Shown here: positions 1 to 64,000 of the stretch, in pieces | Layout of the letters: each line of letters starts with the position of its first letter | Position numbering within the stretch: position 1 is the stretch's first letter | Assembly: GCA_963727715.1 (NCBI GenBank) | Contig: CAVSGX010000005.1 | Coordinates: forward strand, 50,672-114,671 | Reading direction: 5' to 3' | DNA length: 64,000 nucleotides | DNA from: an uncultured bacterium | GTDB lineage: Bacteria > Patescibacteriota > Minisyncoccia > Phycocordibacterales > DATDWN01 | Translations under genes and position numbers: made by a program | The notes under the pieces: generated by a model | What the model saw: the letters and a program-made list of their open reading frames with translations, nothing else | Told to the model about the DNA's origin: nothing | Databases searched by the model: none

Positions 1-142
1 GTGTTCACTGGTTGTCGGATGTTTCTTGTGGCATTTTGATCGGTTGTCTCCTATCATATTTGTACGTCTACATTTTTAGGAAAATAAACCAGCGGGTGTT
101 ATAATTGATCTATTATCAACTAATTTTAATTTAAGAAAAACA

Positions 143-288
143 AGACTCAATGTAATTTTTTAAGAGCCTTTCACAGGAGCTTAGAAAATTAGCGAGGTAT
201 TCCGAACATAATTTTCTTGAGCGACGAGAAGTTCGCTGGGCGAGCCCGCCCAGACAGATTGCTCTGAAAAAATTACATTGAGTCTTGT
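143..288. ncRNA. Candidate structured RNA, copy 1: a 21-bp perfect closing helix around a conserved core (cctttcRcaggagYttagaaaa ... gacgagaagttYgctgg ... ccagacagattgc)
   Basis: A second copy at 18126-18292 keeps the same core and has compensatory changes in three helices. The element sits immediately upstream of the SIMPL gene. Confidence 0.4.
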
Positions 289-301
289 TTTATACACCAC
301 C

Positions 302-1129
302 ATGTATCAATATCTAAATGAAAAACAAAAAAAGCAATTTTTGGGCGCGGTGGTCGGAGTTCTGGGGCTACTGACAATTTTTCTTTTGATTCAATCAATC
401 AATTCCATCAAACAATTTTCCTACATTGGCCACGACTTGAATTCAACTAATGTTATCACCGTGACCGGCGAAGGTTTCGTTTTGGCTGTGCCAGACACTG
501 TCACCTTTTTCTACTCTGTAATGGAGAAAGATAAAACGATTCCAGACGCCCAAAACAAAGTCAATCAAAAAAGCAACGATATTATCAATGCCCTGAAATC
601 TTTGGGTATTGCCGATGCGGATATTCAGACGACCGATTATAGTTCGTACCCGACATATGAACAATCTACGGGGTGCCCAGTCCCTCTTGGTGTTAATTCT
701 GAAACTGCAAACTATCTTTGTCCTCCAATCAAACAGATCTTGACCGGCTATGAAGTTAACCAAACGGTGACAGTCAAAGTACGCAAGACTGCTGACGCCG
801 GCGCTGCGCTGACCAAAGTTGGAGAACTTGGAGCGACAAACATAAGCGGGCTTTCTTTCATAGTGGATAATTTGGAAGCGGTGAAAGCACAAGCTCGCGA
901 CAAAGCTATCGCCGATGCCAAAGCCAAAGCTGCTGTCCTGGCCAAATCTCTGGGTGTAAAAATGACCAAAATCATTAATTTCTACGAAAATGGCAATCAA
1001 CCGATTTATTCACAGGGTGTTGACATGCTTTCGACCAAAGCTACGAATGTCCCGACTGTCGCGCCGAATCTTCCGGTGGGCCAAAACAAAATAACTTCGG
1101 ATGTCAGCATCACATACGAACTGCAATAA
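302..1129 (+). CDS. SIMPL-domain (DUF541, 26 kDa periplasmic immunogenic protein-like) protein
   Basis: The six-frame track gives 278..1129; the ATG at 302 is preferred because 278 lies inside the upstream RNA helix. N-terminal TM/signal segment; overall similarity to the SIMPL/YggE family. Confidence 0.5.
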   Translation: MYQYLNEKQKKQFLGAVVGVLGLLTIFLLIQSINSIKQFSYIGHDLNSTNVITVTGEGFVLAVPDTVTFFYSVMEKDKTIPDAQNKVNQKSNDIINALKSLGIADADIQTTDYSSYPTYEQSTGCPVPLGVNSETANYLCPPIKQILTGYEVNQTVTVKVRKTADAGAALTKVGELGATNISGLSFIVDNLEAVKAQARDKAIADAKAKAAVLAKSLGVKMTKIINFYENGNQPIYSQGVDMLSTKATNVPTVAPNLPVGQNKITSDVSITYELQ

Positions 1130-1166
1130 AGAATTTGACTTTTTGTTGTAAAGGAGTATTATGATG

Positions 1167-1190
1167 GGGAATTCCCCTCAGGGGTTTTTT
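1167..1190 (+). terminator. Rho-independent terminator (ggggaattcccctcagggg followed by a T-run)
   Basis: GC-rich hairpin followed by TTTTTT, directly after the SIMPL stop codon. Confidence 0.5.
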
Positions 1191-1202
1191 AATAGATTAA
1201 AA

Positions 1203-1276
1203 AGTAATGAGTAATAAGTAAAGAGTAAAAAATATAAAAACTTTTACATTTTACTTTTTACATCTTACTTCTTACC
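1203..1276. repeat. Hairpin repeat family, copy 1 (gtaagaagtaa-type imperfect palindrome ending in ttacttcttac)
   Basis: Related copies at 14051-14125 and 20568-20642. Confidence 0.5.
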
Positions 1277-1280
1277 AATT

Positions 1281-1460
1281 ATGTCACTCATCACATACAT
1301 CAAAGATACGCAGGGAGAGTTGAAACACGTCAACTGGCCATCCAGACGGCAGGCGGTGATTTTTTCCGTAATTGTCGTTTTGATTTCCATTTTTGTTTCC
1401 TTCTATCTCGGATTTTTTGATTATATTTTTCATCTGATTTTGCAAAAGTTTGTTTTGTAA
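1281..1460 (+). CDS. secE: Preprotein translocase subunit SecE (59 aa, below the six-frame track's 60-aa cutoff)
   Basis: Translates to ...ELKHVNWPSRRQAVIFSVIVVLISIFVSFYLGFFD..., a conserved SecE motif plus a single TM helix. Sits in the usual position upstream of nusG-rplK. Confidence 0.7.
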   Translation: MSLITYIKDTQGELKHVNWPSRRQAVIFSVIVVLISIFVSFYLGFFDYIFHLILQKFVL

Positions 1461-1484
1461 ATTATTTATCTTTAAAAATTAGCC

Positions 1485-2030
1485 ATGTCAAAACAACAAA
1501 TCTCCGAAGGTAGAAATTGGTATGCCATCCACACCTACGCCGGCTATGAAAATGCCGTGATGCGCAATTTAAAACAGCGCATTGAATCTTTGGGCATGGA
1601 AGATAAAATTTTTGATGTTATCGTGCCGACTGAGAAAAAAATAAAAATCAAAGGAGGCAAGCGGGTGGAAGAAGAAGAAAAAATTTACCCCGGCTACGTT
1701 TTGGTGGATATGATTGTGACCGAGGAATCTTGGTATGTCGTTCGCAACACTCCACGAGTCACCGGTTTTGTCGGCTCTGGCATCTATCCGGTCAAAATTG
1801 ACAAAAAAGAAATTGAAGAACTTTTCGCCAGAATGAATGCGCACACCGTCAAACACAAAATAGACTTGGCCAAAAACGATTCGGTGGTCATTGTTGACGG
1901 GCCGTTCAAAGATTTGGAAGGTAAAGTTTCGGAGTTGGATGAAGAACGCGGTAAAGTCAAAGTCTTGGTGGCTATGTTTGGTCGCGAAACACCGGTGGAG
2001 CTGGATTTCTTACAAGTAAAAAGAATTTGA
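1485..2030 (+). CDS. nusG: Transcription termination/antitermination factor NusG
   Basis: NGN domain (WYAIHTYAGYEN) plus a C-terminal KOW motif; secE-nusG-rplK synteny. Confidence 0.9.
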   Translation: MSKQQISEGRNWYAIHTYAGYENAVMRNLKQRIESLGMEDKIFDVIVPTEKKIKIKGGKRVEEEEKIYPGYVLVDMIVTEESWYVVRNTPRVTGFVGSGIYPVKIDKKEIEELFARMNAHTVKHKIDLAKNDSVVIVDGPFKDLEGKVSELDEERGKVKVLVAMFGRETPVELDFLQVKRI

Positions 2031-2055
2031 AAGTTTTTCAAATTTAATATATAGT
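2027..2055 (+). promoter_or_regulatory. Candidate sigma70-type promoter (TTGAAA, 17-nt spacer, TATAGT) upstream of rplK
   Basis: Hexamers read directly from the sequence. Confidence 0.35.
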
Positions 2056-2133
2056 ACCGATTCTCGCACTTCTCGGGAAAACACAGGCTAAAACATTTTG
2101 ATTACAAAATATTCGCCTAAATAAAACAAAAGA

Positions 2134-2556
2134 ATGGCAAAAAAAGTTACAAAAAAATTAAAACTAGTGGCCCCGGCCGGTAAAATTACCCCGGCTCCGC
2201 CTTATGGCCCAGCTTTAGGCCAGGCCGGCATCAACATCGGCGAGTTTGTTAAACAATTCAACGATGCCACGGCCAAAATGGCAGGCGATCTTGTGCCTGT
2301 GGAAATTTCCGTTTATGAAGATCGCACTTTTTCTTTTGTTTTGAAAACTCCGCCGGCTTCCAATCTAATTTTAAAAGCTCTCGGTAAAGAAAAAGGCAGT
2401 GGCAAAAACACTGTTTCCAAAATCGGCACGCTCTCAAAAGCCCAACTGCGCGAAATCGCCGAAAAGAAAATGCCAGATCTCAACGCCAATGATATTGACG
2501 TAGCCATGAAAATCATCGCCGGCTCGGCTAGGAGCATGGGTGTTGAAGTGAAATAA
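2134..2556 (+). CDS. rplK: 50S ribosomal protein L11
   Basis: Conserved L11 sequence ([17 protein letters not shown]...). Confidence 0.95.
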
Positions 2557-2584
2557 TAAGTCTCAAATATATAAATAAAAAATC

Positions 2585-2607
2585 CGACCGCGAGGCCGGT
2601 TTTTTTG
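2585..2607 (+). terminator. Rho-independent terminator after rplK
   Basis: ccgaccgcgaggccgg hairpin followed by a T7 run. No rplA follows. Confidence 0.45.
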
Positions 2608-2678
2608 ACACACCAAAAAAATCTGTGAAGTGTTTTTTTGATTAAAAATGTGCTACTAATTGTTACAGAGAGGATAAA

Positions 2679-3032
2679 ATGATTCTAGTCGCGCATATAC
2701 CTTATTTGGAGATGAGACATTTAAAGTGGTTTGCTAAATATCAGCAAGCGCCACTTTTTCTAATACCGGAAGACATAATCTCGGATTTTTTAGCATCTAA
2801 TCTGGACACTGACGCTCTACCGGTTGAAATAATGGAAAAGATTCTTTTGGGGTTGGATTGTCCTCCTTCGGTGAGAAGTGTTGAGATCCTCGATGTCGAA
2901 AAAATCCCTAAAGTCTCTGGCGATTCCGCTTCTAGTCAAACTTATATTTTCCCGGATGAACCTGTGTCTCGTTTTGTGGTGGAGAAATATTTCACTGGCA
3001 TAAAAGGAAGAGTTCTTTTTGAGAAAATCTGA
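2679..3032 (+). CDS. Hypothetical protein
   Basis: ORF only. Confidence 0.3.
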   Translation: MILVAHIPYLEMRHLKWFAKYQQAPLFLIPEDIISDFLASNLDTDALPVEIMEKILLGLDCPPSVRSVEILDVEKIPKVSGDSASSQTYIFPDEPVSRFVVEKYFTGIKGRVLFEKI

Positions 3033-3111
3033 CTGGTCGCAGAGCATCGATGATTTGTCGTTGCTCTTTTCCTTTTTACTTAATTGTGTTAGTCTGGTGG
3101 TAGAGGAAATC

Positions 3112-4209
3112 ATGGTTCTTTCACAACAGTCTCTAAAGAAAATCATGTTGGGTGTCAACCCAATGATTATTTGTTCGGAAGATTTTTCAGACAAATGTAT
3201 TCAACCGGCAAGTGTAGACATACCGCTTTCAAATCGCTGTTTCCGAGTCTCGGTCAGTGCCCTGCCTAACAACGGACATACGATGACCGAACTCTTGAAC
3301 CGTTTTAAGATGTATGACTTCGAGCTTAAGCACGAAGGAGGTTTGCTCGAAAAGGGCATGACATATGTTTTGCCACTTTCAATGAATCTGTCTCTGGGCC
3401 AGCAATTTCGGGCATTGTTTTCGCCAAAAAGTACAACAGGTAGAAACGATGTCTTCGCCAGAGTCATCACAGAATCTGGCAAGACATTTGATCTGACCGA
3501 ATTTGGTTATCAAGGGAAGCTGTATCTGGAAGTGACACCACTGTCTTTTCACTGCACTGTCTACCCATTTGAGTCTTTGACTCAAATGAGATTGTCTACT
3601 GCTAGTGACAATCGTCTTTCCAGTGAGGAACTTGCTATTCTCCATTCGCAATATGGTATTGTCAGAAATCAAAATGGTGATGTGGTGGGGGCAACCATTG
3701 GGGGCGATTCTCTTTATTTGCATTTGGATTTGAGCAACGGAGCTCAAACCGCAGGTTATGAGTCTCTAAAAAATCCGGAAGGATGCGTCCATCTCGGGAG
3801 CAAAGAAGTTGATACTAAGGAAGAATTTTGGAGACGAATCAGACCGACCTCTCATGGCGATTTGATACTCTATCCGGATTCTTTCTATCTATTGTCGACT
3901 CGCGAAAGGATTGTCATACCACCGAACGTCTGCGCTACCATGCAGGAATACTCGGTCGGTATGGGAGAGTTTCGTAGTCACTATGCCGGATTCTTCGACA
4001 ATGGTTTTGGTGGTGAAAATGGCACCCAGGGTGTTCTGGAGTTTCGTTCTCGGGATTTGCCGGTCAGGTTTTGCGATGGCCAGCAGATTTGTCGTCTGGT
4101 TTTCTATAAAACTGATGAGATTCCGGAAAAGTTATATGGGAAAGGTTCACATTACACCGGTTCTGGCCCAAGATTGGCCAAGAACTTCATAAATTATTTG
4201 GAATGGTAA
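3112..4209 (+). CDS. Long-form dCTP deaminase-like protein (DCD / dUTPase superfamily)
   Basis: IQPASVDIPL motif typical of dCTP deaminase; length about 365 aa. Start chosen at the first in-frame Met after the upstream stop. Confidence 0.45.
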   Translation: MVLSQQSLKKIMLGVNPMIICSEDFSDKCIQPASVDIPLSNRCFRVSVSALPNNGHTMTELLNRFKMYDFELKHEGGLLEKGMTYVLPLSMNLSLGQQFRALFSPKSTTGRNDVFARVITESGKTFDLTEFGYQGKLYLEVTPLSFHCTVYPFESLTQMRLSTASDNRLSSEELAILHSQYGIVRNQNGDVVGATIGGDSLYLHLDLSNGAQTAGYESLKNPEGCVHLGSKEVDTKEEFWRRIRPTSHGDLILYPDSFYLLSTRERIVIPPNVCATMQEYSVGMGEFRSHYAGFFDNGFGGENGTQGVLEFRSRDLPVRFCDGQQICRLVFYKTDEIPEKLYGKGSHYTGSGPRLAKNFINYLEW

Positions 4210-4249
4210 AACAAAATCCAGTCGCCTGTGTGACTGGATGTTTTTTTGA

Positions 4250-5608
4250 CTAATTTTTCATGATGATGTCTTGGGTGCCACGACGTACATCAAAACGATT
4301 TGGCTCTGGGTCAAGATGGAGAATCAGACCATCTCTACCAAATCGCATTTTTAACACATCTGCCATTTGAAAAGCTCGTTCTCGCAGTGTCGGATGAACG
4401 AATCGAGTACCGCGGAGTTCCACTAAATAAACTAAAGCGTGTAAATCACCAGTCACACGGTTTGTGGTGTTGAATCCCATACCAGTGTAGTATTGTTTGA
4501 TATCTTTTGTTGTTGGCAAGTTGTCTATGAGGACGACTTGTTCATTAATAAAAGATTTCATTTCTCCACGTAAACCTTCTCCAAGTTCGGATAAGTACCA
4601 CGGATGGAATCCGTATTTGGTGGATAGCAGTGGCATTTGTTGAGTCACGGCTCTGTGTCTTTGAATGTCGCGGAAAGAGCCAAAATCCAAAAAGAATTCA
4701 AAAGTTACATTACCACACTCTTTTATCTTTTTCGGCAACTCTGTCTTTGCCGGCCTGCTTCCCATCGCATTTTTGTATTCACGGAGTAGCGCTAAGTTGA
4801 CGTTATCAAAAAAAAGAAAATCTTCCCTCAAATCTGAATCAAAATAGTATCCCCTCATCATTTCCTTGACGTATTCTTCTGTTGCAGGGTACCTTTTGCT
4901 GGAGAAAGAACTCGGGTACTTTTCAATCAAAGCACTTTCCACTGCTTTAGCCACTTCACGCACTTCTTCAAGTGGATGATGGCGGAGCCAGAGAAGCTCA
5001 TCGGCAAATTGACGCAAATTCATATGCCAAGTCAGGTCAGTTGTCGCACCGGCCGGCAAGAAACTGCGCATAATGTCAAAAGCTCTAGCATTGATTGCCT
5101 TTTGATATACTACTTCATCCTCGCCTTTATTTATCGGAAAGCGAGACTTAAGGCTGATTTGTAACCAATCAAGACCATGAAGATAGGCCGTCCTCCACCT
5201 TTCTTGAATCTTTTCACCATCAGCTGTGCCGAGAGGATTCAGGAAAGTTTGTCTGGAGAAATCAATAAACCGAGTTGATGATTCCTGGCCGTTATAAAGT
5301 GGCCAGTCTTGAACTGCTTTCGGTACAAACATAGACACGCCTTCAATAATGACCGTAGCATTACCACAGTCACCAATAGATTTGTGTCCGTAACCTATAT
5401 AGAACTTTTCCATGAATTTTTTTGCCCCGAATTCGATCAGGGTTTTCATATGTTCAAAGAATCCACCAACAGAACGAGACTTCATGGCTTGTACCATAGC
5501 CAACTCTTCCGGTCCCAAAACGGCGCCGGTGTCTACCACAATAACTTGCCCACCGTTTCTGAGCGGACGATGAATGTGTTTCAAAGAACTTATGGAAATT
5601 ATGTCCAT
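4250..5608 (-). CDS. ThyX (Thy1)-like flavin-dependent thymidylate synthase homolog with a non-canonical active-site motif and a roughly 190-aa C-terminal extension
   Basis: GYGHKSIGDCGNATVII resembles the ThyX GHETPFEH region. W.hN.R...F...LR...E.R resembles the ThyX C-terminal helix. An ESSTRF segment aligns to ThyX SGRY, but WPL replaces the RHR triad. Confidence 0.4.
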   Translation of the reverse strand: MDIISISSLKHIHRPLRNGGQVIVVDTGAVLGPEELAMVQAMKSRSVGGFFEHMKTLIEFGAKKFMEKFYIGYGHKSIGDCGNATVIIEGVSMFVPKAVQDWPLYNGQESSTRFIDFSRQTFLNPLGTADGEKIQERWRTAYLHGLDWLQISLKSRFPINKGEDEVVYQKAINARAFDIMRSFLPAGATTDLTWHMNLRQFADELLWLRHHPLEEVREVAKAVESALIEKYPSSFSSKRYPATEEYVKEMMRGYYFDSDLREDFLFFDNVNLALLREYKNAMGSRPAKTELPKKIKECGNVTFEFFLDFGSFRDIQRHRAVTQQMPLLSTKYGFHPWYLSELGEGLRGEMKSFINEQVVLIDNLPTTKDIKQYYTGMGFNTTNRVTGDLHALVYLVELRGTRFVHPTLRERAFQMADVLKMRFGRDGLILHLDPEPNRFDVRRGTQDIIMKN

Positions 5609-5697
5609 AGTTACCTCTACGATTAGGATACGTTTTATTTTTACAAAGTCAATTGACTTTTTTAGACAAAATCGCTATTCTGGCGAAGGAGGTTTTC

Positions 5698-6318
5698 ATG
5701 AGAGGTAAGTTCATTGTGATTGAGGGTGGGGATTGCTCCGGGAAAAGTACCTTTATGCGTTTTTTGATGGAGAAGCACCCGGCACCACAGTTTTGTTATA
5801 CAAACGAACCTGGTGGGAATCCATATGGGATGAAGATCCGGTATCTTCTTTTAAATGAGGAAGGTGCAGAGGAATCAGATAACTCAACTAAGTTCCATTT
5901 ATATTGGGCTTCGAAGGTTGAAAATTTTAGAAAAGTCATATTTCCACATCTTGATAAGGGGATAACGGTTGTGACTGACAGGTTTGAAGGTTCAACCTTT
6001 GCCTACCAAGTTTCTGAAGACCATAGGCTGGAAAATCTCTTCTGGCAAACACGTGAAGCTTGTTTGCGTCGCGTCGTTCCCTTCTACATCCATTTTGATG
6101 TTGATGTTGAAACTCAGATAGCTCGGGCGAAAGCAAGGATCGGCGAGCAGAATTACTTTGATGCCAGGGGCATCGAATATCGCCAGAAAATTTGTCGGGC
6201 TTATCGAAGGTTTTTCGATGACAAGAGAATTAAGTCTCGCCGGGTTGATTCCAGTCTTCCCAAAGACGAGATGCTATCATCGGCCTACGATGTGTTTAAA
6301 GAAATAGTCGGTTTATAA
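5698..6318 (+). CDS. Thymidylate/dNMP kinase family P-loop kinase
   Basis: FIVIEGGDCSGKST Walker A motif with tmk-like spacing. An AGGAGG Shine-Dalgarno sequence lies upstream of the ATG at 5698. Confidence 0.55.
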   Translation: MRGKFIVIEGGDCSGKSTFMRFLMEKHPAPQFCYTNEPGGNPYGMKIRYLLLNEEGAEESDNSTKFHLYWASKVENFRKVIFPHLDKGITVVTDRFEGSTFAYQVSEDHRLENLFWQTREACLRRVVPFYIHFDVDVETQIARAKARIGEQNYFDARGIEYRQKICRAYRRFFDDKRIKSRRVDSSLPKDEMLSSAYDVFKEIVGL

Positions 6319-6320
6319 AG

Positions 6321-6353
6321 ACTTGGCGCGAAACTTGCACCAAGTTATTTTTT
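6321..6353 (+). terminator. Hairpin (acttgg...ccaagt) followed by a T-run
   Basis: Inverted repeat followed by TTTTTT. Confidence 0.4.
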
Positions 6354-6390
6354 ACTTCAAAAAATGTCGTGTCAATGATATAGTTGTCAT

Positions 6391-8133
6391 ATGTTTTCCG
6401 AGAAAATCAAAAAATGGGTAATGGAAACTCTTGACGCGAATGAAGCTGATTTTGTCGTGGAATATCCGGCAGAAATGGCTTTTGGTGACTATTCAACAAA
6501 TGTGGCCATGGTCTTGGCTAAAACTGAAAAGAAAAATCCAAAAGAACTGGCTGAAAAATTCGCGACAAAATTAAATGATAAAAAAATTCCCGAAGTGGGA
6601 GCAATAACCGTGGCAGGACCTGGGTTTATAAACTTCTTTCTAAAGCCAGAAGTTTTTGCCAGCGTGGTGGAGGAAGCAATCAAAAATGGCTCAAATGTTG
6701 GTCATAATAAAAATCTGAAAGGCCAAAAAATTTTGGTGGAGTACACCGACCCGAACCCGTTCAAGGAATTTCATATTGGGCATCTTATGAGCAACGCCAT
6801 TGGCGAATCAATTTCGCGAATAATTTCTGCCGAAGGCGCGGAGGTCAAGCGAGCCTGTTATCAGGGCGATGTTGGTCTTCATGTGGCCAAAGCGGTTTGG
6901 GCCATGAAAAATTCAACACCTGATTTAAAATCGCAAGAATATTTTCCCAGAGAATCTGATCCCATAAATAAGAAAATTGAATTTTTAGGTCAGGCATATA
7001 CCACCGGCGCGTTGGCTTATGAAAATCAACCTGAATCAAAGGAAAATATAAATGAAATAAACAAAAAAATTTATGACCAAACTGATTCCGAAATAAATGA
7101 TTTATATAAAAAGGGCAGGAAATGGAGTCTTGATTATTTTGAAACAATGTATTTTCTGTTAGGGATGAAGAAACAAAACGATGGAAAAGCTTTCAATTTT
7201 TATTTTTTTGAATCCGAAACTGGAAAATTTGGAAAAGAAATCGTAGAAAAAAATGTCGGCAAAATTTTTGAGAAAAGTGATGGCGCCATTATTTTTCACG
7301 GAGAAAAATATGATGAAAGTTTGCATACAAGAGTTTTTATAAACAAAGATGGTCTACCGACATATGAAGCCAAAGAACTCGGGCTTTCAAAAATAAAATA
7401 TGGTAAATATTCTTATGATCTATCAATTATCATAACCGGTAATGAAATAAACGACTATTTCAAAGTTTTACTGAAAGCCATGTCTCTCATTTTTCCTGAT
7501 TTGGCTGTGAAAACCAAACATATTTCTCACGGAATGCTTCGGTTGCCTTCCGGGAAAATGTCCTCGCGAACAGGTGATGTCATTACAACCTTGTCGCTTA
7601 TTGATGAAATAAAAAATCTGATTTTGCAGAAAATGTCGGAGCGAAAAATGTCAGCCGAGCAAAAAGAAAAAGTGGCTGAAGAGGTGGCCACCGGCGCGCT
7701 GAAGTTTTCCATTTTGAAACAATCAGCTGGCAAGGATATTATTTTTGATTTTGAAAAATCAGTTTCTTTTGAAGGTGACTCCGGACCGTACTTGCAGTAC
7801 GCGACAGTGCGTGCCAATTCCATTTTGAAAAAATCCGGAAAAATTTCGCCAAACACTAAAATGCCGGCTGATTGGCAGACGACGAATTTGGAAAAAATGT
7901 TTGAAAGATTTGAAAGTGTCGTCGCTCGGGCCGGCGCGGAATACGCTCCGCATTATATTGTCACATATCTGGTGGAGCTTGCTTCCGAATTCAACTCTTT
8001 TTACGCCAAACACAAAATAATAGACAAAACCGACCCGACTTCGCCTTACAAACTGGCGCTAACTCAAAGTTTCGCAAATATAATGACTTCTGGCCTTGAC
8101 CTGCTCGGCATTGCCGTGCCAGAGGAGATGTAG
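6391..8133 (+). CDS. argS: Arginine--tRNA ligase
   Basis: HIGH motif (HIGHLMS), KMSSRTGD (KMSKS-like), and a C-terminal DALR-type domain. Confidence 0.9.
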   Translation: MFSEKIKKWVMETLDANEADFVVEYPAEMAFGDYSTNVAMVLAKTEKKNPKELAEKFATKLNDKKIPEVGAITVAGPGFINFFLKPEVFASVVEEAIKNGSNVGHNKNLKGQKILVEYTDPNPFKEFHIGHLMSNAIGESISRIISAEGAEVKRACYQGDVGLHVAKAVWAMKNSTPDLKSQEYFPRESDPINKKIEFLGQAYTTGALAYENQPESKENINEINKKIYDQTDSEINDLYKKGRKWSLDYFETMYFLLGMKKQNDGKAFNFYFFESETGKFGKEIVEKNVGKIFEKSDGAIIFHGEKYDESLHTRVFINKDGLPTYEAKELGLSKIKYGKYSYDLSIIITGNEINDYFKVLLKAMSLIFPDLAVKTKHISHGMLRLPSGKMSSRTGDVITTLSLIDEIKNLILQKMSERKMSAEQKEKVAEEVATGALKFSILKQSAGKDIIFDFEKSVSFEGDSGPYLQYATVRANSILKKSGKISPNTKMPADWQTTNLEKMFERFESVVARAGAEYAPHYIVTYLVELASEFNSFYAKHKIIDKTDPTSPYKLALTQSFANIMTSGLDLLGIAVPEEM

Positions 8134-8174
8134 AAATTTTTTGAAAAAAATCGCAGAAATGCTAGTATGTAAGA

Positions 8175-11100
8175 ATGAAAGAAGAAGAAAAAAATGTAAA
8201 AAGCGAAATTGCCGAAAAGACTAAACCGAGCCTAAGCTCGGTTGCCCGATCCAACGAAGTTGAATTTAGGGAAGAGCAAATCCTCAAATTTTGGCAGGAC
8301 AATAAAATTTTTGAAAAATCTCTGGCCAAGCCCGCGCCAGAAGGTGATTTTGTTTTTTACGACGGTCCACCTTTTGCCACCGGCTTGCCACATTATGGGC
8401 ATTTGCTTGGTTCCACGGTCAAAGATTTGTTTCCGCGATACAAAACCATGCGGGGGTTTAAAGTGCGCCGTCGCTGGGGCTGGGATTGTCACGGCTTGCC
8501 TGTGGAAAATATTGTGGAGAAAAAACTCGGCCTGAAACACAAAAAAGACATTGAAGCTATAGGTATTGAAAAATTCAACGAAGAATGCCGAGCCCAAGTT
8601 TTGACTTATGTTCACGATTGGAAAAAATATATTGACCGGCTCGGTCGCTGGGTTGATTTTGATAATTCCTACAAGACTATGGACACAAGCTACACCGAAT
8701 CGGTTTGGTGGGCCCTGTCGCAGATTGATAAAAAAGAAATGCTTTACGAAGGGCGAAAAGTTTTGCTCTACTGTCCGCGCTGCGAGACGCCTTTGTCCAA
8801 AGCCGAGATCGCCATGGACAATTCATACAAAAATGTGACCGAGGAAGCGGTCACCCTGAAATTCAAATTGAAACCTGAACAGAAGTTTGGCAAATATCAA
8901 ACAAAAGACACAGATTATATTTTAGCTTGGACCACAACACCGTGGACACTGCCGGCCAATGTGGCTTTGGCTGTGGGGGAGGATATTTCCTACACGGCTT
9001 TGAGAATAAAAAATAAGACCGAGCTTTACATTTTAGCCAGTAATCTTGTCCAAAAAGTTTTTGCTGGCAAAGAAATTGAAATTGCCCACGATAATATTTC
9101 CGGCAAAGATTTGCTTGGTCTAGAGTACGAACCGCTTTACGATTTGCCGGCCGTTCGAGCCACAGGCAAGAGGGCTTGGTACATCGCCCCAGCCGATTTT
9201 GTGACGACGGAAGATGGCACTGGCGTGGTGCATACAGCAGTCATTTATGGCGAGGAAGATTATCAACTCGGCGTAAAGATTGGTCTGCCGATGTTGCCAC
9301 TTCTTTTACCAAACGGCAATTACAATAACGACGCGCCAGAATTTCTTCGCGGTATTTACATTAAAACAGCTGAAAATTTAATCAAAAAAGATTTAGAAGA
9401 TCGCGGACTTTTGTTTGCCAAAGCACCAAACACTCACTCCTATCCGCATTGTTATCGTTGTGGCACGCCACTCATTTACAACGCTCTTTCCAGTTGGTTC
9501 ATTGACATACAGAAAATCAAAAAAGAAATGCTAGCCAAAAATAAAAACATCAACTGGGTGCCGGAACATTTGAAACATGGTCGGTTTCAGGACATTATGG
9601 AGAGCGCGCCGGACTGGAACATCAGTCGCAACCGATTTTGGGCTTCGCCTTTGCCGATTTGGAAATGTCAGTCTTGCCAGAAAATAAAAATTGTCGGTTC
9701 AATTCAAGAATTGAAAGAGTCAACCCAAAAATCAGGCAACAAATATTTTTTAATGCGACATGGCCAGTCGCAGTCAAACGCCAATGGGCGAATCATTAGT
9801 TGCAAAAAAGAAAACAAAGATCCGCTGACCGAAAAAGGCCGAGAGGAGGTTTTAGAAACAACCAAAAAATTGACCAAAGAGAAAATAGATTTGATAATAG
9901 CTTCGCCTTTTATGCGCACAAAAGAAACAGCCCAAATCATAGCTGACAAAATAGGCATCAATCAAGATAAAATAATTTGCGACGACAGACTGGGTGAAAT
10001 TTTCTGCGGTGACCACGACGGAGAGCCGTGGACGGAACTCAATCTCGGCAAAGAAACTCCCGGTCCGGAAACCATGCAAGATGTTCATATCAGAGTGATG
10101 GAATTTTTGTACGAAACCGATGCCAAATATTCCGATCAAAATATTTTGATAATCTCCCACGGCGCTCCGCTTGATCTGCTCCATCTAGGAGCGCAAGGTT
10201 TGTCTATTAAAGATATTGTCGAACGCTATCCGGACAATCTATTTCACAATGCCGAGCTTCGGACTTGCGATTTCACACCTTTGCCACACAACAAAAATTT
10301 TGAAATTGATTTGCACCGGCCATACATAGATGAAATCAAATTTGATTGTCCTTGTGGCGCGACAATGAAAAGAATTCCGGAAGTCATTGACTGTTGGGTT
10401 GAATCCGGCTCGATGCCTTTCGCCGAGTACAATTATCCTTTCGCCGACAAAAAAGAATTTGAAAAAAGAACACCAGGAGATTTTGTGGCCGAATACATCG
10501 CCCAAACGCGCACCTGGTTTTATTACATGCACGCCATCTCCGTTGCCCTTTTTGGCCACGAGCCATTCAAAAATGTTATAACTACCGGCACTATTTTGGC
10601 CGGCGACGGCGACAAAATGACCAAATCAAAAGGCAATTTTGCCGACCCACTTGTTTTGATGAATCTCTATGGGGCTGATGCCTTGAGGTACTATTTGATG
10701 ACATCTGTTTTGATGCAGGCCGAGGATGTCAATTTTCAAGATGACGGGGTCAAAGAAGTTTATCAGAGAATGCTCAATATTTTGCGCAACGTCTTGTCAT
10801 TTTACAAAATGTACAAAACCGATTTTGCAGAAACAAAAGAATCAAAAAATGTTTTGGACAGATGGATTTTGTCTCGGCTGAAAGAATTGCATACCGAGGT
10901 GACGGAAAATCTGGAAAAATACGATACCATTCGCGCCGGCCGGCCAATAAGGAATTTTGTTGATGATCTTTCCACTTGGTATTTACGTCGCTCGCGTGAC
11001 AGGTTCAAATCGGAAAGTATTGAAGAAAGAAAATCAGTTTCCCAAACAATGCATTTTGTTTTAATTGAGCTGTCAAAAATTATGGCGCCGTTCACGCCGT

Positions 11101-11690
11101 TTCTGGCTGAGGAAATCTTTCAAGATTTGCGTTTTTCATCGGATGCCGAAAGTGTTCATTTGGAAAATTGGTCTGATATGTCAAAAATAAAATCCGATGC
11201 CGAACTGATTGAAAAAATGATTTATGTCAGAAGTGTCGTGACTTCGGCTCTGGAATTGCGCCAGAAAGCCGGCATCAAAGTTCGCCAGCCACTCTCGAGT
11301 TTAAAAATCAAAAATCAAAAATCAAAATTGGAAGATGAATTTGTCGATTTAATAAAAGATGAAATTAATGTAAAAGAAATAATTTTTGATAAAAATTTGG
11401 CGATGGATTTGGAATTGGACACGGATTTGACCAAAGAATTGAAAGAAGAAGGACTCTCTCGCGAAATTATTCGGGCTATTCAGGATGTCCGCAAAAAAGA
11501 AAAGCTTAATCCAAACAAACTTGTCTCGCTCCGTATTTCCACTGACGACTTTTTGAAAAATATTTTAGAATCAAGCAAAAAAACCATTCTTTCGGCGGTT
11601 TTGGCAAAAGAAATTTCTTATTCTGCTGAAAATCAGATTCATAATGTTGACATTGAAAATCATCAGCTTTCCGTTTCTGTCATACTTTGA
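8175..11690 (+). CDS. ileS: Isoleucine--tRNA ligase with an inserted histidine-phosphatase (PGAM-like) domain
   Basis: PHYGHLLG (HIGH), WGWDCHGLPVE, KMTKS, and a CPCG zinc knuckle. An insert of about 180 aa (nt 9735-10275) carries RHGQS, SPFMRTKETA and SHGAPL motifs. Confidence 0.9.
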   Translation: MKEEEKNVKSEIAEKTKPSLSSVARSNEVEFREEQILKFWQDNKIFEKSLAKPAPEGDFVFYDGPPFATGLPHYGHLLGSTVKDLFPRYKTMRGFKVRRRWGWDCHGLPVENIVEKKLGLKHKKDIEAIGIEKFNEECRAQVLTYVHDWKKYIDRLGRWVDFDNSYKTMDTSYTESVWWALSQIDKKEMLYEGRKVLLYCPRCETPLSKAEIAMDNSYKNVTEEAVTLKFKLKPEQKFGKYQTKDTDYILAWTTTPWTLPANVALAVGEDISYTALRIKNKTELYILASNLVQKVFAGKEIEIAHDNISGKDLLGLEYEPLYDLPAVRATGKRAWYIAPADFVTTEDGTGVVHTAVIYGEEDYQLGVKIGLPMLPLLLPNGNYNNDAPEFLRGIYIKTAENLIKKDLEDRGLLFAKAPNTHSYPHCYRCGTPLIYNALSSWFIDIQKIKKEMLAKNKNINWVPEHLKHGRFQDIMESAPDWNISRNRFWASPLPIWKCQSCQKIKIVGSIQELKESTQKSGNKYFLMRHGQSQSNANGRIISCKKENKDPLTEKGREEVLETTKKLTKEKIDLIIASPFMRTKETAQIIADKIGINQDKIICDDRLGEIFCGDHDGEPWTELNLGKETPGPETMQDVHIRVMEFLYETDAKYSDQNILIISHGAPLDLLHLGAQGLSIKDIVERYPDNLFHNAELRTCDFTPLPHNKNFEIDLHRPYIDEIKFDCPCGATMKRIPEVIDCWVESGSMPFAEYNYPFADKKEFEKRTPGDFVAEYIAQTRTWFYYMHAISVALFGHEPFKNVITTGTILAGDGDKMTKSKGNFADPLVLMNLYGADALRYYLMTSVLMQAEDVNFQDDGVKEVYQRMLNILRNVLSFYKMYKTDFAETKESKNVLDRWILSRLKELHTEVTENLEKYDTIRAGRPIRNFVDDLSTWYLRRSRDRFKSESIEERKSVSQTMHFVLIELSKIMAPFTPFLAEEIFQDLRFSSDAESVHLENWSDMSKIKSDAELIEKMIYVRSVVTSALELRQKAGIKVRQPLSSLKIKNQKSKLEDEFVDLIKDEINVKEIIFDKNLAMDLELDTDLTKELKEEGLSREIIRAIQDVRKKEKLNPNKLVSLRISTDDFLKNILESSKKTILSAVLAKEISYSAENQIHNVDIENHQLSVSVIL

Positions 11691-12274
11691 TGTCCTATCA
11701 TATTTACACCACTGACGGCATAATTCTGAAACGTTTGAATTTTGGCGAAGCCAACATTTTGCTTTTTATTTTAACCGATGAATTTGGGTTGATTAGCGCT
11801 TCCGCCCAAGCGGCCAGAGAATCTTTTTCCAAACTGAACTCGGCCCTGCAAGAATACAGTTTGATTTCTGTTTCCTGCGTCAAAGCTAAAAATGGTTGGA
11901 AAATTACAAACGCCACAGCAAAGGAAAATTTCTTTTTTGACTATTCGTTACCTGTTCAAAAATTTGTCTCTAGAGTCTCGACTGTTTTGGTCAGGATGAT
12001 ACCCGGCGAAGAAAAGCACCGGGAATTGTTTTCCGTTATTTACAGCAGTTTTGAATTTTTGAAAAATATTTCCGAGAAAGATATCCCCAATTTTGAAATT
12101 TTGACAATGTTACGCATTTTGTATTATCTCGGTTATGTTGAAAAGTCCAAACAAACCGAAAAATTTTTGCAAAATGATAATAAATGGGGTAGAGAAATTA
12201 TAGATGAAATATCGGGAGTTAAATCAAGTTTAATCGGCCTGATAAACAAGGGCTTTGAAGAAAGCCAGTTATAA
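11687..12274 (+). CDS. recO: RecO-like DNA repair protein
   Basis: RecO-type N-terminal OB fold (GIILKRLNFGEANILLFILTDEFGLISASAQAARES). Confidence 0.5.
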   Translation: MMSYHIYTTDGIILKRLNFGEANILLFILTDEFGLISASAQAARESFSKLNSALQEYSLISVSCVKAKNGWKITNATAKENFFFDYSLPVQKFVSRVSTVLVRMIPGEEKHRELFSVIYSSFEFLKNISEKDIPNFEILTMLRILYYLGYVEKSKQTEKFLQNDNKWGREIIDEISGVKSSLIGLINKGFEESQL

Positions 12275-12285
12275 TCAGGTTAGTA

Positions 12286-12314
12286 TTGACATTGTTTGCT
12301 ATTTTGTATAGTAT
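12286..12314 (+). promoter_or_regulatory. Candidate promoter (TTGACA, 17-nt spacer, TAGTAT) for the ribosomal protein operon
   Basis: Near-consensus hexamers about 245 nt upstream of rpsS. Confidence 0.4.
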
Positions 12315-12556
12315 GGTCAGCAATTAAGGACAAAGTCCTTAAACATTTTTGTTTGCGGTATTTGAAAAAATTACCACTAACATTGTGGTTTTTGTTTTGA
12401 GTTTTTTGAAATGACCACAGCACCATTTTTTGATTCTTTAATTCATCGAGTCAGTGTGACTAATTAATTAAACAAAATTAAATTAATCATAAAATAAAGT
12501 GAAAATGGAGCTGGGTCATTATTTTCTAAAACTCATTTCATTCGTTAAGAAAATAT

Positions 12557-12907
12557 ATGACACGATCATCAAAAAAAGGTCCATATGTCGACGAGCGTTT
12601 GCTCAAGAAAATTGAGGGCAAAAAACCAGTAGAAACCGGGGTTATTAAGACGTGGTCTAGGGCCTGTGTTATTTCACCCGAAATGGTTGGTTTTAATTTC
12701 GGTGTGCATAATGGCAAGACTCACATTGAAGTTTTGATTTCCGAAGATATGGTTGGCCACAGACTCGGCGAATTTTCACCCACAAAGAAATTCTTGAAAC
12801 ACGGAGGCAAGATGCAGAAGGAGTTGGAACAGAAGAAAAAGGAGGCTGAGCTAGCAGCTGCTCAAGCGGCTAAAACCACAACCGATTCCAAAGCCGGTAA
12901 AAAATAA
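12557..12907 (+). CDS. rpsS: 30S ribosomal protein S19 (with a C-terminal K/E-rich extension)
   Basis: Conserved S19 sequence. Confidence 0.95.
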
Positions 12908-12915
12908 TAAATAAT

Positions 12916-13338
12916 ATGGCAACAGCTAAAGCAACATTATCCAATTTCCGGCAATCTCCTCGCAAAATGCGCGGGGTGGCCGATCTTGTCCGTGGCAAAA
13001 AAGTTTCTGAAGCCTTGGTTTATTTGGATTTTGTTGGCAAAAGAGCGGCTTTACCCATCAAAAATTTGCTAAATTCAGCTTTAGCCAACGCCAAAAATTT
13101 GCAAATTGAATCGGAAAATCTGGTTATCAAGAGCATTACCGTAAATGCCGGTAAAATTTTGAAACGACACCAGCCGGTTAGCCGTGGCAGAGCACACCCG
13201 ATCCACAAACGCACCAGTCACATCACAATTGAATTGGCTGAACCGAAAGAAAATCCAAAACCGAAAAAAGTGGTAAAAGAAAAAGTTGGAAAAATAGAAG
13301 TTAAAAAAATTGGAAAAGCAAAAAAACCAAAAAAATAA
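12916..13338 (+). CDS. rplV: 50S ribosomal protein L22
   Basis: Conserved L22 sequence plus a K-rich tail. Confidence 0.95.
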   Translation: MATAKATLSNFRQSPRKMRGVADLVRGKKVSEALVYLDFVGKRAALPIKNLLNSALANAKNLQIESENLVIKSITVNAGKILKRHQPVSRGRAHPIHKRTSHITIELAEPKENPKPKKVVKEKVGKIEVKKIGKAKKPKK

Positions 13339-13345
13339 TTAATTT

Positions 13346-14056
13346 ATGACCCACACCGTCCATCCATATTCACATAGGCTCGGTATCATCAGAGACTGGA
13401 AATCTCGCTGGTTTGGTGTTGGTAAGCAGTATCGAGATTTTCTGAAAAGCGATGTTCTGTTGCGTGGATATTTGGAAAAGAAACTTCACGGTCAATACGT
13501 TAGCAACATTGAGATAGAAAGGAATCAAAAATCTCTGCGGATTATAATTGAGACTTCAAGACCGGGTATGATTATCGGTCGCAGTGGGGAAGGGGCGACA
13601 AAACTGCGTCAAGATGTTTTGAATTTTATAAAGAAAAACAAATTGTCGGCCGAAGGTTCGAATTCTTCTGCCAAAACCGGTCAAACTTCGCAGAAAGAAG
13701 TTTCAAGCGATGTCAAAATAGATATCAAGGAAATTAAATCGCCGGAATCGAATTCAGCCATCGTGGCCCAGATGATCGCCGACGGGTTGGAGAAAAGAAT
13801 GCCATTCCGTCGAGTAGTCAAACAAATGTTGGAAAAAGTTATGGCCAACAGAGATGTTTTAGGAGTAAAAATCGAACTGTCTGGCCGTCTCGGTGGGGCC
13901 ACAATGTCTCGCCGTGAAAAAATCAAACGCGGGCGCATTCCACTTCAGACCTTTCGGGCCGATGTTGATTTTAACAAACATGAAGCCAGATTGCCGTATG
14001 GCAGGATAGGAATAAAAGTTTGGATTTACAAAGGCGAAATATTTAACAAGAAGTAA
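13346..14056 (+). CDS. rpsC: 30S ribosomal protein S3
   Basis: KH domain and S3 C-terminal domain. Confidence 0.95.
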   Translation: MTHTVHPYSHRLGIIRDWKSRWFGVGKQYRDFLKSDVLLRGYLEKKLHGQYVSNIEIERNQKSLRIIIETSRPGMIIGRSGEGATKLRQDVLNFIKKNKLSAEGSNSSAKTGQTSQKEVSSDVKIDIKEIKSPESNSAIVAQMIADGLEKRMPFRRVVKQMLEKVMANRDVLGVKIELSGRLGGATMSRREKIKRGRIPLQTFRADVDFNKHEARLPYGRIGIKVWIYKGEIFNKK

Positions 14057-14125
14057 AAAGTAAGATGTAATAAGTAAGAAATACAAAAACGCATTCTTTA
14101 CATCTTACTTCTTACTCATTACTCA
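14051..14125. repeat. Hairpin repeat family, copy 2 (in the rpsC-rplP spacer)
   Basis: agtaagatgtaa / ttacatcttact 12-bp stem with the ttacttcttac ending. Confidence 0.5.
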
Positions 14126-14134
14126 TTAAAAACC

Positions 14135-14551
14135 ATGTTAGTCCCCAAAAAAGTAAAATACAGAAAATGGCAAACTATGCGTCGAAACCCAAAAAGAGTT
14201 GGTGTGACTTCTCGTGGCGCCACCATTTCTTTCGGTTCTTTCGCTCTGAAAGCCACCGGTCCGGCTCGCATCAAATCAAACCAGATTGAGGCAGCCAGAA
14301 AAGTTCTGTCGCGCGCTTCCGGCAAGACCGGCAAGGTTTGGATTCGCATTTTTCCGGATATGCCTTATACTCAAAAGCCGGCCGAAGTTAAACTTGGCAA
14401 AGGCAAAGGTGATTTGGCTGGGTATGTCGCGCCGGTTCTGGCAGGTCGCATTTTATTTGAAGTGGACGGTGTTTCGGAGGCAGTAGCCAGAGAAGCTTTG
14501 CGCAAAGCCGGGACAAAGTTGCCGGTCAAAACAAAAATCATTGCCAGATAA
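14135..14551 (+). CDS. rplP: 50S ribosomal protein L16
   Basis: Conserved sequence. Confidence 0.95.
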   Translation: MLVPKKVKYRKWQTMRRNPKRVGVTSRGATISFGSFALKATGPARIKSNQIEAARKVLSRASGKTGKVWIRIFPDMPYTQKPAEVKLGKGKGDLAGYVAPVLAGRILFEVDGVSEAVAREALRKAGTKLPVKTKIIAR

Positions 14552-14563
14552 ATTTCAGATTTT

Positions 14564-14779
14564 ATGAAAACAAATTTTTCAAACAAAACAGAAAAGGAAT
14601 TGCAAACACTTTTGGCCGAAAAACAAATGGCTCTGCGAGCTTTCAGATTCAATGTGGCTGGTAGTAATGTTCGCAATGTCAAAGAGGGGAGAACAATACG
14701 AAAGGACATTGCTCGCATCAAAACTATTTTCTCGGCCGGCAAAATTAAATCAAAACTCCCAACCAAAACCAAAAAATAA
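14564..14779 (+). CDS. rpmC: 50S ribosomal protein L29
   Basis: Conserved sequence. Confidence 0.85.
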   Translation: MKTNFSNKTEKELQTLLAEKQMALRAFRFNVAGSNVRNVKEGRTIRKDIARIKTIFSAGKIKSKLPTKTKK

Positions 14780-14785
14780 AATACT

Positions 14786-15046
14786 ATGAATGCTAAAATA
14801 ACAAAAAAAGAGGAGGTTAAAAAAGCAGGCAAGCGATTTTCTGGTGTGGTTGTTTCCGACAAAATGAAGGACACGGTGGTGGTCAGCGTTAGCCGTTTTG
14901 TCAAACACCCGAAATATGGCAAATTTATAAAACGAGACAAAAATTTTAAAGCTCACGACGCCGGCAACAGCAAAAAAATCGGCGACAAAGTGACAATAGA
15001 AGAATGCCGACCGATTTCCAAAGATAAACATTTCAAAGTAATTTAA
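14786..15046 (+). CDS. rpsQ: 30S ribosomal protein S17
   Basis: Conserved sequence. Confidence 0.9.
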
Positions 15047-15050
15047 TTTT

Positions 15051-15434
15051 ATGATTCAACCACGATCCATTGTTAAAATAGCTGACAACTCCGGAGCTCA
15101 GATCGGACGCATTTTCAAAGTGCTCGGCTCGTCCAAAAAACGCTACGCTTCGCTTGGCGAAATGGTTGTTTTGTCTGTCCAAAAAGCTGCGCCACGAAAA
15201 GCAACCAAGAAAAAAGATATTGTCTACGGCGTGGTTGTCCGACAAAAAGCTCCTTACAGACGCAGGGATGGTAGTTACATTCGCTTTGATGAGAATGCCG
15301 TCGTTTTGGTCATCAAGGATAGGAAAAAGAAAGACGTTTCTCCGGCGGTCGGTCGCGTTTTCGGACCGATTCCGCGTGAAGTCGGCGAGGCGGGGTATCA
15401 AAAGATTATTTCCCTTGCCCCTGAAGTGGTTTAA
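15051..15434 (+). CDS. rplN: 50S ribosomal protein L14
   Basis: Conserved sequence. Confidence 0.95.
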   Translation: MIQPRSIVKIADNSGAQIGRIFKVLGSSKKRYASLGEMVVLSVQKAAPRKATKKKDIVYGVVVRQKAPYRRRDGSYIRFDENAVVLVIKDRKKKDVSPAVGRVFGPIPREVGEAGYQKIISLAPEVV

Positions 15435-15449
15435 TTTCAATTCAATATT

Positions 15450-15671
15450 ATGAAAATCAAAAAAGGAGACAATGTCATAATCATAGCCGGAAAAGACAAA
15501 GGCAAGAAAGGAACTGTGGTTAAAGCTCTGCCAAAAGAAGACAAAGTGGTTGTTTCCGGCGTGAATGTCGCCAAAAAGCATGCTCGTCCGCGCAAAACCG
15601 GCGAAAAAGGCCAGACTGTTGAAAAAACAATGCCCGTGCATGTATCAAACGTGAAGAAAATAGAAAAATAA
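15450..15671 (+). CDS. rplX: 50S ribosomal protein L24
   Basis: KOW motif. Confidence 0.9.
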
Positions 15672-15672
15672 A

Positions 15673-16206
15673 ATGAAATTCACCAAAGAAAAAATCAAAG
15701 AATCTTATGACGCTCTGAAATCAGAGTTTGGTTACAAAAACAGAATGCAAGCGCCGAAAGTAGAAAAGGTTGTCGTCTCGGCCGGCGTTGGGTCATTCAA
15801 GGATAAGAAAAAAATTGAGCTGGCTCTCGATCGCTTAGCCAAGATCACCGGGCAGAAGCCGGTGCAAAAAGGGGCCAAGCAGTCCGTGGCTTCTTTCAAG
15901 GTGCGCGAAGGCGACATTGTCGGGCTACAGGTGACACTGCGTGGCGAGAGAATGTACGATTTTCTCAATCGTCTGGTCAACATCGCCCTGCCTCGAACAA
16001 AAGACTTTCGTGGCATTTCGCGCGAGGCCGTTGATGCTATGGGCAACTACACTTTAGGAATAAGAGAGCACACCATTTTCCCGGAAACAGGCGACGAGGA
16101 ACTGAAAGATGTTTTTGGTCTCTCTGTCACTATTGTCACTTCCACTCGCAACAAAAAAGAAACATTAGCTTTTCTGACTTACTTGGGTTTTCCATTTAAG
16201 AAATAA
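15673..16206 (+). CDS. rplE: 50S ribosomal protein L5
   Basis: Conserved sequence. Confidence 0.95.
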   Translation: MKFTKEKIKESYDALKSEFGYKNRMQAPKVEKVVVSAGVGSFKDKKKIELALDRLAKITGQKPVQKGAKQSVASFKVREGDIVGLQVTLRGERMYDFLNRLVNIALPRTKDFRGISREAVDAMGNYTLGIREHTIFPETGDEELKDVFGLSVTIVTSTRNKKETLAFLTYLGFPFKK

Positions 16207-16384
16207 ATCCACAGGACTTGCGCAAAAATATTTTCCAGAGCAACCTCAAAAACTCCAGCGAGTTTTCTCGGCTGTCCTCGGCTCGGATTTGTCAAGAGCC
16301 CTCGCTTTGCTCGGGTCGTTGACAAAACCAACTCCTCGCCTGCGGAGTCTCTGAAAAACATTTTTTTGCAAGCCCCCCAAAAAT

Positions 16385-16407
16385 CGCCTAACAAGGCGGT
16401 TTTTTTA
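16385..16407 (+). terminator. Hairpin cgcctaacaaggcg followed by T7
   Basis: Read from the sequence. Confidence 0.45.
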
Positions 16408-16422
16408 CGCTAGCACAAACAC

Positions 16423-16452
16423 TTGACTTTTTGGTGTAAGGTGTGATATAAT
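16423..16452 (+). promoter_or_regulatory. Near-consensus promoter (TTGACT, 18-nt spacer, TATAAT), now directly abutting the IS left end
   Basis: Hexamers read directly from the sequence. Confidence 0.4.
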
Positions 16453-16467
16453 ACAGGTAGTGGTAAA

Positions 16468-17495
16468 TTCCTCCAATTACCCCTCAAGTAGGACAGAACT
16501 AATGTTTGAATAATAACTCATTGGCGCGCGGAAGCCAATCACTTCTCTCGGTCGGTTGTTTAGGAAGGAATGTATTTCTTGCAATTCTTCCTCAGTGACT
16601 GACTCAATATCTCTTCGTTTAGGCACAAAACATCTGATCCATCTGTTGGTGTTTTCCACCAGACCTTTTTCCCAAGAATGGTATGGATGTGTAAAATAGA
16701 TTGGCACTTGCAGGAGAGTTTCCAACTCTTTCCAACAGGTGAATGCAATATCGTTGTCTGTGGTGATGCTCTTCAATTCAACACCATGGAACAGACGGGA
16801 AAGCGCGGCACGAATAGTGTCGCGTTTTCTGTTGGGCAGTTTCCTGACCCATGTTCTTTTGGCTTGCCAATCCACAGCAACCAAAAGTACCCACGAACTG
16901 TCTTTGGAAACGATGAAATCGAGCTCAATGTGTCCTAGACCTTTTCTCTCCGGTCTGACATCAATATACTTCCTGCCATCCTGAATGTGCTTCCAATGAT
17001 TTCGTTTTCTCCCACCCTTGTGATTGTTCCAACCCCAAAAAAGCAGGTGGTTTAGACCTCTCGACTCGGCAAATTTGTATATGGCTTTGGCCGAGCAGAT
17101 GATACCCATTTCACATTCAAGATACCCGCTAATCTGCTTCGGCGACCAATGATACGGCTTGGTTAATCGTTCCACCACGAATCGACAGAGAAACGGGTCA
17201 AGCGCCACTTTCAGACACTGCTGTTTGGCTCGCCATCTTTTCATTGAAACTTTCTGCTTGGCTTTTTCCGCTTCATACACCCCATTAACACTGTGTTTTT
17301 GTATTTCTCTGCTCACAGTGTTGACACTCCGACCGAGAAATTCGGCAATTTTGCGAATGGCCGAACCGGCGCAATACATCTTTTCAATACAAAACCTCTC
17401 TTCAAAAGACAAATGATGATATTTGTTTTTCATATGACAATTAAAATTAATTTTCGACTAATGCATTAATTCTAACTGTCCTACTTCAAAGGTGG
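16468..17495 (-). mobile_element. IS30-family insertion sequence (about 1.03 kb) with imperfect terminal inverted repeats
   Basis: Terminal inverted repeats tcaagtaggacagaactaatg (16476-16500) and cattaattctaactgtcctacttca (17462-17490) flank the transposase ORF. Confidence 0.65.
16477..17433 (-). CDS. IS30-family transposase
   Basis: N-terminal HTH (AIRKIAEFLGRSVNTVSREI) plus an integrase-core DDE region. Confidence 0.85.
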   Translation of the reverse strand: MKNKYHHLSFEERFCIEKMYCAGSAIRKIAEFLGRSVNTVSREIQKHSVNGVYEAEKAKQKVSMKRWRAKQQCLKVALDPFLCRFVVERLTKPYHWSPKQISGYLECEMGIICSAKAIYKFAESRGLNHLLFWGWNNHKGGRKRNHWKHIQDGRKYIDVRPERKGLGHIELDFIVSKDSSWVLLVAVDWQAKRTWVRKLPNRKRDTIRAALSRLFHGVELKSITTDNDIAFTCWKELETLLQVPIYFTHPYHSWEKGLVENTNRWIRCFVPKRRDIESVTEEELQEIHSFLNNRPREVIGFRAPMSYYSNISSVLLEG

Positions 17496-17566
17496 CTAGG
17501 GGATTGGGGTACCGAAATTCTCCAATCGTCCAGCGTGACGTTAAACTGTTCATTTGGAGTAAGGAA

Positions 17567-18028
17567 ATGCACTCGATCAATTTAAGTTTGGTAGTTGTGA
17601 TCTCTGTTCTTATTTTGGTGCTTCGCGGGTGCGCCAAAGAGATCTTCTTCACGGTATATGGAAAGAAAATCATTCGCAAAGAGCGAACCGAACACAAAGT
17701 AGCTGACACTCAACGCAACATCAGCAACCGCATCTACAATGCTCTGTGCAGGGCAGCGGAGGAAAATTACTCCAAGCTTGTTTCTGTGAACAAAAAGAAT
17801 TTTGAAAATGGGGATTATTGCGTCTACATAATAAATGTAGAATGGGTCTGTATGGCCGGGGAGTTCCCTATGTGTTCTGTGGATATTTGTAAAGTCGGAG
17901 ACGAGATTTCGGTCACTGTAGTCAACGACATGGATCATACATACCTTAAATATCACAAGCCGGATGAAGCCACACTCACTCTTTTGATGAATGGATTAAA
18001 TGGCCAGGTGTCCAAATACTACCTCTGA
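17567..18028 (+). CDS. Hypothetical Cys-rich putative lipoprotein
   Basis: Signal-like N-terminus (LVVVISVLILVLRGC). The track ORF runs 17492..18028; an internal Met is preferred as the start. Confidence 0.3.
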   Translation: MHSINLSLVVVISVLILVLRGCAKEIFFTVYGKKIIRKERTEHKVADTQRNISNRIYNALCRAAEENYSKLVSVNKKNFENGDYCVYIINVEWVCMAGEFPMCSVDICKVGDEISVTVVNDMDHTYLKYHKPDEATLTLLMNGLNGQVSKYYL

Positions 18029-18125
18029 TCATCTCTCCACCAGACACATTCTCTTCAGCTGGTGGCTCCCTCGCGGGGTCGCCGGCTTTTCACATGCAAA
18101 AAATTTTTAAATTAGCACTAACAAA

Positions 18126-18292
18126 ACCGAACTGGCATATCTTGAGACGGGCCTTTCGCAGGAGTTTAGAAAACAACGACGCAGGCGCGAGTATACGCGC
18201 CGAGAAGATTGTTTTCTTGAATGACGAGAAGTTTGCTGGCAAAGCTTTGCCAGACAGATTGCCCGGTGAGAGATATGCCAGTCTGGATTTGT
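18126..18292. ncRNA. Candidate structured RNA, copy 2 (same core as 143-288, with different but complementary helices)
   Basis: Closing helix ctggcatatct/agatatgccag. P2 helix agaaaacaa/ttgttttct, where copy 1 has agaaaatta/taattttct. P3 helix ctggcaaa/tttgccag, where copy 1 has ctgggcg/cgcccag. Confidence 0.4.
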
Positions 18293-18353
18293 GTTGACAT
18301 TAAGTCACTCTCTTGCTAGTATAAATCGCGAGCTGTAAAGCTCTATTTTTCAA

Positions 18354-18539
18354 ATGGCCAAAACATCAGTCAAAGCCCGAGCGGCAAAAAAGCCGAAGTT
18401 TTCCACCAAAGCGACCAATCGTTGCTTTAAGTGTGGACGCAAGAGGGCTTTTATGCGAGACTTTGGCTTGTGCCGTATTTGTTTCCGCGAATTGGCCAAT
18501 GAGGGGAAAATTCCGGGAATCAAAAAAGCCAGTTGGTAA
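18354..18539 (+). CDS. rpsZ: 30S ribosomal protein S14 type Z (zinc-binding)
   Basis: CFKCGRK...CRICFRE zinc ribbon, 61 aa. Confidence 0.9.
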
Positions 18540-18623
18540 ATTTCACAAAATTAAATAAGTCGTTTCGGTCAGTCGGAATTCCTAAATCTCCGATACCGCC
18601 GAAATATAATATTCAAAAATAAA

Positions 18624-19010
18624 ATGGATCCAATAGCAGATATGATTGTGCAGATAAAAAACGCTTCCGACGCAGAAAAAAAGTCGGTTGTTTTGCCGTA
18701 TTCCAAACTGAAAGTGACTATCTTAGATATTTTGGCTAAGGACGGTTTTATCAAATCTTTCAGCAAGGTCGGCAAAAAAACCATCAAATTTATTGAAGTT
18801 GTCTTAGCTTATGAAGATGACCAACCGAAAATCCACGGAGTGCAAAGGATTTCCAAGACTTCAAAGCGTGTTTACCAGAAAGCCAGAAATGTTCGTTCGG
18901 TCAAAAACGGTTTCGGCATAGCTGTCATTTCCACATCAAAAGGCATTATGTCAGACAAGGTGGCCAGAAAAGAAAAACTTGGCGGAGAAGTGCTTTTCAA
19001 AATTTGGTAA
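18624..19010 (+). CDS. rpsH: 30S ribosomal protein S8
   Basis: Conserved sequence. Confidence 0.95.
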   Translation: MDPIADMIVQIKNASDAEKKSVVLPYSKLKVTILDILAKDGFIKSFSKVGKKTIKFIEVVLAYEDDQPKIHGVQRISKTSKRVYQKARNVRSVKNGFGIAVISTSKGIMSDKVARKEKLGGEVLFKIW

Positions 19011-19031
19011 AAACAAAACAATTAAAAATAT

Positions 19032-19565
19032 ATGAGCAGAATCGGCAAAAAAACAATAAATATTCCTGACAAAACCACATGCACTTTTAGCAATGGTGTT
19101 TTTACCGCAACAGGTCCTCTGGGCAGTCTTTCCAAAAAATTCAATCCTTCCATAGAAATCACAATCGGTCCGAAAGAAATTACTTTAAAGCCGAATCAAA
19201 AGAGTATTGAAACAAATGCCTTGTGGGGGACATACGCTTCGCATATTACAAATATGATAAGTGGGGTGAACATGGCTTTTACAAAAAAACTGATTTTGGA
19301 AGGGATTGGCTACAAGTCCGAAGTCAAAGGAACAAATCTGGTGTTGGCTTTGGGATTTTCCCATCCGGTGACTGTGGCTATTCCAGAAGGTCTCAAAGTG
19401 ACGGCGGAAAAAAATTTGATTACAGTTTCCGGCAGTGACAAAGAATCGGTCGGGCAATTTGCCGCCAGTGTCAGGGCTTTGAAAAAACCGGAGCCGTACA
19501 AAGGCAAAGGAATGCGATATGAAGGGGAGGTTATCAAGCGCAAACAAGGCAAGAAAACTGTTTAA
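19032..19565 (+). CDS. rplF: 50S ribosomal protein L6
   Basis: Conserved sequence. Confidence 0.95.
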   Translation: MSRIGKKTINIPDKTTCTFSNGVFTATGPLGSLSKKFNPSIEITIGPKEITLKPNQKSIETNALWGTYASHITNMISGVNMAFTKKLILEGIGYKSEVKGTNLVLALGFSHPVTVAIPEGLKVTAEKNLITVSGSDKESVGQFAASVRALKKPEPYKGKGMRYEGEVIKRKQGKKTV

Positions 19566-19571
19566 CGAAAA

Positions 19572-19922
19572 ATGAAAAATATAAAAACAAACATTGAACA
19601 GAGAAACAGACGACACAGACGCATTCGCGCCAGAGTTTCCGGCACGAGTGATGTTCCGCGACTTTCCGTTTTCAAATCAAACCGTTACATTTCCGCTCAA
19701 CTAATAGACGATGAAAAAAACGTGACGCTTCTCTCCGCTCATTCCAAAGAGGCCAAAGGAAAAACACTTTTGGAAAAATCGGCCAATGTCGGCAAAGATA
19801 TTGCCACCAAAGCGGTCGCCAAAAAAATTAAAAAAGTGGTTTTTGATCGCGGTGGATTTTTTTACACCGGTTGCGTCAAAGCTTTGGCTGACGGAGCGCG
19901 AGAAGGAGGGCTCCAGTTCTAA
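19572..19922 (+). CDS. rplR: 50S ribosomal protein L18
   Basis: Conserved sequence. Confidence 0.9.
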
Positions 19923-19949
19923 ATCAAAATTTAAAAATCAAAAATTAAA

Positions 19950-20582
19950 ATGGAAGACAAAGATTTAAAAACAGAAGAAGAAATAATTGAAACCGATACG
20001 AAAAGTCTGAATGGTGTTTCTGCACCGACAGCTACAGTGGCGCCGACCTTTGTTGACACCAGAGACAACAGAGGCCCGCGCAACACAAGACCTCAACGTA
20101 AGTCGGGTCCTCGTCGTGATGCCCGCCCGAAATCAGAGTTTGATCAAAAAATCATCAGCATTCGTCGTGTCACTCGCGTCGTCACTGGCGGTCGTCGTTT
20201 TGCTTTTTCAGTAGCGGTGGTTATTGGCGATCGAAAAGGACGCGTCGGCGTTGGTATTGGCAAAGCTTCTGATACGCCAGTAGCCATTGACAAAGCCGTG
20301 CGTGATGCCAAGAAAAATATGATAACTGTTAAAATTTCCAAAGACGGCTCAATCCCGCATGATGTTTCTGCCAAATATTCATCTTCGCGCGTGCATATTA
20401 TGCGAGCTCCGGGCAAAGGAATTTTAGCCGGCTCATCTGTCCGCACAGTTTTGGAATTTGCCGGATTGAAAGGAGTTTCAGCCAAAATTTTCTCGCGTAG
20501 CAAAAATAAAATTAACAATGCCAAAGTGGCTGTCAAAGCTTTGGAAATGTTGCAGAACGAGAGAATAAGAAGTAATGAGTAA
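19950..20582 (+). CDS. rpsE: 30S ribosomal protein S5 (N-terminal extension; C-terminal codons lie inside the hairpin repeat)
   Basis: S5 dsRBD and C-terminal domains. Confidence 0.95.
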   Translation: MEDKDLKTEEEIIETDTKSLNGVSAPTATVAPTFVDTRDNRGPRNTRPQRKSGPRRDARPKSEFDQKIISIRRVTRVVTGGRRFAFSVAVVIGDRKGRVGVGIGKASDTPVAIDKAVRDAKKNMITVKISKDGSIPHDVSAKYSSSRVHIMRAPGKGILAGSSVRTVLEFAGLKGVSAKIFSRSKNKINNAKVAVKALEMLQNERIRSNE

Positions 20583-20642
20583 AAAGTAAGAAGTAAAAAA
20601 TACAAAACCACATTTACATTTTACTCATTACTTCTTACATAT
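20568..20642. repeat. Hairpin repeat family, copy 3 (in the rpsE-rplO spacer, overlapping the rpsE stop codon)
   Basis: 21-bp stem gaagtaatgagtaaaaagtaa / ttacattttactcattacttc with one mismatch. Confidence 0.5.
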
Positions 20643-20651
20643 TAAATTATC

Positions 20652-21086
20652 ATGCAAACAAATCAACTGAAAAGACAACATAAAAACAAAAAAACCCGCC
20701 AAATCGGTCGGGCTGGTCAGCGTGGCAAAACTTCCGGCAGGGGAACGAAAGGTCAGAATGCCAGAGCCGGGCACAAAAAACGACCGGAGATTCGGGATTT
20801 CATCAAGCGTATTCCAAAACTGCGCGGTCGGGGGAAAAACCTGAACACCAGCGTCCAGAAAAAACCAGTCGTTCTCAATCTGAAAGATTTAAAAGTTTTT
20901 GTCGCGGGCGAAACGGTTTCTCCACAAACACTTCTGGCTAAAAAGTTGATTGGCAAAAATGATGTTTCAAAAGGTGTTAAAATATTGTCGGTTGGAGAGG
21001 CACCAAGCAAAATTTCTGTTATCAGTTGCCAAGTTTCGGCCGGGGCCAAAAAAGCCATTGAGGAAGAGGGTAGCTCGGTAAAATAA
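20652..21086 (+). CDS. rplO: 50S ribosomal protein L15
   Basis: Conserved sequence. No L30 gene precedes it. Confidence 0.9.
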   Translation: MQTNQLKRQHKNKKTRQIGRAGQRGKTSGRGTKGQNARAGHKKRPEIRDFIKRIPKLRGRGKNLNTSVQKKPVVLNLKDLKVFVAGETVSPQTLLAKKLIGKNDVSKGVKILSVGEAPSKISVISCQVSAGAKKAIEEEGSSVK

Positions 21087-21092
21087 TTTTTT

Positions 21093-22367
21093 ATGATTCA
21101 AGATTTTTTAAACAAACTGAAACTGATTTTTCAAGACAAGATTTTGCGCAAGCGAATATTTTTTACTTTGGCGGTGCTGATTATTTTCCGTTTTCTGGCG
21201 GCCATACCGATTCCGGGCATTGACCAAGCTCGTCTGGCTCAATTTTTCTCCGGCAATGAGTTCCTCGGGATGCTCAACATTTTCTCCGGTGGTGGTTTGT
21301 CCCAGTTTTCCATTGTCATGCTTGGTGTTGTGCCATATATCACCGGCTCGATTATTATGCAACTTTTGACCGTTCTCTCACCGAAACTAAAGGCAATGTA
21401 TCAGGAAGAAGGTGAAGCCGGCCGTCGCCGATTTGCTCAATACGGGCGCTTGCTGACCGTGCCACTGGCTTTGATTCAAGGTTTCAGCTTCATTAAAATT
21501 TTGGAAAGTCAAAACGCCATTGTTCATCTGGCCGGCTCCGCTTTGATCGGCAATTTAATCATCATCACCGCCGGCTCCGTCCTTCTTATGTGGATCGGCG
21601 AATTGATTTCCGAATACGGCATTGGCAACGGCGTTTCTCTCATCATCTTTGCCGGTATCGTCTCGCGCATCCCGACCGAACTCGGCCAGCTTTTGTATGT
21701 TTTTAACACTTCCCAAATCCCGCTTTACTTGTTGTTCGTTGTTGTCGGACTTTTGGTTATTATGGGTGTGGTCATCATTACCGAAGCCGAAAGACCGATC
21801 CCAATTACTTATGCCAGACAAGTCCGCGGTAACAAAGTCTATGGTGGCACCTCAACATATCTGCCTTTGCGCATCAACCAAGCCGGCGTTATTCCGATTA
21901 TTTTTGCCGCTTCTATTTTGCTTTTCCCGCAGATGATTTTTAAGTTTCTGGCAAACAACAGCCATATCATCATTGCCAACATTTCCAAATTTGTTATGGC
22001 TATGCTGACAAACAATTACTTTTACGGCATAGCTTACTTCCTTTTGGTTTTTGTATTTACTTACTTTTACACAGCTGTTACATTTGATCCGGACCAAATT
22101 GCCACAAACCTCCAGAAAAACGGCGCCTTCATTCCCGGTGTTCGTCCGGGCAACTCCACCTCGGAATACATCTCGCGCATTTTGACTCGCCTGACTCTGG
22201 TCGGCGCGCTTTTCCTCGGCGCCATCGCTGTTTTTCCGATTATCGTCAAAAACATCACCGGCATCACAGCCATCTCCGTTGGTGGCACAGCCCTACTCAT
22301 CGTCGTTTCAGTTGTCATTGACCTCATCAAAAAAATCGACGCTCAGGTTTCTATTCGGGAGTACTAA
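21093..22367 (+). CDS. secY: Protein translocase subunit SecY
   Basis: 10-TM SecY with conserved motifs. Confidence 0.95.
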   Translation: MIQDFLNKLKLIFQDKILRKRIFFTLAVLIIFRFLAAIPIPGIDQARLAQFFSGNEFLGMLNIFSGGGLSQFSIVMLGVVPYITGSIIMQLLTVLSPKLKAMYQEEGEAGRRRFAQYGRLLTVPLALIQGFSFIKILESQNAIVHLAGSALIGNLIIITAGSVLLMWIGELISEYGIGNGVSLIIFAGIVSRIPTELGQLLYVFNTSQIPLYLLFVVVGLLVIMGVVIITEAERPIPITYARQVRGNKVYGGTSTYLPLRINQAGVIPIIFAASILLFPQMIFKFLANNSHIIIANISKFVMAMLTNNYFYGIAYFLLVFVFTYFYTAVTFDPDQIATNLQKNGAFIPGVRPGNSTSEYISRILTRLTLVGALFLGAIAVFPIIVKNITGITAISVGGTALLIVVSVVIDLIKKIDAQVSIREY

Positions 22368-22384
22368 AAACCTAGCGGAGACGG

Positions 22385-22559
22385 TGGGAGTTTCGGCCTC
22401 AAAAAATTCCACGCTGTCGCGTGGAATTTTTCTGGCCACCGGTTTGGCGACACGCCGTGCTCGGCGCGTGACCGCCAAACCGTTCGAATCCCACGCACAA
22501 AGCTTCGCTTTGCTCGCTCCTGCGGAGAGTGTGGTTCGAAGTTGGAACATTTCTAATGG
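22385..22559. repeat. Direct repeat copy A, about 170 bp. Its first 15 nt (gcggagacggtggga) duplicate the 3' end of tRNA-Ser. Contains a 10-bp hairpin terminator (22401-22432).
   Basis: Nearly identical to 24570-24735. Its first 15 nt match the tRNA 3' end at 29675-29689. Confidence 0.8.
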
Positions 22560-22625
22560 TATTCAAAAGATGATATTCTTAATCTGTGTATAACCTAATT
22601 CTGAATCAATGCTACAATAAAATAT

Positions 22626-22868
22626 ATGAAAACAGATTCTACTATAAGTATAGCTAGGTATTTATCAATGTTTTTGCTCTTTTGGTTATTTTTATTTTTT
22701 AATATTTTAACTTCTCTACCTGTAGGTTGGGGTGGGTATTCTAATCCAGAACTTGGTCTTATTTTTGAAATTCCTATATGGATATTTGTTGGTGGTTTAT
22801 ATAGTATTTTATCTTTTGTTATAATTAAAAAGGAAAACCCAATAATAATTTTCTGGTTTTATTATTGA
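22626..22868 (+). CDS. Small hydrophobic membrane protein
   Basis: ORF with two TM segments, located in island 1. Confidence 0.3.
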   Translation: MKTDSTISIARYLSMFLLFWLFLFFNILTSLPVGWGGYSNPELGLIFEIPIWIFVGGLYSILSFVIIKKENPIIIFWFYY

Positions 22869-22920
22869 TTCTGCGTCTTCATTTTATATAGATACTTATC
22901 ATAGGGCTTATCCAACAGTA

Positions 22921-23571
22921 ATGGGTTTAATAATTATTGTAGCAATGATTGTTGCATTTATTTTATCTTTAACAGCTGTTTGGAAAGATAAGATTTTACT
23001 TAAAAAATTTGTATTCAGTTTTATTGTGGTGATTTCTTGTTTGGTAGGTCTTTACACAATTTCTTTTAATTATTCTAATTATCTTGAAAATATAGACTTG
23101 GAAAAAGGGCGTCAATTTGCAAAGGGATTAGATGACCGTGAAGCAAAGGATAAACAGGATTTTGATAATGCTATAGCGACAGGTTTTAAGTTTACAGTCT
23201 CATTTAACGGTAAAATATTACAAGATGCCAATTTGTACTATAAACAAACTAAAGTAATGCAAACTAACAATATCTATATACCCTCTCCTGAGGGGGTTGT
23301 TCAACCTGTAAATGGGTATGTAAGTAGTGGAGGTAGGATGCTGCCAGGTGAATATATGTTAGCACCTGTGATTAATAAAGTAGATGGTCAGACTTTTATT
23401 TGTCCAAATTACAAAATGGAAGGGTTAATTTTTAGAGGTCCTTACTCTCTTGTAGAAGGTAAGACAACTATTGTAAATATTGATATAAATAATACTGAAT
23501 ATGAAGCTTTGTTAAAAATACAATCAGAGCAATCAAAAAATTCTGTTGGTTGTTTTCAAGAAACTTTATAA
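22921..23571 (+). CDS. Hypothetical membrane-anchored protein
   Basis: N-terminal TM helices, located in island 1. Confidence 0.35.
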   Translation: MGLIIIVAMIVAFILSLTAVWKDKILLKKFVFSFIVVISCLVGLYTISFNYSNYLENIDLEKGRQFAKGLDDREAKDKQDFDNAIATGFKFTVSFNGKILQDANLYYKQTKVMQTNNIYIPSPEGVVQPVNGYVSSGGRMLPGEYMLAPVINKVDGQTFICPNYKMEGLIFRGPYSLVEGKTTIVNIDINNTEYEALLKIQSEQSKNSVGCFQETL

Positions 23572-23911
23572 TTGGCTAGGGTCTATACCAAGATAATAGA
23601 TTTACAGAACTTGATTCAAGTACGCTTTTCCTGCTTAGTACATAACTACTACAAATCAGAATAATAATTATCAATGCAGAGAATGCGATGATAATACTGA
23701 ATCGTTTTTCTTTAATAAAGTTTTTCATGGTATTTTCGTTTTAACAAAAACTTCACAAATTTGCCAATTTATAAATAGTTATGTCAATTTTTAAGACCTG
23801 TGGATAACATAGACTTCTCATCTTGAATATGCTAATATTTTGGTAACAAATAATTCCTCGTGCGTGGGCTTCCGGATGGTTGCTCGCAAATAGCGCACGG
23901 GGTTTTGTTAT

Positions 23912-24553
23912 CTATGGAAATAAAGGACTCTCTTCTATTATTTTGTTTTTTATAATGTTGTAGTAGCTATCGTCGCCATTTTCATACTTTCGAAAAATAG
24001 CCCAACTGATAAAATCAACCGCTTGCAAACTTTTTTCTCCAGATGGAGTTTTGATAGACACCTTCATTGTCCCATTGTGATTGCTTTTTACTTGGCGGTT
24101 GAGGTAGCTTTTAAAATTTTCATTAAGAAATTTGTTTGTCTCTCTGCGCGAAGCTATCAACTCTATTTCCTTATCATTCGACACAATTTTTTTATTGTAA
24201 ATGCGATCAAGTAAAATATTGGTTACATAGTTATAAAGAACTTGTTTTTCGTCCTGCAATTTTGTAAAAACTTTTTTCTTGTTCAAATAAATAGACATTA
24301 TCGAACAATCACTTTCCGCCAATTTTTTCAGCAAGCGTTGTCTGGTAACAGGTTTTTCGTTTGTTGCATGTAATGTGCCTATTCTTCGTTTGATTTTTTT
24401 ATTTAACTGTGCGTGAATATTTTTGATAATTTTCTCGATTACTTTTTTGTTATTTTCAACAAATAAAAAAGTGATAACGAAAAAATTAGAAGTGCCTTTT
24501 TTCTTAAAATCAAATCCCAAATCTCCACTTTCATCTAAAAATATATACGCCAT
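23912..24553 (-). CDS. DUF3800-family protein
   Basis: Start motif MAYIFLDESGDLGF is typical of DUF3800. The track ORF extends into the repeat; start trimmed to this Met. Confidence 0.5.
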   Translation of the reverse strand: MAYIFLDESGDLGFDFKKKGTSNFFVITFLFVENNKKVIEKIIKNIHAQLNKKIKRRIGTLHATNEKPVTRQRLLKKLAESDCSIMSIYLNKKKVFTKLQDEKQVLYNYVTNILLDRIYNKKIVSNDKEIELIASRRETNKFLNENFKSYLNRQVKSNHNGTMKVSIKTPSGEKSLQAVDFISWAIFRKYENGDDSYYNIIKNKIIEESPLFP

Positions 24554-24569
24554 AAGGTTTTGCGGAGAC

Positions 24570-24735
24570 GGTGGGAGTTTCGGCCTCAAAAAATTCCACG
24601 CTGTCGCGTGGAATTTTTCTGGCCACCGGTTTGGCGACACGCCGTGCTCGGCGCGTGACCGCCAAACCGTTCGAATCCCACGCACAAAGCTTCGCTTTGC
24701 TCGCTCCTGCGGGGGGCGTGGGGTGAAGTTGGAAC
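24570..24735. repeat. Direct repeat copy B (att-like, same sequence as 22385-22559)
   Basis: 166 of about 170 nt are identical to copy A. Confidence 0.8.
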
Positions 24736-24765
24736 TTTTTTACTCAATACTGTATCATAGTATAT

Positions 24766-25695
24766 ATGGAAAAATTTGAAAATCTAACACCAGAGTCACC
24801 AAGAGTAGAAAGCCAGTGGCTTGAAGAACAATTCAAAAATGTAGAGATTATTGATGTTAATGGGCAAGAGGTTAAAGTTTTGGACATTATTCCACCAGAC
24901 CCAAAAATTGATGTGCCTGTGGTTATGGCTCCGGGTTATGGCACTTCGGGTCCTTTCCATATAAAAACAAATATTTTGGAGATGGTTCGTCTCGGCCGGC
25001 GAACTTTATTTATTGACGAACCACGAGGTATTGAAAATAAAATTGATGATGAAAACACGGAAGGAATACAAGAATATTTTTTGAAACAAATTTCTGCTCT
25101 CATTGGTGTCCTTGACGCAAAAGGAATTGATAAAGTTGATGTTGTTGGTAATTCAGAGGGTGGAATGTATGCGATTATCGCGGCGGACATTTACCCTGAA
25201 AGATTTAGTAATATTGTTTTATGTAATACCGGTGGAATGATTGGGGACGATTCAGCTCCAAAATTGATATATAGATTTGCTGTTGATGGACTTCGTTCGG
25301 CGGTTGATATGATGAAAAGAAAAAAGACAATGTCTGCCGGTGCTCAACAACAAATGAAAGAGGGAGTTGCCGGTTTTAATAAATATGTAATGGGCGAGCC
25401 AAAATCTTCCTATGACGAAATAAAGAGCATGGCTGGCACACAAATTCGCAATATGGTAAAAGAGGTTAAATCAGAGGGTGTTGGAATTTCAATTATTCAT
25501 ACGACAGATGACGGTGTTTTTCCTATGGCACGAGTTCAAAAAGAAACTTCACGAACTTCTCCCGACGAGGAACTTATTGTTGATGGCTTTTATTCCATAA
25601 GAGGCGGACATGGAGAGTTTTCAATAAATCCTGAACAATACACAAGACTTGCCGATGAGGCTTTATCTGCGCTGGAAGCAAAAAAGAAAAAATAA
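24766..25695 (+). CDS. Alpha/beta-hydrolase fold protein
   Basis: GNSEGG nucleophile elbow (GxSxG). Confidence 0.55.
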   Translation: MEKFENLTPESPRVESQWLEEQFKNVEIIDVNGQEVKVLDIIPPDPKIDVPVVMAPGYGTSGPFHIKTNILEMVRLGRRTLFIDEPRGIENKIDDENTEGIQEYFLKQISALIGVLDAKGIDKVDVVGNSEGGMYAIIAADIYPERFSNIVLCNTGGMIGDDSAPKLIYRFAVDGLRSAVDMMKRKKTMSAGAQQQMKEGVAGFNKYVMGEPKSSYDEIKSMAGTQIRNMVKEVKSEGVGISIIHTTDDGVFPMARVQKETSRTSPDEELIVDGFYSIRGGHGEFSINPEQYTRLADEALSALEAKKKK

Positions 25696-25986
25696 AAGGA
25701 AAAGGTGCCGAGATTTCTCCACGGCACCTGCACTGCTTCCTGATGTTTTAGTCGCCCTCTTTTTTCCTCCGTTTCCACTCTTTCCAGAGCTTCGGAGTTT
25801 CCATGAGGTTGATGATGAACATTGCCACCAAAATCAAAAAGAAAATGATTTTGCCGGCTTGAAAGAGCACAGAGAAAATCGTATGTAGCATGAATCTCAC
25901 TTTCTGCATTGATTATACACCATTACTTGTGTTTTTGTCAAGGTTTTTTACTTTTCCCAAAATATGGCGTAATGTAAAAGCCATAT

Positions 25987-26901
25987 ATGGACACCCTCAT
26001 CTCACAGCTAGACCACAAATACGAGCAATACAAAAAGAATATATCCGAGCATTTCATTGACTCCGACACTCTCGTTTTTGAGTCGGCATACGACTATTTT
26101 TGTATTACAGAAAAGCAACCAAAAATAAAAGAAATTTTAGAAAAAGATAGGCAGGATTTGGAGAAAAACAAAAAGGAAATTGTAAAGAAAAATAAGTCGT
26201 CGGAAACGCAAAAAGAATTTTTGGAAAGTGCCGAATTTAACTCGCTATCTTTCTGCTATGACGAAGTTTTGAAAGTGGTATATCTGCCGATGACTAAACA
26301 CAAAAAATCTCAAAATCCGTTATCAGAAAAAGATATTGTCGGCGATACTCAACTTTTAAGTGAAAGATTTTTGAACACAATGAATTTTTTGGTCGTGGGA
26401 TTTGTAAAGCTATGCAAAATTCCTATAAAGAAAGATGTAGAGGCCAGAACTGCTTTGTATAAAATGGCATACAATTTCAAGCGACCGAAATATCCGCTGT
26501 ATATGGAGCAGATACACAAATTGCTCGTCCCGCAACTCTTGGAAATTTACACGCAAAAGCCGGAAGTATCCGTTGTCAAAAACGCTCTACCGGTTATTTG
26601 TATTGACGACAAGAAAGGTATTTATTGCGAGTTAAACCCGAAAGCCGTGTATGCAATTTCTAGAATTAGTAAGCGGTTTAATCTCATCAAATATTTGCAA
26701 ACAAAAGGCTATTGCAAAATAGACGAATTGGCCGAATTAAAAAATCAAAAAGACACCGATACAATGAAAGCTATCACAGAAATAAATCGGTTATTCAGAA
26801 AAAATACTGGTCTAAATATTGACCTGATAAATCACTCTGACACTAGCGGATATTCGCTCAATAAAACAGAGCTGGATATAAAAATGATGCAAAGTTTTTA
26901 G
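25987..26901 (+). CDS. Hypothetical protein (island cargo)
   Basis: ORF only. Confidence 0.35.
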   Translation: MDTLISQLDHKYEQYKKNISEHFIDSDTLVFESAYDYFCITEKQPKIKEILEKDRQDLEKNKKEIVKKNKSSETQKEFLESAEFNSLSFCYDEVLKVVYLPMTKHKKSQNPLSEKDIVGDTQLLSERFLNTMNFLVVGFVKLCKIPIKKDVEARTALYKMAYNFKRPKYPLYMEQIHKLLVPQLLEIYTQKPEVSVVKNALPVICIDDKKGIYCELNPKAVYAISRISKRFNLIKYLQTKGYCKIDELAELKNQKDTDTMKAITEINRLFRKNTGLNIDLINHSDTSGYSLNKTELDIKMMQSF

Positions 26902-27009
26902 GTGGCGTTAATAACCACTTTTCCAAGACCTTGAAATAAAGGTCTTTTTGGCATGAACGCCACCCAAAGAAACAACGATTTTTCTTGTTCTGGGTGGGAG
27001 AATTAGTAT

Positions 27010-27306
27010 GTGAAAACATACAGCAAACCATTGGTCGAGAGGTGCAAAGAATATTTCCACCGTGTCCACAACACGGATATTTCGGACGACACGGCGAATG
27101 AATATTTGCGCTCGTTTGCAAAGTTGTATCTGGCTTTCGCTCGGCCAAACGGCGGGAGTCTCGGGAGCGACATAAATGTCGCGCGAGACTTCGCCGTTGC
27201 CGAGCCAGCCATTAGCAGTAGCGAGGATTTTTCCTTAATAGGTGGTTCCCGAATTCGTAATGCGGTAATTGACGATAAATTTCAGTTGGACTCAATGCAC
27301 AAATGA
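27010..27306 (+). CDS. Hypothetical protein
   Basis: ORF only. Confidence 0.25.
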   Translation: MKTYSKPLVERCKEYFHRVHNTDISDDTANEYLRSFAKLYLAFARPNGGSLGSDINVARDFAVAEPAISSSEDFSLIGGSRIRNAVIDDKFQLDSMHK

Positions 27307-27411
27307 AATTATACAGCTGTAAGGGTCTGGCCACAGAGGGTGGCATTGGTAACTTGCTGATTACCTAACATAAGAATAAAGAAGAAAAGAATAAAAATAT
27401 CTAAAAATACA

Positions 27412-28188
27412 ATGGGCTATAACAAATTTATCAAATCGGGTAATAATGTTGAGACTTACGAATATGAAAAAGACATTGTTATTCTGCGTGGTGGTAAAAA
27501 ATATCATTTTGATGATGAGGAGAAAAAAGAGATAGACAAAAATGCTGATTTGGACGAGGTGGAAGTCGGTAAGAGAATTGATAATGTCCGCAAAGCTAGT
27601 TTGGAATTTAGACGGCTTGTTTCTTCAAATTTAGATGATAAAAATTTTCCTCTTTTGCTGACTGTTACATACAAAGAAAATCAAACTGATTTGAAAAAAG
27701 TGTATTATGACCATAAACTATTTGTTCAAACTTTGAAATATACTTATGGAAAAAATCTGAAATATATCTGCGTGCCGGAATTTCAAAAAAGAGGAGCTGT
27801 TCATTTTCACGGTTTGTTTTGGGGACTGCCGGCTGGTATTCTTTTGCCGGAGCGTTTGCACGGATATTACGAAAATGCCTCTCCGACACTTTCTAAAATT
27901 TGGGACTTGGGTTTTGTTTTTCTCAAACCGACTGACGGGGACGATAAACTGTCCTCGTATCTTGCCAAGTATATGGCAAAGGCTTTTACCGACCCAAGAC
28001 TCAAACATCAAAAAGCCTACGCTTCGTCTCGCAATGTTAAACGGCCGTATGTGGTTTCCGGTATTACAAATATTTCTTTTTTGATTGATGATTATGTTGG
28101 TCTTGACGCTGTGCCGGTCAAGGAAAATAAATATCACACGACATATATGGGAGAGGCTCGGTATCGCATGTATAAAATTCCAAGTTGA
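27412..28188 (+). CDS. Rolling-circle replication initiator (HUH endonuclease, phiX174 gpA / P2 gpA-like two-tyrosine type)
   Basis: Motif I LLLTVTY, motif II VHFHGLFW (HUH), motif III YLAKYMAK (YxxKY). Confidence 0.7.
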   Translation: MGYNKFIKSGNNVETYEYEKDIVILRGGKKYHFDDEEKKEIDKNADLDEVEVGKRIDNVRKASLEFRRLVSSNLDDKNFPLLLTVTYKENQTDLKKVYYDHKLFVQTLKYTYGKNLKYICVPEFQKRGAVHFHGLFWGLPAGILLPERLHGYYENASPTLSKIWDLGFVFLKPTDGDDKLSSYLAKYMAKAFTDPRLKHQKAYASSRNVKRPYVVSGITNISFLIDDYVGLDAVPVKENKYHTTYMGEARYRMYKIPS

Positions 28189-28219
28189 ATTATTAAAATT
28201 TAAGAGTAATATCACAAAT

Positions 28220-29911
28220 ATGAAATTCATCGCCTATTATAGAAAATCAACCGAGAGCGAGGATAGACAACTTCTTTCTCTTGACGCGCAGGAAAGGGAA
28301 GCTCTGCAACTTTCGGAAAAATACAACCTCAATGTCGTCAAAACTTTCAAGGAAAGCATGTCGGCAAAGTCTGCCGGTCGTCCGCTTTTCAACGAAATGA
28401 TTAAAATGATTCAAGCCGGAAAAGCTGACGGAATTGTTTGTTGGAAATTAGATAGACTGGCTCGCAACTTCATTGACGGCGGTTTGGTTATTGATATGTT
28501 GCAACACGGTATCATTCAAGAAATCCAAACCTCCGAGGGTGTTTTTCGTCCGGGTGATGATGTTACTCTGCTGGCTTTGAAATTTGGTGTGGCAAATCAA
28601 TATAGCCGAAATTTGAGTGTTGATGTGAAGCGTGGCAACAGAGAAAAACTGGCTCATGGCGGTTGGCCGGGTCCAGCAAAGTTTGGCTACAAAAATGACA
28701 AAGCAGAAAAAACAATTGTCGTTGACCCTATCAAATCAAAATATGTCATTCGTATGTTTGAATTGTATTCCACTGGCAGTTACGGCTTCAAAGAAATTTC
28801 TCAAATTTTATTTGACGAGGGTTTGCGAACAGGCACGGGCAAAAAGTTTTTCTCCGGCAATATTCACCGACTCATGGACGAGCCATTTTACTACGGTATG
28901 ATGTTGCGAGACGGCAAACTTCACCCCGGCAATCATACACCTATTATTTCAAAAGAACTCTACGACAAAGTCCAAAATGTTTTGCACAACCGCCACCGAC
29001 CACGACCAAAAAATCATTTCTTTCCACTTCGCGGATTTATGACTTGTGAAAAGTGTGGTTGCGCTTTGACCGCTTCATTCAAAAAAGGCCACGCTTACTA
29101 TTACTGCACCAACGGAAAAGGTATTTGCTCTGAACACAAAACATATCTGCGAGAAAATACGCTATATCCCATTGTCGCAGGACTTTTTGACAAGCTAAAC
29201 ATTGACGAGGAAGCTATTGAAATGATGTATCAGTCTGCAAAAGAGGATATCGGGCTAGACGCTGAATACTCCGAGTCCATTCTGACAACCCTCAAAAGCC
29301 GTCTAAATGCTCTCACAGTCAAAGAAAGCAAACTGCTTGACGCTTTCCTTGCAGAAAGCATTACCAAAGATATTTACGACGGCAAAGCTCTTGAAATCCA
29401 AAACGAAAAAACCATACTCTCCAAACAAATATCCGATACAGAGAAAAAATCTGAAAATCTGGTTTCTACTTTGGAACCAGTCAAAAACATTTTTCTACGA
29501 GCCAGTAGAGCCAAAAAAGAATTTCTAGCCGGTGATGACCAGAAAAAGAGAGAAGTGGTAGAAACCATACTTTGGAACCTTTCCATTGAAAAGCAAAAAA
29601 TGGCTAATTACAAACTCAAAAGTCCATATTCCATACTCTCAAAACTACCTAAAAACCCTGATTTTCAGACCTTGCGGAGACGGTGGGATTCGAACCCACG
29701 AGAAGGTTACCCCTCTAACACCTTAGCAAGGTGCCGCTTTCGGCCACTCAGCCACGTCTCCAAAAAAATAAAAAAACTTACAATCACCTTACCATATCAG
29801 TGCGCAATCGTAAACGCGAAAATGTCGCGAGCGCCGGCGGAAAGCAGGGTGGCCCGAGCTTCGGAAAGGGTGGCGCCGGTGGTGGCCACATCGTCAATCA
29901 GAATGGCATAG
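28220..29911 (+). CDS. Large serine recombinase (resolvase/invertase N-terminal domain, recombinase domain and zinc ribbon)
   Basis: YYRKSTESEDRQLLSLDAQ catalytic-serine motif; recombinase domain; CEKCGC...YYYCTN zinc ribbon. The in-frame stop lies beyond the tRNA, so the true C-terminus is uncertain. Confidence 0.8.
   Translation: MKFIAYYRKSTESEDRQLLSLDAQEREALQLSEKYNLNVVKTFKESMSAKSAGRPLFNEMIKMIQAGKADGIVCWKLDRLARNFIDGGLVIDMLQHGIIQEIQTSEGVFRPGDDVTLLALKFGVANQYSRNLSVDVKRGNREKLAHGGWPGPAKFGYKNDKAEKTIVVDPIKSKYVIRMFELYSTGSYGFKEISQILFDEGLRTGTGKKFFSGNIHRLMDEPFYYGMMLRDGKLHPGNHTPIISKELYDKVQNVLHNRHRPRPKNHFFPLRGFMTCEKCGCALTASFKKGHAYYYCTNGKGICSEHKTYLRENTLYPIVAGLFDKLNIDEEAIEMMYQSAKEDIGLDAEYSESILTTLKSRLNALTVKESKLLDAFLAESITKDIYDGKALEIQNEKTILSKQISDTEKKSENLVSTLEPVKNIFLRASRAKKEFLAGDDQKKREVVETILWNLSIEKQKMANYKLKSPYSILSKLPKNPDFQTLRRRWDSNPREGYPSNTLARCRFRPLSHVSKKIKKLTITLPYQCAIVNAKMSRAPAESRVARASERVAPVVATSSIRMA
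29675..29761 (-). tRNA. tRNA-Ser (anticodon GCT), long variable arm
   Basis: Acceptor ggagacg/cgtctcc, anticodon loop ttGCTaa, T-loop ggttcgaatcc, 17-nt variable arm. Confidence 0.85.
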
Positions 29912-30474
29912 TAACCGGCCACACGGGGATCGGCCGAAAAACATCCGGAGAGATTTTGCAGTCTCTCGGTTCGTGATTCGGTTCGGCTTTGTGGTGGTGT
30001 GTTTTTGATTTTCTCTAGCCATTGCGGGGTGTAAAGTAAAATGTGCTCGGTATCGTAGGGCAAAATGGATTTGGCGATATGTTCGCTTTGGTTGTAACCG
30101 CGTTCTATCCGTCTCTCCACTGAAATCGGAATGGGTATGAGCAAAAATTTAGCCTCGTTGTCAAAAATCAAAATATCGGAAAGCAAAGCAACAATTTCGT
30201 CGTAAAAAATCTGCCCTATGAATTCCAAAGGTCTCAGATTTTCCCGATATTTTAATTCCCAGACAATAGCTCTGACGGTATTGTTTTTGTATTGGAACAA
30301 AGAATGAATCCAAGGCAAACCTTCTGTTTCCGACGCTTTCGGCAAATCAAGAATTTTTTCAGCGGTCAGTCTGGAAACCACCACGGCGTCTTTTCGGCGT
30401 GGGGCCAGCAGGTCAAAAAGTAAATCAAAGTAATATTTCGCCCGTTTTAAAATTTTCTTCATTGTATGGTACAA
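29797..30474 (-). CDS. comFC: ComF-family phosphoribosyltransferase (competence protein ComFC-like)
   Basis: PRTase motif ILIDDVATTGATL and a ComF-like N-terminus. Confidence 0.7.
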   Translation of the reverse strand: MYHTMKKILKRAKYYFDLLFDLLAPRRKDAVVVSRLTAEKILDLPKASETEGLPWIHSLFQYKNNTVRAIVWELKYRENLRPLEFIGQIFYDEIVALLSDILIFDNEAKFLLIPIPISVERRIERGYNQSEHIAKSILPYDTEHILLYTPQWLEKIKNTPPQSRTESRTERLQNLSGCFSADPRVAGYYAILIDDVATTGATLSEARATLLSAGARDIFAFTIAH

Positions 30475-30487
30475 TTATACTACCTTT

Positions 30488-31603
30488 ATGGCAGATTTTT
30501 TATCGTCAATCACCAATATTTTCTCAAAACCAAGCCCGTCCGTTCTCGGTGTGGATATCGGTTCCTCTTCTATCAAAGTGGTCCAGTTGCATCGCAAGGG
30601 TGGGCGAGCCATTTTGGAGACTTACGGAGAATTGTCTCTCGGTCCGTATGCTGGTGTCGGTGTTGGCCAAGCCACCAATTTGCCGGTTGATAAAATAGTC
30701 GAGGCCATGAACGATCTTTTGAACGAGAAAGAAGTGGCCATTACCAGCAAACTCTGTGGTGTGGCCATTCCCTTTGCTTCCAGCTTTATGACCGTCATCA
30801 ATATGCCTCCGGTTTCAAGCAAACAGCTGGCCCAAATTATTCCCATTGAAGCCAGAAAATACGTTCCGGCGCCGATATCTGAAGTGATGCTTGACTGGTC
30901 AATCATCCCGAAAGATATTGATACCAGACCCGATTCTTCTGGCAAAAAAGAACCGGATAAAATGGAAATTCTTCTTGTAGCCATTCACAACGGCACCCTA
31001 GATAAATATAAAGAAATTGTGAGCAGAAGCAACCTAGACAGCAGTTTTTTTGAAATTGAAATATTTTCCACCATGCGTTCCATTTTGGATCAGGAAATCT
31101 CGCCGGTTATGATTTTGGATATGGGCGCTATGAGCACCAAACTTTATATAGTTGAAAGGGGTATATTGCGTTCGTCTCACACCATCAACAAAGGTTCTCA
31201 AGAAGTGACAAATGTTTTGTCCAAAACTTTAGGCCTTCCTCTGCAAGATGCCGAGGTGTTGAAAAGAGAAAAAGGTCTCGGGTCCGTTGCTTCCGAAATC
31301 GGTGTGTCAGATATTATGTCCGTGACATTTGATTATATTTTTTCCGAAGCCAACCAAGTCGTTTTGGCTTATCAAAAGAGATATAACAAAAATGTCAGCA
31401 AGGTTTTTCTAGTCGGCGGTGGTAGCGCTCTTATTGGCTTGGAAGAAATTGCCAAAAAGAATTTTCAAACCGATGTTGAGAGTGGCAACCCGTTCTCCAA
31501 AGTGGTCGTGCCGGCTTTCTTAGAGGAAGTTTTGCGCAAAACCGGTCCGGAATTCACCGTGGCTGTCGGCTTGGCTCTGCGGAGGTTGCAGGAATTGGAT
31601 TAA
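30488..31603 (+). CDS. pilM: Type IV pilus assembly protein PilM (actin-like ATPase)
   Basis: LGVDIGSSSIKVVQL start; 371 aa. Confidence 0.8.
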   Translation: MADFLSSITNIFSKPSPSVLGVDIGSSSIKVVQLHRKGGRAILETYGELSLGPYAGVGVGQATNLPVDKIVEAMNDLLNEKEVAITSKLCGVAIPFASSFMTVINMPPVSSKQLAQIIPIEARKYVPAPISEVMLDWSIIPKDIDTRPDSSGKKEPDKMEILLVAIHNGTLDKYKEIVSRSNLDSSFFEIEIFSTMRSILDQEISPVMILDMGAMSTKLYIVERGILRSSHTINKGSQEVTNVLSKTLGLPLQDAEVLKREKGLGSVASEIGVSDIMSVTFDYIFSEANQVVLAYQKRYNKNVSKVFLVGGGSALIGLEEIAKKNFQTDVESGNPFSKVVVPAFLEEVLRKTGPEFTVAVGLALRRLQELD

Positions 31604-31635
31604 AAGGTTAACCATTTTGTTAAAATTATGATATA

Positions 31636-31923
31636 ATGCGAGGTATGAACACACTGCCTGAATTTTTCAAATCGATACTTTGGTCATATTCTTTTTATGA
31701 TTGCGATCCAAATAAAATGAAGAAGACCATCATTTCTCAAAGTCTAAATTATGGCTCTATAAAGCACTGGAAATGGATAAAATCTTTTTACGGAGATAAA
31801 GAAATCCTTGCTGTCCTATCCTCTATCCCGGAGACAGAAATACATTCAAAAACTAAAAAGCTGGTTGAGATTGGTTTTAATTTTAACAATTGGAACTATG
31901 CATCTAGAAGTTCTGACAGATAA
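31636..31923 (+). CDS. Hypothetical small protein, possibly the partner of the downstream AbiEii-like gene
   Basis: ORF overlaps the next gene in another frame; no recognisable domain. Confidence 0.2.
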   Translation: MRGMNTLPEFFKSILWSYSFYDCDPNKMKKTIISQSLNYGSIKHWKWIKSFYGDKEILAVLSSIPETEIHSKTKKLVEIGFNFNNWNYASRSSDR

Positions 31924-32533
31924 CACCAAAAAAGTTTTTGATAAAATTTCAAAATTTCAAAATTTGAAAGATGCTTTTTATCTTGCCGGTGGAACAGCTC
32001 TTGCGTTGCAATTAGGTCATCGCATCTCCGTTGACTTGGATTTTTTTTCAGATGAGCATATCAAAAAAACTTTTCTGTCAGACATTGAAGATTTTTTTGG
32101 ACAAACCGCGCAGGTCATAGCAAAAAGTCAAAATGAATTAACGATTATTATAAACGAAGTAAAAATCACTTTTCTGCATTATCCGTTCGCGCTTATTTAT
32201 CCATTAGAAAATAAAAATGAAATCATTCTGGCCGACTTAAAAGAAATAGCTTTAATGAAAGCCTATGCTATCGGTCGGCGACAGTCGCTGAAAGATTATA
32301 TTGATTTATACACCATTGTTTCCAGAAATTTAATGACCCTGGGTTCCATTGTGGAAAATTCAAAAAATAAATACGGAGAAGTTTTCAATGACCGTGTCTT
32401 TTTGGAGCAGTTGGTTTATATAAAAGACATTGACGACGAACCAATACAATGGATTGACAAATCTGTGTCAAAAGAAGAAATCAGAAGTTTTTTTGAAGCA
32501 GAAGTGAAAGTATATTTTAACACGCTGAAATAA
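31898..32533 (+). CDS. Nucleotidyltransferase AbiEii/AbiGii toxin-family protein
   Basis: FYLAGGTALALQLGHRISVDLDFF matches the AbiEii GGTAL...R.S.D.DF signature. Confidence 0.5.
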   Translation: MHLEVLTDNTKKVFDKISKFQNLKDAFYLAGGTALALQLGHRISVDLDFFSDEHIKKTFLSDIEDFFGQTAQVIAKSQNELTIIINEVKITFLHYPFALIYPLENKNEIILADLKEIALMKAYAIGRRQSLKDYIDLYTIVSRNLMTLGSIVENSKNKYGEVFNDRVFLEQLVYIKDIDDEPIQWIDKSVSKEEIRSFFEAEVKVYFNTLK

Positions 32534-33034
32534 AAACATGAAAGAATCATTACCTAAAAATTATCCAAATCTAAGCGAGCTCTCAGAAGAGAGAAAAAAT
32601 CTCCGCCAAATAAGTGGCGGAGTTCAGTTGAAATCCGTTAAAAGAGCGGTTGAATCCGCCCAAAAAGGAAATAAAGAAAAAGCAAAAGGTTTGGGAAACA
32701 TTGGAAGTCAAACAGATATCAGGTTAAAAATTCGGCGAAGTGGGAATCACTCTTGTCTGCGACAGATCGGGCAGTATGGAAGAAGGTGATAAACTTGCCG
32801 AACAAAGAAAGTCGGCGGTATTTTTGATGGAAGCTTTGAAAAAATTTGCTGAAAGATGCGACGAGGAAACGGTCAATATGGAAAAACCTTTGGCGGAACA
32901 AGCCGAAAAACTTTCCATCATTTTGGCCGATCTGCTTAAAGAACATCTGCAAAACATTTAAAACTTTTCAAAAAACTCTTTTGTTGATAACTTTTGTAGT
33001 CTTTTAATTTAACGCATAGTATAATTAGTTTGTT

Positions 33035-33634
33035 ATGGAGCCCCAATTTCAAACATCGTTCATCCCCAAAAAACCGATTGATTCCAGAGCTAGTGCCATA
33101 GGTGTCGGGGGAGGGCCGATCAGTCTTCTCTCCATTTTTACTTGGGTTTTGGTTACCCTGACCATTATAGTTTCAGTGGCTTTGTTTGTTTATCAACAGA
33201 TTTTGAATAGTCAGATGAGCCAGATTGAATCAAGCATTGCTTCGGCCAAAGAGGCCTTTCAGCCAACCACCGTCAAACAACTGGTTGATACCAGCAATCA
33301 AATATCTTTGACCGAAAAACTTTTAAACTCACACGTTTTAGTCAGTCGAGTATTTGATTTGTTGCAAAACCTGACCTTGAAAAAAATCTCCTATACCAAT
33401 TTTTCCTATAGCATTGATCAAAGTGGCAATTATTCAATCACCATGTCAGGTCAGTCCCAGAGTTATAATGCTTTGGTTCAGCAATACAATATTTTTGAAC
33501 AAAGCGGTTTAATACAAAATCCGGCGTTTTCCGATTTTTCTTTGACACAGGATGGTTACATTTCATTTGATTTTTCAGCAAACATTGACCCGTCCGTTAT
33601 TTCATATCAAAAATCCATTCAACCAACGCAATAA
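33035..33634 (+). CDS. pilN: PilN-like pilus assembly protein
   Basis: Single N-terminal TM helix, coiled-coil, position after pilM. Confidence 0.5.
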   Translation: MEPQFQTSFIPKKPIDSRASAIGVGGGPISLLSIFTWVLVTLTIIVSVALFVYQQILNSQMSQIESSIASAKEAFQPTTVKQLVDTSNQISLTEKLLNSHVLVSRVFDLLQNLTLKKISYTNFSYSIDQSGNYSITMSGQSQSYNALVQQYNIFEQSGLIQNPAFSDFSLTQDGYISFDFSANIDPSVISYQKSIQPTQ

Positions 33635-33643
33635 TATTAAAAC

Positions 33644-34192
33644 ATGAAATTATTTACAACACTCTTTTTAATAGTTATCTGTGTGTTGACCTATTTTGTC
33701 TACATAGGACCGACTTATTCCGCCGTTGGAGCCTTATCAGCTCAAAAAGATAATTATAGCCAGATTTTACAGGATTCTAAAAACATAGCCTCCAAACAGG
33801 ATCAGATTTTAGCTACATATGATTCAATTTCCACCAATGACCTTGATCGTTTGAATAAAATTGTTCCGCTTAATTTTAATTCTGTAACATTTATAAATTA
33901 TCTAAATATTATAGCCAGCAAATATGGGTTAGTTGTCAATGGGATGAAAGTTGTCGATCAGGGTCAAACTGCCGGAGAAATTGTTGATCAGTCTCAAAAA
34001 TCATACCAGACGAGAAACATAACCTTCTCGGTCAGTGGGCAGTATGCGACACTCATAAATTTTTTGAAGAGTTTGGAATCCGGACTGTATTTAGTCGATG
34101 TGACCGGATTATCTGTCACGAAAGGCTCAACAATCAAGAGTGGTTTGATGCTTAATTTTAATATCAGTCTAAACACCTACTCAATCAACTAA
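33644..34192 (+). CDS. pilO: PilO-like pilus assembly protein
   Basis: N-terminal TM helix plus a periplasmic domain; synteny. Confidence 0.45.
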   Translation: MKLFTTLFLIVICVLTYFVYIGPTYSAVGALSAQKDNYSQILQDSKNIASKQDQILATYDSISTNDLDRLNKIVPLNFNSVTFINYLNIIASKYGLVVNGMKVVDQGQTAGEIVDQSQKSYQTRNITFSVSGQYATLINFLKSLESGLYLVDVTGLSVTKGSTIKSGLMLNFNISLNTYSIN

Positions 34193-34207
34193 AATTTATT
34201 TTAAAAT

Positions 34208-34564
34208 ATGAAATTATCGCAAACACAAAAATTAATAATTGCCGTAATCATATTTGCTTTAGCTGGTTTTATTCTTTATAAGTCCTTTTCTGGTTCTAAC
34301 CCGGGAACAGTCGTAATTCCCGAGGCAATGGCTACAAGCACGGAAGTTCAAGAGGTCGTTGATCTGACAAATCAAATCAACGGTGTTTCAATTGATTTGG
34401 GGTTATTTTCCTCGCCTCTGTTCGTAAATCTGGTTGACTTTAATGTCCTACCATCGCCAGAACCTCAAGGACGGCCGGATCCTTTTGCCGATATTGGTAA
34501 TGACAGCGGAAACAGCATTATATCGGCTACCAGCACTGTGCTTGTTAAACAATCGTCGAAGTAG
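34208..34564 (+). CDS. Small membrane-anchored pilus-cluster protein (PilP-like?)
   Basis: TM helix; synteny only. Confidence 0.3.
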   Translation: MKLSQTQKLIIAVIIFALAGFILYKSFSGSNPGTVVIPEAMATSTEVQEVVDLTNQINGVSIDLGLFSSPLFVNLVDFNVLPSPEPQGRPDPFADIGNDSGNSIISATSTVLVKQSSK

Positions 34565-34627
34565 AAAACAAGGGATTATAATTTTTGTATACGACCATAA
34601 TCCTATTTTATAACTTTATAACCTCAA

Positions 34628-36343
34628 ATGGACATTTTAAACATTGCTATAAAAAACGGTCTTGTTAAAAAAGATCAGGTTGAAAATATCAAAAATAAAA
34701 TCAACCGCTCTGGTAAAAAACCGGAACAGGTTCTTTTGGAAGAAGGAGTTTCTCCGGAAGATATTTTGAAGCTAAAGGCAGAATACTTTAATATCCCGAC
34801 AAGGAGTGTCAATTTGGAAAGCATAACAGATTCCATTTTGGGTTATATTCCGCAGGAATCAGCCGAACATTATCATTTTGTGCCGATAGGAGACAGCGAA
34901 GGTGTCTTGGAAATTGGCGTAACCAACCCTGATAACATAAGTGCCATTGATGCTTTGAATTTCATATCGACTGAAATCGGTATGCCTTTCAAAATTTTTC
35001 TCATATCGGAAGAAGATTTTACCAAAGTCTTTTCTCTTTATAAAGGTTTGACAGGCGAAGTTTCAAAGGCTTTGAATGAATTGGAAGTTGAATTAAAAAC
35101 AAAAAGTCAAAAAGAACCGGAAAAAGTGGCAGGCAATATTGTCGGAAGCAGCGCCAAAATCAGCGAGGATGCACCTGTGACTAAAATTGTGGCCACCATT
35201 TTGCGTTATGCTTCAGACGGCAACGCCTCTGATATCCATATTGAGCCATGGAGAGAAAATATTAAAGTAAGGTTTAGGGTGGATGGGGTGATGAACACCA
35301 GTTTGATTTTGCCTTCAAAAGTTCACTCGGCTGTTGTTGCGCGCATTAAAATTCTTTCCAACATGAGACTTGATGAAAAACGAAAACCTTTGGACGGAAG
35401 GTTTAGCGCGCGCATTGAAAATCGCCGGATTGATTTTCGGGTCTCCACTTTTCCGACATATTTTGGCGAGAAAATAGAAATGCGACTTTTGGATCAGGAA
35501 AAAGGCGTTAAAAAATTAGACGAACTCGGCTTCTCAGACAAAAATTTGACAATCATCAAGAAAGCCATCGATAAGCCTTATGGTCTTATTCTTTTGTCTG
35601 GCCCGACCGGCTCTGGGAAAACATCCACTCTGTATTCAATGTTGAATGAAATGGACCGCGAACATTTGAATATTTTGTCTCTGGAAGATCCGATTGAATA
35701 CAACATTGAGGGTATATCACAATCGCAAGTTCAGCCGGAAATTGATTACACTTTTGCTTCAGGTTTGCGCACCACCTTGCGTCAAGATCCGGACGTTATC
35801 ATGGTCGGCGAGATTCGCGACAAGGAGACCGCACAACTAGCCATTCAAGCCGCTTTGACCGGTCACCTTGTTCTTTCAACCATACACACCAATTCAGCCG
35901 TCGGGGTCATTCCAAGACTGATTGATATGGGAGTTGACCCATATCTTATCGCTCCGACCCTGATCTTGGCCATTGCCCAACGTCTGGTTCGCGAACTTTG
36001 TCCGAGCTCAGGCAAGCCGGTGCCAGTTGAGGACAGTCTGAAAATAATGTTAGACAAGCAGTTCAGTGATTTGCCGGAGAAATACCTGAAAGAGTTAGAC
36101 TTTACGGATACTGTTTATTCAATATCGCCAAGTTCTGATTGTCCGGCTGGAGTAAGAGGGCGACTGGCTGTGTTGGAAGTTTTTGAGATGGACAAGGATA
36201 TAGAGGAAGTTATTCTGAAAAGCCCTACAGAAACGGCTTTGACCAAAATCGTAAGAGGTAAAGGAATGCTGACCATGAAAGAGGACGCCATTCTCAAAGC
36301 CATGCATCGCCTCATCCCGTTTGAGGAGATTAACACGTTATAA
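34628..36343 (+). CDS. pilB: Type IV pilus assembly ATPase PilB (GspE family)
   Basis: N-terminal GspII domain, Walker A GPTGSGKT, Asp/His boxes. Confidence 0.9.
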   Translation: MDILNIAIKNGLVKKDQVENIKNKINRSGKKPEQVLLEEGVSPEDILKLKAEYFNIPTRSVNLESITDSILGYIPQESAEHYHFVPIGDSEGVLEIGVTNPDNISAIDALNFISTEIGMPFKIFLISEEDFTKVFSLYKGLTGEVSKALNELEVELKTKSQKEPEKVAGNIVGSSAKISEDAPVTKIVATILRYASDGNASDIHIEPWRENIKVRFRVDGVMNTSLILPSKVHSAVVARIKILSNMRLDEKRKPLDGRFSARIENRRIDFRVSTFPTYFGEKIEMRLLDQEKGVKKLDELGFSDKNLTIIKKAIDKPYGLILLSGPTGSGKTSTLYSMLNEMDREHLNILSLEDPIEYNIEGISQSQVQPEIDYTFASGLRTTLRQDPDVIMVGEIRDKETAQLAIQAALTGHLVLSTIHTNSAVGVIPRLIDMGVDPYLIAPTLILAIAQRLVRELCPSSGKPVPVEDSLKIMLDKQFSDLPEKYLKELDFTDTVYSISPSSDCPAGVRGRLAVLEVFEMDKDIEEVILKSPTETALTKIVRGKGMLTMKEDAILKAMHRLIPFEEINTL

Positions 36344-36391
36344 ACTTATTAAGTTGAAGATATGGGAAAATTAAAGTAAAATACAACTAAT

Positions 36392-36784
36392 ATGACAACA
36401 GAAAAACAACCTAAAATAATGCTGATCGACGATGATCGTTTTTTGCTGGATATGTATTCCAGAAAATTCAAAACGCAAGGTTTGGATATTGTCACTGTTG
36501 ATAACAGTCCGGGGGCTCTGGAAAAACTCCGTAACGGTGAGAAACCAGACATTATTTTGCTTGATATCATTATGCCGACGATGGACGGTCTGGAACTTTT
36601 GAAAATTTTAAGAGATGAAAAACTGGTTTCCTCAGCTTCGGTAATTATGTTGACCAACCAGTCCGATGGGGTGGAGAGAGCCAAAGAACTCGGCGTTGAT
36701 GGTTATATTGTCAAAGCTACCACCATACCGTCGGAGGTGGTCAGTCAAGTTTTGGAAATATACAATAAAAAAAACAGGAAATAA
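36392..36784 (+). CDS. Single-domain response regulator (CheY-like receiver)
   Basis: DD...D phospho-acceptor pattern; 130 aa. Confidence 0.8.
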   Translation: MTTEKQPKIMLIDDDRFLLDMYSRKFKTQGLDIVTVDNSPGALEKLRNGEKPDIILLDIIMPTMDGLELLKILRDEKLVSSASVIMLTNQSDGVERAKELGVDGYIVKATTIPSEVVSQVLEIYNKKNRK

Positions 36785-36788
36785 AATT

Positions 36789-37853
36789 ATGATTGATTCA
36801 AAAACTAACATCGGGAGTTTGATATCGGTTGTTTTGAAGGAAGAGGCGTCCGATTTGCATTTGTCAGAAGATCGCCAACCTATGATCAGGGTGGCCGGCT
36901 CCTTGGTTCCTCTGGTCAAATATCCGGCTCTATCAAAATCCGATATTAAAAATATACTGAACGAGTTGATTGACGCCAAAAAATATGAAGATTTTTTGCA
37001 AAAAAAACAAGCAGACTTTGCTTATGAAATGAAAGACACAGCCAGATTTCGTGGTAGCGCTTTTTTTCAACTCGGTCGCATTAGCATAGCTTTGCGTCTG
37101 GTTCCTAAAAAAATAAAAAGTCTGCAAGAGTTGAGTTTGCCTTCCGTCCTTGAATCTTTTGTCAACAAACAACAAGGTTTCTTTTTAGTTGTCGGTCCGA
37201 CGGGCCATGGCAAAAGCACAACTCTAGCTGCCATGATTGATATGATTAATGAAAGACGATTGGATCACATTATCACCATAGAAGACCCAATCGAATATAT
37301 TTTTGAGCAGAAAAAAGCTCTCATTGATCAAAGAGAAGTTTATCAAGACACTCCTGATTTTGAATCCGCTCTCAATAGTATGTTCAGACAGGATGTTGAT
37401 GTTATGATGATCGGCGAGATGCGCAACGCTGAAACAATCTCCACCGCTGTGACGGCTGCCGAGACCGGCCACTTGGTTTTTTCCACTCTGCACACCAACA
37501 CTGCCGCCCAAAGTGTCGCTCGCATCCTAGATTCCTTTGTGGCCGAGCAACAAAATCAAATCAGAGTTCAACTTTCCACCAGCCTTTTGGGCATTTTGTC
37601 TCAAAGACTTATCCCGCGCATTTCCGGCGGACTTATTCCGGCTTGCGAGCTTATGATTAACAACAACGCCATAGCCAACATAATCAGAGAAAATAGAGTC
37701 CAAGAAATAGATTCCATTATTGAAACAAGTTCCAGCCAAGGAATGATCAGTCTCAACAGCTATCTTTCCGAGCTGGTCAGAAGCGGAGAAATCAGCAAAG
37801 AGAACGCTTATTTGTACAGTTATAACACCAAAAATCTGGATCAAATAATCTAA
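36789..37853 (+). CDS. pilT: Twitching-motility ATPase PilT
   Basis: Walker A GPTGHGKST and the PilT signature. The track ORF begins upstream at 36666; the ATG at 36789 is preferred. Confidence 0.9.
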   Translation: MIDSKTNIGSLISVVLKEEASDLHLSEDRQPMIRVAGSLVPLVKYPALSKSDIKNILNELIDAKKYEDFLQKKQADFAYEMKDTARFRGSAFFQLGRISIALRLVPKKIKSLQELSLPSVLESFVNKQQGFFLVVGPTGHGKSTTLAAMIDMINERRLDHIITIEDPIEYIFEQKKALIDQREVYQDTPDFESALNSMFRQDVDVMMIGEMRNAETISTAVTAAETGHLVFSTLHTNTAAQSVARILDSFVAEQQNQIRVQLSTSLLGILSQRLIPRISGGLIPACELMINNNAIANIIRENRVQEIDSIIETSSSQGMISLNSYLSELVRSGEISKENAYLYSYNTKNLDQII

Positions 37854-37875
37854 TCTGTCGAAAATCGGCTTAATT

Positions 37876-39084
37876 ATGCTTTATAAATACACATCATTAA
37901 ATCAATCTGGAGAAAAGTCGCAAGGTAAAGTTGAAGCCATCTCGGCTGACGTGGCTATTTCCATTTTGCAAAAAAGGGGGTTGATTATTTCGGATATATC
38001 ACCGGATGAAGAAAAAAAATTCTCGATTTTTGGAGATATTGCTTTTTTTAATCATGTTTCCAACAAAGAAATTGTAATTTTGTCCAGACAAATAGCCACT
38101 CTCTTTCAAGCCCAAGTCTCGGCTCTGCGGGTTTTCCGTTTATTGGCCGAACAAACAGAAAATAAACTTCTGCAAAAATATTTGTTTGACATCGTAGATG
38201 ATTTGCAGGGAGGGTCGTCTATTTCAATTGCCCTTAGCCACCACCCGGACGCTTTCTCCGATTTTTATGTCAATATGGTCAAGGCCGGTGAGGAATCTGG
38301 CAAACTGGACGAGACATTTGCTTCTTTGGCCGACCACCTGGATCGTTCCTACGAAGTTGTTTCAAAAGCCAAAAGTGCTTTGATTTACCCAGCTTTTGTT
38401 ATCGCCACTTTCATCGGAGTGATGATTATTATGATGACCTTCATCATCCCAAAAATCAGCACGATGCTAGCCGACTCCGGACAGCAATTGCCGATTTACA
38501 CCAAAGTGGTTTTGGGCATAAGCAGTCTTTTTGTCAATTATGGTCTGTATATGGCTATCGGTGCTATCATATTGGCTTTTTTCCTTTGGAAATATATCAG
38601 AACGGAAGAAGGTTCGGCCAATCTGGATAAACTGGAATTGAATGTTCCGTATATTGGCACCCTGTATCGCAAATTATATCTCTCTCGCATTGCCGACAAT
38701 CTGAACACCATGATTATAAGTGGTATCCCGATACTCCAAGCTTTGGAAATCACCATGGATGTTGTTGAAAATTATGTTTTCAAAAGTATTCTGGAAAACA
38801 GCATAAAAGAAGTTAAAGGGGGAAGTTCTCTGTCCAGCGCTTTTGCCGCGCACCCGGATATCCCGAGTGTTATGGTTCAAATGATAAAGGTCGGCGAGGA
38901 AAGCGGTGAGTTGGGTAACATTCTGAAAACACTGGCCAAATTTTACGAGAGAGAAGTGACAACGGCTGTAGACACCCTGGTCAGTATGATAGAGCCGGCT
39001 ATGATTGTGGCTCTTGGTCTGGGTGTGGGTATCTTGATGGCGTCGGTTTTGATGCCGATATATAATATAGCTGGTACTTCTTAA
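37876..39084 (+). CDS. pilC: Type IV pilus inner-membrane platform protein PilC (two GspF domains)
   Basis: T2SSF-domain repeats; 402 aa. Confidence 0.85.
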   Translation: MLYKYTSLNQSGEKSQGKVEAISADVAISILQKRGLIISDISPDEEKKFSIFGDIAFFNHVSNKEIVILSRQIATLFQAQVSALRVFRLLAEQTENKLLQKYLFDIVDDLQGGSSISIALSHHPDAFSDFYVNMVKAGEESGKLDETFASLADHLDRSYEVVSKAKSALIYPAFVIATFIGVMIIMMTFIIPKISTMLADSGQQLPIYTKVVLGISSLFVNYGLYMAIGAIILAFFLWKYIRTEEGSANLDKLELNVPYIGTLYRKLYLSRIADNLNTMIISGIPILQALEITMDVVENYVFKSILENSIKEVKGGSSLSSAFAAHPDIPSVMVQMIKVGEESGELGNILKTLAKFYEREVTTAVDTLVSMIEPAMIVALGLGVGILMASVLMPIYNIAGTS

Positions 39085-39096
39085 TATTTATCTTAT

Positions 39097-39555
39097 ATGA
39101 AAAATAATAAAGGTTTTACGATTATTGAACTTCTGGTGGTTGCGGCCATTGTAGCTTTGATGGCGTCGGTTGTTTTTGCCGCTATGCGAGGCGCTGCAAA
39201 CAAAGGCAGTAATTCCACCATCAAGGGAGATATGCATTTTGTTCGTCAACAAGCGGCTTTGGTTTACGATAATGCCGGGGGCAAATATGACAACATTTGT
39301 GCCGATGCCACCATACAAAGAAGTATGGTTTCCATACAAAACGCCAGTAGCGCCACAAATGCCAATAACTATGCAATTGGAACAGGTGGCTCGGCGGGCA
39401 CGGTCACTTGTCATTCTAGCTCTTCCGGTTGGGCTGTTGAATCTCCTCTAAAAGTAGCCGAAGGTTCTAATACTTTCTGGTGCGACGATTGGGCTGGGAC
39501 TTCCAAAGGCGAAGTTGGCTCCACGCTTACAGCCAACACGGTAACTTGCCCGTAA
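39097..39555 (+). CDS. Type IV pilin (leader MKNNKG|FTIIELLVV)
   Basis: Class III signal peptide with a G-1/F+1/E+5 cleavage motif. Confidence 0.75.
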   Translation: MKNNKGFTIIELLVVAAIVALMASVVFAAMRGAANKGSNSTIKGDMHFVRQQAALVYDNAGGKYDNICADATIQRSMVSIQNASSATNANNYAIGTGGSAGTVTCHSSSSGWAVESPLKVAEGSNTFWCDDWAGTSKGEVGSTLTANTVTCP

Positions 39556-39565
39556 AGTTTACCCG

Positions 39566-39628
39566 CACACTAAGTTTGCCATTGTGTTTTTTCAAAACAC
39601 AGGGCAAAGTGATGGCAAACTTAGTGTG
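39566..39628 (+). promoter_or_regulatory. 17-bp perfect inverted repeat (cacactaagtttgccat / atggcaaacttagtgtg) forming a long hairpin between two pilin genes
   Basis: Degenerate member of the pilin-start inverted-repeat family; probable terminator/attenuator. Confidence 0.5.
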
Positions 39629-39775
39629 TAGGTTTATCCACAGTGGCATATTAGCCAATTTTTTGACTGGCTGTATAATGTAATCACTCGTTTTTAGACA
39701 AACGACAATCTCTCCAAGAGAAGGTCGAAAGCAAATTATAAGAAGTTATTATTAATAGTTTTAAATAAAAATTAT

Positions 39776-40207
39776 ATGAATAGAAGAGGTTTTACTTTAA
39801 TTGAACTTTTGGTGGTTATCGCCATCATTGGTATCTTGTCATCAATCGTTTTGGCATCGCTTAACACAGCCAGAGGCAAGGGTTCTGATGCTGCGGCCAA
39901 AGAGAACCTAAACAACATGCGCGCTCAAGCTGAGTTAGTCTACGACTCAAGCGGTCAGTCTTATGCCACAGTTTGCGCAAACACAAACGTTACATCCGCT
40001 CTAACCAGTGCTGGAACAGCTGAAGGTTTTGGTGCATGGTCTGGCACAAGCGCTGCCACTCTCGGGTGCCAGAGTGTCGCAGCCACATGGGTAGCATGGG
40101 TTCGACTGGATAAAGGAGCAGGATCGTCATTTACCTACTGCGCGGATAACACAGGTATGGCCACAACAACTACCACTGGGTATACAACAGCTTCCACAAA
40201 GTGCTAG
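39776..40207 (+). CDS. Type IV pilin (leader MNRRG|FTLIELLVV)
   Basis: Prepilin motif. Confidence 0.75.
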   Translation: MNRRGFTLIELLVVIAIIGILSSIVLASLNTARGKGSDAAAKENLNNMRAQAELVYDSSGQSYATVCANTNVTSALTSAGTAEGFGAWSGTSAATLGCQSVAATWVAWVRLDKGAGSSFTYCADNTGMATTTTTGYTTASTKC

Positions 40208-40235
40208 TTTATTCTTTTGCAGATTTCTCAAAAAA

Positions 40236-40262
40236 CCGGTTTTGGCCGGTTTTTTGTTTTGT
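40236..40262 (+). terminator. Rho-independent terminator (aaaaaaccgg ttttgg ccggtttttt)
   Basis: Hairpin plus T-run after the pilin. Confidence 0.5.
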
Positions 40263-40290
40263 AATTTGTTATAAAGTTGTATAATGTATT

Positions 40291-40419
40291 CGCACACCAA
40301 TTTTGGCATCGTTGCACGGTGTTTTCACAATATAAGCAATTATATTTAAAATAACGAGACATTATTTTGTGATAAATACATAACATGCAACAAAAACACA
40401 ATGCCAAATTTGGTGTGCG
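40291..40419 (+). promoter_or_regulatory. Inverted repeat cgcacaccaattttggcat ... atgccaaatttggtgtgcg (19 bp, about 90-nt spacer) immediately upstream of pilD
   Basis: Member of the repeat family described in the findings. Confidence 0.5.
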
Positions 40420-40428
40420 AATAAATTT

Positions 40429-41265
40429 ATGCTTGGTGTTTTTATTTTTTACGCTTTTGCTCTGGGCGCCATTGTCGGCAGTTATCTCAATGTCGTGGCT
40501 TTGCGTTACGGCACAGAGATGTCGTCATTTAAAGGGCGTTCAATCTGTTTTCACTGTGGTCGAAATTTGAAGTGGTTTGAGATGATTCCAATCTTCAGTT
40601 TTATATTTTTAGGAGGCAAATGCCGGACATGCAAAGCCAGATTGTCTCCGCAGTATTTTTTGGCCGAAATTACCACAGGTATCGTTTTTGTCGGGATTTT
40701 CCTACGCCAATATTATCTGTGGCCGGTCTACTCTGTTTTGTCTCACGGATTTTCGTGGTCAACTTTGTTTTTCTTTTATTATATTGTTGTTTTCTCTCTT
40801 TTGATTATCATGGCTTTGTATGATATTCGGCATAAAATCATCCCGGACAATCTAGTTTACACTTTCATAATTCTATCGGTGGCCAAATTGTTTTTGTTCA
40901 TCTATGTCAAAGGTTTGCCAATCTCCACAATAAATGTTTTTAATTTGTTTTCTCCTCTTATTCTTTCTGTTCCTTTTGCCTTACTCTGGTATTTTTCCCG
41001 TGGCCGATGGCTTGGTTTCGGCGACGCCAAGCTGATTTTCGGCATTGGAGCTCTGCTCGGTTTTGTTTCCGGCTTGTCGGCCGTTACTTTGGCTTTTTGG
41101 CTCGGTAGCATTTGGGTTTTGTTTTTCTGGCTTTACCAACAATTTTCTGGCCGGCCAAGAATCGGCTGGCAATCCGAAATCCCCCTAGCTCCCTTTTTGA
41201 TTTTGGCCGCATTTATTATTTTTCTCTGGCATTTTGATTTCTTTAATCTGAATTTAATATTTTAA
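40429..41265 (+). CDS. pilD: Prepilin peptidase PilD (A24 family)
   Basis: CxxC...CxxC zinc motif followed by a polytopic A24 domain. Confidence 0.85.
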   Translation: MLGVFIFYAFALGAIVGSYLNVVALRYGTEMSSFKGRSICFHCGRNLKWFEMIPIFSFIFLGGKCRTCKARLSPQYFLAEITTGIVFVGIFLRQYYLWPVYSVLSHGFSWSTLFFFYYIVVFSLLIIMALYDIRHKIIPDNLVYTFIILSVAKLFLFIYVKGLPISTINVFNLFSPLILSVPFALLWYFSRGRWLGFGDAKLIFGIGALLGFVSGLSAVTLAFWLGSIWVLFFWLYQQFSGRPRIGWQSEIPLAPFLILAAFIIFLWHFDFFNLNLIF

Positions 41266-41921
41266 TGAAAAATAAGACATCCAAAAAAGGATTTACTCTT
41301 GCGGAAATGGTGATCTGCATAGCTATTGTCGGTGCGATTTCAGCTGTGGCGATGTTCAGTTATACACAATTCAGCGACAATCTGAATTTATCTTCAGCCA
41401 GCCAGGAAATTGCTTTGGAAATTCGTCAAGCCCAAATCTATGGGGTTAGCGTCAAGGAAAATGCCGTGGGTAGTGGTGTTTTTACCAGTGGTTATGGTTT
41501 TCAGGCCAGTCTAAGCGATCCGACCAGCTACTATATTTTCGTTGATTTGAACAATAACGGTAAATATGATGGCGGTCCCAATTGTAGTGCAAGCCCTGAG
41601 TGTGTTGAAAAAATTTCTTTGCGCAACAGTGTTTCAATTACCGGTATTTGTGGCATGGCTTTTGGTGGGGTATCAGTTTCGTGCCCTCTGGACGCGGCTA
41701 TTAAAACAATGAACATAGTCTTTTTACGGCCCGATCCGACTGCCCTGATTCGTTTTTTGAATATTTCCAACAATTTTTACGTTGGGGGCGGAATTTATCA
41801 GCCCAATATCAATTGTCCCACGTGCGGGACTTTCCAAACCGGCCAGATTGTGCTGACCTCTGCCGGAGGTAAAACCGCAAATATTATCATTCAGAATACC
41901 GGTCAAGTATCAATTCAATAA
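41265..41921 (+). CDS. Minor pilin / pseudopilin (leader MKNKTSKKG|FTLAEM)
   Basis: Prepilin N-terminus. Confidence 0.6.
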   Translation: MKNKTSKKGFTLAEMVICIAIVGAISAVAMFSYTQFSDNLNLSSASQEIALEIRQAQIYGVSVKENAVGSGVFTSGYGFQASLSDPTSYYIFVDLNNNGKYDGGPNCSASPECVEKISLRNSVSITGICGMAFGGVSVSCPLDAAIKTMNIVFLRPDPTALIRFLNISNNFYVGGGIYQPNINCPTCGTFQTGQIVLTSAGGKTANIIIQNTGQVSIQ

Positions 41922-41967
41922 AATTTCAATGGTTTTGAAACAAACATCAAAAAAAGAAAAAGGATTT

Positions 41968-42106
41968 ACCCAGACACCAACTTTGGCATTGTTCCGCTTT
42001 TTCAAAAATTTCTATGATAAAATTCAGTCTTTTATAAAAAAAACAAATCACAATACTATTTCCGAGAGCGAAACACAAAAAGCCATGCCAAAGTTGGTGC
42101 CCGGGT
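41968..42106 (+). promoter_or_regulatory. Inverted repeat acccagacaccaactttggcat ... atgccaaagttggtgcccgggt. The 3' arm contains the pilin start codon (MPKLV).
   Basis: Read from the sequence; start codon at 42085. Confidence 0.5.
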
Positions 42107-42630
42107 TTACTTTAGTGGAGCTGATTGTTTCTATCGCTATGTTCAGTGTTGTAATGGTTGTTTGCATGAGTTCTGTTTTGATTATGCTTGATTCCAACCG
42201 CAAGTCCCAAGCCCAGAGAACTTTGGTGGACAATCTAAGCTATTCTCTTGATGAAATATCCAGATCGGCCAGATTCGGCACGGTCTATCATTGTGGAGGT
42301 GGCACATTAAATTTGACTCAAGATTGCCAGGGTGGCGACACTTCTTTTACCGTTTTGGATCAAACTGGAACTCAAGTAACATATAAATTAAGTGGTAATA
42401 GGGTGGCCAAAACAATCGGTGGAGTGGATTATTATTTGACATCGCCTGATGTTACAATCAACAAGTTGTTTTTCTTTGTTATTGGTTCAGATCCATTTTC
42501 CACTGGTAATATACAGCAACCATGGGTGGGAATTATCATAGGTGGTTCTGCGGGGGTTAATACCAACAGCCAATCATCCACCACTTTGGAAACAGTGGTA
42601 TCGCAGAGAAAGTTGGATATATATAATTGA
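42085..42630 (+). CDS. Minor pilin (leader MPKLVPG|FTLVELIV)
   Basis: Prepilin motif. The track ORF extends upstream from 41929; the short canonical leader is preferred. Confidence 0.55.
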   Translation: MPKLVPGFTLVELIVSIAMFSVVMVVCMSSVLIMLDSNRKSQAQRTLVDNLSYSLDEISRSARFGTVYHCGGGTLNLTQDCQGGDTSFTVLDQTGTQVTYKLSGNRVAKTIGGVDYYLTSPDVTINKLFFFVIGSDPFSTGNIQQPWVGIIIGGSAGVNTNSQSSTTLETVVSQRKLDIYN

Positions 42631-42670
42631 TATGTTTAACAAAAAAGGAAAAAAATTAAAATCTGGGTTT

Positions 42671-42813
42671 ACCCACACACCAACTTTGGCATTATTCCGC
42701 TTTTTCAATAGATTTTTCTACAAATTCTAATTTACAATGAAAAAAATAAATTTTATTAAAATATTTCGGGGCGGAACACAAAAAGCTATGCCAAAGTTGG
42801 TGTCTGGGTTTAC
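42671..42813 (+). promoter_or_regulatory. Inverted repeat acccacacaccaactttggcat ... atgccaaagttggtgtctgggt. The 3' arm contains the pilin start codon.
   Basis: Read from the sequence; start codon at 42788. Confidence 0.5.
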
Positions 42814-43360
42814 ACTAGTAGAGGCCCTTGTGGCCATCGGCATTTTATCGTTATCGGTTATGGCTGCCTCTATGGCTGTTCAAAGCAGTTTATCATCCTC
42901 ATACTACGCCAGAGATCAAGTGACCGCTTTTTATTTGATTCAAGATGCGGTTGAATATGTAAGAAATCTTCGGGATATCAACGCCCTAAGAAATGCCAAA
43001 GTTATCGCCGCTGGCCCTGGGACGGTTGATTGGCTCAATGGCATATCCCAAGTTCCTGCTGACCCCTGCTATTTCGGCAAATTTTGTATGGTAAGTCCCG
43101 CAGAAATAAGCCCCAACAACTTAGTTACCTGTGGCGACGGTAGCTCAAGCAGTCTTTGCAGTCCTATCAGACAAGATAATGCCACCGGTAAATTTGGCTA
43201 TCTCAATTCAAATTGGCCACAAACCAAATTCACAAGATTTATGCAAATCAGCCAGAGTTCTACTACCGAAATCATTTTAACCATCACAGTCACCTGGAAA
43301 GACAATGCTATTGGCAATACCAGTGTTTCTGTTCAAGAATGGTTGCGTAATACCAGATGA
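42788..43360 (+). CDS. Minor pilin, PilV-like (leader MPKLVSG|FTLVEALV)
   Basis: Prepilin motif. Confidence 0.55.
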   Translation: MPKLVSGFTLVEALVAIGILSLSVMAASMAVQSSLSSSYYARDQVTAFYLIQDAVEYVRNLRDINALRNAKVIAAGPGTVDWLNGISQVPADPCYFGKFCMVSPAEISPNNLVTCGDGSSSSLCSPIRQDNATGKFGYLNSNWPQTKFTRFMQISQSSTTEIILTITVTWKDNAIGNTSVSVQEWLRNTR

Positions 43361-43373
43361 TAGAAAAATTAAA

Positions 43374-45916
<2,543 letters not shown>

Positions 45917-45929
45917 ATTTAAAAAAAAT

Positions 45930-45953
45930 AATAACGATCCGGTGATCGTTATT
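45930..45953. terminator. Bidirectional hairpin terminator (aataacgatc cggt gatcgttatt) between convergent genes
   Basis: 10-bp perfect stem. Confidence 0.45.
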
Positions 45954-46401
45954 TGTAAATAAAATGTTTATCGTTAGCTTGTTTCCCTGTACGAACTCCA
46001 ACGAGACCAAGGACAAGGAGACAGTTTTTCTTTGTCCCATAATACCTTATTACCGCTGAAACAAAAGGAATTTCTGCCAGATGTTTGATTGGGTCTTCTC
46101 CTTTTTCTAACAATCCTTTCCCCCATTTGAGCACAGTGAGTCTCACTTCTCCTCTGCTGACACTCAAATGCTGTGGGTGGCTTGGTTTGAACCCAAGACC
46201 TTCCAACAGGAGAGGAACGCCACCATATCTTTTGAATGAGTTCAAATTCGGGCACGATCCCTTTTTGTGGAGTTTTCTTATTTCTTCATTGGTCGGGTCT
46301 TTGTCATTTTCTTTCCTGAATTTTATTATAAAATTCAAACAATCTTGCTTTGAATATACGCTGGTATTTCCATTGCCCCTAGCAAAAGATCTTTGAAGCA
46401 T
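45949..46401 (-). CDS. Hypothetical protein
   Basis: ORF only. Confidence 0.3.
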   Translation of the reverse strand: MLQRSFARGNGNTSVYSKQDCLNFIIKFRKENDKDPTNEEIRKLHKKGSCPNLNSFKRYGGVPLLLEGLGFKPSHPQHLSVSRGEVRLTVLKWGKGLLEKGEDPIKHLAEIPFVSAVIRYYGTKKNCLLVLGLVGVRTGKQANDKHFIYK

Positions 46402-46483
46402 AACATTTCTCCTTCGCCATTAAACCATACTATAATTTTTTTTGCAAAATGACTGGTTTTTGAAGGTGTGGTATCATAAAAAC

Positions 46484-46783
46484 ATGATTACTAAAGAAGA
46501 TATCAAACACCTAGCCGATTTGTCGCGAGTGGGGATCTCCGAAGCGGAGATGGAAAAACTGACCGCCGAAGTTGATTCTATTTTAGATTATGTCGGGCAG
46601 ATTATGGACACCACGGGCGATATGTCGCGAGAGAAACCTTTTTTGCGCAATGTTATGCGTGATGATGAGCAGGAAAACCAACCGAAACAATACACGGAAA
46701 ACATTTTGCAAAACACGCCGGCCAAAGAAAAAGGTTGGGTAAAAGTCAAAAAAATTCTCGGAAATAGTGACGACATCATATGA
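46484..46783 (+). CDS. gatC: Asp/Glu-tRNA amidotransferase subunit C
   Basis: Start ITKEDIKHLADLSRVGISEAEMEKL is typical of GatC; overlaps gatA. Confidence 0.75.
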   Translation: MITKEDIKHLADLSRVGISEAEMEKLTAEVDSILDYVGQIMDTTGDMSREKPFLRNVMRDDEQENQPKQYTENILQNTPAKEKGWVKVKKILGNSDDII

Positions 46784-48204
46784 TTGATTTAAACAAACTG
46801 ACAATAAAATCAGCCCACAAACATTTTTTGGAAAAAGATTTTTCTGCGCGGGAGCTGGCGGAAGAATATTTGAAAAACATTGAGAAAAAAAATCCGGAAC
46901 TAAACGCCTATCTGGAAGTTTATAAAGATGTTTTGAAACAAGCCGATGAATCCGACAAAGTTTTGTTGTCCGGAAAGGCCACGGAACTTGCCGGAATTCC
47001 TTTGGCCCTGAAAGACAATATCTTGGTTGCCGGCAGAAAAGCCACATCGGCCTCTAAAATTCTACAAGGTTTTGTCGCCCCGTACGACGCCACCGTCTCG
47101 GCTAAATTGAAAAAACAAAACATTATTTTTCTAGGCCGGACAAATATGGACGAATTCGCTATGGGCGGATCCACCGAAAATTCGGCTTTTGGCGTGGTCA
47201 AAAACCCCTTGGACGCTTCAAGGGTGGCCGGTGGCTCTTCAGGCGGTTCTGTGGCGGCTGTGGCCTCAAATTGCGCCCTTTGCGCCCTCGGTTCGGACAC
47301 CGGTGGTTCCATTCGCGAGCCGTCGGCCTTTTGCGGGGTGGTGGGGCTCAAACCGACATACGGGGGCGTTTCCCGCCACGGTCTTATGTCAATGGGCTCG
47401 TCTCTTGATGTCATCGGACCGATAACCAAAACCGTGACCGACTCGGAAATTTTGTTCAAAGCCATAGGCGGGCCAGACAAAATGGACAGCACTACTTTTC
47501 CAACCGGTTTGTACCCGAAAAAAACCGTCGGGGGAAAATTAAAAATAGGCGTGCCTTACCATATTCTTGATCAGGAAGGAGTTGACCCGGCCACCAAGAA
47601 AAATTTTGAAGATTCGGTTAAAAAACTAAAGTCGCTCGGGTTTGAAACGCGAGAAATAAAACTGCCGAACATCGGCTACTCTCTGGCCGTCTATTATATT
47701 TTGATGCCGGCTGAAGTTTCTTCCAATATGGCCCGCTACGACGGCGTCAAATACGGTCTGCACGTGGACGGCAAAGATTTGCTCGGCGACTATCTGGAAA
47801 CGCGAGGCCAAGGTTTCGGTCCGGAAGTTCGTCGTCGTATTTTAATAGGCACTTATGTTCTCTCCGCCGGCTACTACGACTCCTACTACAACAAATCACT
47901 CATTCTGCGCCAAAAAATTTCCGAAGATTTCAAAAAAGCTTTTGCTGAGGTGGACGCCATCGCCACACCGACCGCGCCAGAGCCGGCTTGGAAAATTGGC
48001 GCCAAAGCCGACCCGCTGTCCACTTATCTGGCCGATGTTTTCACCGTCACCGCCAACATTGTCGGCTTACCGGCCATTTCGCTTCCGTCCGGCACGGTGG
48101 CCACAGGAGATGCAAAGCAAATGCCCGTCGGTCTGCAACTGATGTCGCCCCACGCCTGCGAGGATATTTTGTTTGAAATTGGTAAAAAGTTTTTAGGGGA
48201 ATAA
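46780..48204 (+). CDS. gatA: Asp/Glu-tRNA amidotransferase subunit A (amidase signature)
   Basis: GGSSGGS amidase signature; 474 aa. Confidence 0.9.
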   Translation: MIDLNKLTIKSAHKHFLEKDFSARELAEEYLKNIEKKNPELNAYLEVYKDVLKQADESDKVLLSGKATELAGIPLALKDNILVAGRKATSASKILQGFVAPYDATVSAKLKKQNIIFLGRTNMDEFAMGGSTENSAFGVVKNPLDASRVAGGSSGGSVAAVASNCALCALGSDTGGSIREPSAFCGVVGLKPTYGGVSRHGLMSMGSSLDVIGPITKTVTDSEILFKAIGGPDKMDSTTFPTGLYPKKTVGGKLKIGVPYHILDQEGVDPATKKNFEDSVKKLKSLGFETREIKLPNIGYSLAVYYILMPAEVSSNMARYDGVKYGLHVDGKDLLGDYLETRGQGFGPEVRRRILIGTYVLSAGYYDSYYNKSLILRQKISEDFKKAFAEVDAIATPTAPEPAWKIGAKADPLSTYLADVFTVTANIVGLPAISLPSGTVATGDAKQMPVGLQLMSPHACEDILFEIGKKFLGE

Positions 48205-48315
48205 TAAAATAAAAAATCTTTTTAAGTGGATTTTTACTTATCCACACTTTTATTTAAAATTTTCTTTTGATAAAATAATTTCACAGATTCTTTTTTTATA
48301 TTTAATTTTCACGAG

Positions 48316-51300
48316 ATGAAAAAATTTTTTCTCCTCGTCTGTTTTTTCTTGTTATTTTGCGGTGTCACATTTGCCGACGCATTTCATATCGGCGCGACCG
48401 GAGGGGATTGCAATCAAATCGGAGTTTGGGACGCCACCAGGCAAACCTGCACATTATCCGCACCACTTCGTGGCTTTGTTTATATTGACGACGACGGCAT
48501 CACTTTGGATGGAGCCAATTTCGGGCCGGCCACAACTTCCGACTCATCAGTCAGTTTGGCCAGCGGAGTTTTTGTCACCAGCCACCAGAACGACACAATC
48601 GAAAACCTGACGGTTTCCGGTGGAGGTCATGGTGTCTGGTTGCAATCGGCTCCCAACACGATATTAAACAATGTTACTTCCATAAACAACACCTACGGTT
48701 TTGAAGTGGAAAATTCAGAGAATGTAACCATTGAAAATTCTGTCGTCAAAGATCCAGACCAATATGGATTTTATGCCGATTCCGATATCAAAAATCTGAC
48801 TTTATCGAACGATCATTTTAACGAGGGTCTGCCGAATAACGATTTGTCTTATCGTCAAAATTTTGTCTTGCTTTTTCCGCTCGATCAGAACGATCAGGTC
48901 GAAAATCTGAATATTGACCAGAGTAACACGGTTGATGGCAAAACAATTTATTATTTTGAAAATCAAAACGGGACAGTTTTTGATAATTTGCCGAATGCCG
49001 GCGTTTTTTATTGTGTCAACTGTCAAAATATCACTTTGGCTAGCACAACGTTTGACGGAGCGCACGTTGAAAAAAATATCAATTTTTACAAAACCACAAC
49101 TTCGACCATTGAAAATAACACGATAAAAAATGGCAAAAATTATGGACTTTATTTTTATCGATCAAACGGAAACAGCATCATCAATAATGGTTTTTACAGC
49201 GACGCAAACGATATTGGTTCGATTGTTTCGTCGCAAAATATTTATGAGGGCAACATTTTTCAAGATACCAAATATCCAAATCCAGGTATTGAACTGAGCA
49301 GTCAAAGTGCCGACAATTTGATTACTCACAACAGTTTTCAAAATACCGGGGGCATTGATTTGATTGCCAACTCTTCGGCTGTGATAGTGCAGAATAATTT
49401 TTTTGCCGGCTATAACGGTTGTGACATCTGGGAGTATGGTCCAGTTGGTCCGATTTCTATCGCGCAAGATTTGCCAATCGGCGGAAATTATTATGAATCT
49501 TATCATTTGCCAAACCAAGGCTGTAGCGACGTAAACAGTGATGGACTCTGCGATACGGCCCATGACGCCGCATCCATTTATGGTTCAACCGAAACAATTG
49601 ACGCTTATCCGTGGACTATGCAGAATGGCTGGCAGGATTACAAAAACGCGACAGCGACAGACAACGTGCTTTTCTTGCCCGGCATCGAAGCCAGCCGGCT
49701 GTACCAAACTGGCTCGGATGGTTCGGAGAAGCGCTTGTGGGAACCGCTTAGTGATAAGGACGCTTCCAAAATTGAACTCGGGGAAGACGGCAAACCTCTG
49801 CCTGGCGACAACATTTACACTCGCGATGTAATTGATCAAGCTTACAAAAATAATTTTGGCTCGCTCGGCCCAAACATTTACAAATCTTTTTTGGCAGAGT
49901 TGGCTTCGATGAAATCTAGTAACACCATTGCCGATTATTCGGCTGTGGCCTACGACTGGCGACTCTCGCTTGACGACATTCTAAACAGTGGGACAGTTAG
50001 CGGAACTGGGGACAGCGAAAAAATTTCGTACACAAGCACTGCCAGTGGAGAACCTTACGTAATATCCGAATTGCGCCGACTGTCTTCCACATCCAAGTCC
50101 GGCAAGGTGACAATCGTGGCTCACTCAAACGGCGGGCTTTTGGCCAAGGCCTTGATGGCTCGTCTTTCAACAAGCGACCCGACTCTTCTTTCCAAAATTG
50201 ACAAAGTTATTTTTGTGGCTGTGCCACAAATCGGCACACCGGAAGCTTTGGCCGGACTTTTGCACGGCAGTGAACAGGCCGTTCCATACGACTGGTTGCC
50301 ACTTTTGCTTTCTCAACACGAAGCTCGGGAGTTTGCTCACAATTCCGAGATGGCTTACAATCTTTTACCTTCAGCCGATTATTTTACCTATGTTGACACA
50401 CCGCTTGTCACATTTGATACGAATCTGCCGACCTGGCGGACAAAATACGGAGCGAGCGACGGGACTTATCAAGGAATGATCCACTCGGAAGAACTTTTGC
50501 AAAATTTTCTGGAAGATACTTATGGACGGGTAGATTACAAAAGTCACAATGTGGAAACACCGGATTCGCTGTCATCGTCGCTTTTGACCGATGCCGAAAA
50601 TATGCACTCTCTTTTGGACAACTGGACCGCACCGACCACCACCCAAGTTTTCGAAATCGCCGGATGGGGCGTGCCGAGCACTATGAGTGGCATCACATAC
50701 AGAGGCGAAGAAACGGAATGTGCCGATGTCATCTGCGCCTTTTTGCCGGACGCTTTTCACATTTCACCCGACCCGACATGGACGATAGATGGCGACGGAG
50801 TGGTCGTTACTCCCAGCGCTTTGTGGATGGGCGGGAACGGGGTGAAAAGGTACTGGGTGAATTTAAAAAAATATAACAACGCACATAAATACGAAACTGC
50901 TTTAGGTCTCTTTCCTTTTGATCATAAAGATATTCTTGAAGTTGGAGAATTGGACACATTTATACAAAACATAATCACAGACCAATCTCTGGCCACACTT
51001 CCTCAATATATTTCCGACAGCCAGCCGATTGCCGGCCCGGATGACAGGCGTTTAATATTTGCTTTGCGTTCCGGTTCGCTTAATGTATATGATCAAGATA
51101 ACAATCATACAGGTATTTCCACCACGACGGGCCAAATGGAAGAAAATGTTCCCGGCACAAGCGTCGTTTCTTTGGCCGGCCGAACATATATTTTCAGCGA
51201 CAGCGCTTCAAGCACAGTTCGCGTTATTGTCTCGCCAAACCAAAATTCAAATCAAAATGGAGACACAACGAATAGTGGTGGTCAGTCGTCAAACAGCTCC

Positions 51301-52068
51301 GGAGATTCAACAAACCCGATAATATTCAACATCCAACAATTTTCCGGCGACACTCTTTTGGCCAGCACCACATTTGAAATAATCGGCACAGCCAGCACCA
51401 CGGCTGAAATTGTGGAAAATGGCAATGATATTTCCTCAAGTTCGCCCTTGATTGTTGATTTAAATGGTGATGGTCAAACGGACTTAACTCTTGCCCCAAA
51501 AATAAACGATACGGTTGTGTTTGTGACAAACGTTTCCACTTCCAGCGAGGCCACCACTACGGATACGACAGCGCAAGCCACCACAACGGAGGATGAAAAT
51601 ACAAACGAAACCACTACGACCGATACAGGCGGGGGAAGCAATACGCCGGCCACAACAACGGAAAACGGAGCAACAAACACAATTTCGCAAAATCAGAGCG
51701 ATGTTGGTTCGGGGATACCTAGCAACGGTCCGATTATTGTTACAACTGTTTCGAGTTTGAGTAATAATCCAAATATTGGCCAACAAAATTTATCCTCAAC
51801 CACCCCGTTTCAATCCTCGCAGACAAATATTCAGATTCCTGTTAATCCACCCGTCCAATCAACATCAACCTCCGCATTACAGACCAACCACCCCGTTTTA
51901 TTTTCAACCTCCACAGTATCCGCCAAAACAAATAATTCAAAGACACTTTTGGCCCAAGTTTCGGCAAGTGGATTTTCACTTTTTCAACTTGGTTGGACGG
52001 AAAAACTAATTTTTGGCGCTTTCGTTTTGCTTTTATTATTTGTTATACTCTATGTATATTTGAATTAA
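48316..52068 (+). CDS. Giant secreted, cell-surface protein. Order of domains: signal peptide, right-handed beta-helix repeats, lipase-like alpha/beta-hydrolase (AHSNGG), Thr/Asn-rich stalk, C-terminal TM anchor.
   Basis: N-terminal signal MKKFFLLVCFFLLFCGVTFADA. Repeated NxT...N beta-helix rungs. GHSxG-like AHSNGG motif. TTT-rich low-complexity region. C-terminal hydrophobic helix. Confidence 0.6.
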   Translation: MKKFFLLVCFFLLFCGVTFADAFHIGATGGDCNQIGVWDATRQTCTLSAPLRGFVYIDDDGITLDGANFGPATTSDSSVSLASGVFVTSHQNDTIENLTVSGGGHGVWLQSAPNTILNNVTSINNTYGFEVENSENVTIENSVVKDPDQYGFYADSDIKNLTLSNDHFNEGLPNNDLSYRQNFVLLFPLDQNDQVENLNIDQSNTVDGKTIYYFENQNGTVFDNLPNAGVFYCVNCQNITLASTTFDGAHVEKNINFYKTTTSTIENNTIKNGKNYGLYFYRSNGNSIINNGFYSDANDIGSIVSSQNIYEGNIFQDTKYPNPGIELSSQSADNLITHNSFQNTGGIDLIANSSAVIVQNNFFAGYNGCDIWEYGPVGPISIAQDLPIGGNYYESYHLPNQGCSDVNSDGLCDTAHDAASIYGSTETIDAYPWTMQNGWQDYKNATATDNVLFLPGIEASRLYQTGSDGSEKRLWEPLSDKDASKIELGEDGKPLPGDNIYTRDVIDQAYKNNFGSLGPNIYKSFLAELASMKSSNTIADYSAVAYDWRLSLDDILNSGTVSGTGDSEKISYTSTASGEPYVISELRRLSSTSKSGKVTIVAHSNGGLLAKALMARLSTSDPTLLSKIDKVIFVAVPQIGTPEALAGLLHGSEQAVPYDWLPLLLSQHEAREFAHNSEMAYNLLPSADYFTYVDTPLVTFDTNLPTWRTKYGASDGTYQGMIHSEELLQNFLEDTYGRVDYKSHNVETPDSLSSSLLTDAENMHSLLDNWTAPTTTQVFEIAGWGVPSTMSGITYRGEETECADVICAFLPDAFHISPDPTWTIDGDGVVVTPSALWMGGNGVKRYWVNLKKYNNAHKYETALGLFPFDHKDILEVGELDTFIQNIITDQSLATLPQYISDSQPIAGPDDRRLIFALRSGSLNVYDQDNNHTGISTTTGQMEENVPGTSVVSLAGRTYIFSDSASSTVRVIVSPNQNSNQNGDTTNSGGQSSNSSGDSTNPIIFNIQQFSGDTLLASTTFEIIGTASTTAEIVENGNDISSSSPLIVDLNGDGQTDLTLAPKINDTVVFVTNVSTSSEATTTDTTAQATTTEDENTNETTTTDTGGGSNTPATTTENGATNTISQNQSDVGSGIPSNGPIIVTTVSSLSNNPNIGQQNLSSTTPFQSSQTNIQIPVNPPVQSTSTSALQTNHPVLFSTSTVSAKTNNSKTLLAQVSASGFSLFQLGWTEKLIFGAFVLLLLFVILYVYLN

Positions 52069-52072
52069 TTTT

Positions 52073-52537
52073 ATGATTTCAAAAAGAATTGTATTTTGGA
52101 TCTCGTTGTTTATCAGTACATATCTAGTAGTTGCACTTATAATGGGTCCCAGTAATTATTGTTATTATAATAGTTTATGTGACAAATTATTTAATTCAAT
52201 CAATCTTATTGGTCCAGACATAGCCCTTTTCCCCGTAATTTTCTTTTTCTCACTTGTCACATACAAAATGCGCGATGAAGTTTTTAAATTTTGGCTGAAA
52301 TTTTGCTATTTTTACATCCCGATTTTTGTTCTGATCATATTTACTTTTACATTGCCCGGGTCAAACGGTGGTGGTTGGGCCATCCCTGGCGGTTTTTTCA
52401 CCGCTCTGATTTTTTTCTTTTTGCTTTTTCTTTTCTTTCTCATCTCCCTTATTCTTGTCATCGTCAAATACATTTTTCTCCACCACAAACAAACCCAAAT
52501 CCCGTCCCAAAATTTTCCGTCAAATTTTCAAAAATAA
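52073..52537 (+). CDS. Hypothetical polytopic membrane protein
   Basis: Four TM segments. Confidence 0.3.
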   Translation: MISKRIVFWISLFISTYLVVALIMGPSNYCYYNSLCDKLFNSINLIGPDIALFPVIFFFSLVTYKMRDEVFKFWLKFCYFYIPIFVLIIFTFTLPGSNGGGWAIPGGFFTALIFFFLLFLFFLISLILVIVKYIFLHHKQTQIPSQNFPSNFQK

Positions 52538-52538
52538 T

Positions 52539-52934
52539 ATGAAAACATACCAATCATACGCCGAGTTGAAGAAGCCCGGTTGGTCGCCACCGGCCTGGCT
52601 TTTTGGTCCGGTTTGGACATTTTTATACTTTCTCATCGCCGTCTCTTTCGGCGCGGTGTTTTATAAACTTTTCACGGGACAAGTCGCTGGGCTGGTCGCT
52701 TTGCCTTTCGCCCTGAACCTCGTTTTCAATTTTTCATTCACATATTTTCAGTTCAAGCTAAAAAATAATTATCTGGCCGGCGCGGATGTTTTACTGGTAC
52801 TCATCACACTCGTCTGGGCCACGCTTGCCATTTTTCCGCTCTCGCATTGGATCGCTTACATGCAGATCCCGTACATTCTCTGGGTCACATTTGCCACTGT
52901 TCTACAGCTGACCATCACTTGGCTAAACAGATAA
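52539..52934 (+). CDS. tspO: TspO/MBR-family tryptophan-rich sensory protein
   Basis: KPGWSPPAWLFGPVWTFLYFLIA matches the TspO N-terminal signature. Confidence 0.6.
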   Translation: MKTYQSYAELKKPGWSPPAWLFGPVWTFLYFLIAVSFGAVFYKLFTGQVAGLVALPFALNLVFNFSFTYFQFKLKNNYLAGADVLLVLITLVWATLAIFPLSHWIAYMQIPYILWVTFATVLQLTITWLNR

Positions 52935-52985
52935 CGGACGGTTGAAAGAATCTCTGCCGGTGGTATAGTATCCACGGAGGCACAT

Positions 52986-53297
52986 ATGGACGAGCGTCTA
53001 CAGTCTCTTATGCAGGAGCTTGGCAATGCCATCAACGAGTCCTTGTCGGATTCGGAGAAGATTGCTGGGGCGATTGGAGAAATTAGAAAAGCCGGTTACG
53101 ATATTTTCATCGTCATTGAAGTCACCATTGGTTTTAGAAAGAAAGAGGACTCCGATGAAGAAGAGGAAATTAATCCAGAGACCAGGGAAATCATAACAGA
53201 ACGTGGTGAGGAAGAGACTGTCAGTTTGAAATTCACTACGCAAGATCAAAAATTTCTCAGATGTCTCAAAATTAGTACCGAAGATGAAGACATTTAA
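52986..53297 (+). CDS. Hypothetical acidic protein
   Basis: ORF followed by a terminator-like hairpin and T-run at 53311-53345. Confidence 0.3.
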   Translation: MDERLQSLMQELGNAINESLSDSEKIAGAIGEIRKAGYDIFIVIEVTIGFRKKEDSDEEEEINPETREIITERGEEETVSLKFTTQDQKFLRCLKISTEDEDI

Positions 53298-53360
53298 TTC
53301 ATATCACCATCGTGCACGCTCGGGCTAACCCCCGGGCGGTTTTTTTGTATCGGTATATTT

Positions 53361-53777
53361 TTGGTATATAATAAAGACATGGAAAATAATCAAAAAGATC
53401 TTTGGTTCAGGAGAAAGTATTATGGCTGGGGGTGGACACCGGTAAAGTGGCAGGGTTGGGTGCTTACTCTGGCTCTCGTTGTGTTTATTCTTTGGGACGG
53501 GCTATGTCTGAAATCTTTTGTCGGACTCGATGGCAGTCTGTCGGGAGATGTGATGTTCTGGTATTTTGTAAGGCTAGCTGTGGTTGTCGCCGTGTTTCTT
53601 TTCATCTGCTATAAAAAGGGGGAGAAGCCGAAATGGCAGTGGGGTCTGCCAAGCAATGTAAACAACAGAACTCTGCAGATTGTGCTTTTGGTGATGATAA
53701 TCGTCGGGCTGTTGCTTTTGGCCACGCAAAAGCTTTGGGTGGGGAGTGTGGTGGATTTCATTTTGAAAAATTATTAA
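53361..53777 (+). CDS. Hypothetical membrane protein
   Basis: TM helices. Confidence 0.3.
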   Translation: MVYNKDMENNQKDLWFRRKYYGWGWTPVKWQGWVLTLALVVFILWDGLCLKSFVGLDGSLSGDVMFWYFVRLAVVVAVFLFICYKKGEKPKWQWGLPSNVNNRTLQIVLLVMIIVGLLLLATQKLWVGSVVDFILKNY

Positions 53778-53813
53778 AACTTCACTTTTATCACTGACGA
53801 AAAAACAAATTCA

Positions 53814-54239
53814 GTGGTTTGGAAGAATACCCGGGCACGTTTAGGAAACGAGAGAAACCTTTTGACTTATTTTTTAACGGGTGGTAGAGTGTCGGCGGGG
53901 GTAGACATGTACAATCTTTCAAGTGAAGAGGTTGTCATTAGTGGCGCAGTTCACAGAGCTTTAAATGACATTGTTATGGGGATGACTAATCAGCACATCT
54001 CTGAGTGGCGTGGTAATTATAAGATTTTTGTTGGTCTTGACGGGCAAATAAAAGCTGAACCGGAAGAAAGAAAATCAGATCCGGTTGGTTTTCAAAGTGG
54101 CTTTAGGGAGAAGTTGGTTTTCTTACCAACCCCAGAATGGGTTTACAACACTCCGCAAAAGATTTACATCTGTTTTTCTTACCAATTGCCCGATCTTATG
54201 TTAAAGTGGTGGGAAAAATACGCCAATTTGCTCGGCTAA
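53814..54239 (+). CDS. Hypothetical protein
   Basis: ORF only. Confidence 0.25.
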   Translation: MVWKNTRARLGNERNLLTYFLTGGRVSAGVDMYNLSSEEVVISGAVHRALNDIVMGMTNQHISEWRGNYKIFVGLDGQIKAEPEERKSDPVGFQSGFREKLVFLPTPEWVYNTPQKIYICFSYQLPDLMLKWWEKYANLLG

Positions 54240-54340
54240 GTGCATTTTCAAGCGGTTTGGGAGATCCCACCGCTTTTTGTTTTTTAAAAAGGTAAATTAT
54301 GTTAAAATTTATCACAAGACAATATTAATCACTAAAAATT

Positions 54341-54667
54341 ATGGAAGATCCAATCAAAATAAATATGGGAGGAAGTGAAGGACAAGATAAACTTTCTGAA
54401 AAGTACAGACAGCAGGAAATCGCCGACAGGAAAAAAGAATTGAACGAAGTTATGCGGATTATTGGAGATTTTTTAGCGCACCCGCCATTTGAAGGTTTTG
54501 AAACTATACACAGGATGACACTGGGCGATCTTAGAGTAAATCCGAACATAACCGACGAGAAAGTGAGATGGGCGGTCGGAGTTCTTTTTGATTATGGATT
54601 TATAACAGACACGAATGTTTTTGAATTACCCAATAAAATAAGAAGCTACATTACCGGTTTGAAATAA
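54341..54667 (+). CDS. Hypothetical protein
   Basis: ORF only. Confidence 0.3.
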   Translation: MEDPIKINMGGSEGQDKLSEKYRQQEIADRKKELNEVMRIIGDFLAHPPFEGFETIHRMTLGDLRVNPNITDEKVRWAVGVLFDYGFITDTNVFELPNKIRSYITGLK

Positions 54668-54720
54668 TTCAAGCAAAAAATATTTTTGATGCAGTCACAG
54701 TTTTTTGCTATCATTAAGAT

Positions 54721-55710
54721 ATGGCTGAAGAAAAAAAATTCGGTGGCGGTGGTAAACCAAGTGGCGACAAGAAAGCGCCGGCTCCAAAAAAAGATCCATT
54801 TGTAGAAATCGTCGAGTTGCTTTTGGCGGTCGTGATTATTATCTACCTCCTGAATGGTTTTATCAGCTTGTTTTCTTCCAACACTTTCATTTCATCGGCC
54901 TGGGATTCCATTTTCCCCAGTGAAAACGCAACCGGCCCAAGACCACTTTCCGAGAAAGGCATTTTGCTCTCGCACACAAAGCCGGTCTCTTCGCTAAATA
55001 ATCCGATTGGAGCCAGCGTCGTTTCTCTCGGCACAACGGCGGTTTACAATTCACCTGGCGGTAGGCAAATCGGCAGTCAATCTCTAGGCGCTCACGGCAA
55101 AATCACTCAAGGTCCGGTGGAAGTGAACGGCCAGAAATATTATTTTGTTCAATTTGATTCCGGTAAAAGCGGTTGGGTCAGGGGAGATGACATCGGTGCT
55201 ATGGTCAGCCAGCCGTCGCCAGCCGAAAGTTTTCTGCTTTGGTTTTATTCTTCCGACTCGCTTTTTATGGCTCTGTCCATTTTGCTTTCGCTCGCTCTCA
55301 TTGCTTGGGTTGTTTATCTTTTTATGGAATTGAAAAGGCTTCGCCAGAACGAACACGATCTTTTGTACCCGAAAGTGGAGACGGAAGTTTTAAACATCAA
55401 TCCGAAATGGAAAAGAGTCCTTTCTCACCTTGATTCGCCAAACGAAAACGACTGGAAGCTGGCCATAATAGAGTGCGACATAATGCTAAACGAAATTCTG
55501 GACAAAATGAATTTGCCCGGTCAGACCATGGGAGACAAGATGAAAGTGGTGGATAAAAGCAATTTCAATACCATTGACAACGCTTGGGAGGCGCACAAAG
55601 CTCGCAATCAAGTGGCTCACGAAGGAGGGGATTATGTTCTAACGGCACACGAAGCTCGCCGAGTAGTCGGACTCTACCAAACTGTTTTCGAAGAGTTCAA
55701 AATTTTGTGA
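54721..55710 (+). CDS. Membrane-anchored protein with an SH3b-like domain
   Basis: N-terminal TM helix. GQKYYFVQFDSGKSGWVRGDDI is SH3b-like. A second TM segment follows. Confidence 0.35.
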   Translation: MAEEKKFGGGGKPSGDKKAPAPKKDPFVEIVELLLAVVIIIYLLNGFISLFSSNTFISSAWDSIFPSENATGPRPLSEKGILLSHTKPVSSLNNPIGASVVSLGTTAVYNSPGGRQIGSQSLGAHGKITQGPVEVNGQKYYFVQFDSGKSGWVRGDDIGAMVSQPSPAESFLLWFYSSDSLFMALSILLSLALIAWVVYLFMELKRLRQNEHDLLYPKVETEVLNINPKWKRVLSHLDSPNENDWKLAIIECDIMLNEILDKMNLPGQTMGDKMKVVDKSNFNTIDNAWEAHKARNQVAHEGGDYVLTAHEARRVVGLYQTVFEEFKIL

Positions 55711-55721
55711 TTCCAATTACA

Positions 55722-55752
55722 AAACAAAACATCGGCGTTACCGATGTTTTGT
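55722..55752 (+). terminator. Rho-independent terminator (caaaacatcggcgttaccgatgttttg followed by a T-run)
   Basis: Perfect 11-bp stem. Confidence 0.6.
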
Positions 55753-55762
55753 TTTACTTGTT

Positions 55763-56071
55763 GCGGGGCCTAGACTTGCACTAGGGTTTCAAGGTTATGC
55801 TTTACCGCTACGGTTTTCACCGCTTGTCATCTTATTATGACGGAAAATTTGTGGTCTGGACTATACCATCTCCTTTTTTCAAAATAATTTGAAAGTCAGG
55901 AGTTCACCATCTAGTCTCTACACTTTTATCGCGAATAAACCGCGAATTTAGCTCGGGATTGTCCTCCATTTGGATGGATAGGATTTCCCCGAATTTGGCG
56001 AATGCGCATCTTGTTGTTTCCAACAAGAGGGCCCAACTTGAGCCTTACGAGTTACTGCTACTCCACCCCGC
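55763..56071 (-). ncRNA. rnpB: Candidate RNase P RNA (bacterial type A-like, about 310 nt)
   Basis: On the minus strand: a terminal P1 pairing gcgggg/ccccgc. GGAGGACAAUCCCGAGC resembles GAGGAAAGUCCGGGC (CR-I). GGUGAAAACCGUAGCGGUAAAG resembles GGUGAAANGGUGCGGUAAGAG (CR-II/III). GAAACCCUAG resembles GAACCCGGC (CR-V). Confidence 0.4.
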
Positions 56072-56166
56072 TATGTCGCATAGTATACAAGAGATTGATT
56101 TTATATGCAAGATTTTGTTTTGCACAGATTTTGTTTTTGTACTGAGTTTGTATTATAATATACCTT

Positions 56167-56850
56167 ATGCACAGTCCAAATATAAAATACAAAGCGAAAA
56201 AGATGCGTGAAAATGGTACAAGTATCGGTGATATCTCAATAGGGCTCGGTGTCAACAAATCAACCGTCAGTTACTGGTGTAAAAACATAGAACTGAAAGA
56301 ATCCGCCATACAAAAAATCAAAACAAAAGGCAGAGAAAAATCCATACGAGGACTTTTGCGTTATTCAGAATTGAAAAGGAAAGAAAGGATTGATAGGAAT
56401 TACAAACAAAAACAGGATGGAGCCGATTTTGTCGGTAATATTTCAAAGAGAGATGTTTTAATGACTGGGCTAGGACTTTATTGGGGGGAAGGATACAAGG
56501 AAGGAGAGCTAGGTTTTACTAACAGCAATCCCAAAATCATACAATTTTATTTAACGTGGCTTCAAATATTTAACATCTCCAAATCCGATCTCATATTTCG
56601 TTTGACTATAAACCAAATTTTTAAACCGCAGGAAAAACAAATCAAGAGGTTTTGGCTAGATCTTTTAGATGTCAAAGACGATCAATTTTCCAAAATTACA
56701 AGAATAAAAACTAAACTAAAGAAAGCTTTTTTGAAAGACAGTCAGACATACAGGGGTATTTTAAGAGTCAAGGTGAGAAGGGGGATGTCACTGAAAAATA
56801 AAATTCTTGGGGCTATAGACCACATTTCAGATAGGGCAAATATTGTTTAA
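56167..56850 (+). CDS. LAGLIDADG-like homing endonuclease-family protein with an N-terminal HTH
   Basis: GLGLYWGEGYKEGELGF resembles the LAGLIDADG/LAGxxDGDG motif. HTH SIGLGVNKSTVSYWCKN. Confidence 0.35.
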   Translation: MHSPNIKYKAKKMRENGTSIGDISIGLGVNKSTVSYWCKNIELKESAIQKIKTKGREKSIRGLLRYSELKRKERIDRNYKQKQDGADFVGNISKRDVLMTGLGLYWGEGYKEGELGFTNSNPKIIQFYLTWLQIFNISKSDLIFRLTINQIFKPQEKQIKRFWLDLLDVKDDQFSKITRIKTKLKKAFLKDSQTYRGILRVKVRRGMSLKNKILGAIDHISDRANIV

Positions 56851-56880
56851 TTTTTATTTTTGTATTATATTACTCACATT

Positions 56881-56954
56881 GTCGGCATAGCTCAGGCAGT
56901 TAGAGCGGGCGTTTCATAAGCGCCAGGTCCCAAGTGCAACTCTTGGTGCCGACA
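56881..56954 (+). tRNA. tRNA with CAT anticodon (Met or Ile2), atypical T-loop
   Basis: Acceptor gtcggca/tgccgac, D-arm gctcaggcagttagagc, anticodon loop ttCATaa. Confidence 0.6.
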
Positions 56955-57008
56955 CAGAATTTTGCGAATGAATGAAAAGTTTGGTATATTTGGTCTGTCA
57001 ATAAAAAT

Positions 57009-57083
57009 GCGGTCGTAGCTTAGTTGGTTCAAAGCGCCACCCTGTCACGGTGGAGATCGCCGGTTCAAGTCCGGTCGGCCGCG
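57009..57083 (+). tRNA. tRNA-Asp (GTC)
   Basis: Acceptor gcggtcg/cggccgc, anticodon loop ctGTCac, T-arm gccggttcaagtccggt. Confidence 0.8.
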
Positions 57084-57228
57084 CTGATGAAAAAATATCC
57101 CTATAATTAGGGATATTTTTTATGCGACTGATTGGACGGTAGAACCAAAAATAAAAGTATGCTTGACAAAAATATCAAAAGATGATAAGCTTATTATGGC
57201 AGTTCATTTCAGATAAGGAGAACGAAAA

Positions 57229-57903
57229 ATGGGACAAATCACAGCTGACCAATCCCAACAGATTATGGCGCTTCTTTCCACGAATGTGGACTGGAGCAAA
57301 ATCGACTTCGAAGCGCTGGACTTGCAAAACTCGGTTGTGCTCAAAGCCACCGAGGCTGGTCAACAGTTCGAAGCCTTCCTGAAAAATCGTTGCCGACTAA
57401 TCGTCGGCGAGCCGAAAGTCATCACCATAGACCGCACCGCACCATTCAACCCCGCCGAGTTCATCGGTGCCGGTTGGAAATTCTGGCTCGGTCCGGCGGA
57501 CGGCGATGGTCTCTCCGGAGAGCTTGAGCAAGACAGCCGCTCTCTCGCTCTGACCGAGGTGGACGTAACCAAGATTTTCTTGGAAGTTCATCTCAAAAAG
57601 AGCGAGACCAGTACGACCGGCGAAGAACGCCTCAAGCGTCTCATCGCAACCAACCGCGTTCGTCTCGATCTAGGAGTTTTCAAAACACTCTGGGACAACA
57701 AGGCGCTCATACCGGCCAGCTGGAAGGAGAAGACGGGTGGCAACACCACCTACATATTCTTCGATGGTCAGATTCTTCGCAGTCCGGACGGCCGGCGGTA
57801 CACGCTGTACCTCTACTGGGACGGCGGCGAGTGGCGCTGGCTTGTGTACTGGCTCGACATCAGCCGGCACGCCAACGATCCGTCCGCGGTTCTCGCAAGT
57901 TAG
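57229..57903 (+). CDS. DGR target protein (C-type lectin-fold-like variable protein). The gene is about 57% GC in a roughly 38% GC genome.
   Basis: The C-terminal 41 codons form the VR, and the gene ends four codons after the VR. Confidence 0.8.
   Translation: MGQITADQSQQIMALLSTNVDWSKIDFEALDLQNSVVLKATEAGQQFEAFLKNRCRLIVGEPKVITIDRTAPFNPAEFIGAGWKFWLGPADGDGLSGELEQDSRSLALTEVDVTKIFLEVHLKKSETSTTGEERLKRLIATNRVRLDLGVFKTLWDNKALIPASWKEKTGGNTTYIFFDGQILRSPDGRRYTLYLYWDGGEWRWLVYWLDISRHANDPSAVLAS
57775..57897 (+). repeat. DGR variable repeat (VR), 123 bp
   Basis: Matches the TR at 58317-58439 except at 15 positions. Every one is an A in the TR and a non-A in the VR. Confidence 0.85.
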
Positions 57904-57912
57904 TTCTTGGGA

Positions 57913-57950
57913 CTGAGGTCACTTGGTTCTCTTTGAACCTTTGACCTCAG
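57913..57950 (+). promoter_or_regulatory. Hairpin (ctgaggtca ... tgacctcag) 16 nt downstream of the VR; candidate DGR homing hairpin/cruciform next to the IMH
   Basis: 9-bp perfect stem right after the GC-rich VR 3' end. Confidence 0.45.
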
Positions 57951-58316
57951 ACCTTTGATTCGCATTTTGAATCTCAACTGTGTGGGGCAGTAACCCATAG
58001 CTCTGCATTGTCACTTCGGTGGCGGCGCAGGGCTTTTTCTTTTGTATTAATTTTGATAAACTAAAAACGGTAGTAGGTGAATATGCGGACGACTAAGGTT
58101 TTCCGCTACCGAATCCAGTATCCATACATCCAGAATATCCGCGACTAAGGTTTTGGATAGCGCGGTGTATGCAGAAACTTCAAAAAATGAAGATACTTGG
58201 TCTGGAGCGCTAACGCATTAACCAAAGTAGGTTATTCTACTGAATGAGATGCGGAATACGGTTCAACCCCGAGATATTTCAAAGGGTGGTGGCCTTGGAT
58301 GGCGCTCCATACATAA

Positions 58317-58439
58317 CTTCGCAGTCCGAACGGCAAGCGGTACACGCTGTACCTCTACTGGAACGACGGCAAGTGGAACTGGAATGTGAACTGGCTCGAC
58401 AACAACCGGAACGCCAACAATCCGTCCGCGGTTCTCGCA
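58317..58439 (+). repeat. DGR template repeat (TR), rich in AAC/AAT codons
   Basis: See the VR entry. Encodes NGKRYTLYLYWNDGKWNWNVNWLDNNRNANNPSAV in the VR frame. Confidence 0.85.
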
Positions 58440-58446
58440 GCTCTCT

Positions 58447-58845
58447 TCATTTCTCTCCGGACTTTTTGTCCGGAGAGTTTTGTTTTGCCAACTGTGTCAT
58501 TATTTGTCCTTGCCATCCACCAAGCATCTTGCCTATGTCATCAATCTTGAGCGACAGAGCGATATACTTTTTGTCGTCAATGGATTTTGTCTCCCACAAA
58601 ACCATCAGCAATATTCGCAAAGTGTCCACTTTTCGCACAGCCAAACGAACATACGGTTGTTTTTCAGCGGGGGAGAGAAAACTGGCTATGGAAATTGCTT
58701 CAATACTTTCCACAAATAAATTGTCAATACGCAAACCCAGCGAATGCCTGTGCAGTTTCGGCAAAATTTGGTAAAAGGAGTACCATAGCAGATACACTTC
58801 TTTCAATTTTTGTAACAATGGTAATATGCGGGGGGGGGGCAACAT
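58447..58845 (-). CDS. avd: DGR accessory variability determinant (Avd, four-helix-bundle family). It lies antisense to the TR-RT strand and has a G10/C10 tract at codons 3-5.
   Basis: The pattern matches the four-helix-bundle family (YQILPKLHRHSLGLRIDNLFVESIEAISIA ... IDDIGKMLGGW). The homopolymer spans 58830-58839. Confidence 0.7.
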   Translation of the reverse strand: MLPPPRILPLLQKLKEVYLLWYSFYQILPKLHRHSLGLRIDNLFVESIEAISIASFLSPAEKQPYVRLAVRKVDTLRILLMVLWETKSIDDKKYIALSLKIDDIGKMLGGWQGQIMTQLAKQNSPDKKSGEK

Positions 58846-58890
58846 TGGTAGTCATTTTTGTGTTGTAATTATAATAATTTTTACTATATC

Positions 58891-59871
58891 ATGAATCAAC
58901 CAACATTTGAAGAAATTATTTCTCTGGAAAATTTACTTCTGGCGTGGAAGGAATTTATTGTCGGTAAAAAATCCAGAAAAGATGTGCAGGAGTTTGAGCA
59001 GTGTTTAATGAAAAATATTATTTCACTTCATACGGATTTGAAAAACAAAACCTATATTCACGGCGGTTACTATGCTTTCAATATTTCCGACCCGAAACCG
59101 CGCGATATTCACAAAGCCAGTGTTCGGGATAGACTGCTTCATCACGCCCTGTATAGAATACTTTATCCATTTTTTGACAAAAAGTTTATCGCCGATTCTT
59201 ATTCATGCAGATTGGACAAAGGAACATATAAAGCGCTTGAGACATTCCAAAAGTTTTTATACAAGGTTTCAAAAAATCAGACAAAAACCGTTTGGATACT
59301 AAAATGCGATGTCAGAAAATTTTTCGCGTCAATCGACCAAAAAATTTTAATAGAAATATTGGCTAAATATATTTCTGACAAAAATATCGTCTGGCTGTTG
59401 TCCAAAATTATCCAAAGTTTTCACTCAACCCAAAAAGATGTCGGTTTGCCACTCGGTAACCTAACCTCGCAGTTATTGGTCAATATTCATATGAATGAGT
59501 TTGACCAGTTTATGAAGCACAGAATAAAGGCAAAATATTATATCCGCTATGCCGATGATTTTGTCATATTTTCAACCGACAAAATCGAACTTAAAAATAT
59601 TTTATTCCGAATCAATAGTTTTTTACTGACTAGATTAAAACTTACACTTCATCCCGACAAAGTTTTTATCAAGACCATTGGCTCTGGCATGGATTTTCTC
59701 GGATGGGTTAATTTTCCAGATCACAGAGTTTTGCGTACTGTCACTAAAAAAAGGATGTTCAGAAATATAAAATTAAAAGACGGCAAAAGAGAAACGGTTC
59801 AATCATATTTTGGATTGCTTGGCCACGGAAATGGTAAAAAACTTACAAATGAGGTCAACCAACTTTTATAA
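58891..59871 (+). CDS. DGR reverse transcriptase
   Basis: RT motifs ADSYSCRLDKG, LKCDVRKFFASID, LPLGNLTSQLLVNIHM (the DGR-specific I/LGxxxSQ motif) and IRYADDFVIFS (YxDD). Confidence 0.85.
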   Translation: MNQPTFEEIISLENLLLAWKEFIVGKKSRKDVQEFEQCLMKNIISLHTDLKNKTYIHGGYYAFNISDPKPRDIHKASVRDRLLHHALYRILYPFFDKKFIADSYSCRLDKGTYKALETFQKFLYKVSKNQTKTVWILKCDVRKFFASIDQKILIEILAKYISDKNIVWLLSKIIQSFHSTQKDVGLPLGNLTSQLLVNIHMNEFDQFMKHRIKAKYYIRYADDFVIFSTDKIELKNILFRINSFLLTRLKLTLHPDKVFIKTIGSGMDFLGWVNFPDHRVLRTVTKKRMFRNIKLKDGKRETVQSYFGLLGHGNGKKLTNEVNQLL

Positions 59872-59990
59872 ATTTTCGACTTTTTCTCTTAAATTTGCTA
59901 TAAATATGTAACCATCGTGTATAATGTTATCTTTTATTCTAATTCCAACGTCATACACCAGGCCGCGCAAAATATGATACAATACAAAAT

Positions 59991-60329
59991 ATGAAAGGGG
60001 GAGAAAAATTTTCTGATGATATTTTAGAGACAGAAGGAGGAATGTTTCAAATGGAAATAAACGATACTATCGGTGAAGCTGAAGGGCTGGTTGATATATC
60101 AAGGGTAAGTGATGAGACAAAAGAAAAATGCAAACATATTCTACAAGAATTTTTAAGGCGTGTAGAATTAGAAAAGGATAAAATTGATATTTATGATTTA
60201 TGCAGAACAGTTATATCAGATTTGCTTATTTTGTTAGATGGGAAAGATGATGAACATAAACAACTATTTGAGAGTTTAAGAGATGTTATATTGAAGGCGC
60301 GAGATTCTGTTAAAGGATGGAAAAGTTAA
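59991..60329 (+). CDS. Hypothetical protein
   Basis: ORF only. Confidence 0.3.
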   Translation: MKGGEKFSDDILETEGGMFQMEINDTIGEAEGLVDISRVSDETKEKCKHILQEFLRRVELEKDKIDIYDLCRTVISDLLILLDGKDDEHKQLFESLRDVILKARDSVKGWKS

Positions 60330-60350
60330 TTTCAGTCCGTAAAACAAATC

Positions 60351-60731
60351 CTACACAAATCCTTTGTAAAGCAGAACCAGACCTAAAATAAGGACAATCA
60401 ATCCGGCCAAGATAAAAACGCTATCCTTGTTGGCTTTTCTGTAAAAAGGAGAAGCCAAATCCGGAAGAACCAGAAGAAAAACTCCTTTTATCAAAGCCAA
60501 CCAACCCAGGATGGCGATAAGCAAATGCAGACGAGAATCCCAGACGTTGCTCAGCGCGATAATGACAGCGCCCATAACTAAAGCCATAAATCCTCCCATC
60601 CACATAAAACTTTTGCTCTGAATTAATTCCTCCATTACCAAAACGGTATTTTTCCTGTTAAAAAACATTGATAAACCCAAAACAAAAAACGTAATCCCTA
60701 ACACCTGCGCAAGAACCAGAGTAATATTCAT
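60351..60731 (-). CDS. Hypothetical 4-TM membrane protein
   Basis: Hydrophobic helices. Confidence 0.35.
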   Translation of the reverse strand: MNITLVLAQVLGITFFVLGLSMFFNRKNTVLVMEELIQSKSFMWMGGFMALVMGAVIIALSNVWDSRLHLLIAILGWLALIKGVFLLVLPDLASPFYRKANKDSVFILAGLIVLILGLVLLYKGFV

Positions 60732-60847
60732 ATATTTGTAAATTAGGATTAATAATCTAAAAACGACCCCACTAATATTATAACTCTATTAAAATATAAT
60801 TACCGAATTTATAGTCTAATGCAGGTGATTTTGATACAATCTAATGG

Positions 60848-61474
60848 ATGAAAAAATTTGATTATTCAGAATCGGAAACAAAACTTTTTCGCCGGCTGAA
60901 TTCGCCAAAAAAAATTCAGGATTATATAAACTCGCTCCGGTTTAATTTTGAGGAAGATGGTGACAGTTGTATATCACCGAGAGAAGTGATCAGAAACCAA
61001 AAAGCCAATTGCATCGAAGGGGCGATTTTGGCCGCCGCCATTTTGGAATTTCACGGTGGGAAGCCTCTGGTCATGGATATGCGTTCAACCAGAAAACCGT
61101 ATGATGACGACCATGTCGTGGCGGTGTTCAAACAATTTGGCATGCTCGGAGCGATTTCCAAAACAAATCACGGCGTCTTGCGTTATCGCGAGCCGGTTTA
61201 CAAAACCGTCCGCGAGCTGGCCTTGTCGTATTTCCACGAATATTTTTTAAACAACGGGCAGAAAACTTTGCGCGAATATTCCGAACTTTTTGATTTGAAT
61301 TATTTTGATAAACTGAACTGGCGGACAACACCTGACTCTCTTTTAGAAATTTCTTTTTACTTGGATGAAATAAAACATTACAAAATTTTGTCGCCCGCTC
61401 AAGTTAGGAATCTGCGCAAAGCTGACAAAGTGGAAATAGAAGCCGGAAAAGTGGTGGAATATAAGAGAAAATAA
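60848..61474 (+). CDS. Transglutaminase-like / papain-like superfamily protein (putative Cys-His-Asp triad)
   Basis: KANCIEGAILAAAILEFHGGKPLVMD is a Cys-nucleophile context. Confidence 0.35.
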   Translation: MKKFDYSESETKLFRRLNSPKKIQDYINSLRFNFEEDGDSCISPREVIRNQKANCIEGAILAAAILEFHGGKPLVMDMRSTRKPYDDDHVVAVFKQFGMLGAISKTNHGVLRYREPVYKTVRELALSYFHEYFLNNGQKTLREYSELFDLNYFDKLNWRTTPDSLLEISFYLDEIKHYKILSPAQVRNLRKADKVEIEAGKVVEYKRK

Positions 61475-61552
61475 TTAAACCAACAGACGTATTTTCTAAA
61501 TCAAAAGAAAAAACCAACCTCATGGTTGGCTGAAATCTCTTGTTGACTATTT

Positions 61553-62170
61553 TTATTCCGCGACCATGGCCATTCTTTGAACCACCACATCAAGTGATCC
61601 AAAAGAAGTATTTCTGCTGAGAAAACTTAAAGCCCTTTCCATTTTTATAGATTCAGTTGGTTCTCCCGCTGAATCTTTTTTTGATTGAAGAGCATCTTTC
61701 AGTTCTTCTTTGGCTAAATATAGACTGGGCAAGTACCAAAACTCCCAGAAGTGGCCATCGCTGTCTCGGCGAGAACGCATGCAAATAAATCCCCAGCGTT
61801 CTAACTTTTCCGTTTCGCACCGATAATTTTCTGGTGTGTAGTCGTAACCACAAACCGATGAAATTAAAATGGATGGAGAATGATGATCCAGTGATTCATC
61901 CGGGTCAAGAAGAAACTGCCGCATTTCACTAGTGCCTTCCCGTCTGGCTCTCCAGAAAGGAAGCATCTCCTCATCTTCAGTTGGCCCAGGTAATGGTTTG
62001 TAAGTAGGTTGGGCAACAATTCTACCTTCTTTGACCGTAACCCACTGATGACCATTAACAGCTCCTTCAATTAATTCAGTTTCTCCATCAACCAAACCAT
62101 GAATGTTAATATCTTTACTACCACAAGAGCCAATCCTCACTCTTTCACCAATATCTTCGGTGTCTTCCAC
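61553..62170 (-). CDS. Hypothetical protein
   Basis: ORF only. Confidence 0.3.
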   Translation of the reverse strand: MEDTEDIGERVRIGSCGSKDINIHGLVDGETELIEGAVNGHQWVTVKEGRIVAQPTYKPLPGPTEDEEMLPFWRARREGTSEMRQFLLDPDESLDHHSPSILISSVCGYDYTPENYRCETEKLERWGFICMRSRRDSDGHFWEFWYLPSLYLAKEELKDALQSKKDSAGEPTESIKMERALSFLSRNTSFGSLDVVVQRMAMVAE

Positions 62171-62301
62171 AAGTTCACCTCCAAAGACTAGACTACTCTC
62201 TAACTAAAAAATGTCAAGAATTTGCTTGTTTTACGTATGGTTTTTTGCTATAATTAGCCTTGCATAACAACCCTGCCAAACACGGTCGGGACGGTAAAAA
62301 A

Positions 62302-64000
<1,699 letters not shown>

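What the first reader, a model, noticed from the sequence alone, without database searches (positions are those of the whole stretch)
57229..59871. Complete diversity-generating retroelement with an inverted Avd gene
A 123-bp template repeat (58317-58439) and a variable repeat at the 3' end of the ORF at 57229-57903 differ at exactly 15 positions. Every difference is an adenine in the TR replaced by G, C or T in the VR. This is the signature of adenine-specific mutagenic retrohoming. The TR is built from AAC/AAT codons, so variation lands on first and second codon positions of a C-type lectin-like YxLYLYW...W.W scaffold. The adjacent reverse transcriptase carries the DGR-diagnostic LGNLTSQ motif in place of QGxxSP. 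An Avd four-helix-bundle gene is present but lies on the opposite strand, between the TR and the RT. Any TR-RT co-transcript would therefore be antisense to avd, which is not the usual target-avd-TR-RT layout. A 9-bp hairpin sits 16 nt downstream of the VR, where the IMH-associated hairpin is expected. The target gene is about 57% GC while avd, the RT and the surrounding genome are about 38% GC. That suggests the target was acquired or constrained separately from the element.
Basis: seen in the sequence. Interest (0 to 1): 0.9.

Follow-up and report, generated by a model that had tools for sequence, protein, structure and literature searches.

The report
CPR-type diversity-generating retroelement, standard layout
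This is a complete, apparently active diversity-generating retroelement of the type already known to be typical of tiny "candidate phyla radiation" bacteria (reversed avd gene included), but its lineage turns out to carry a conserved structured RNA in front of the template and a slippery poly-C tract in avd that I did not find described.

Summary
TR 58317-58439 and VR 57775-57897 are 123 bp and differ at 15 positions. All 15 are TR adenines at codon positions 1 or 2 (p ~ 8e-11). RT, Avd and a C-terminal VR are present.

The "inverted avd" is not unusual. It is architecture B3, TR-(avd)-RT, of Wu et al. 2018, found in 90% of CPR DGRs. Eighteen GTDB genomes carry the same whole cassette, and more than 50 metagenome contigs carry the RNA-(avd)-RT core.

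The high GC of the target is real; its GC3 of 0.68 is the highest of 57 window ORFs. It is family-wide, so it does not show recent separate acquisition here.

Three lineage features bear on the mechanism:
- The VR-TR "spacer" has an extended -10 promoter and a ~250-nt structured leader with strong covariation and no Rfam match.
- A 9-bp leader:3'-flank duplex brackets the TR. A covarying hairpin plus U-tract, terminator-like, overlaps the avd stop and tail codons. No TR-RT co-transcript is therefore required.
- A poly-C tract (C10 here, 58830-58839) sits at the avd 5' end in 68 of 85 relatives. The start codon is in frame in only 18, which suggests slippage-based switching.

Verdict: new member of a known kind, with under-described lineage features.

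The parts
57229..57903 (+). Target (variable protein) gene, 224 aa. It has an N-terminal helical region and a C-terminal beta-rich domain that carries the VR.
57775..57897 (+). Variable repeat (VR). The GC-rich IMH-like 3' end is at about 57878-57897.
   Evidence: 123 bp, with 15 of 15 mismatches at TR adenines.
57910..57953 (+). Inverted repeat or nested hairpin downstream of the VR, in the position of the DGR target-site hairpin/cruciform.
   Evidence: Comparable nested hairpins occur in about half of the relatives.
58000..58045 (+). Imperfect GC-rich hairpin plus T-run. Likely terminator of the target gene.
   Evidence: Read from the sequence. A hairpin plus T-run also precedes the TR-RNA promoter in the relatives. 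The consensus scan did not call it.
58054..58062 (+). Extended -10 promoter-like element (TG-A-TAAACT), 6 nt upstream of the leader start.
   Evidence: A conserved TGnTAAAAT-like motif lies at a fixed distance in 19 cassettes. This is an inference; no transcript data are available.
58069..58316 (+). Conserved structured 5' leader domain of the TR RNA. It has several covarying helices and two hairpins that share the motif CGACTAAGGTTTT.
   Evidence: 38 of 53 pairs carry compensatory changes; 95.8% of cells are paired, against 41-55% in slid controls. The covariance model scores 221 bits here. In an independent set of 54 metagenome copies, 47 of 53 pairs are compensatory. No Rfam family matches.
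58185..58193 (+). Leader strand (AAAUGAAGA) of the long-range duplex. It is followed by the nearly invariant UACUUGG.
   Evidence: Helix 6. Covariation is seen in 36 distinct loci.
58317..58439 (+). Template repeat (TR).
58444..58452 (+). 3'-flank strand (UCUUCAUUU) of the long-range duplex. It contains the avd stop codon (TCA on the + strand = TGA).
   Evidence: In L003, L031 and L133 the stop codon changes from TGA to TAA and the leader carries the matching G-to-A change.
58453..58486 (+). 10-bp hairpin plus UUUUGUUUU. It is an intrinsic-terminator-like end of the TR RNA and probably corresponds to the Avd-binding stem-loop. It overlaps the codons of the Avd C-terminal tail.
   Evidence: Called as a terminator. 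It is present, with compensatory stem changes, in all cassettes (helix 11, 71). Handa et al. predicted such stem-loops just downstream of the TR.
58447..58845 (-). avd accessory gene, 132 aa counted from ATG 58845. An upstream ATG at 58855 is in another frame.
   Evidence: Orthologues of 38-76% identity lie in the same place and orientation.
58830..58839 (-). G10 on the + strand, which is C10 in avd codons 3-6. Candidate slippage tract.
   Evidence: It is the only G/C run of 7 or more in the 64-kb window. A tract of 8-12 is present in 68 of 85 related avd genes, and only 18 of those have an in-frame ATG upstream.
58891..59871 (+). DGR reverse transcriptase, 326 aa.
   Evidence: RVT_1 at E 1.6e-21. 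LGNLTSQ and YADD are present. The best solved relative is 8ub7, a 328-aa 'Reverse transcriptase' that I take to be Bordetella bRT, at E 2e-54, against 3e-30 for group II intron RTs.

Best explanation
This is a chromosomal, complete and probably recently active diversity-generating retroelement of the CPR/Patescibacteria lineage, with the architecture target - TR - (avd) - RT (B3).

Shown:
- An adenine-specific TR/VR pair at the 3' end of a conserved 224-aa target gene.
- A DGR-clade RT and an Avd homologue.
- The same cassette in many other genomes.
- A conserved, covarying ~250-nt RNA domain directly 5' of the TR.
- A covarying 9-bp duplex between that leader and the 9 nt that follow the TR.
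- A covarying hairpin plus U-tract immediately after that duplex.
- A conserved poly-C tract at the avd 5' end.

Inferred:
- The locus has four transcription units. These are the target (+), a free-standing TR RNA of about 420 nt (about 58069-58486, +), avd (-) and RT (+). The last two are transcribed divergently.
- The RT-Avd complex binds the TR RNA through the leader domain and the post-TR stem-loop. The leader:flank duplex brings the 3' end of the TR next to the invariant GAUACUUGG segment.
- cDNA is cis-primed there and copied with misincorporation opposite A. The cDNA then replaces the VR, guided by the GC-rich IMH-like end and the downstream hairpin.
- The result is recoding of up to 23 VR codons that contain a template adenine, 12 of them AAC, AAT or AAG codons, on a C-type-lectin-like surface.
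- Avd supply, and with it mutagenesis, is probably gated by length changes in the poly-C tract.
For: TR/VR statistics are. There is no non-A mismatch in 123 bp, which argues for recent activity.

The nearest solved structure is 8ub7, taken to be Bordetella bRT, at E 2e-54.

Architecture B3 is documented as the CPR norm. The identical cassette occurs in 18 GTDB genomes, with A-specific mismatches in each.

Leader RNA. There are 28 and 54 covariance-model hits. In the genome loci every hit lies between the target and TR-(avd)-RT on the same strand, and there is none in target-only loci. In the metagenome loci every hit lies on the RT strand, all but one 550-800 nt upstream of the RT.

The long-range duplex covaries.

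Handa et al. (bioRxiv 10.1101/2023.10.23.563531) predicted a post-TR Avd-binding stem-loop and an upstream:downstream duplex in 207 of 278 DGRs, including CPR ones. This fits both elements found here.

The poly-C tract is documented.
Against: There are no transcript, read-level or biochemical data. Promoter, terminator, priming site and activity are all inferred.

Both Avd family scores are below the curated cut-offs (39.1 against 40; 58.4 against 80).

The U-tract after the hairpin also encodes Avd tail residues (KQN), so its conservation is confounded with coding constraint.

The 3-bp pairing of the leader with the TR 3' end is invariant and therefore uninformative.

In the window itself an in-frame ATG (58845) lies two codons upstream of the tract, so avd may be 'on' here whatever the state of the first ATG.
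Confidence: 0.8

Rival explanations
1. The reversed avd is a rare or novel rearrangement that creates an unusual antisense conflict with a TR-RT co-transcript.
For: [quoted passage not shown] The best-studied DGRs (Bordetella, Legionella) are co-directional.
Against: Wu et al. 2018 define TR-(avd)-RT as B3, which makes up 90% of the CPR set. The layout is conserved in every related cassette examined. The TR has its own promoter-like and terminator-like elements.
Confidence: 0.03
2. The target gene, with or without the TR, was recently acquired by horizontal transfer from a GC-richer donor and then coupled to a resident avd-RT module.
For: The target is 56% GC with GC3 0.68, against 34-42% GC and GC3 0.36-0.48 for RT and avd. 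It has the highest GC3 of 57 window ORFs, and ribosomal-protein genes are not GC3-rich. Target and RT distances correlate only moderately, r = 0.41.
Against: The same offset is seen in most relatives across many genomes: mean GC3 is 0.59 for targets against 0.37 for avd and RT. The target, leader, TR, avd and RT stay syntenic. The target-RT distance correlation is significant (Mantel p about 0.0015), and avd-RT is only slightly tighter at r = 0.52. A family-wide compositional constraint or bias fits better, although its cause is unexplained.
Confidence: 0.12
3. The post-TR hairpin is only a protein-binding (Avd) stem-loop. Transcription reads through it, and the Sp-like priming domain lies downstream in RNA antisense to avd, as in the Bordetella order avd-TR-Sp. 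On this reading the 5' leader has another role, such as stability or regulation.
For: In Bordetella the priming adenosine and most scaffold elements are 3' of the TR. Handa et al. analysed 100 nt downstream of the TR in CPR DGRs and reported stem-loops there. The U-tract is confounded by avd coding.
Against: The hairpin plus UUUUGUUUU meets the terminator criteria and recurs in most of the relatives inspected. The leader is physically tied to the TR 3' flank by a covarying duplex. The leader has far more covariation than a UTR would need. The region downstream of the hairpin is protein-coding on the other strand.
Confidence: 0.25
4. The poly-C tract in avd is not a switch. It is kept for a polyproline linker, or the frame differences are assembly errors in homopolymers, or the frame is corrected by RNA-polymerase or ribosome slippage so that Avd is always made at a low level.
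For: Poly-C reads as proline in every frame. Homopolymers are error-prone in sequencing. The three pairs of loci with near-identical flanks have identical tract lengths, so no direct length polymorphism was seen. CCC-C is a known +1-prone context (own knowledge).
Against: CCC is only 24% of Pro codons elsewhere in these genes. Of 68 tract-bearing genes, 50 lack an in-frame ATG, whereas 15 of 17 tract-less genes have one. The frames split 18:23:23, roughly as chance predicts. At the same position other loci carry (CCAG)8, (CA)n or (CT)n repeats, which cannot be explained by proline coding or ribosomal slippage. Of 75 G/C runs of 8 or more in 1.12 Mb, 73 are G runs on the RT strand, which is the avd orientation.
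Confidence: 0.35
5. The element is an inactive relic.
For: Activity was not measured. More than half of candidate DGRs in surveys are defective. The first avd ATG (58855) is out of frame.
Against: There are zero non-A mismatches over 123 bp, and 15 of 32 adenines are diversified. The RT is intact with its catalytic motifs. avd is intact from ATG 58845. The TR RNA scores among the best covariance-model hits.
Confidence: 0.1

Closest known systems
CPR/DPANN diversity-generating retroelements, architecture B3 TR-(avd)-RT (Wu et al. 2018 NAR, PMC5758913; Paul et al. 2017 Nat Microbiol, the latter not readable here)
   Same: The gene order and the reversed avd are the same. So are the small target with a C-terminal VR, the AAC-rich TR, the host group (the named relatives are Paceibacteria, Nomurabacteria, Yanofskybacteria and Uhrbacteria MAGs) and the chromosomal location.
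   Different: Nothing defining differs; this is a member. I did not find three lineage features described in the papers I could read. These are the conserved 5' leader RNA, the leader:flank duplex with a terminator overlapping the avd tail, and the simple-sequence tract at the avd 5' end.
Bordetella phage BPP-1 DGR (mtd-avd-TR-Sp-brt) and its DGR RNA (Handa et al. 2018 NAR; cryo-EM preprint 10.1101/2023.10.23.563531; Rfam/Weinberg RT-10 motif)
   Same: Shared features are adenine-specific TR-to-VR transfer, an RT with I/LGxxxSQ and YxDD, an Avd partner, a GC-rich IMH-like end with a downstream inverted repeat, a stem-loop immediately 3' of the TR, and a duplex between sequences upstream and downstream of the TR.
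   Different: avd is reversed and overlaps the TR RNA 3' end. [quoted passage not shown] The large structured domain is 5' of the TR rather than 3'. The upstream strand of the duplex lies about 130 nt, not 20 nt or less, before the TR. The target hairpin has a 20-nt loop with a nested stem rather than a tetraloop.
Simple-sequence-repeat contingency loci (poly-G/C phase variation in Neisseria, Campylobacter, Haemophilus, Bordetella)
   Same: A homopolymer of 8-12 lies just after the start codon. Its length differs between relatives and puts the start codon in or out of frame. Different repeat types occur at the same site in different lineages.
   Different: The gated gene is an accessory factor of a mutagenic retroelement, not a surface or restriction-modification gene. 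The hosts are CPR bacteria. Within-population switching has not been shown.
DGR variable proteins with C-type lectin fold (Mtd 1yu0, TvpA 2y3c, TaqVP 5vf4)

Membership tests
Diversity-generating retroelement (DGR) | TR/VR repeat pair whose differences are (almost) only at TR adenines | tested here: met
   123 bp, with 15 of 15 mismatches at A; p = 8e-11.
Diversity-generating retroelement (DGR) | VR inside a protein-coding target, usually at the 3' end, with TR adenines at codon positions 1 and 2 | tested here: met
   The VR ends 6 nt before the stop of ORF 57229-57903. All 15 changes are at codon position 1 or 2.
Diversity-generating retroelement (DGR) | Reverse transcriptase of the DGR clade (motif 4 [I/L/V]GxxxSQ, catalytic YxDD) | tested here: met
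   LGNLTSQ and YADD are present and invariant in 17 relatives. RVT_1 matches at E 1.6e-21. The best PDB relative is 8ub7, taken to be bRT, at E 2e-54 against 3e-30 for group II RTs. No phylogeny was built.
Diversity-generating retroelement (DGR) | Accessory protein Avd | tested here: met
   PF22296 at E 1.2e-9, 39.1 bits (cut-off 40). NF033474 at E 7e-16, 58.4 bits (cut-off 80). Both are significant but below the curated cut-offs. Orthologues keep the same position.
Diversity-generating retroelement (DGR) | IMH / IMH* at the 3' end of VR / TR, and an inverted repeat downstream of the VR | tested here: met
   A GC-rich identical 20 bp (ATCCGTCCGCGGTTCTCGCA) is followed by divergence. The inverted repeat is at 57910-57953. 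Function was not tested.
Diversity-generating retroelement (DGR) | Ongoing mutagenic retrohoming (VR polymorphic at TR-A positions within a population) | not testable with these tools
   No reads are available. Indirect support only: no non-A mismatch, and hypervariable VR columns across homologues.
DGR architecture B3 (Wu et al. 2018) | Core order TR - avd (reverse strand) - RT with no other accessory gene | tested here: met
   Coordinates are, the definition. The same order occurs in 18 genomes.
Bordetella-type DGR RNA (avd 3' end - TR - 140-nt Sp; RT-10 motif) | [quoted passage not shown] | tested here: not met
   The avd stop is 4-32 nt after the TR in the intact cassettes. No Rfam family matches at E up to 10. 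The structured domain is 5' of the TR. The priming site is unknown.
Bordetella-type DGR RNA (avd 3' end - TR - 140-nt Sp; RT-10 motif) | Stem-loop immediately downstream of the TR (Avd-binding), and a duplex between sequences upstream and downstream of the TR (cPRT Stop) | tested here: met
   The hairpin is at 58453-58477, and 6 of 7 counted pairs covary. The duplex pairs 58185-58193 with 58444-58452, with compensatory changes. Equivalence of function is inferred.
C-type lectin-fold DGR variable protein | CLec fold with the VR forming the ligand-binding face | tested here: inconclusive
SSR-mediated phase-variable (contingency) gene | Repeat tract in the 5' coding region, conserved as a tract but variable in length, shifting the start codon in and out of frame among relatives | tested here: met
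   68 of 85 avd genes carry C8-C12. Of these, 18 are in frame and 50 out of frame. Tract-less genes are in frame in 15 of 17 cases. Other repeat types occur at the same site. The genome-wide rarity of such runs is shown.
SSR-mediated phase-variable (contingency) gene | Reversible length changes within a clonal population, with matching on/off expression | not testable with these tools
   No reads or cultures are available. Near-identical loci in two databases had equal lengths.

The most novel reading that the evidence does not exclude
This reading applies to this large CPR DGR lineage, with more than 500 RT relatives in metagenomes. In it the DGR RNA is a free-standing ncRNA of about 420 nt, with its own promoter and terminator.

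The RT/Avd-scaffolding domain, and probably the priming domain, of this RNA lies 5' of the template. That is a permutation of the Bordetella avd-TR-Sp order, and it is what allows avd to be inverted and to overlap the RNA's 3' end.

The whole mutagenesis machine would then be switched on and off stochastically by slippage in a conserved poly-C tract, or another simple-sequence tract, at the start of avd. This would be a contingency switch controlling a targeted hypermutator.
Probability: 0.4. Interest if true: 0.8.

Novelty: new member of a known kind. Interest (0 to 1): 0.55.

Why it matters
As reported, the element is one more CPR DGR. The inverted avd is that lineage's normal layout, so the reported novelty does not hold.

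The value lies in what the comparison shows about the lineage.

First, DGR RNA biology is known almost only from Bordetella. A strongly covarying 5' domain, tied to the template's 3' flank by a duplex, gives a concrete and testable model for cDNA priming in the B3 architecture. That architecture dominates the most DGR-rich part of the tree of life.

Second, a conserved slippery tract that puts avd out of frame in about three quarters of assemblies would mean that many 'defective' CPR DGRs are switched off rather than dead. It would also mean that hypermutation is itself under stochastic control.

Third, the systematic GC3 excess of the target gene is an unexplained compositional signature. It could help in finding DGR targets.

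Tried and rejected
- The look-up of encoding contigs for the window target (P0001) and for its paralogue P0024 found nothing on record. The listing of cluster members gave no names or accessions. The source organism and the second target locus therefore could not be retrieved.
- Paul et al. 2017 (PMC5436926) is not held.
- The afdb50 fold library was unavailable.
- Foldseek against PDB was uninformative. A sequence-profile search of the target against PDB gave only chance hits.
- Host codon bias as the explanation for the target's GC3 was rejected, because ribosomal-protein genes in the window have GC3 of 0.35-0.45.
- A TTG start downstream of the poly-C tract, which would place the tract in a 5' UTR, was rejected. 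In the window and several relatives that Leu codon is TTA, and the next Met is about residue 81.
- Looking for direct tract-length differences between near-identical loci gave only three pairs. In two the flanks are 100% identical, probably the same genome in two collections, and all three pairs have equal tract lengths.
- Looking for a split tRNA around the group I intron by joining flanks and running ARAGORN found none.
- The 3-bp pairing of leader UUG with the TR 3' end is invariant, so it could not be tested by covariation.


Full report
**1. Observation**

The window sequence and an ungapped comparison confirm the repeat. TR 58317-58439 and VR 57775-57897 are 123 bp long at an offset of 542, and identity stops exactly at those ends.

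There are 15 mismatches. Every one is A in the TR, replaced in the VR by G (8), C (4) or T (3). The TR holds 32 A's. The chance that 15 random mismatches all fall on A is about 8e-11.

All 15 lie at codon position 1 or 2 of ORF 57229-57903. In that frame the TR carries 8 AAC, 2 AAT and 2 AAG codons. There is no non-A difference. No other VR-like copy occurs in the window.

The RT is at 58891-59871. It matches RVT_1 at E 1.6e-21 and has GLPLGNLTSQ and YADD, both invariant in 17 relatives. A profile of these RTs hits PDB entry 8ub7, a 328-aa 'Reverse transcriptase' that I take to be Bordetella bRT, at E 2e-54. Group II intron RTs score 3e-30.

The minus-strand ORF 58447-58845 matches Pfam bAvd (E 1.2e-9) and NCBIfam DivGenRetAVD (E 7e-16). 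Both are just under or under the curated cut-offs.

An inverted repeat lies after the VR at 57910-57921 / 57942-57953. Its perfect 9-bp core begins 16 nt after the VR.

GC content is 56.1% for the target, 57.7% for the TR, 42.4% for avd, 34.3% for the RT and 41.3% for the window.

**2. The 'inverted avd' is the norm for this lineage**

Wu et al. 2018 (PMC5758913) define architecture B3 as TR-(avd)-RT with avd on the reverse strand. [quoted passage not shown]

The target protein has 254 homologues. Those with a source name come from CPR/Patescibacteria MAGs.

In 58 loci from species-representative genomes, 18 carry the same whole cassette:
- target (+), then 313-419 nt, then TR (+);
- avd stop (-) 4-32 nt after the TR;
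- RT (+) 31-72 nt after the avd start.

Avd identity to the window is 50-76% and RT identity 56-69%. TR/VR differences are almost exclusively at A in each. A nineteenth locus (L016) keeps the order but has a decayed TR/VR match.

A metagenome scan with the RT profile found more than 500 relatives. The element is therefore a new member of a known, catalogued kind.

**3. The VR-TR 'spacer' is an RNA gene**

Aligning the spacers shows three things in order:
- a hairpin plus T-run, the likely target terminator;
- a conserved extended -10 motif (window TG-A-TAAACT, 58054-58062);
- six nucleotides later, a conserved sequence starting GGTAGTAGGTGAATATGCGG (58069) that runs up to the TR.

RNAalifold on 19 leaders gives 53 pairs, 38 of them with compensatory double changes.

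On the full unit (leader + TR + 3' flank, alignment A3), 95.8% of cells are paired, against 41-55% when partners are slid by 1-3 columns. Compensatory changes occur in 52 of 79 pairs, against 9-19 in the slid controls.

A covariance model built from the leaders finds 28 copies in the genome loci. Nine of these were not used in training. All lie on the target strand, between the target and TR-(avd)-RT. There are none in loci that hold only a target homologue, and exactly one in the window (58069-58312, 221 bits).

In 80 metagenome loci fetched through the RT, the model hits 54, all but one 550-800 nt upstream of the RT. Most of the rest lack upstream sequence. On that independent set 96.1% of cells pair and 47 of 53 pairs show compensatory changes. 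The covariation score is 0.68 against about 0.12 for slid controls.

The RNA also occurs in cassettes with RT identity of 55% or more whose upstream gene shows little or no similarity to this target. It is absent from DGRs on IMG/VR viral contigs with RT identity of 33-47%.

No Rfam 15 family matches, even at E up to 10 on the 461-nt stretch alone. Weinberg's RT-10 motif for the Bordetella spacer is described; whether it is among the Rfam 15 families was not checked. I found no description of this RNA in the papers I could search. Paul et al. 2017 could not be read.

**4. How the leader is tied to the template**

The unpaired, nearly invariant leader segment AAAUGAAGA-UAC-UUGG (58185-58200) is complementary to the 9 nt that follow the TR after a 3-4-nt linker, UCUUCAUUU (58444-58452).

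RNAalifold finds this long-range helix unaided. It covaries. In 36 distinct loci, position 9 is A:U in 27, U:A in 4 and C:G in 3. Position 5 is G:C in 29, A:U in 4 and U:A in 1.

The 3' strand contains the avd stop codon. Where the stop is TAA instead of TGA (L003, L031, L133), the leader has the matching G-to-A change.

Directly after the duplex comes a 10-bp hairpin (58453-58477) followed by UUUUGUUUU. The scan calls it a + strand intrinsic terminator.

It is present in all 19 genome cassettes and in most of the metagenome loci inspected, with fully compensatory stem replacements. One example is TAAAACGCAC / GTGCGTTTTA in L006 (helix 11).

The hairpin lies inside the codons for the last ~10 residues of Avd, beyond the bAvd domain (residues 11-113 of 132). 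The tail sequence of Avd therefore appears to be dictated by the RNA structure.

Handa et al. report that Bordetella Sp forms two adjacent duplexes, one with the TR and one with the upstream avd segment. They also predicted, in 207 of 278 Avd-containing DGRs including CPR ones, a stem-loop just 3' of the TR and an upstream:downstream duplex.

The two elements found here fit those predictions. However, the large structured domain is 5' of the TR. No long non-coding spacer follows the TR, because the avd stop is 4-32 nt after it in the intact cassettes. The upstream duplex strand is about 130 nt before the TR, outside the 40 nt they analysed.

My inference is that the leader plays the role of Sp, a permuted arrangement, and that the RNA ends at the terminator. 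A TR-RT co-transcript antisense to avd would then not be needed. This step is not shown. The alternative, read-through with an Sp-like function in antisense-avd RNA, is kept as a rival.

**5. A slippery tract in avd**

The window has G10 at 58830-58839, which is C10 in avd codons 3-6. It is the only G/C run of 7 or more in 64 kb.

Two ATGs precede it:
- ATG 58855 is out of frame and opens a 43-aa dead-end ORF.
- ATG 58845 is in the avd frame.

Among 85 related avd genes, 68 carry C8-C12 at the same place (14, 16, 23, 12 and 3 genes respectively). Of these:
- 18 have an ATG in the avd frame upstream of the tract;
- 23 have it only in the +1 frame;
- 23 have it only in the +2 frame;
- 4 have it in both wrong frames.

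This is close to a random distribution over frames. In the 17 genes without a tract, 15 have an in-frame ATG.

At the same position four loci carry other repeats: (CCAG)8 in L061, (CA)n in L111 and L089, and (CT)n in L084.

In 1.12 Mb of fetched loci there are 75 G/C runs of 8 or more. Of these, 73 are G runs on the RT strand, which is the orientation of the avd 5' tract, against about 8.5 runs expected from composition. CCC is only 24% of Pro codons elsewhere in these genes.

This is the comparative signature of a simple-sequence contingency locus. Within-population switching cannot be tested here, and near-identical loci had equal tract lengths. RNA-polymerase or ribosomal slippage, or a tolerated 'off' state, remain possible.

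I found no paper linking DGRs or Avd to homopolymers, SSRs or phase variation. Wu et al. simply discarded DGRs with premature stops.

**6. GC anomaly**

The target's GC3 is 0.68 (0.65 outside the VR). The window mean is 0.435 with SD 0.077, so this is the highest of 57 ORFs. Ribosomal-protein genes have GC3 of 0.35-0.45, so host codon adaptation does not explain it.

The excess is family-wide. Mean GC3 is 0.59 for targets outside the VR, against 0.37 for both avd and RT. The excess is small only in the most AT-rich genomes.

Pairwise distances of target and RT correlate (r = 0.41, Mantel p about 0.0015). This is similar to avd against RT (r = 0.52).

Recent separate acquisition in this genome is therefore unlikely. 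A gene-specific bias or constraint exists, and I cannot explain it.

**7. Target protein**

AlphaFold2 with 39 homologues gives pLDDT 91. Foldseek against PDB finds nothing significant.

No Pfam, NCBIfam or PDB sequence match exists.

A paralogue (P0024, 76% identity over 72% of the length) sits on the same 115-kb contig but outside the window. Its VR needs at least two non-A changes relative to this TR, so it may answer to another template.

**8. Verdict**

The interpretation as a DGR is right, but the claimed unusualness is not. The novelty class is new member of a known kind.

The interest score is moderate because of the lineage-level features found: the 5' TR-RNA domain, the terminator overlapping avd, and the SSR in avd. 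These are well supported as sequence facts. They are only inferred as mechanisms.

Noticed in passing
window 58830-58839 (and L001-L142 avd 5' ends): A conserved poly-C tract of 8-12 nt lies just after the avd start codon in 68 of 85 relatives, and the start codon is in frame in only 18 of them. Four loci have (CCAG)8, (CA)n or (CT)n at the same site. This is a candidate phase-variation switch for Avd.
   Followed up: partly
window 58069-58316: The leader contains two hairpins with the same inner motif CGACTAAGGTTTT, at about 58089 and about 58143. The motif is conserved in relatives as GAYYAMGGTTT. They may be duplicated protein-binding modules.
   Followed up: partly
window 58447-58486: The last ~10 codons of avd and its stop codon are embedded in the TR-RNA duplex strand and terminator hairpin. 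The Avd C-terminal tail varies with compensatory stem changes, so RNA structure appears to dictate the peptide.
   Followed up: partly
window 57229-57774: The target gene has the highest GC3 of all 57 window ORFs (0.68, C-ending codons especially). The same excess over avd and RT is seen in most orthologous cassettes. The cause is unknown.
   Followed up: partly
window 55841-56050 (-) and 56167-56850 (+): There is an Rfam group I intron hit (55.2 bits, gathering score 50) with no recognisable host gene; no split tRNA was found by joining the flanks. Next to it on the opposite strand is a 227-aa ORF with a LAGLIDADG-like GLGLYWGEGYK motif and no Pfam or NCBIfam match.
   Followed up: partly
window 56881-56955 and 57009-57084: tRNA-Met(CAT) and tRNA-Asp(GTC) lie directly upstream of the DGR target gene. 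tRNA genes are common integration sites, but no repeat or integrase was looked for.
   Followed up: no
outside the window, same 115,134-bp contig (protein P0024): A second target paralogue (204 aa, 76% identity over the C-terminal 72%) has a different N-terminus. Its VR needs at least two non-adenine changes relative to this TR, so there may be a second template or an old copy. The locus could not be fetched.
   Followed up: partly
L005, L010, L013, L017, L018, L021 and about 25 other genome loci: Many genomes carry a target homologue with no RT, avd or leader RNA within the flank held (up to 8 kb where the contig allows). These are orphan or remote targets. Several records are labelled as non-CPR MAGs (Hanamia, Gammaproteobacteria, a 'delta proteobacterium' with five copies), which may reflect mis-binning or real spread.
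   Followed up: no
L041 8001-12660: Two tandem TR-RNA-(avd)-RT units lie on one contig. The first RT is fragmented. The two avd copies have near-identical 5' regions but C9 against C8 tracts.
   Followed up: partly
window 39097-43892: A cluster of small ORFs has type IV prepilin-like N-termini (for example KGFTLIELLVV). This was seen only in ORF translations.
   Followed up: no

Follow-up and report, generated by a model that had tools for sequence, protein, structure and literature searches.

The locus analysed here raises a simple question: why does the accessory gene avd of a DGR, in an uncultured member of the Patescibacteria, carry ten identical bases in its first codons? The window, by which we mean the whole 64,000-nt stretch of DNA under study, has ten consecutive G on its plus strand at 58830-58839. 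Read on the minus strand, the tract lies in ATG TTG CCC CCC CCC CGC ATA TTA CCA, codons 1-9 of a 132-aa ORF (58447-58845), and the RT start codon at 58891 is found 51 nt downstream of the last G. These positions bear out the first-pass annotation, which had placed the run at codons 3-5 of minus-strand avd (Pro-Pro-Pro), about 50 nt upstream of the RT start, and had proposed that it might act as a slipped-strand switch. On the evidence assembled below, we consider it likely that slipped-strand mispairing makes Avd translation phase-variable and thereby gates DGR mutagenesis. The features of the locus are collected in Table 1.

Table 1. Features of the DGR locus and of the avd 5' end, in window coordinates
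Feature	Position	Strand	Remarks
DGR target gene, 224 aa	57229..57903	+	VR at its C-terminus
Variable repeat (VR)	57775-57897		within target gene
Template repeat (TR)	58317..58439	+	
GC-rich hairpin plus TTTTGTTTTG	58453..58487	+	directly 3' of TR, terminator-like, within avd 3' end (opposite strand)
avd coding sequence as read at C10	58447..58845	-	predicted four-helix bundle
Simple-sequence repeat, C10 in avd sense, G10 on +	58830..58839	(-)	proposed slippage switch
Proximal avd ATG, directly 5' of tract	58843..58845	-	in frame at C10, C7, C13 (132 aa, MLPPPRILP...)
Upstream avd ATG (ATGACT...)	58853..58855	-	one nt out of frame at C10; in frame at C9/C12
AT-rich spacer between avd and RT	58856..58890	(.)	overlapping TATAAT: 58868-58873 minus, 58870-58875 plus
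DGR reverse transcriptase (RT), 326 aa	58891..59871	+	RVT_1 E 1.6e-21

The element around the tract is a complete DGR by every feature that could be tested. Its membership is met by a DGR-type RT, TR/VR differences confined to adenines and an Avd four-helix bundle. The RT translation contains LGNLTSQ, a form of the I/LGxxxSQ motif typical of DGR RTs, and TR and VR make up a 123-nt repeat with 15 mismatches, which affect 15 of the 32 TR adenines and no other TR base and which, in the target gene, fall only in the first or second position of a codon. The avd ORF matched the Pfam bAvd-like family with an E value of 1.2e-9 and 39.1 bits (cut-off 40). Because PDB sequence searches with the Avd protein and with a 26-sequence profile gave no match, a fold search was required to confirm it as Avd: the AlphaFold model (pLDDT 84.8; helices 7-25, 30-54, 59-85 and 91-122) matched the Bordetella phage Avd structures 4dwl and 8ub7 in Foldseek (TM 0.74/0.88). 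The DGR is thus intact and was active in the past; the VR divergence speaks for past activity only, and ongoing retrohoming was not shown.

A hairpin plus TTTTGTTT directly follows the TR in 113 of 119 related loci, with stem sequences that vary by locus. The TR RNA probably ends before avd, and the RT would therefore need a promoter of its own near the tract. A search of Rfam near the locus returned two tRNAs and nothing else. The conserved C-terminal tail of Avd, KQNSPxKxGEK, is the antisense translation of this terminator-like element, so its conservation may serve the RNA and not the protein. Contigs carrying the element often start or stop inside the TR or VR (the start of L081, at window position 58359, and the ends of L165-L167 and L172-L174), a pattern that heterogeneity of the VR within the population would produce.

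Within the 64-kb window, the tract stands alone. It is the only G/C homopolymer of at least 7 (the next longest are four runs of 6), runs of at least 10 would be expected 0.015 times from base composition, and no other simple-sequence array was found across the window. Codon usage has no explanatory power for the run: since CCC is the least used Pro codon in this genome (11%), the probability of three consecutive CCC codons is 0.001, and PPP occurs nowhere else in 11,495 codons. The length of ten rests on two assemblies from a single run, without read-level data. The Logan assembly of run ERR11594402, which covers 58359-62667 and is 100% identical to the window over 58359-62405, likewise reads G10, and short-read assemblies may miscall homopolymer lengths by one.

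Other parts of the window were also considered for sequence errors. Frameshifts from homopolymer errors were suspected elsewhere and ruled out, as the overlapping ORF pairs (response regulator with T2SSE-family secretion ATPase, DNA ligase, TspO) are separate genes. At the far end, gyrB (62260-64000) shows at least seven frame changes in its final ~1 kb, with GC up to 0.48. Where the Logan contig, which stops at 62667, departs from the window, it does so in gyrB alone: its 17 mismatches fall within 62406-62655 and are spaced like synonymous sites. Rather than a real pseudogene, this seems to be a conserved gene whose assembly, drawn from mixed strains, is chimeric or of low quality.

Relatives of the element carry a repeat at the same site. 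A search with the RT against one genome per species and JGI metagenomes yielded 160 Patescibacteria loci, with RTs 62-73% identical to that of the window; no RT more than 73% identical was found in the genome, metagenome and viral collections scanned, and the window's own RT was found in one run only. Wherever upstream sequence is available, in 141 loci, avd is divergent from the RT. Poly-C of 7-13 (mode 10) occupies the position of the window's tract in 114 of 130 unique loci, and 13 others have (CA)n, (GA)n, (CT)n, (AACC)n, (GCCA)n or (ACGA)n at the same site, spanning up to 42 nt. Repeat units are therefore of 1, 2 or 4 nt in 127 of the 130 loci, and a unit of 3 occurs in none. The three loci without an intact repeat are L025, where the tract is interrupted, and L059 and L144, which have no repeat. 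Poly-C lies on the avd-sense strand in 114 of 114 cases; poly-G was never seen there.

Outside a 116-nt zone at the avd 5' end, 787 kb of these loci contain six G/C runs of at least 7 and none of at least 9. The avd 5' zones, 15 kb in all, contain 114 runs of at least 7, a roughly 1000-fold enrichment over the flanks. The tract is kept while Avd diverges to ~30% identity, and its unit is interchangeable; we therefore infer that conservation applies to the presence of a repeat prone to slippage, whatever its sequence. In the 787 kb of flanks, G/C runs of 8 occur at four places only (L008:4692, L032:1788, L047:1387 and L085:2078); they sit in or beside unrelated genes, that of L047 just upstream of an ORF start.

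These comparisons bear on the concern, already voiced in the first-pass annotation, that the tract is a sequencing artefact. Homopolymers of 10 are error-prone in sequencing, and the far end of the window (gyrB, 62400-64000) has clear assembly problems. However, the tract is present in the second assembly and in more than 100 independent assemblies from many projects, so an artefact cannot explain its existence, and its exact length alone still depends on the two assemblies of one run. Elsewhere in the window, long genes are intact although 14 A/T runs of 8 are present. A neutral mutational hotspot would share with an artefact the difficulty of accounting for such enrichment at a single site and for persistence through the divergence of Avd. 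That the tract has no function, whether as a sequencing or assembly artefact or as a hotspot, is in our view hardly credible.

Selection for an N-terminal polyproline in Avd, with the homopolymer as a by-product, is another reading to which we give almost no credence. Many called Avd proteins do read (T/S)PPP(R/Q)LLP at this point. However, such selection would not call for the rarest Pro codon, and mixed Pro codons occur at the site in L025 only. The majority of tract lengths are not divisible by 3, out-of-frame copies predominate, and the substitute repeats encode unrelated peptides (ERER, TNQP, SQPA, HTHT). In the AlphaFold model, moreover, the PPP of the window's Avd precedes helix 1 and lies outside the folded bundle.

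The repeat is absent from three viral contigs of IMG/VR (L186, L187 and L188), which have the divergent avd-RT layout and RTs 48-60% identical. Since the repeat is missing from these virus-classified elements, it may be specific to the cellular Patescibacteria clade. The avd gene starts at a plain, repeat-free ATG in L186, the viral contig inspected, and in L059/L118. Because these repeat-free relatives start avd in this way, we regard the repeat as an add-on and not as a basic expression signal.

Several lines of evidence indicate that the repeat is translated. Conservation of the Avd protein begins right after the tract, with R-[LI]-L-P, in which L8 and P9 are nearly invariant, and the segment before the tract is variable in length and sequence. 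No conserved start codon was found downstream of the tract, where the codons for Leu, Ile or Val are TTG, TTA, ATT, CTC, GTT or CTT. A conserved ATG lies upstream, 25-46 nt (mostly 31-44) before the repeat, and the frame that it leads reaches the repeat without a stop in 72 of 72 loci, compared with 3 and 6 of 72 for the other two frames; we therefore conclude that ribosomes starting there would read into the repeat. Four (GA)n loci with differing repeat numbers are all in frame, reading MMERER...KTQPIRLIPVVLKLK (MMERER...KTQPIRLIP).

The conserved ATG also coincides with a constrained RT codon. The 5' ends of avd and RT overlap on opposite strands in most relatives, and a conserved RT His codon (F-x-H-T-Y...IIS, at about RT codons 8-12) supplies the upstream ATG on its complementary strand. 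This codon is CAT in 80 of 82 loci, compared with 61% CAT among the other His codons of the same genes. Taken with the frame from the antisense ATG, open in every locus, this points to one codon constrained on both strands.

In the window, two ATGs compete for the role of avd start. A second ATG, at 58855, lies 10 nt upstream of the proximal one at 58845, in a different frame. From ATG 58855, a tract of C9 or C12 gives an in-frame product of 135-136 aa (MTTNVAPPRILP...), and C10 gives a 43-aa out-of-frame peptide. At C8 or C11, both ATGs are out of frame and yield only peptides of 17 and 40 aa. The first-pass annotation held that a change of one G would frameshift avd. This stands for a gain to G11, which, like G8, would switch the gene off. 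It does not stand for the loss of one G, which would bring ATG 58855 into frame (135 aa). ATG 58855 matches the start used in the closest sub-group (ATGACT or ATGACC in L002, L015, L018, L050 and the P0008 element), and a layout of two starts, AATGGTAC(n), is also found in the P0071/P0195 element.

Which ATG is used can only be inferred. Shine-Dalgarno-like sites precede 2 of 32 starts (30 long genes and both avd ATGs, within 25 nt upstream), and because the genome is nearly without such sites, the avd start codon in use remains uncertain. TATAAT-like boxes stand 6-9 nt before many ATGs of the window, for example at 6391, 24766, 33035, 54721, 56167 and 60848, a pattern that suggests that, as a rule, mRNAs of this organism have no leader or a very short one. 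On the avd strand, ATG 58855 is preceded by a TATAAT at a distance of 12 nt and may therefore be the main start; by the same inference, the C10 state may then be low or off.

Tract length differs between copies of the same element. For the P0019 element, carried by the JGI sample series 3300008001-3300008094 and 3300025034-3300025842, nine contigs read C9 and four read C10; they come from different samples and have identical 160-nt flanks. The conserved ATG of this element is in frame at C9 and out of frame at C10. In the P0071/P0195 element, six contigs have C10 and five have C11, both in frame via two ATGs in different frames (MLIPMIKLNTLHTTNGTPPP... and MVPPPP...). L030 and L033 have C11 and C8, respectively, and otherwise differ by one substitution in 2042 bp. 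Near-identical pairs otherwise mostly share one tract length, so consensus lengths are fairly stable. No length polymorphism was found in the P0008 element, the closest relative by upstream DNA (C10 in 7 of 7 assemblies). Unequal protein lengths in the P0008 cluster were considered as tract variation and rejected, as they came from gene calling. The length differences are observed in relatives; that slippage in this organism occurs at a useful rate is inferred.

Tract state was compared with VR change in the P0019 element: the consensus VR is identical in three C9 and three C10 contigs, the remaining contigs ending at or near the VR, and numbers are small. Contigs end at or near the VR in 5 of 8 C9 and 1 of 4 C10 cases, too few to test. 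Avd versions whose differences are confined to the N-terminus share protein clusters at 90% identity (e.g., 144 versus 119 aa, and 138 versus 124 aa), and within one such cluster Avd lengths range from 85 to 150 aa, with gene callers picking differing starts around the tract. Because of the tract, many avd genes of this clade are called truncated or with the wrong start, and the lengths given for these proteins in public annotation should not be trusted.

All three frame states are represented among relatives. Of 125 loci, 34 have at least one open upstream ATG in frame, compared with ~50 expected under random length. For the nearest ATG, 29 of 123 loci are in frame, 60 have one nt too many and 34 two too many; for the conserved, likely ancestral ATG, the numbers are 13, 40 and 24 of 77. 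Related loci are not independent, so these statistics are rough. The presence of all three states is consistent with variation in the DNA itself and speaks against a programmed frameshift of fixed offset. Off as the favoured state could account for the scarcity of in-frame copies and the excess of those one nt too long. It is also possible that populations in the on state assemble poorly owing to their heterogeneous VR, that the second, proximal ATG is the one used, or that +1 ribosomal slippage occurs at CCC-C. A default-off switch would fit the predominance of copies with one nt too many, although the same predominance could point to read-through by frameshifting.

This last possibility leads to a different account, in which the tract is a constant attenuator: a +1 shift on CCC-C at a polyproline stall, or slippage of RNA polymerase, would set a low dose of Avd, with no heritable switch. 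CCC-C is an established +1 slippery motif and PPP an established stalling motif. The account draws on these properties, on the predominance of the one-nt-too-many state at both the nearest and the conserved ATG (60 of 123 and 40 of 77), and on the upstream ATG being one nt out of frame both in the window and in its closest relative, where C10 is invariant. We nevertheless consider it distinctly unlikely. A fixed offset was not met, as all three occur at the conserved ATG (13, 40 and 24 of 77), and the di- and tetranucleotide repeats that substitute for poly-C cannot serve as CCC-C sites. The (GA)n clade stays in frame, the length differences exist in the DNA itself, and runs of 9-13 far exceed what a shift site needs. 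A contribution cannot be excluded, however, given the over-representation of the +1-nt offset.

A combination of switching and recoding is conceivable, although we hold it to be unlikely. Tract length would pick the long-leader start, the short-leader start or an out-of-frame state, +1 slippage on CCC-C during a polyproline stall would supply low-level Avd from the commonest state, one nt too many, and the tract would thereby act as a three-level dial that sets the hypermutation rate heritably across Patescibacteria. If true, this would be a case of one evolvability device tuning another.

A further question is whether the tract acts on the RT and not on avd. Under this account, tract length would set the geometry of the RT promoter, and the effect on avd would be secondary. 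The conserved terminator-like hairpin after the TR lends it some weight, since the RT probably needs a promoter near the tract. In addition, 19-26 of 112 poly-C loci have a TAnnnT hexamer directly after the G-run and, 7 nt further on, the start codon of the RT, a layout that resembles a leaderless promoter with the tract as spacer. However, this arrangement is limited to one sub-group. Another has an AAGGA-like site, with the RT ATG 20-25 nt after the tract, and among relatives there is no universal RT promoter layout around the tract, only sub-group patterns. Repeats of 31-42 nt are impossible as spacers of a sigma-70 promoter, and the relation of the tract to the avd codons is universal, whereas its relation to the RT start is not.

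The window itself also speaks against an effect on the RT. Our reading of promoters rests on inspection of the sequence, a promoter scan and comparison with relatives. The two overlapping TATAAT boxes of the spacer are probably the avd and RT promoters, although this is inferred and not shown. The spacer is ~26 nt longer than in most relatives and AT-rich, a trait that the window shares with L002, L015, L018, L050 and the P0008 element. The extra segment carries a palindromic ATTATAAT, which gives one TATAAT box per strand. In the window and this small sub-group, the RT N-terminus is 4 aa shorter and the conserved His is absent. Right after the tract, the hexamer is CAACAT; the plus-strand box at 58870-58875 follows 30 nt beyond the end of the tract and is separated from the RT ATG by 15 nt. 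The tract is therefore upstream of the -35 position, which makes an effect of its length on the promoter unlikely here, and no repeat was met between the -35 and -10 of the window's best promoter candidates. The suggestion of the first-pass annotation that the tract might alter the RT promoter region accordingly lacks support in the window and describes no general feature of relatives. We regard a switch acting mainly through RT transcription as very unlikely.

We therefore favour slipped-strand phase variation of avd itself, in which the tract would be a contingency locus in the 5' coding end of the gene. The criteria of a mutable repeat, a unit that is not a multiple of 3 and a position within the reading frame are met. 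In the proposed mechanism, C10/G10 would gain or lose one base by slipped-strand mispairing at replication. Ribosomes would initiate at an ATG 5' of the run and read through it, and the length of the run would decide whether they exit in the Avd frame. The window would then have three states: expression via ATG 58845 (C10, C7 or C13), expression via ATG 58855 (C9 or C12) and expression via neither (C8 or C11). Avd is needed by DGR reverse transcriptases for cDNA synthesis, as established for the Bordetella phage DGR, so such a switch would turn mutagenic retrohoming into the target gene on and off, in a heritable and reversible way, cell by cell. Of these steps, the rate of slippage, the ATG used, the reversibility of switching and the arrest of this particular DGR by loss of Avd are inferences. 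The slipped-strand switch first proposed from the window alone nonetheless gains strong support from the repeats in relatives, their enrichment at one site, the open frame leading into them and the differences in length between copies.

To our knowledge, the regulation of DGR mutagenesis is largely unknown. Retrohoming without control would keep erasing useful variants of the target protein. If our reading is true, a random, heritable and reversible Avd switch would let a lineage diversify the target in a small minority of cells while the others keep it fixed, a form of bet-hedging atop targeted hypermutation. Tract length offers a read-out that can be scored against VR diversity in existing metagenomes. 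The locus would moreover rank among the early examples of phase variation by repeats in these uncultured, host-dependent bacteria.

The searches of the literature set the limits of what can be called new. In the full-text literature, we found no paper that ties avd or DGRs to homopolymers, repeats or phase variation, although the main survey of DGRs in CPR (Paul et al. 2017) was not covered, and no report of phase variation in Patescibacteria was found in the literature searched. A DGR clade restricted to Patescibacteria has been described (Roux et al. 2021, PMC8144416) and probably corresponds to the present one.

Compared with the DGR of BPP-1 (avd-TR-brt), the element shares the RT, the Avd four-helix bundle, an adenine-specific TR/VR pair and a C-terminal VR. 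The order in the window differs, with the target, the TR, a terminator, avd on the opposite strand and the divergent RT. The 5' ends of avd and RT here overlap or nearly touch, unlike those of BPP-1, and a hypermutable repeat in avd has not been described for BPP-1.

Among phase-variable systems, variation of a promoter spacer is known from Neisseria porA/opc (poly-G/C), H. influenzae hifA/hifB ((TA)n between divergent genes) and Bordetella fim (poly-C). The likeness to these promoter-spacer systems lies in a homopolymer between two divergent genes and extends to one sub-group of relatives, where the run abuts a -10-like box of the RT. In contrast to them, the run here lies within a coding frame and not between -35 and -10, and repeats reach 42 nt. 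Closer in design are H. influenzae lic1A/lic2A, with (CAAT)n, and the poly-G/C genes of Campylobacter, Neisseria and Helicobacter, in which a unit that is not of 3 nt sits in the first codons and its length sets the frame, as here. The G/C runs of 7-13 in this clade fall within the known mutable range of phase-variable tracts. Systems of translational phase variation can also have two ATGs in different frames and more than two expression states, as in the window; H. influenzae lic1A has two start codons in different frames. Unlike in those systems, the gene controlled is a hypermutation accessory protein and not a surface structure or restriction-modification enzyme, and the hosts are uncultured Patescibacteria in which switching has not been measured. 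Phasevarions (mod/hsdS) likewise use one repeat to switch a factor of wide effect and add a second layer of population heterogeneity; they alter the expression of many genes, whereas the switch proposed here would affect how fast a single target gene mutates. The novelty lies in the combination: a contingency repeat sits on an accessory gene that serves targeted hypermutation, and it is conserved across a Patescibacteria DGR clade.
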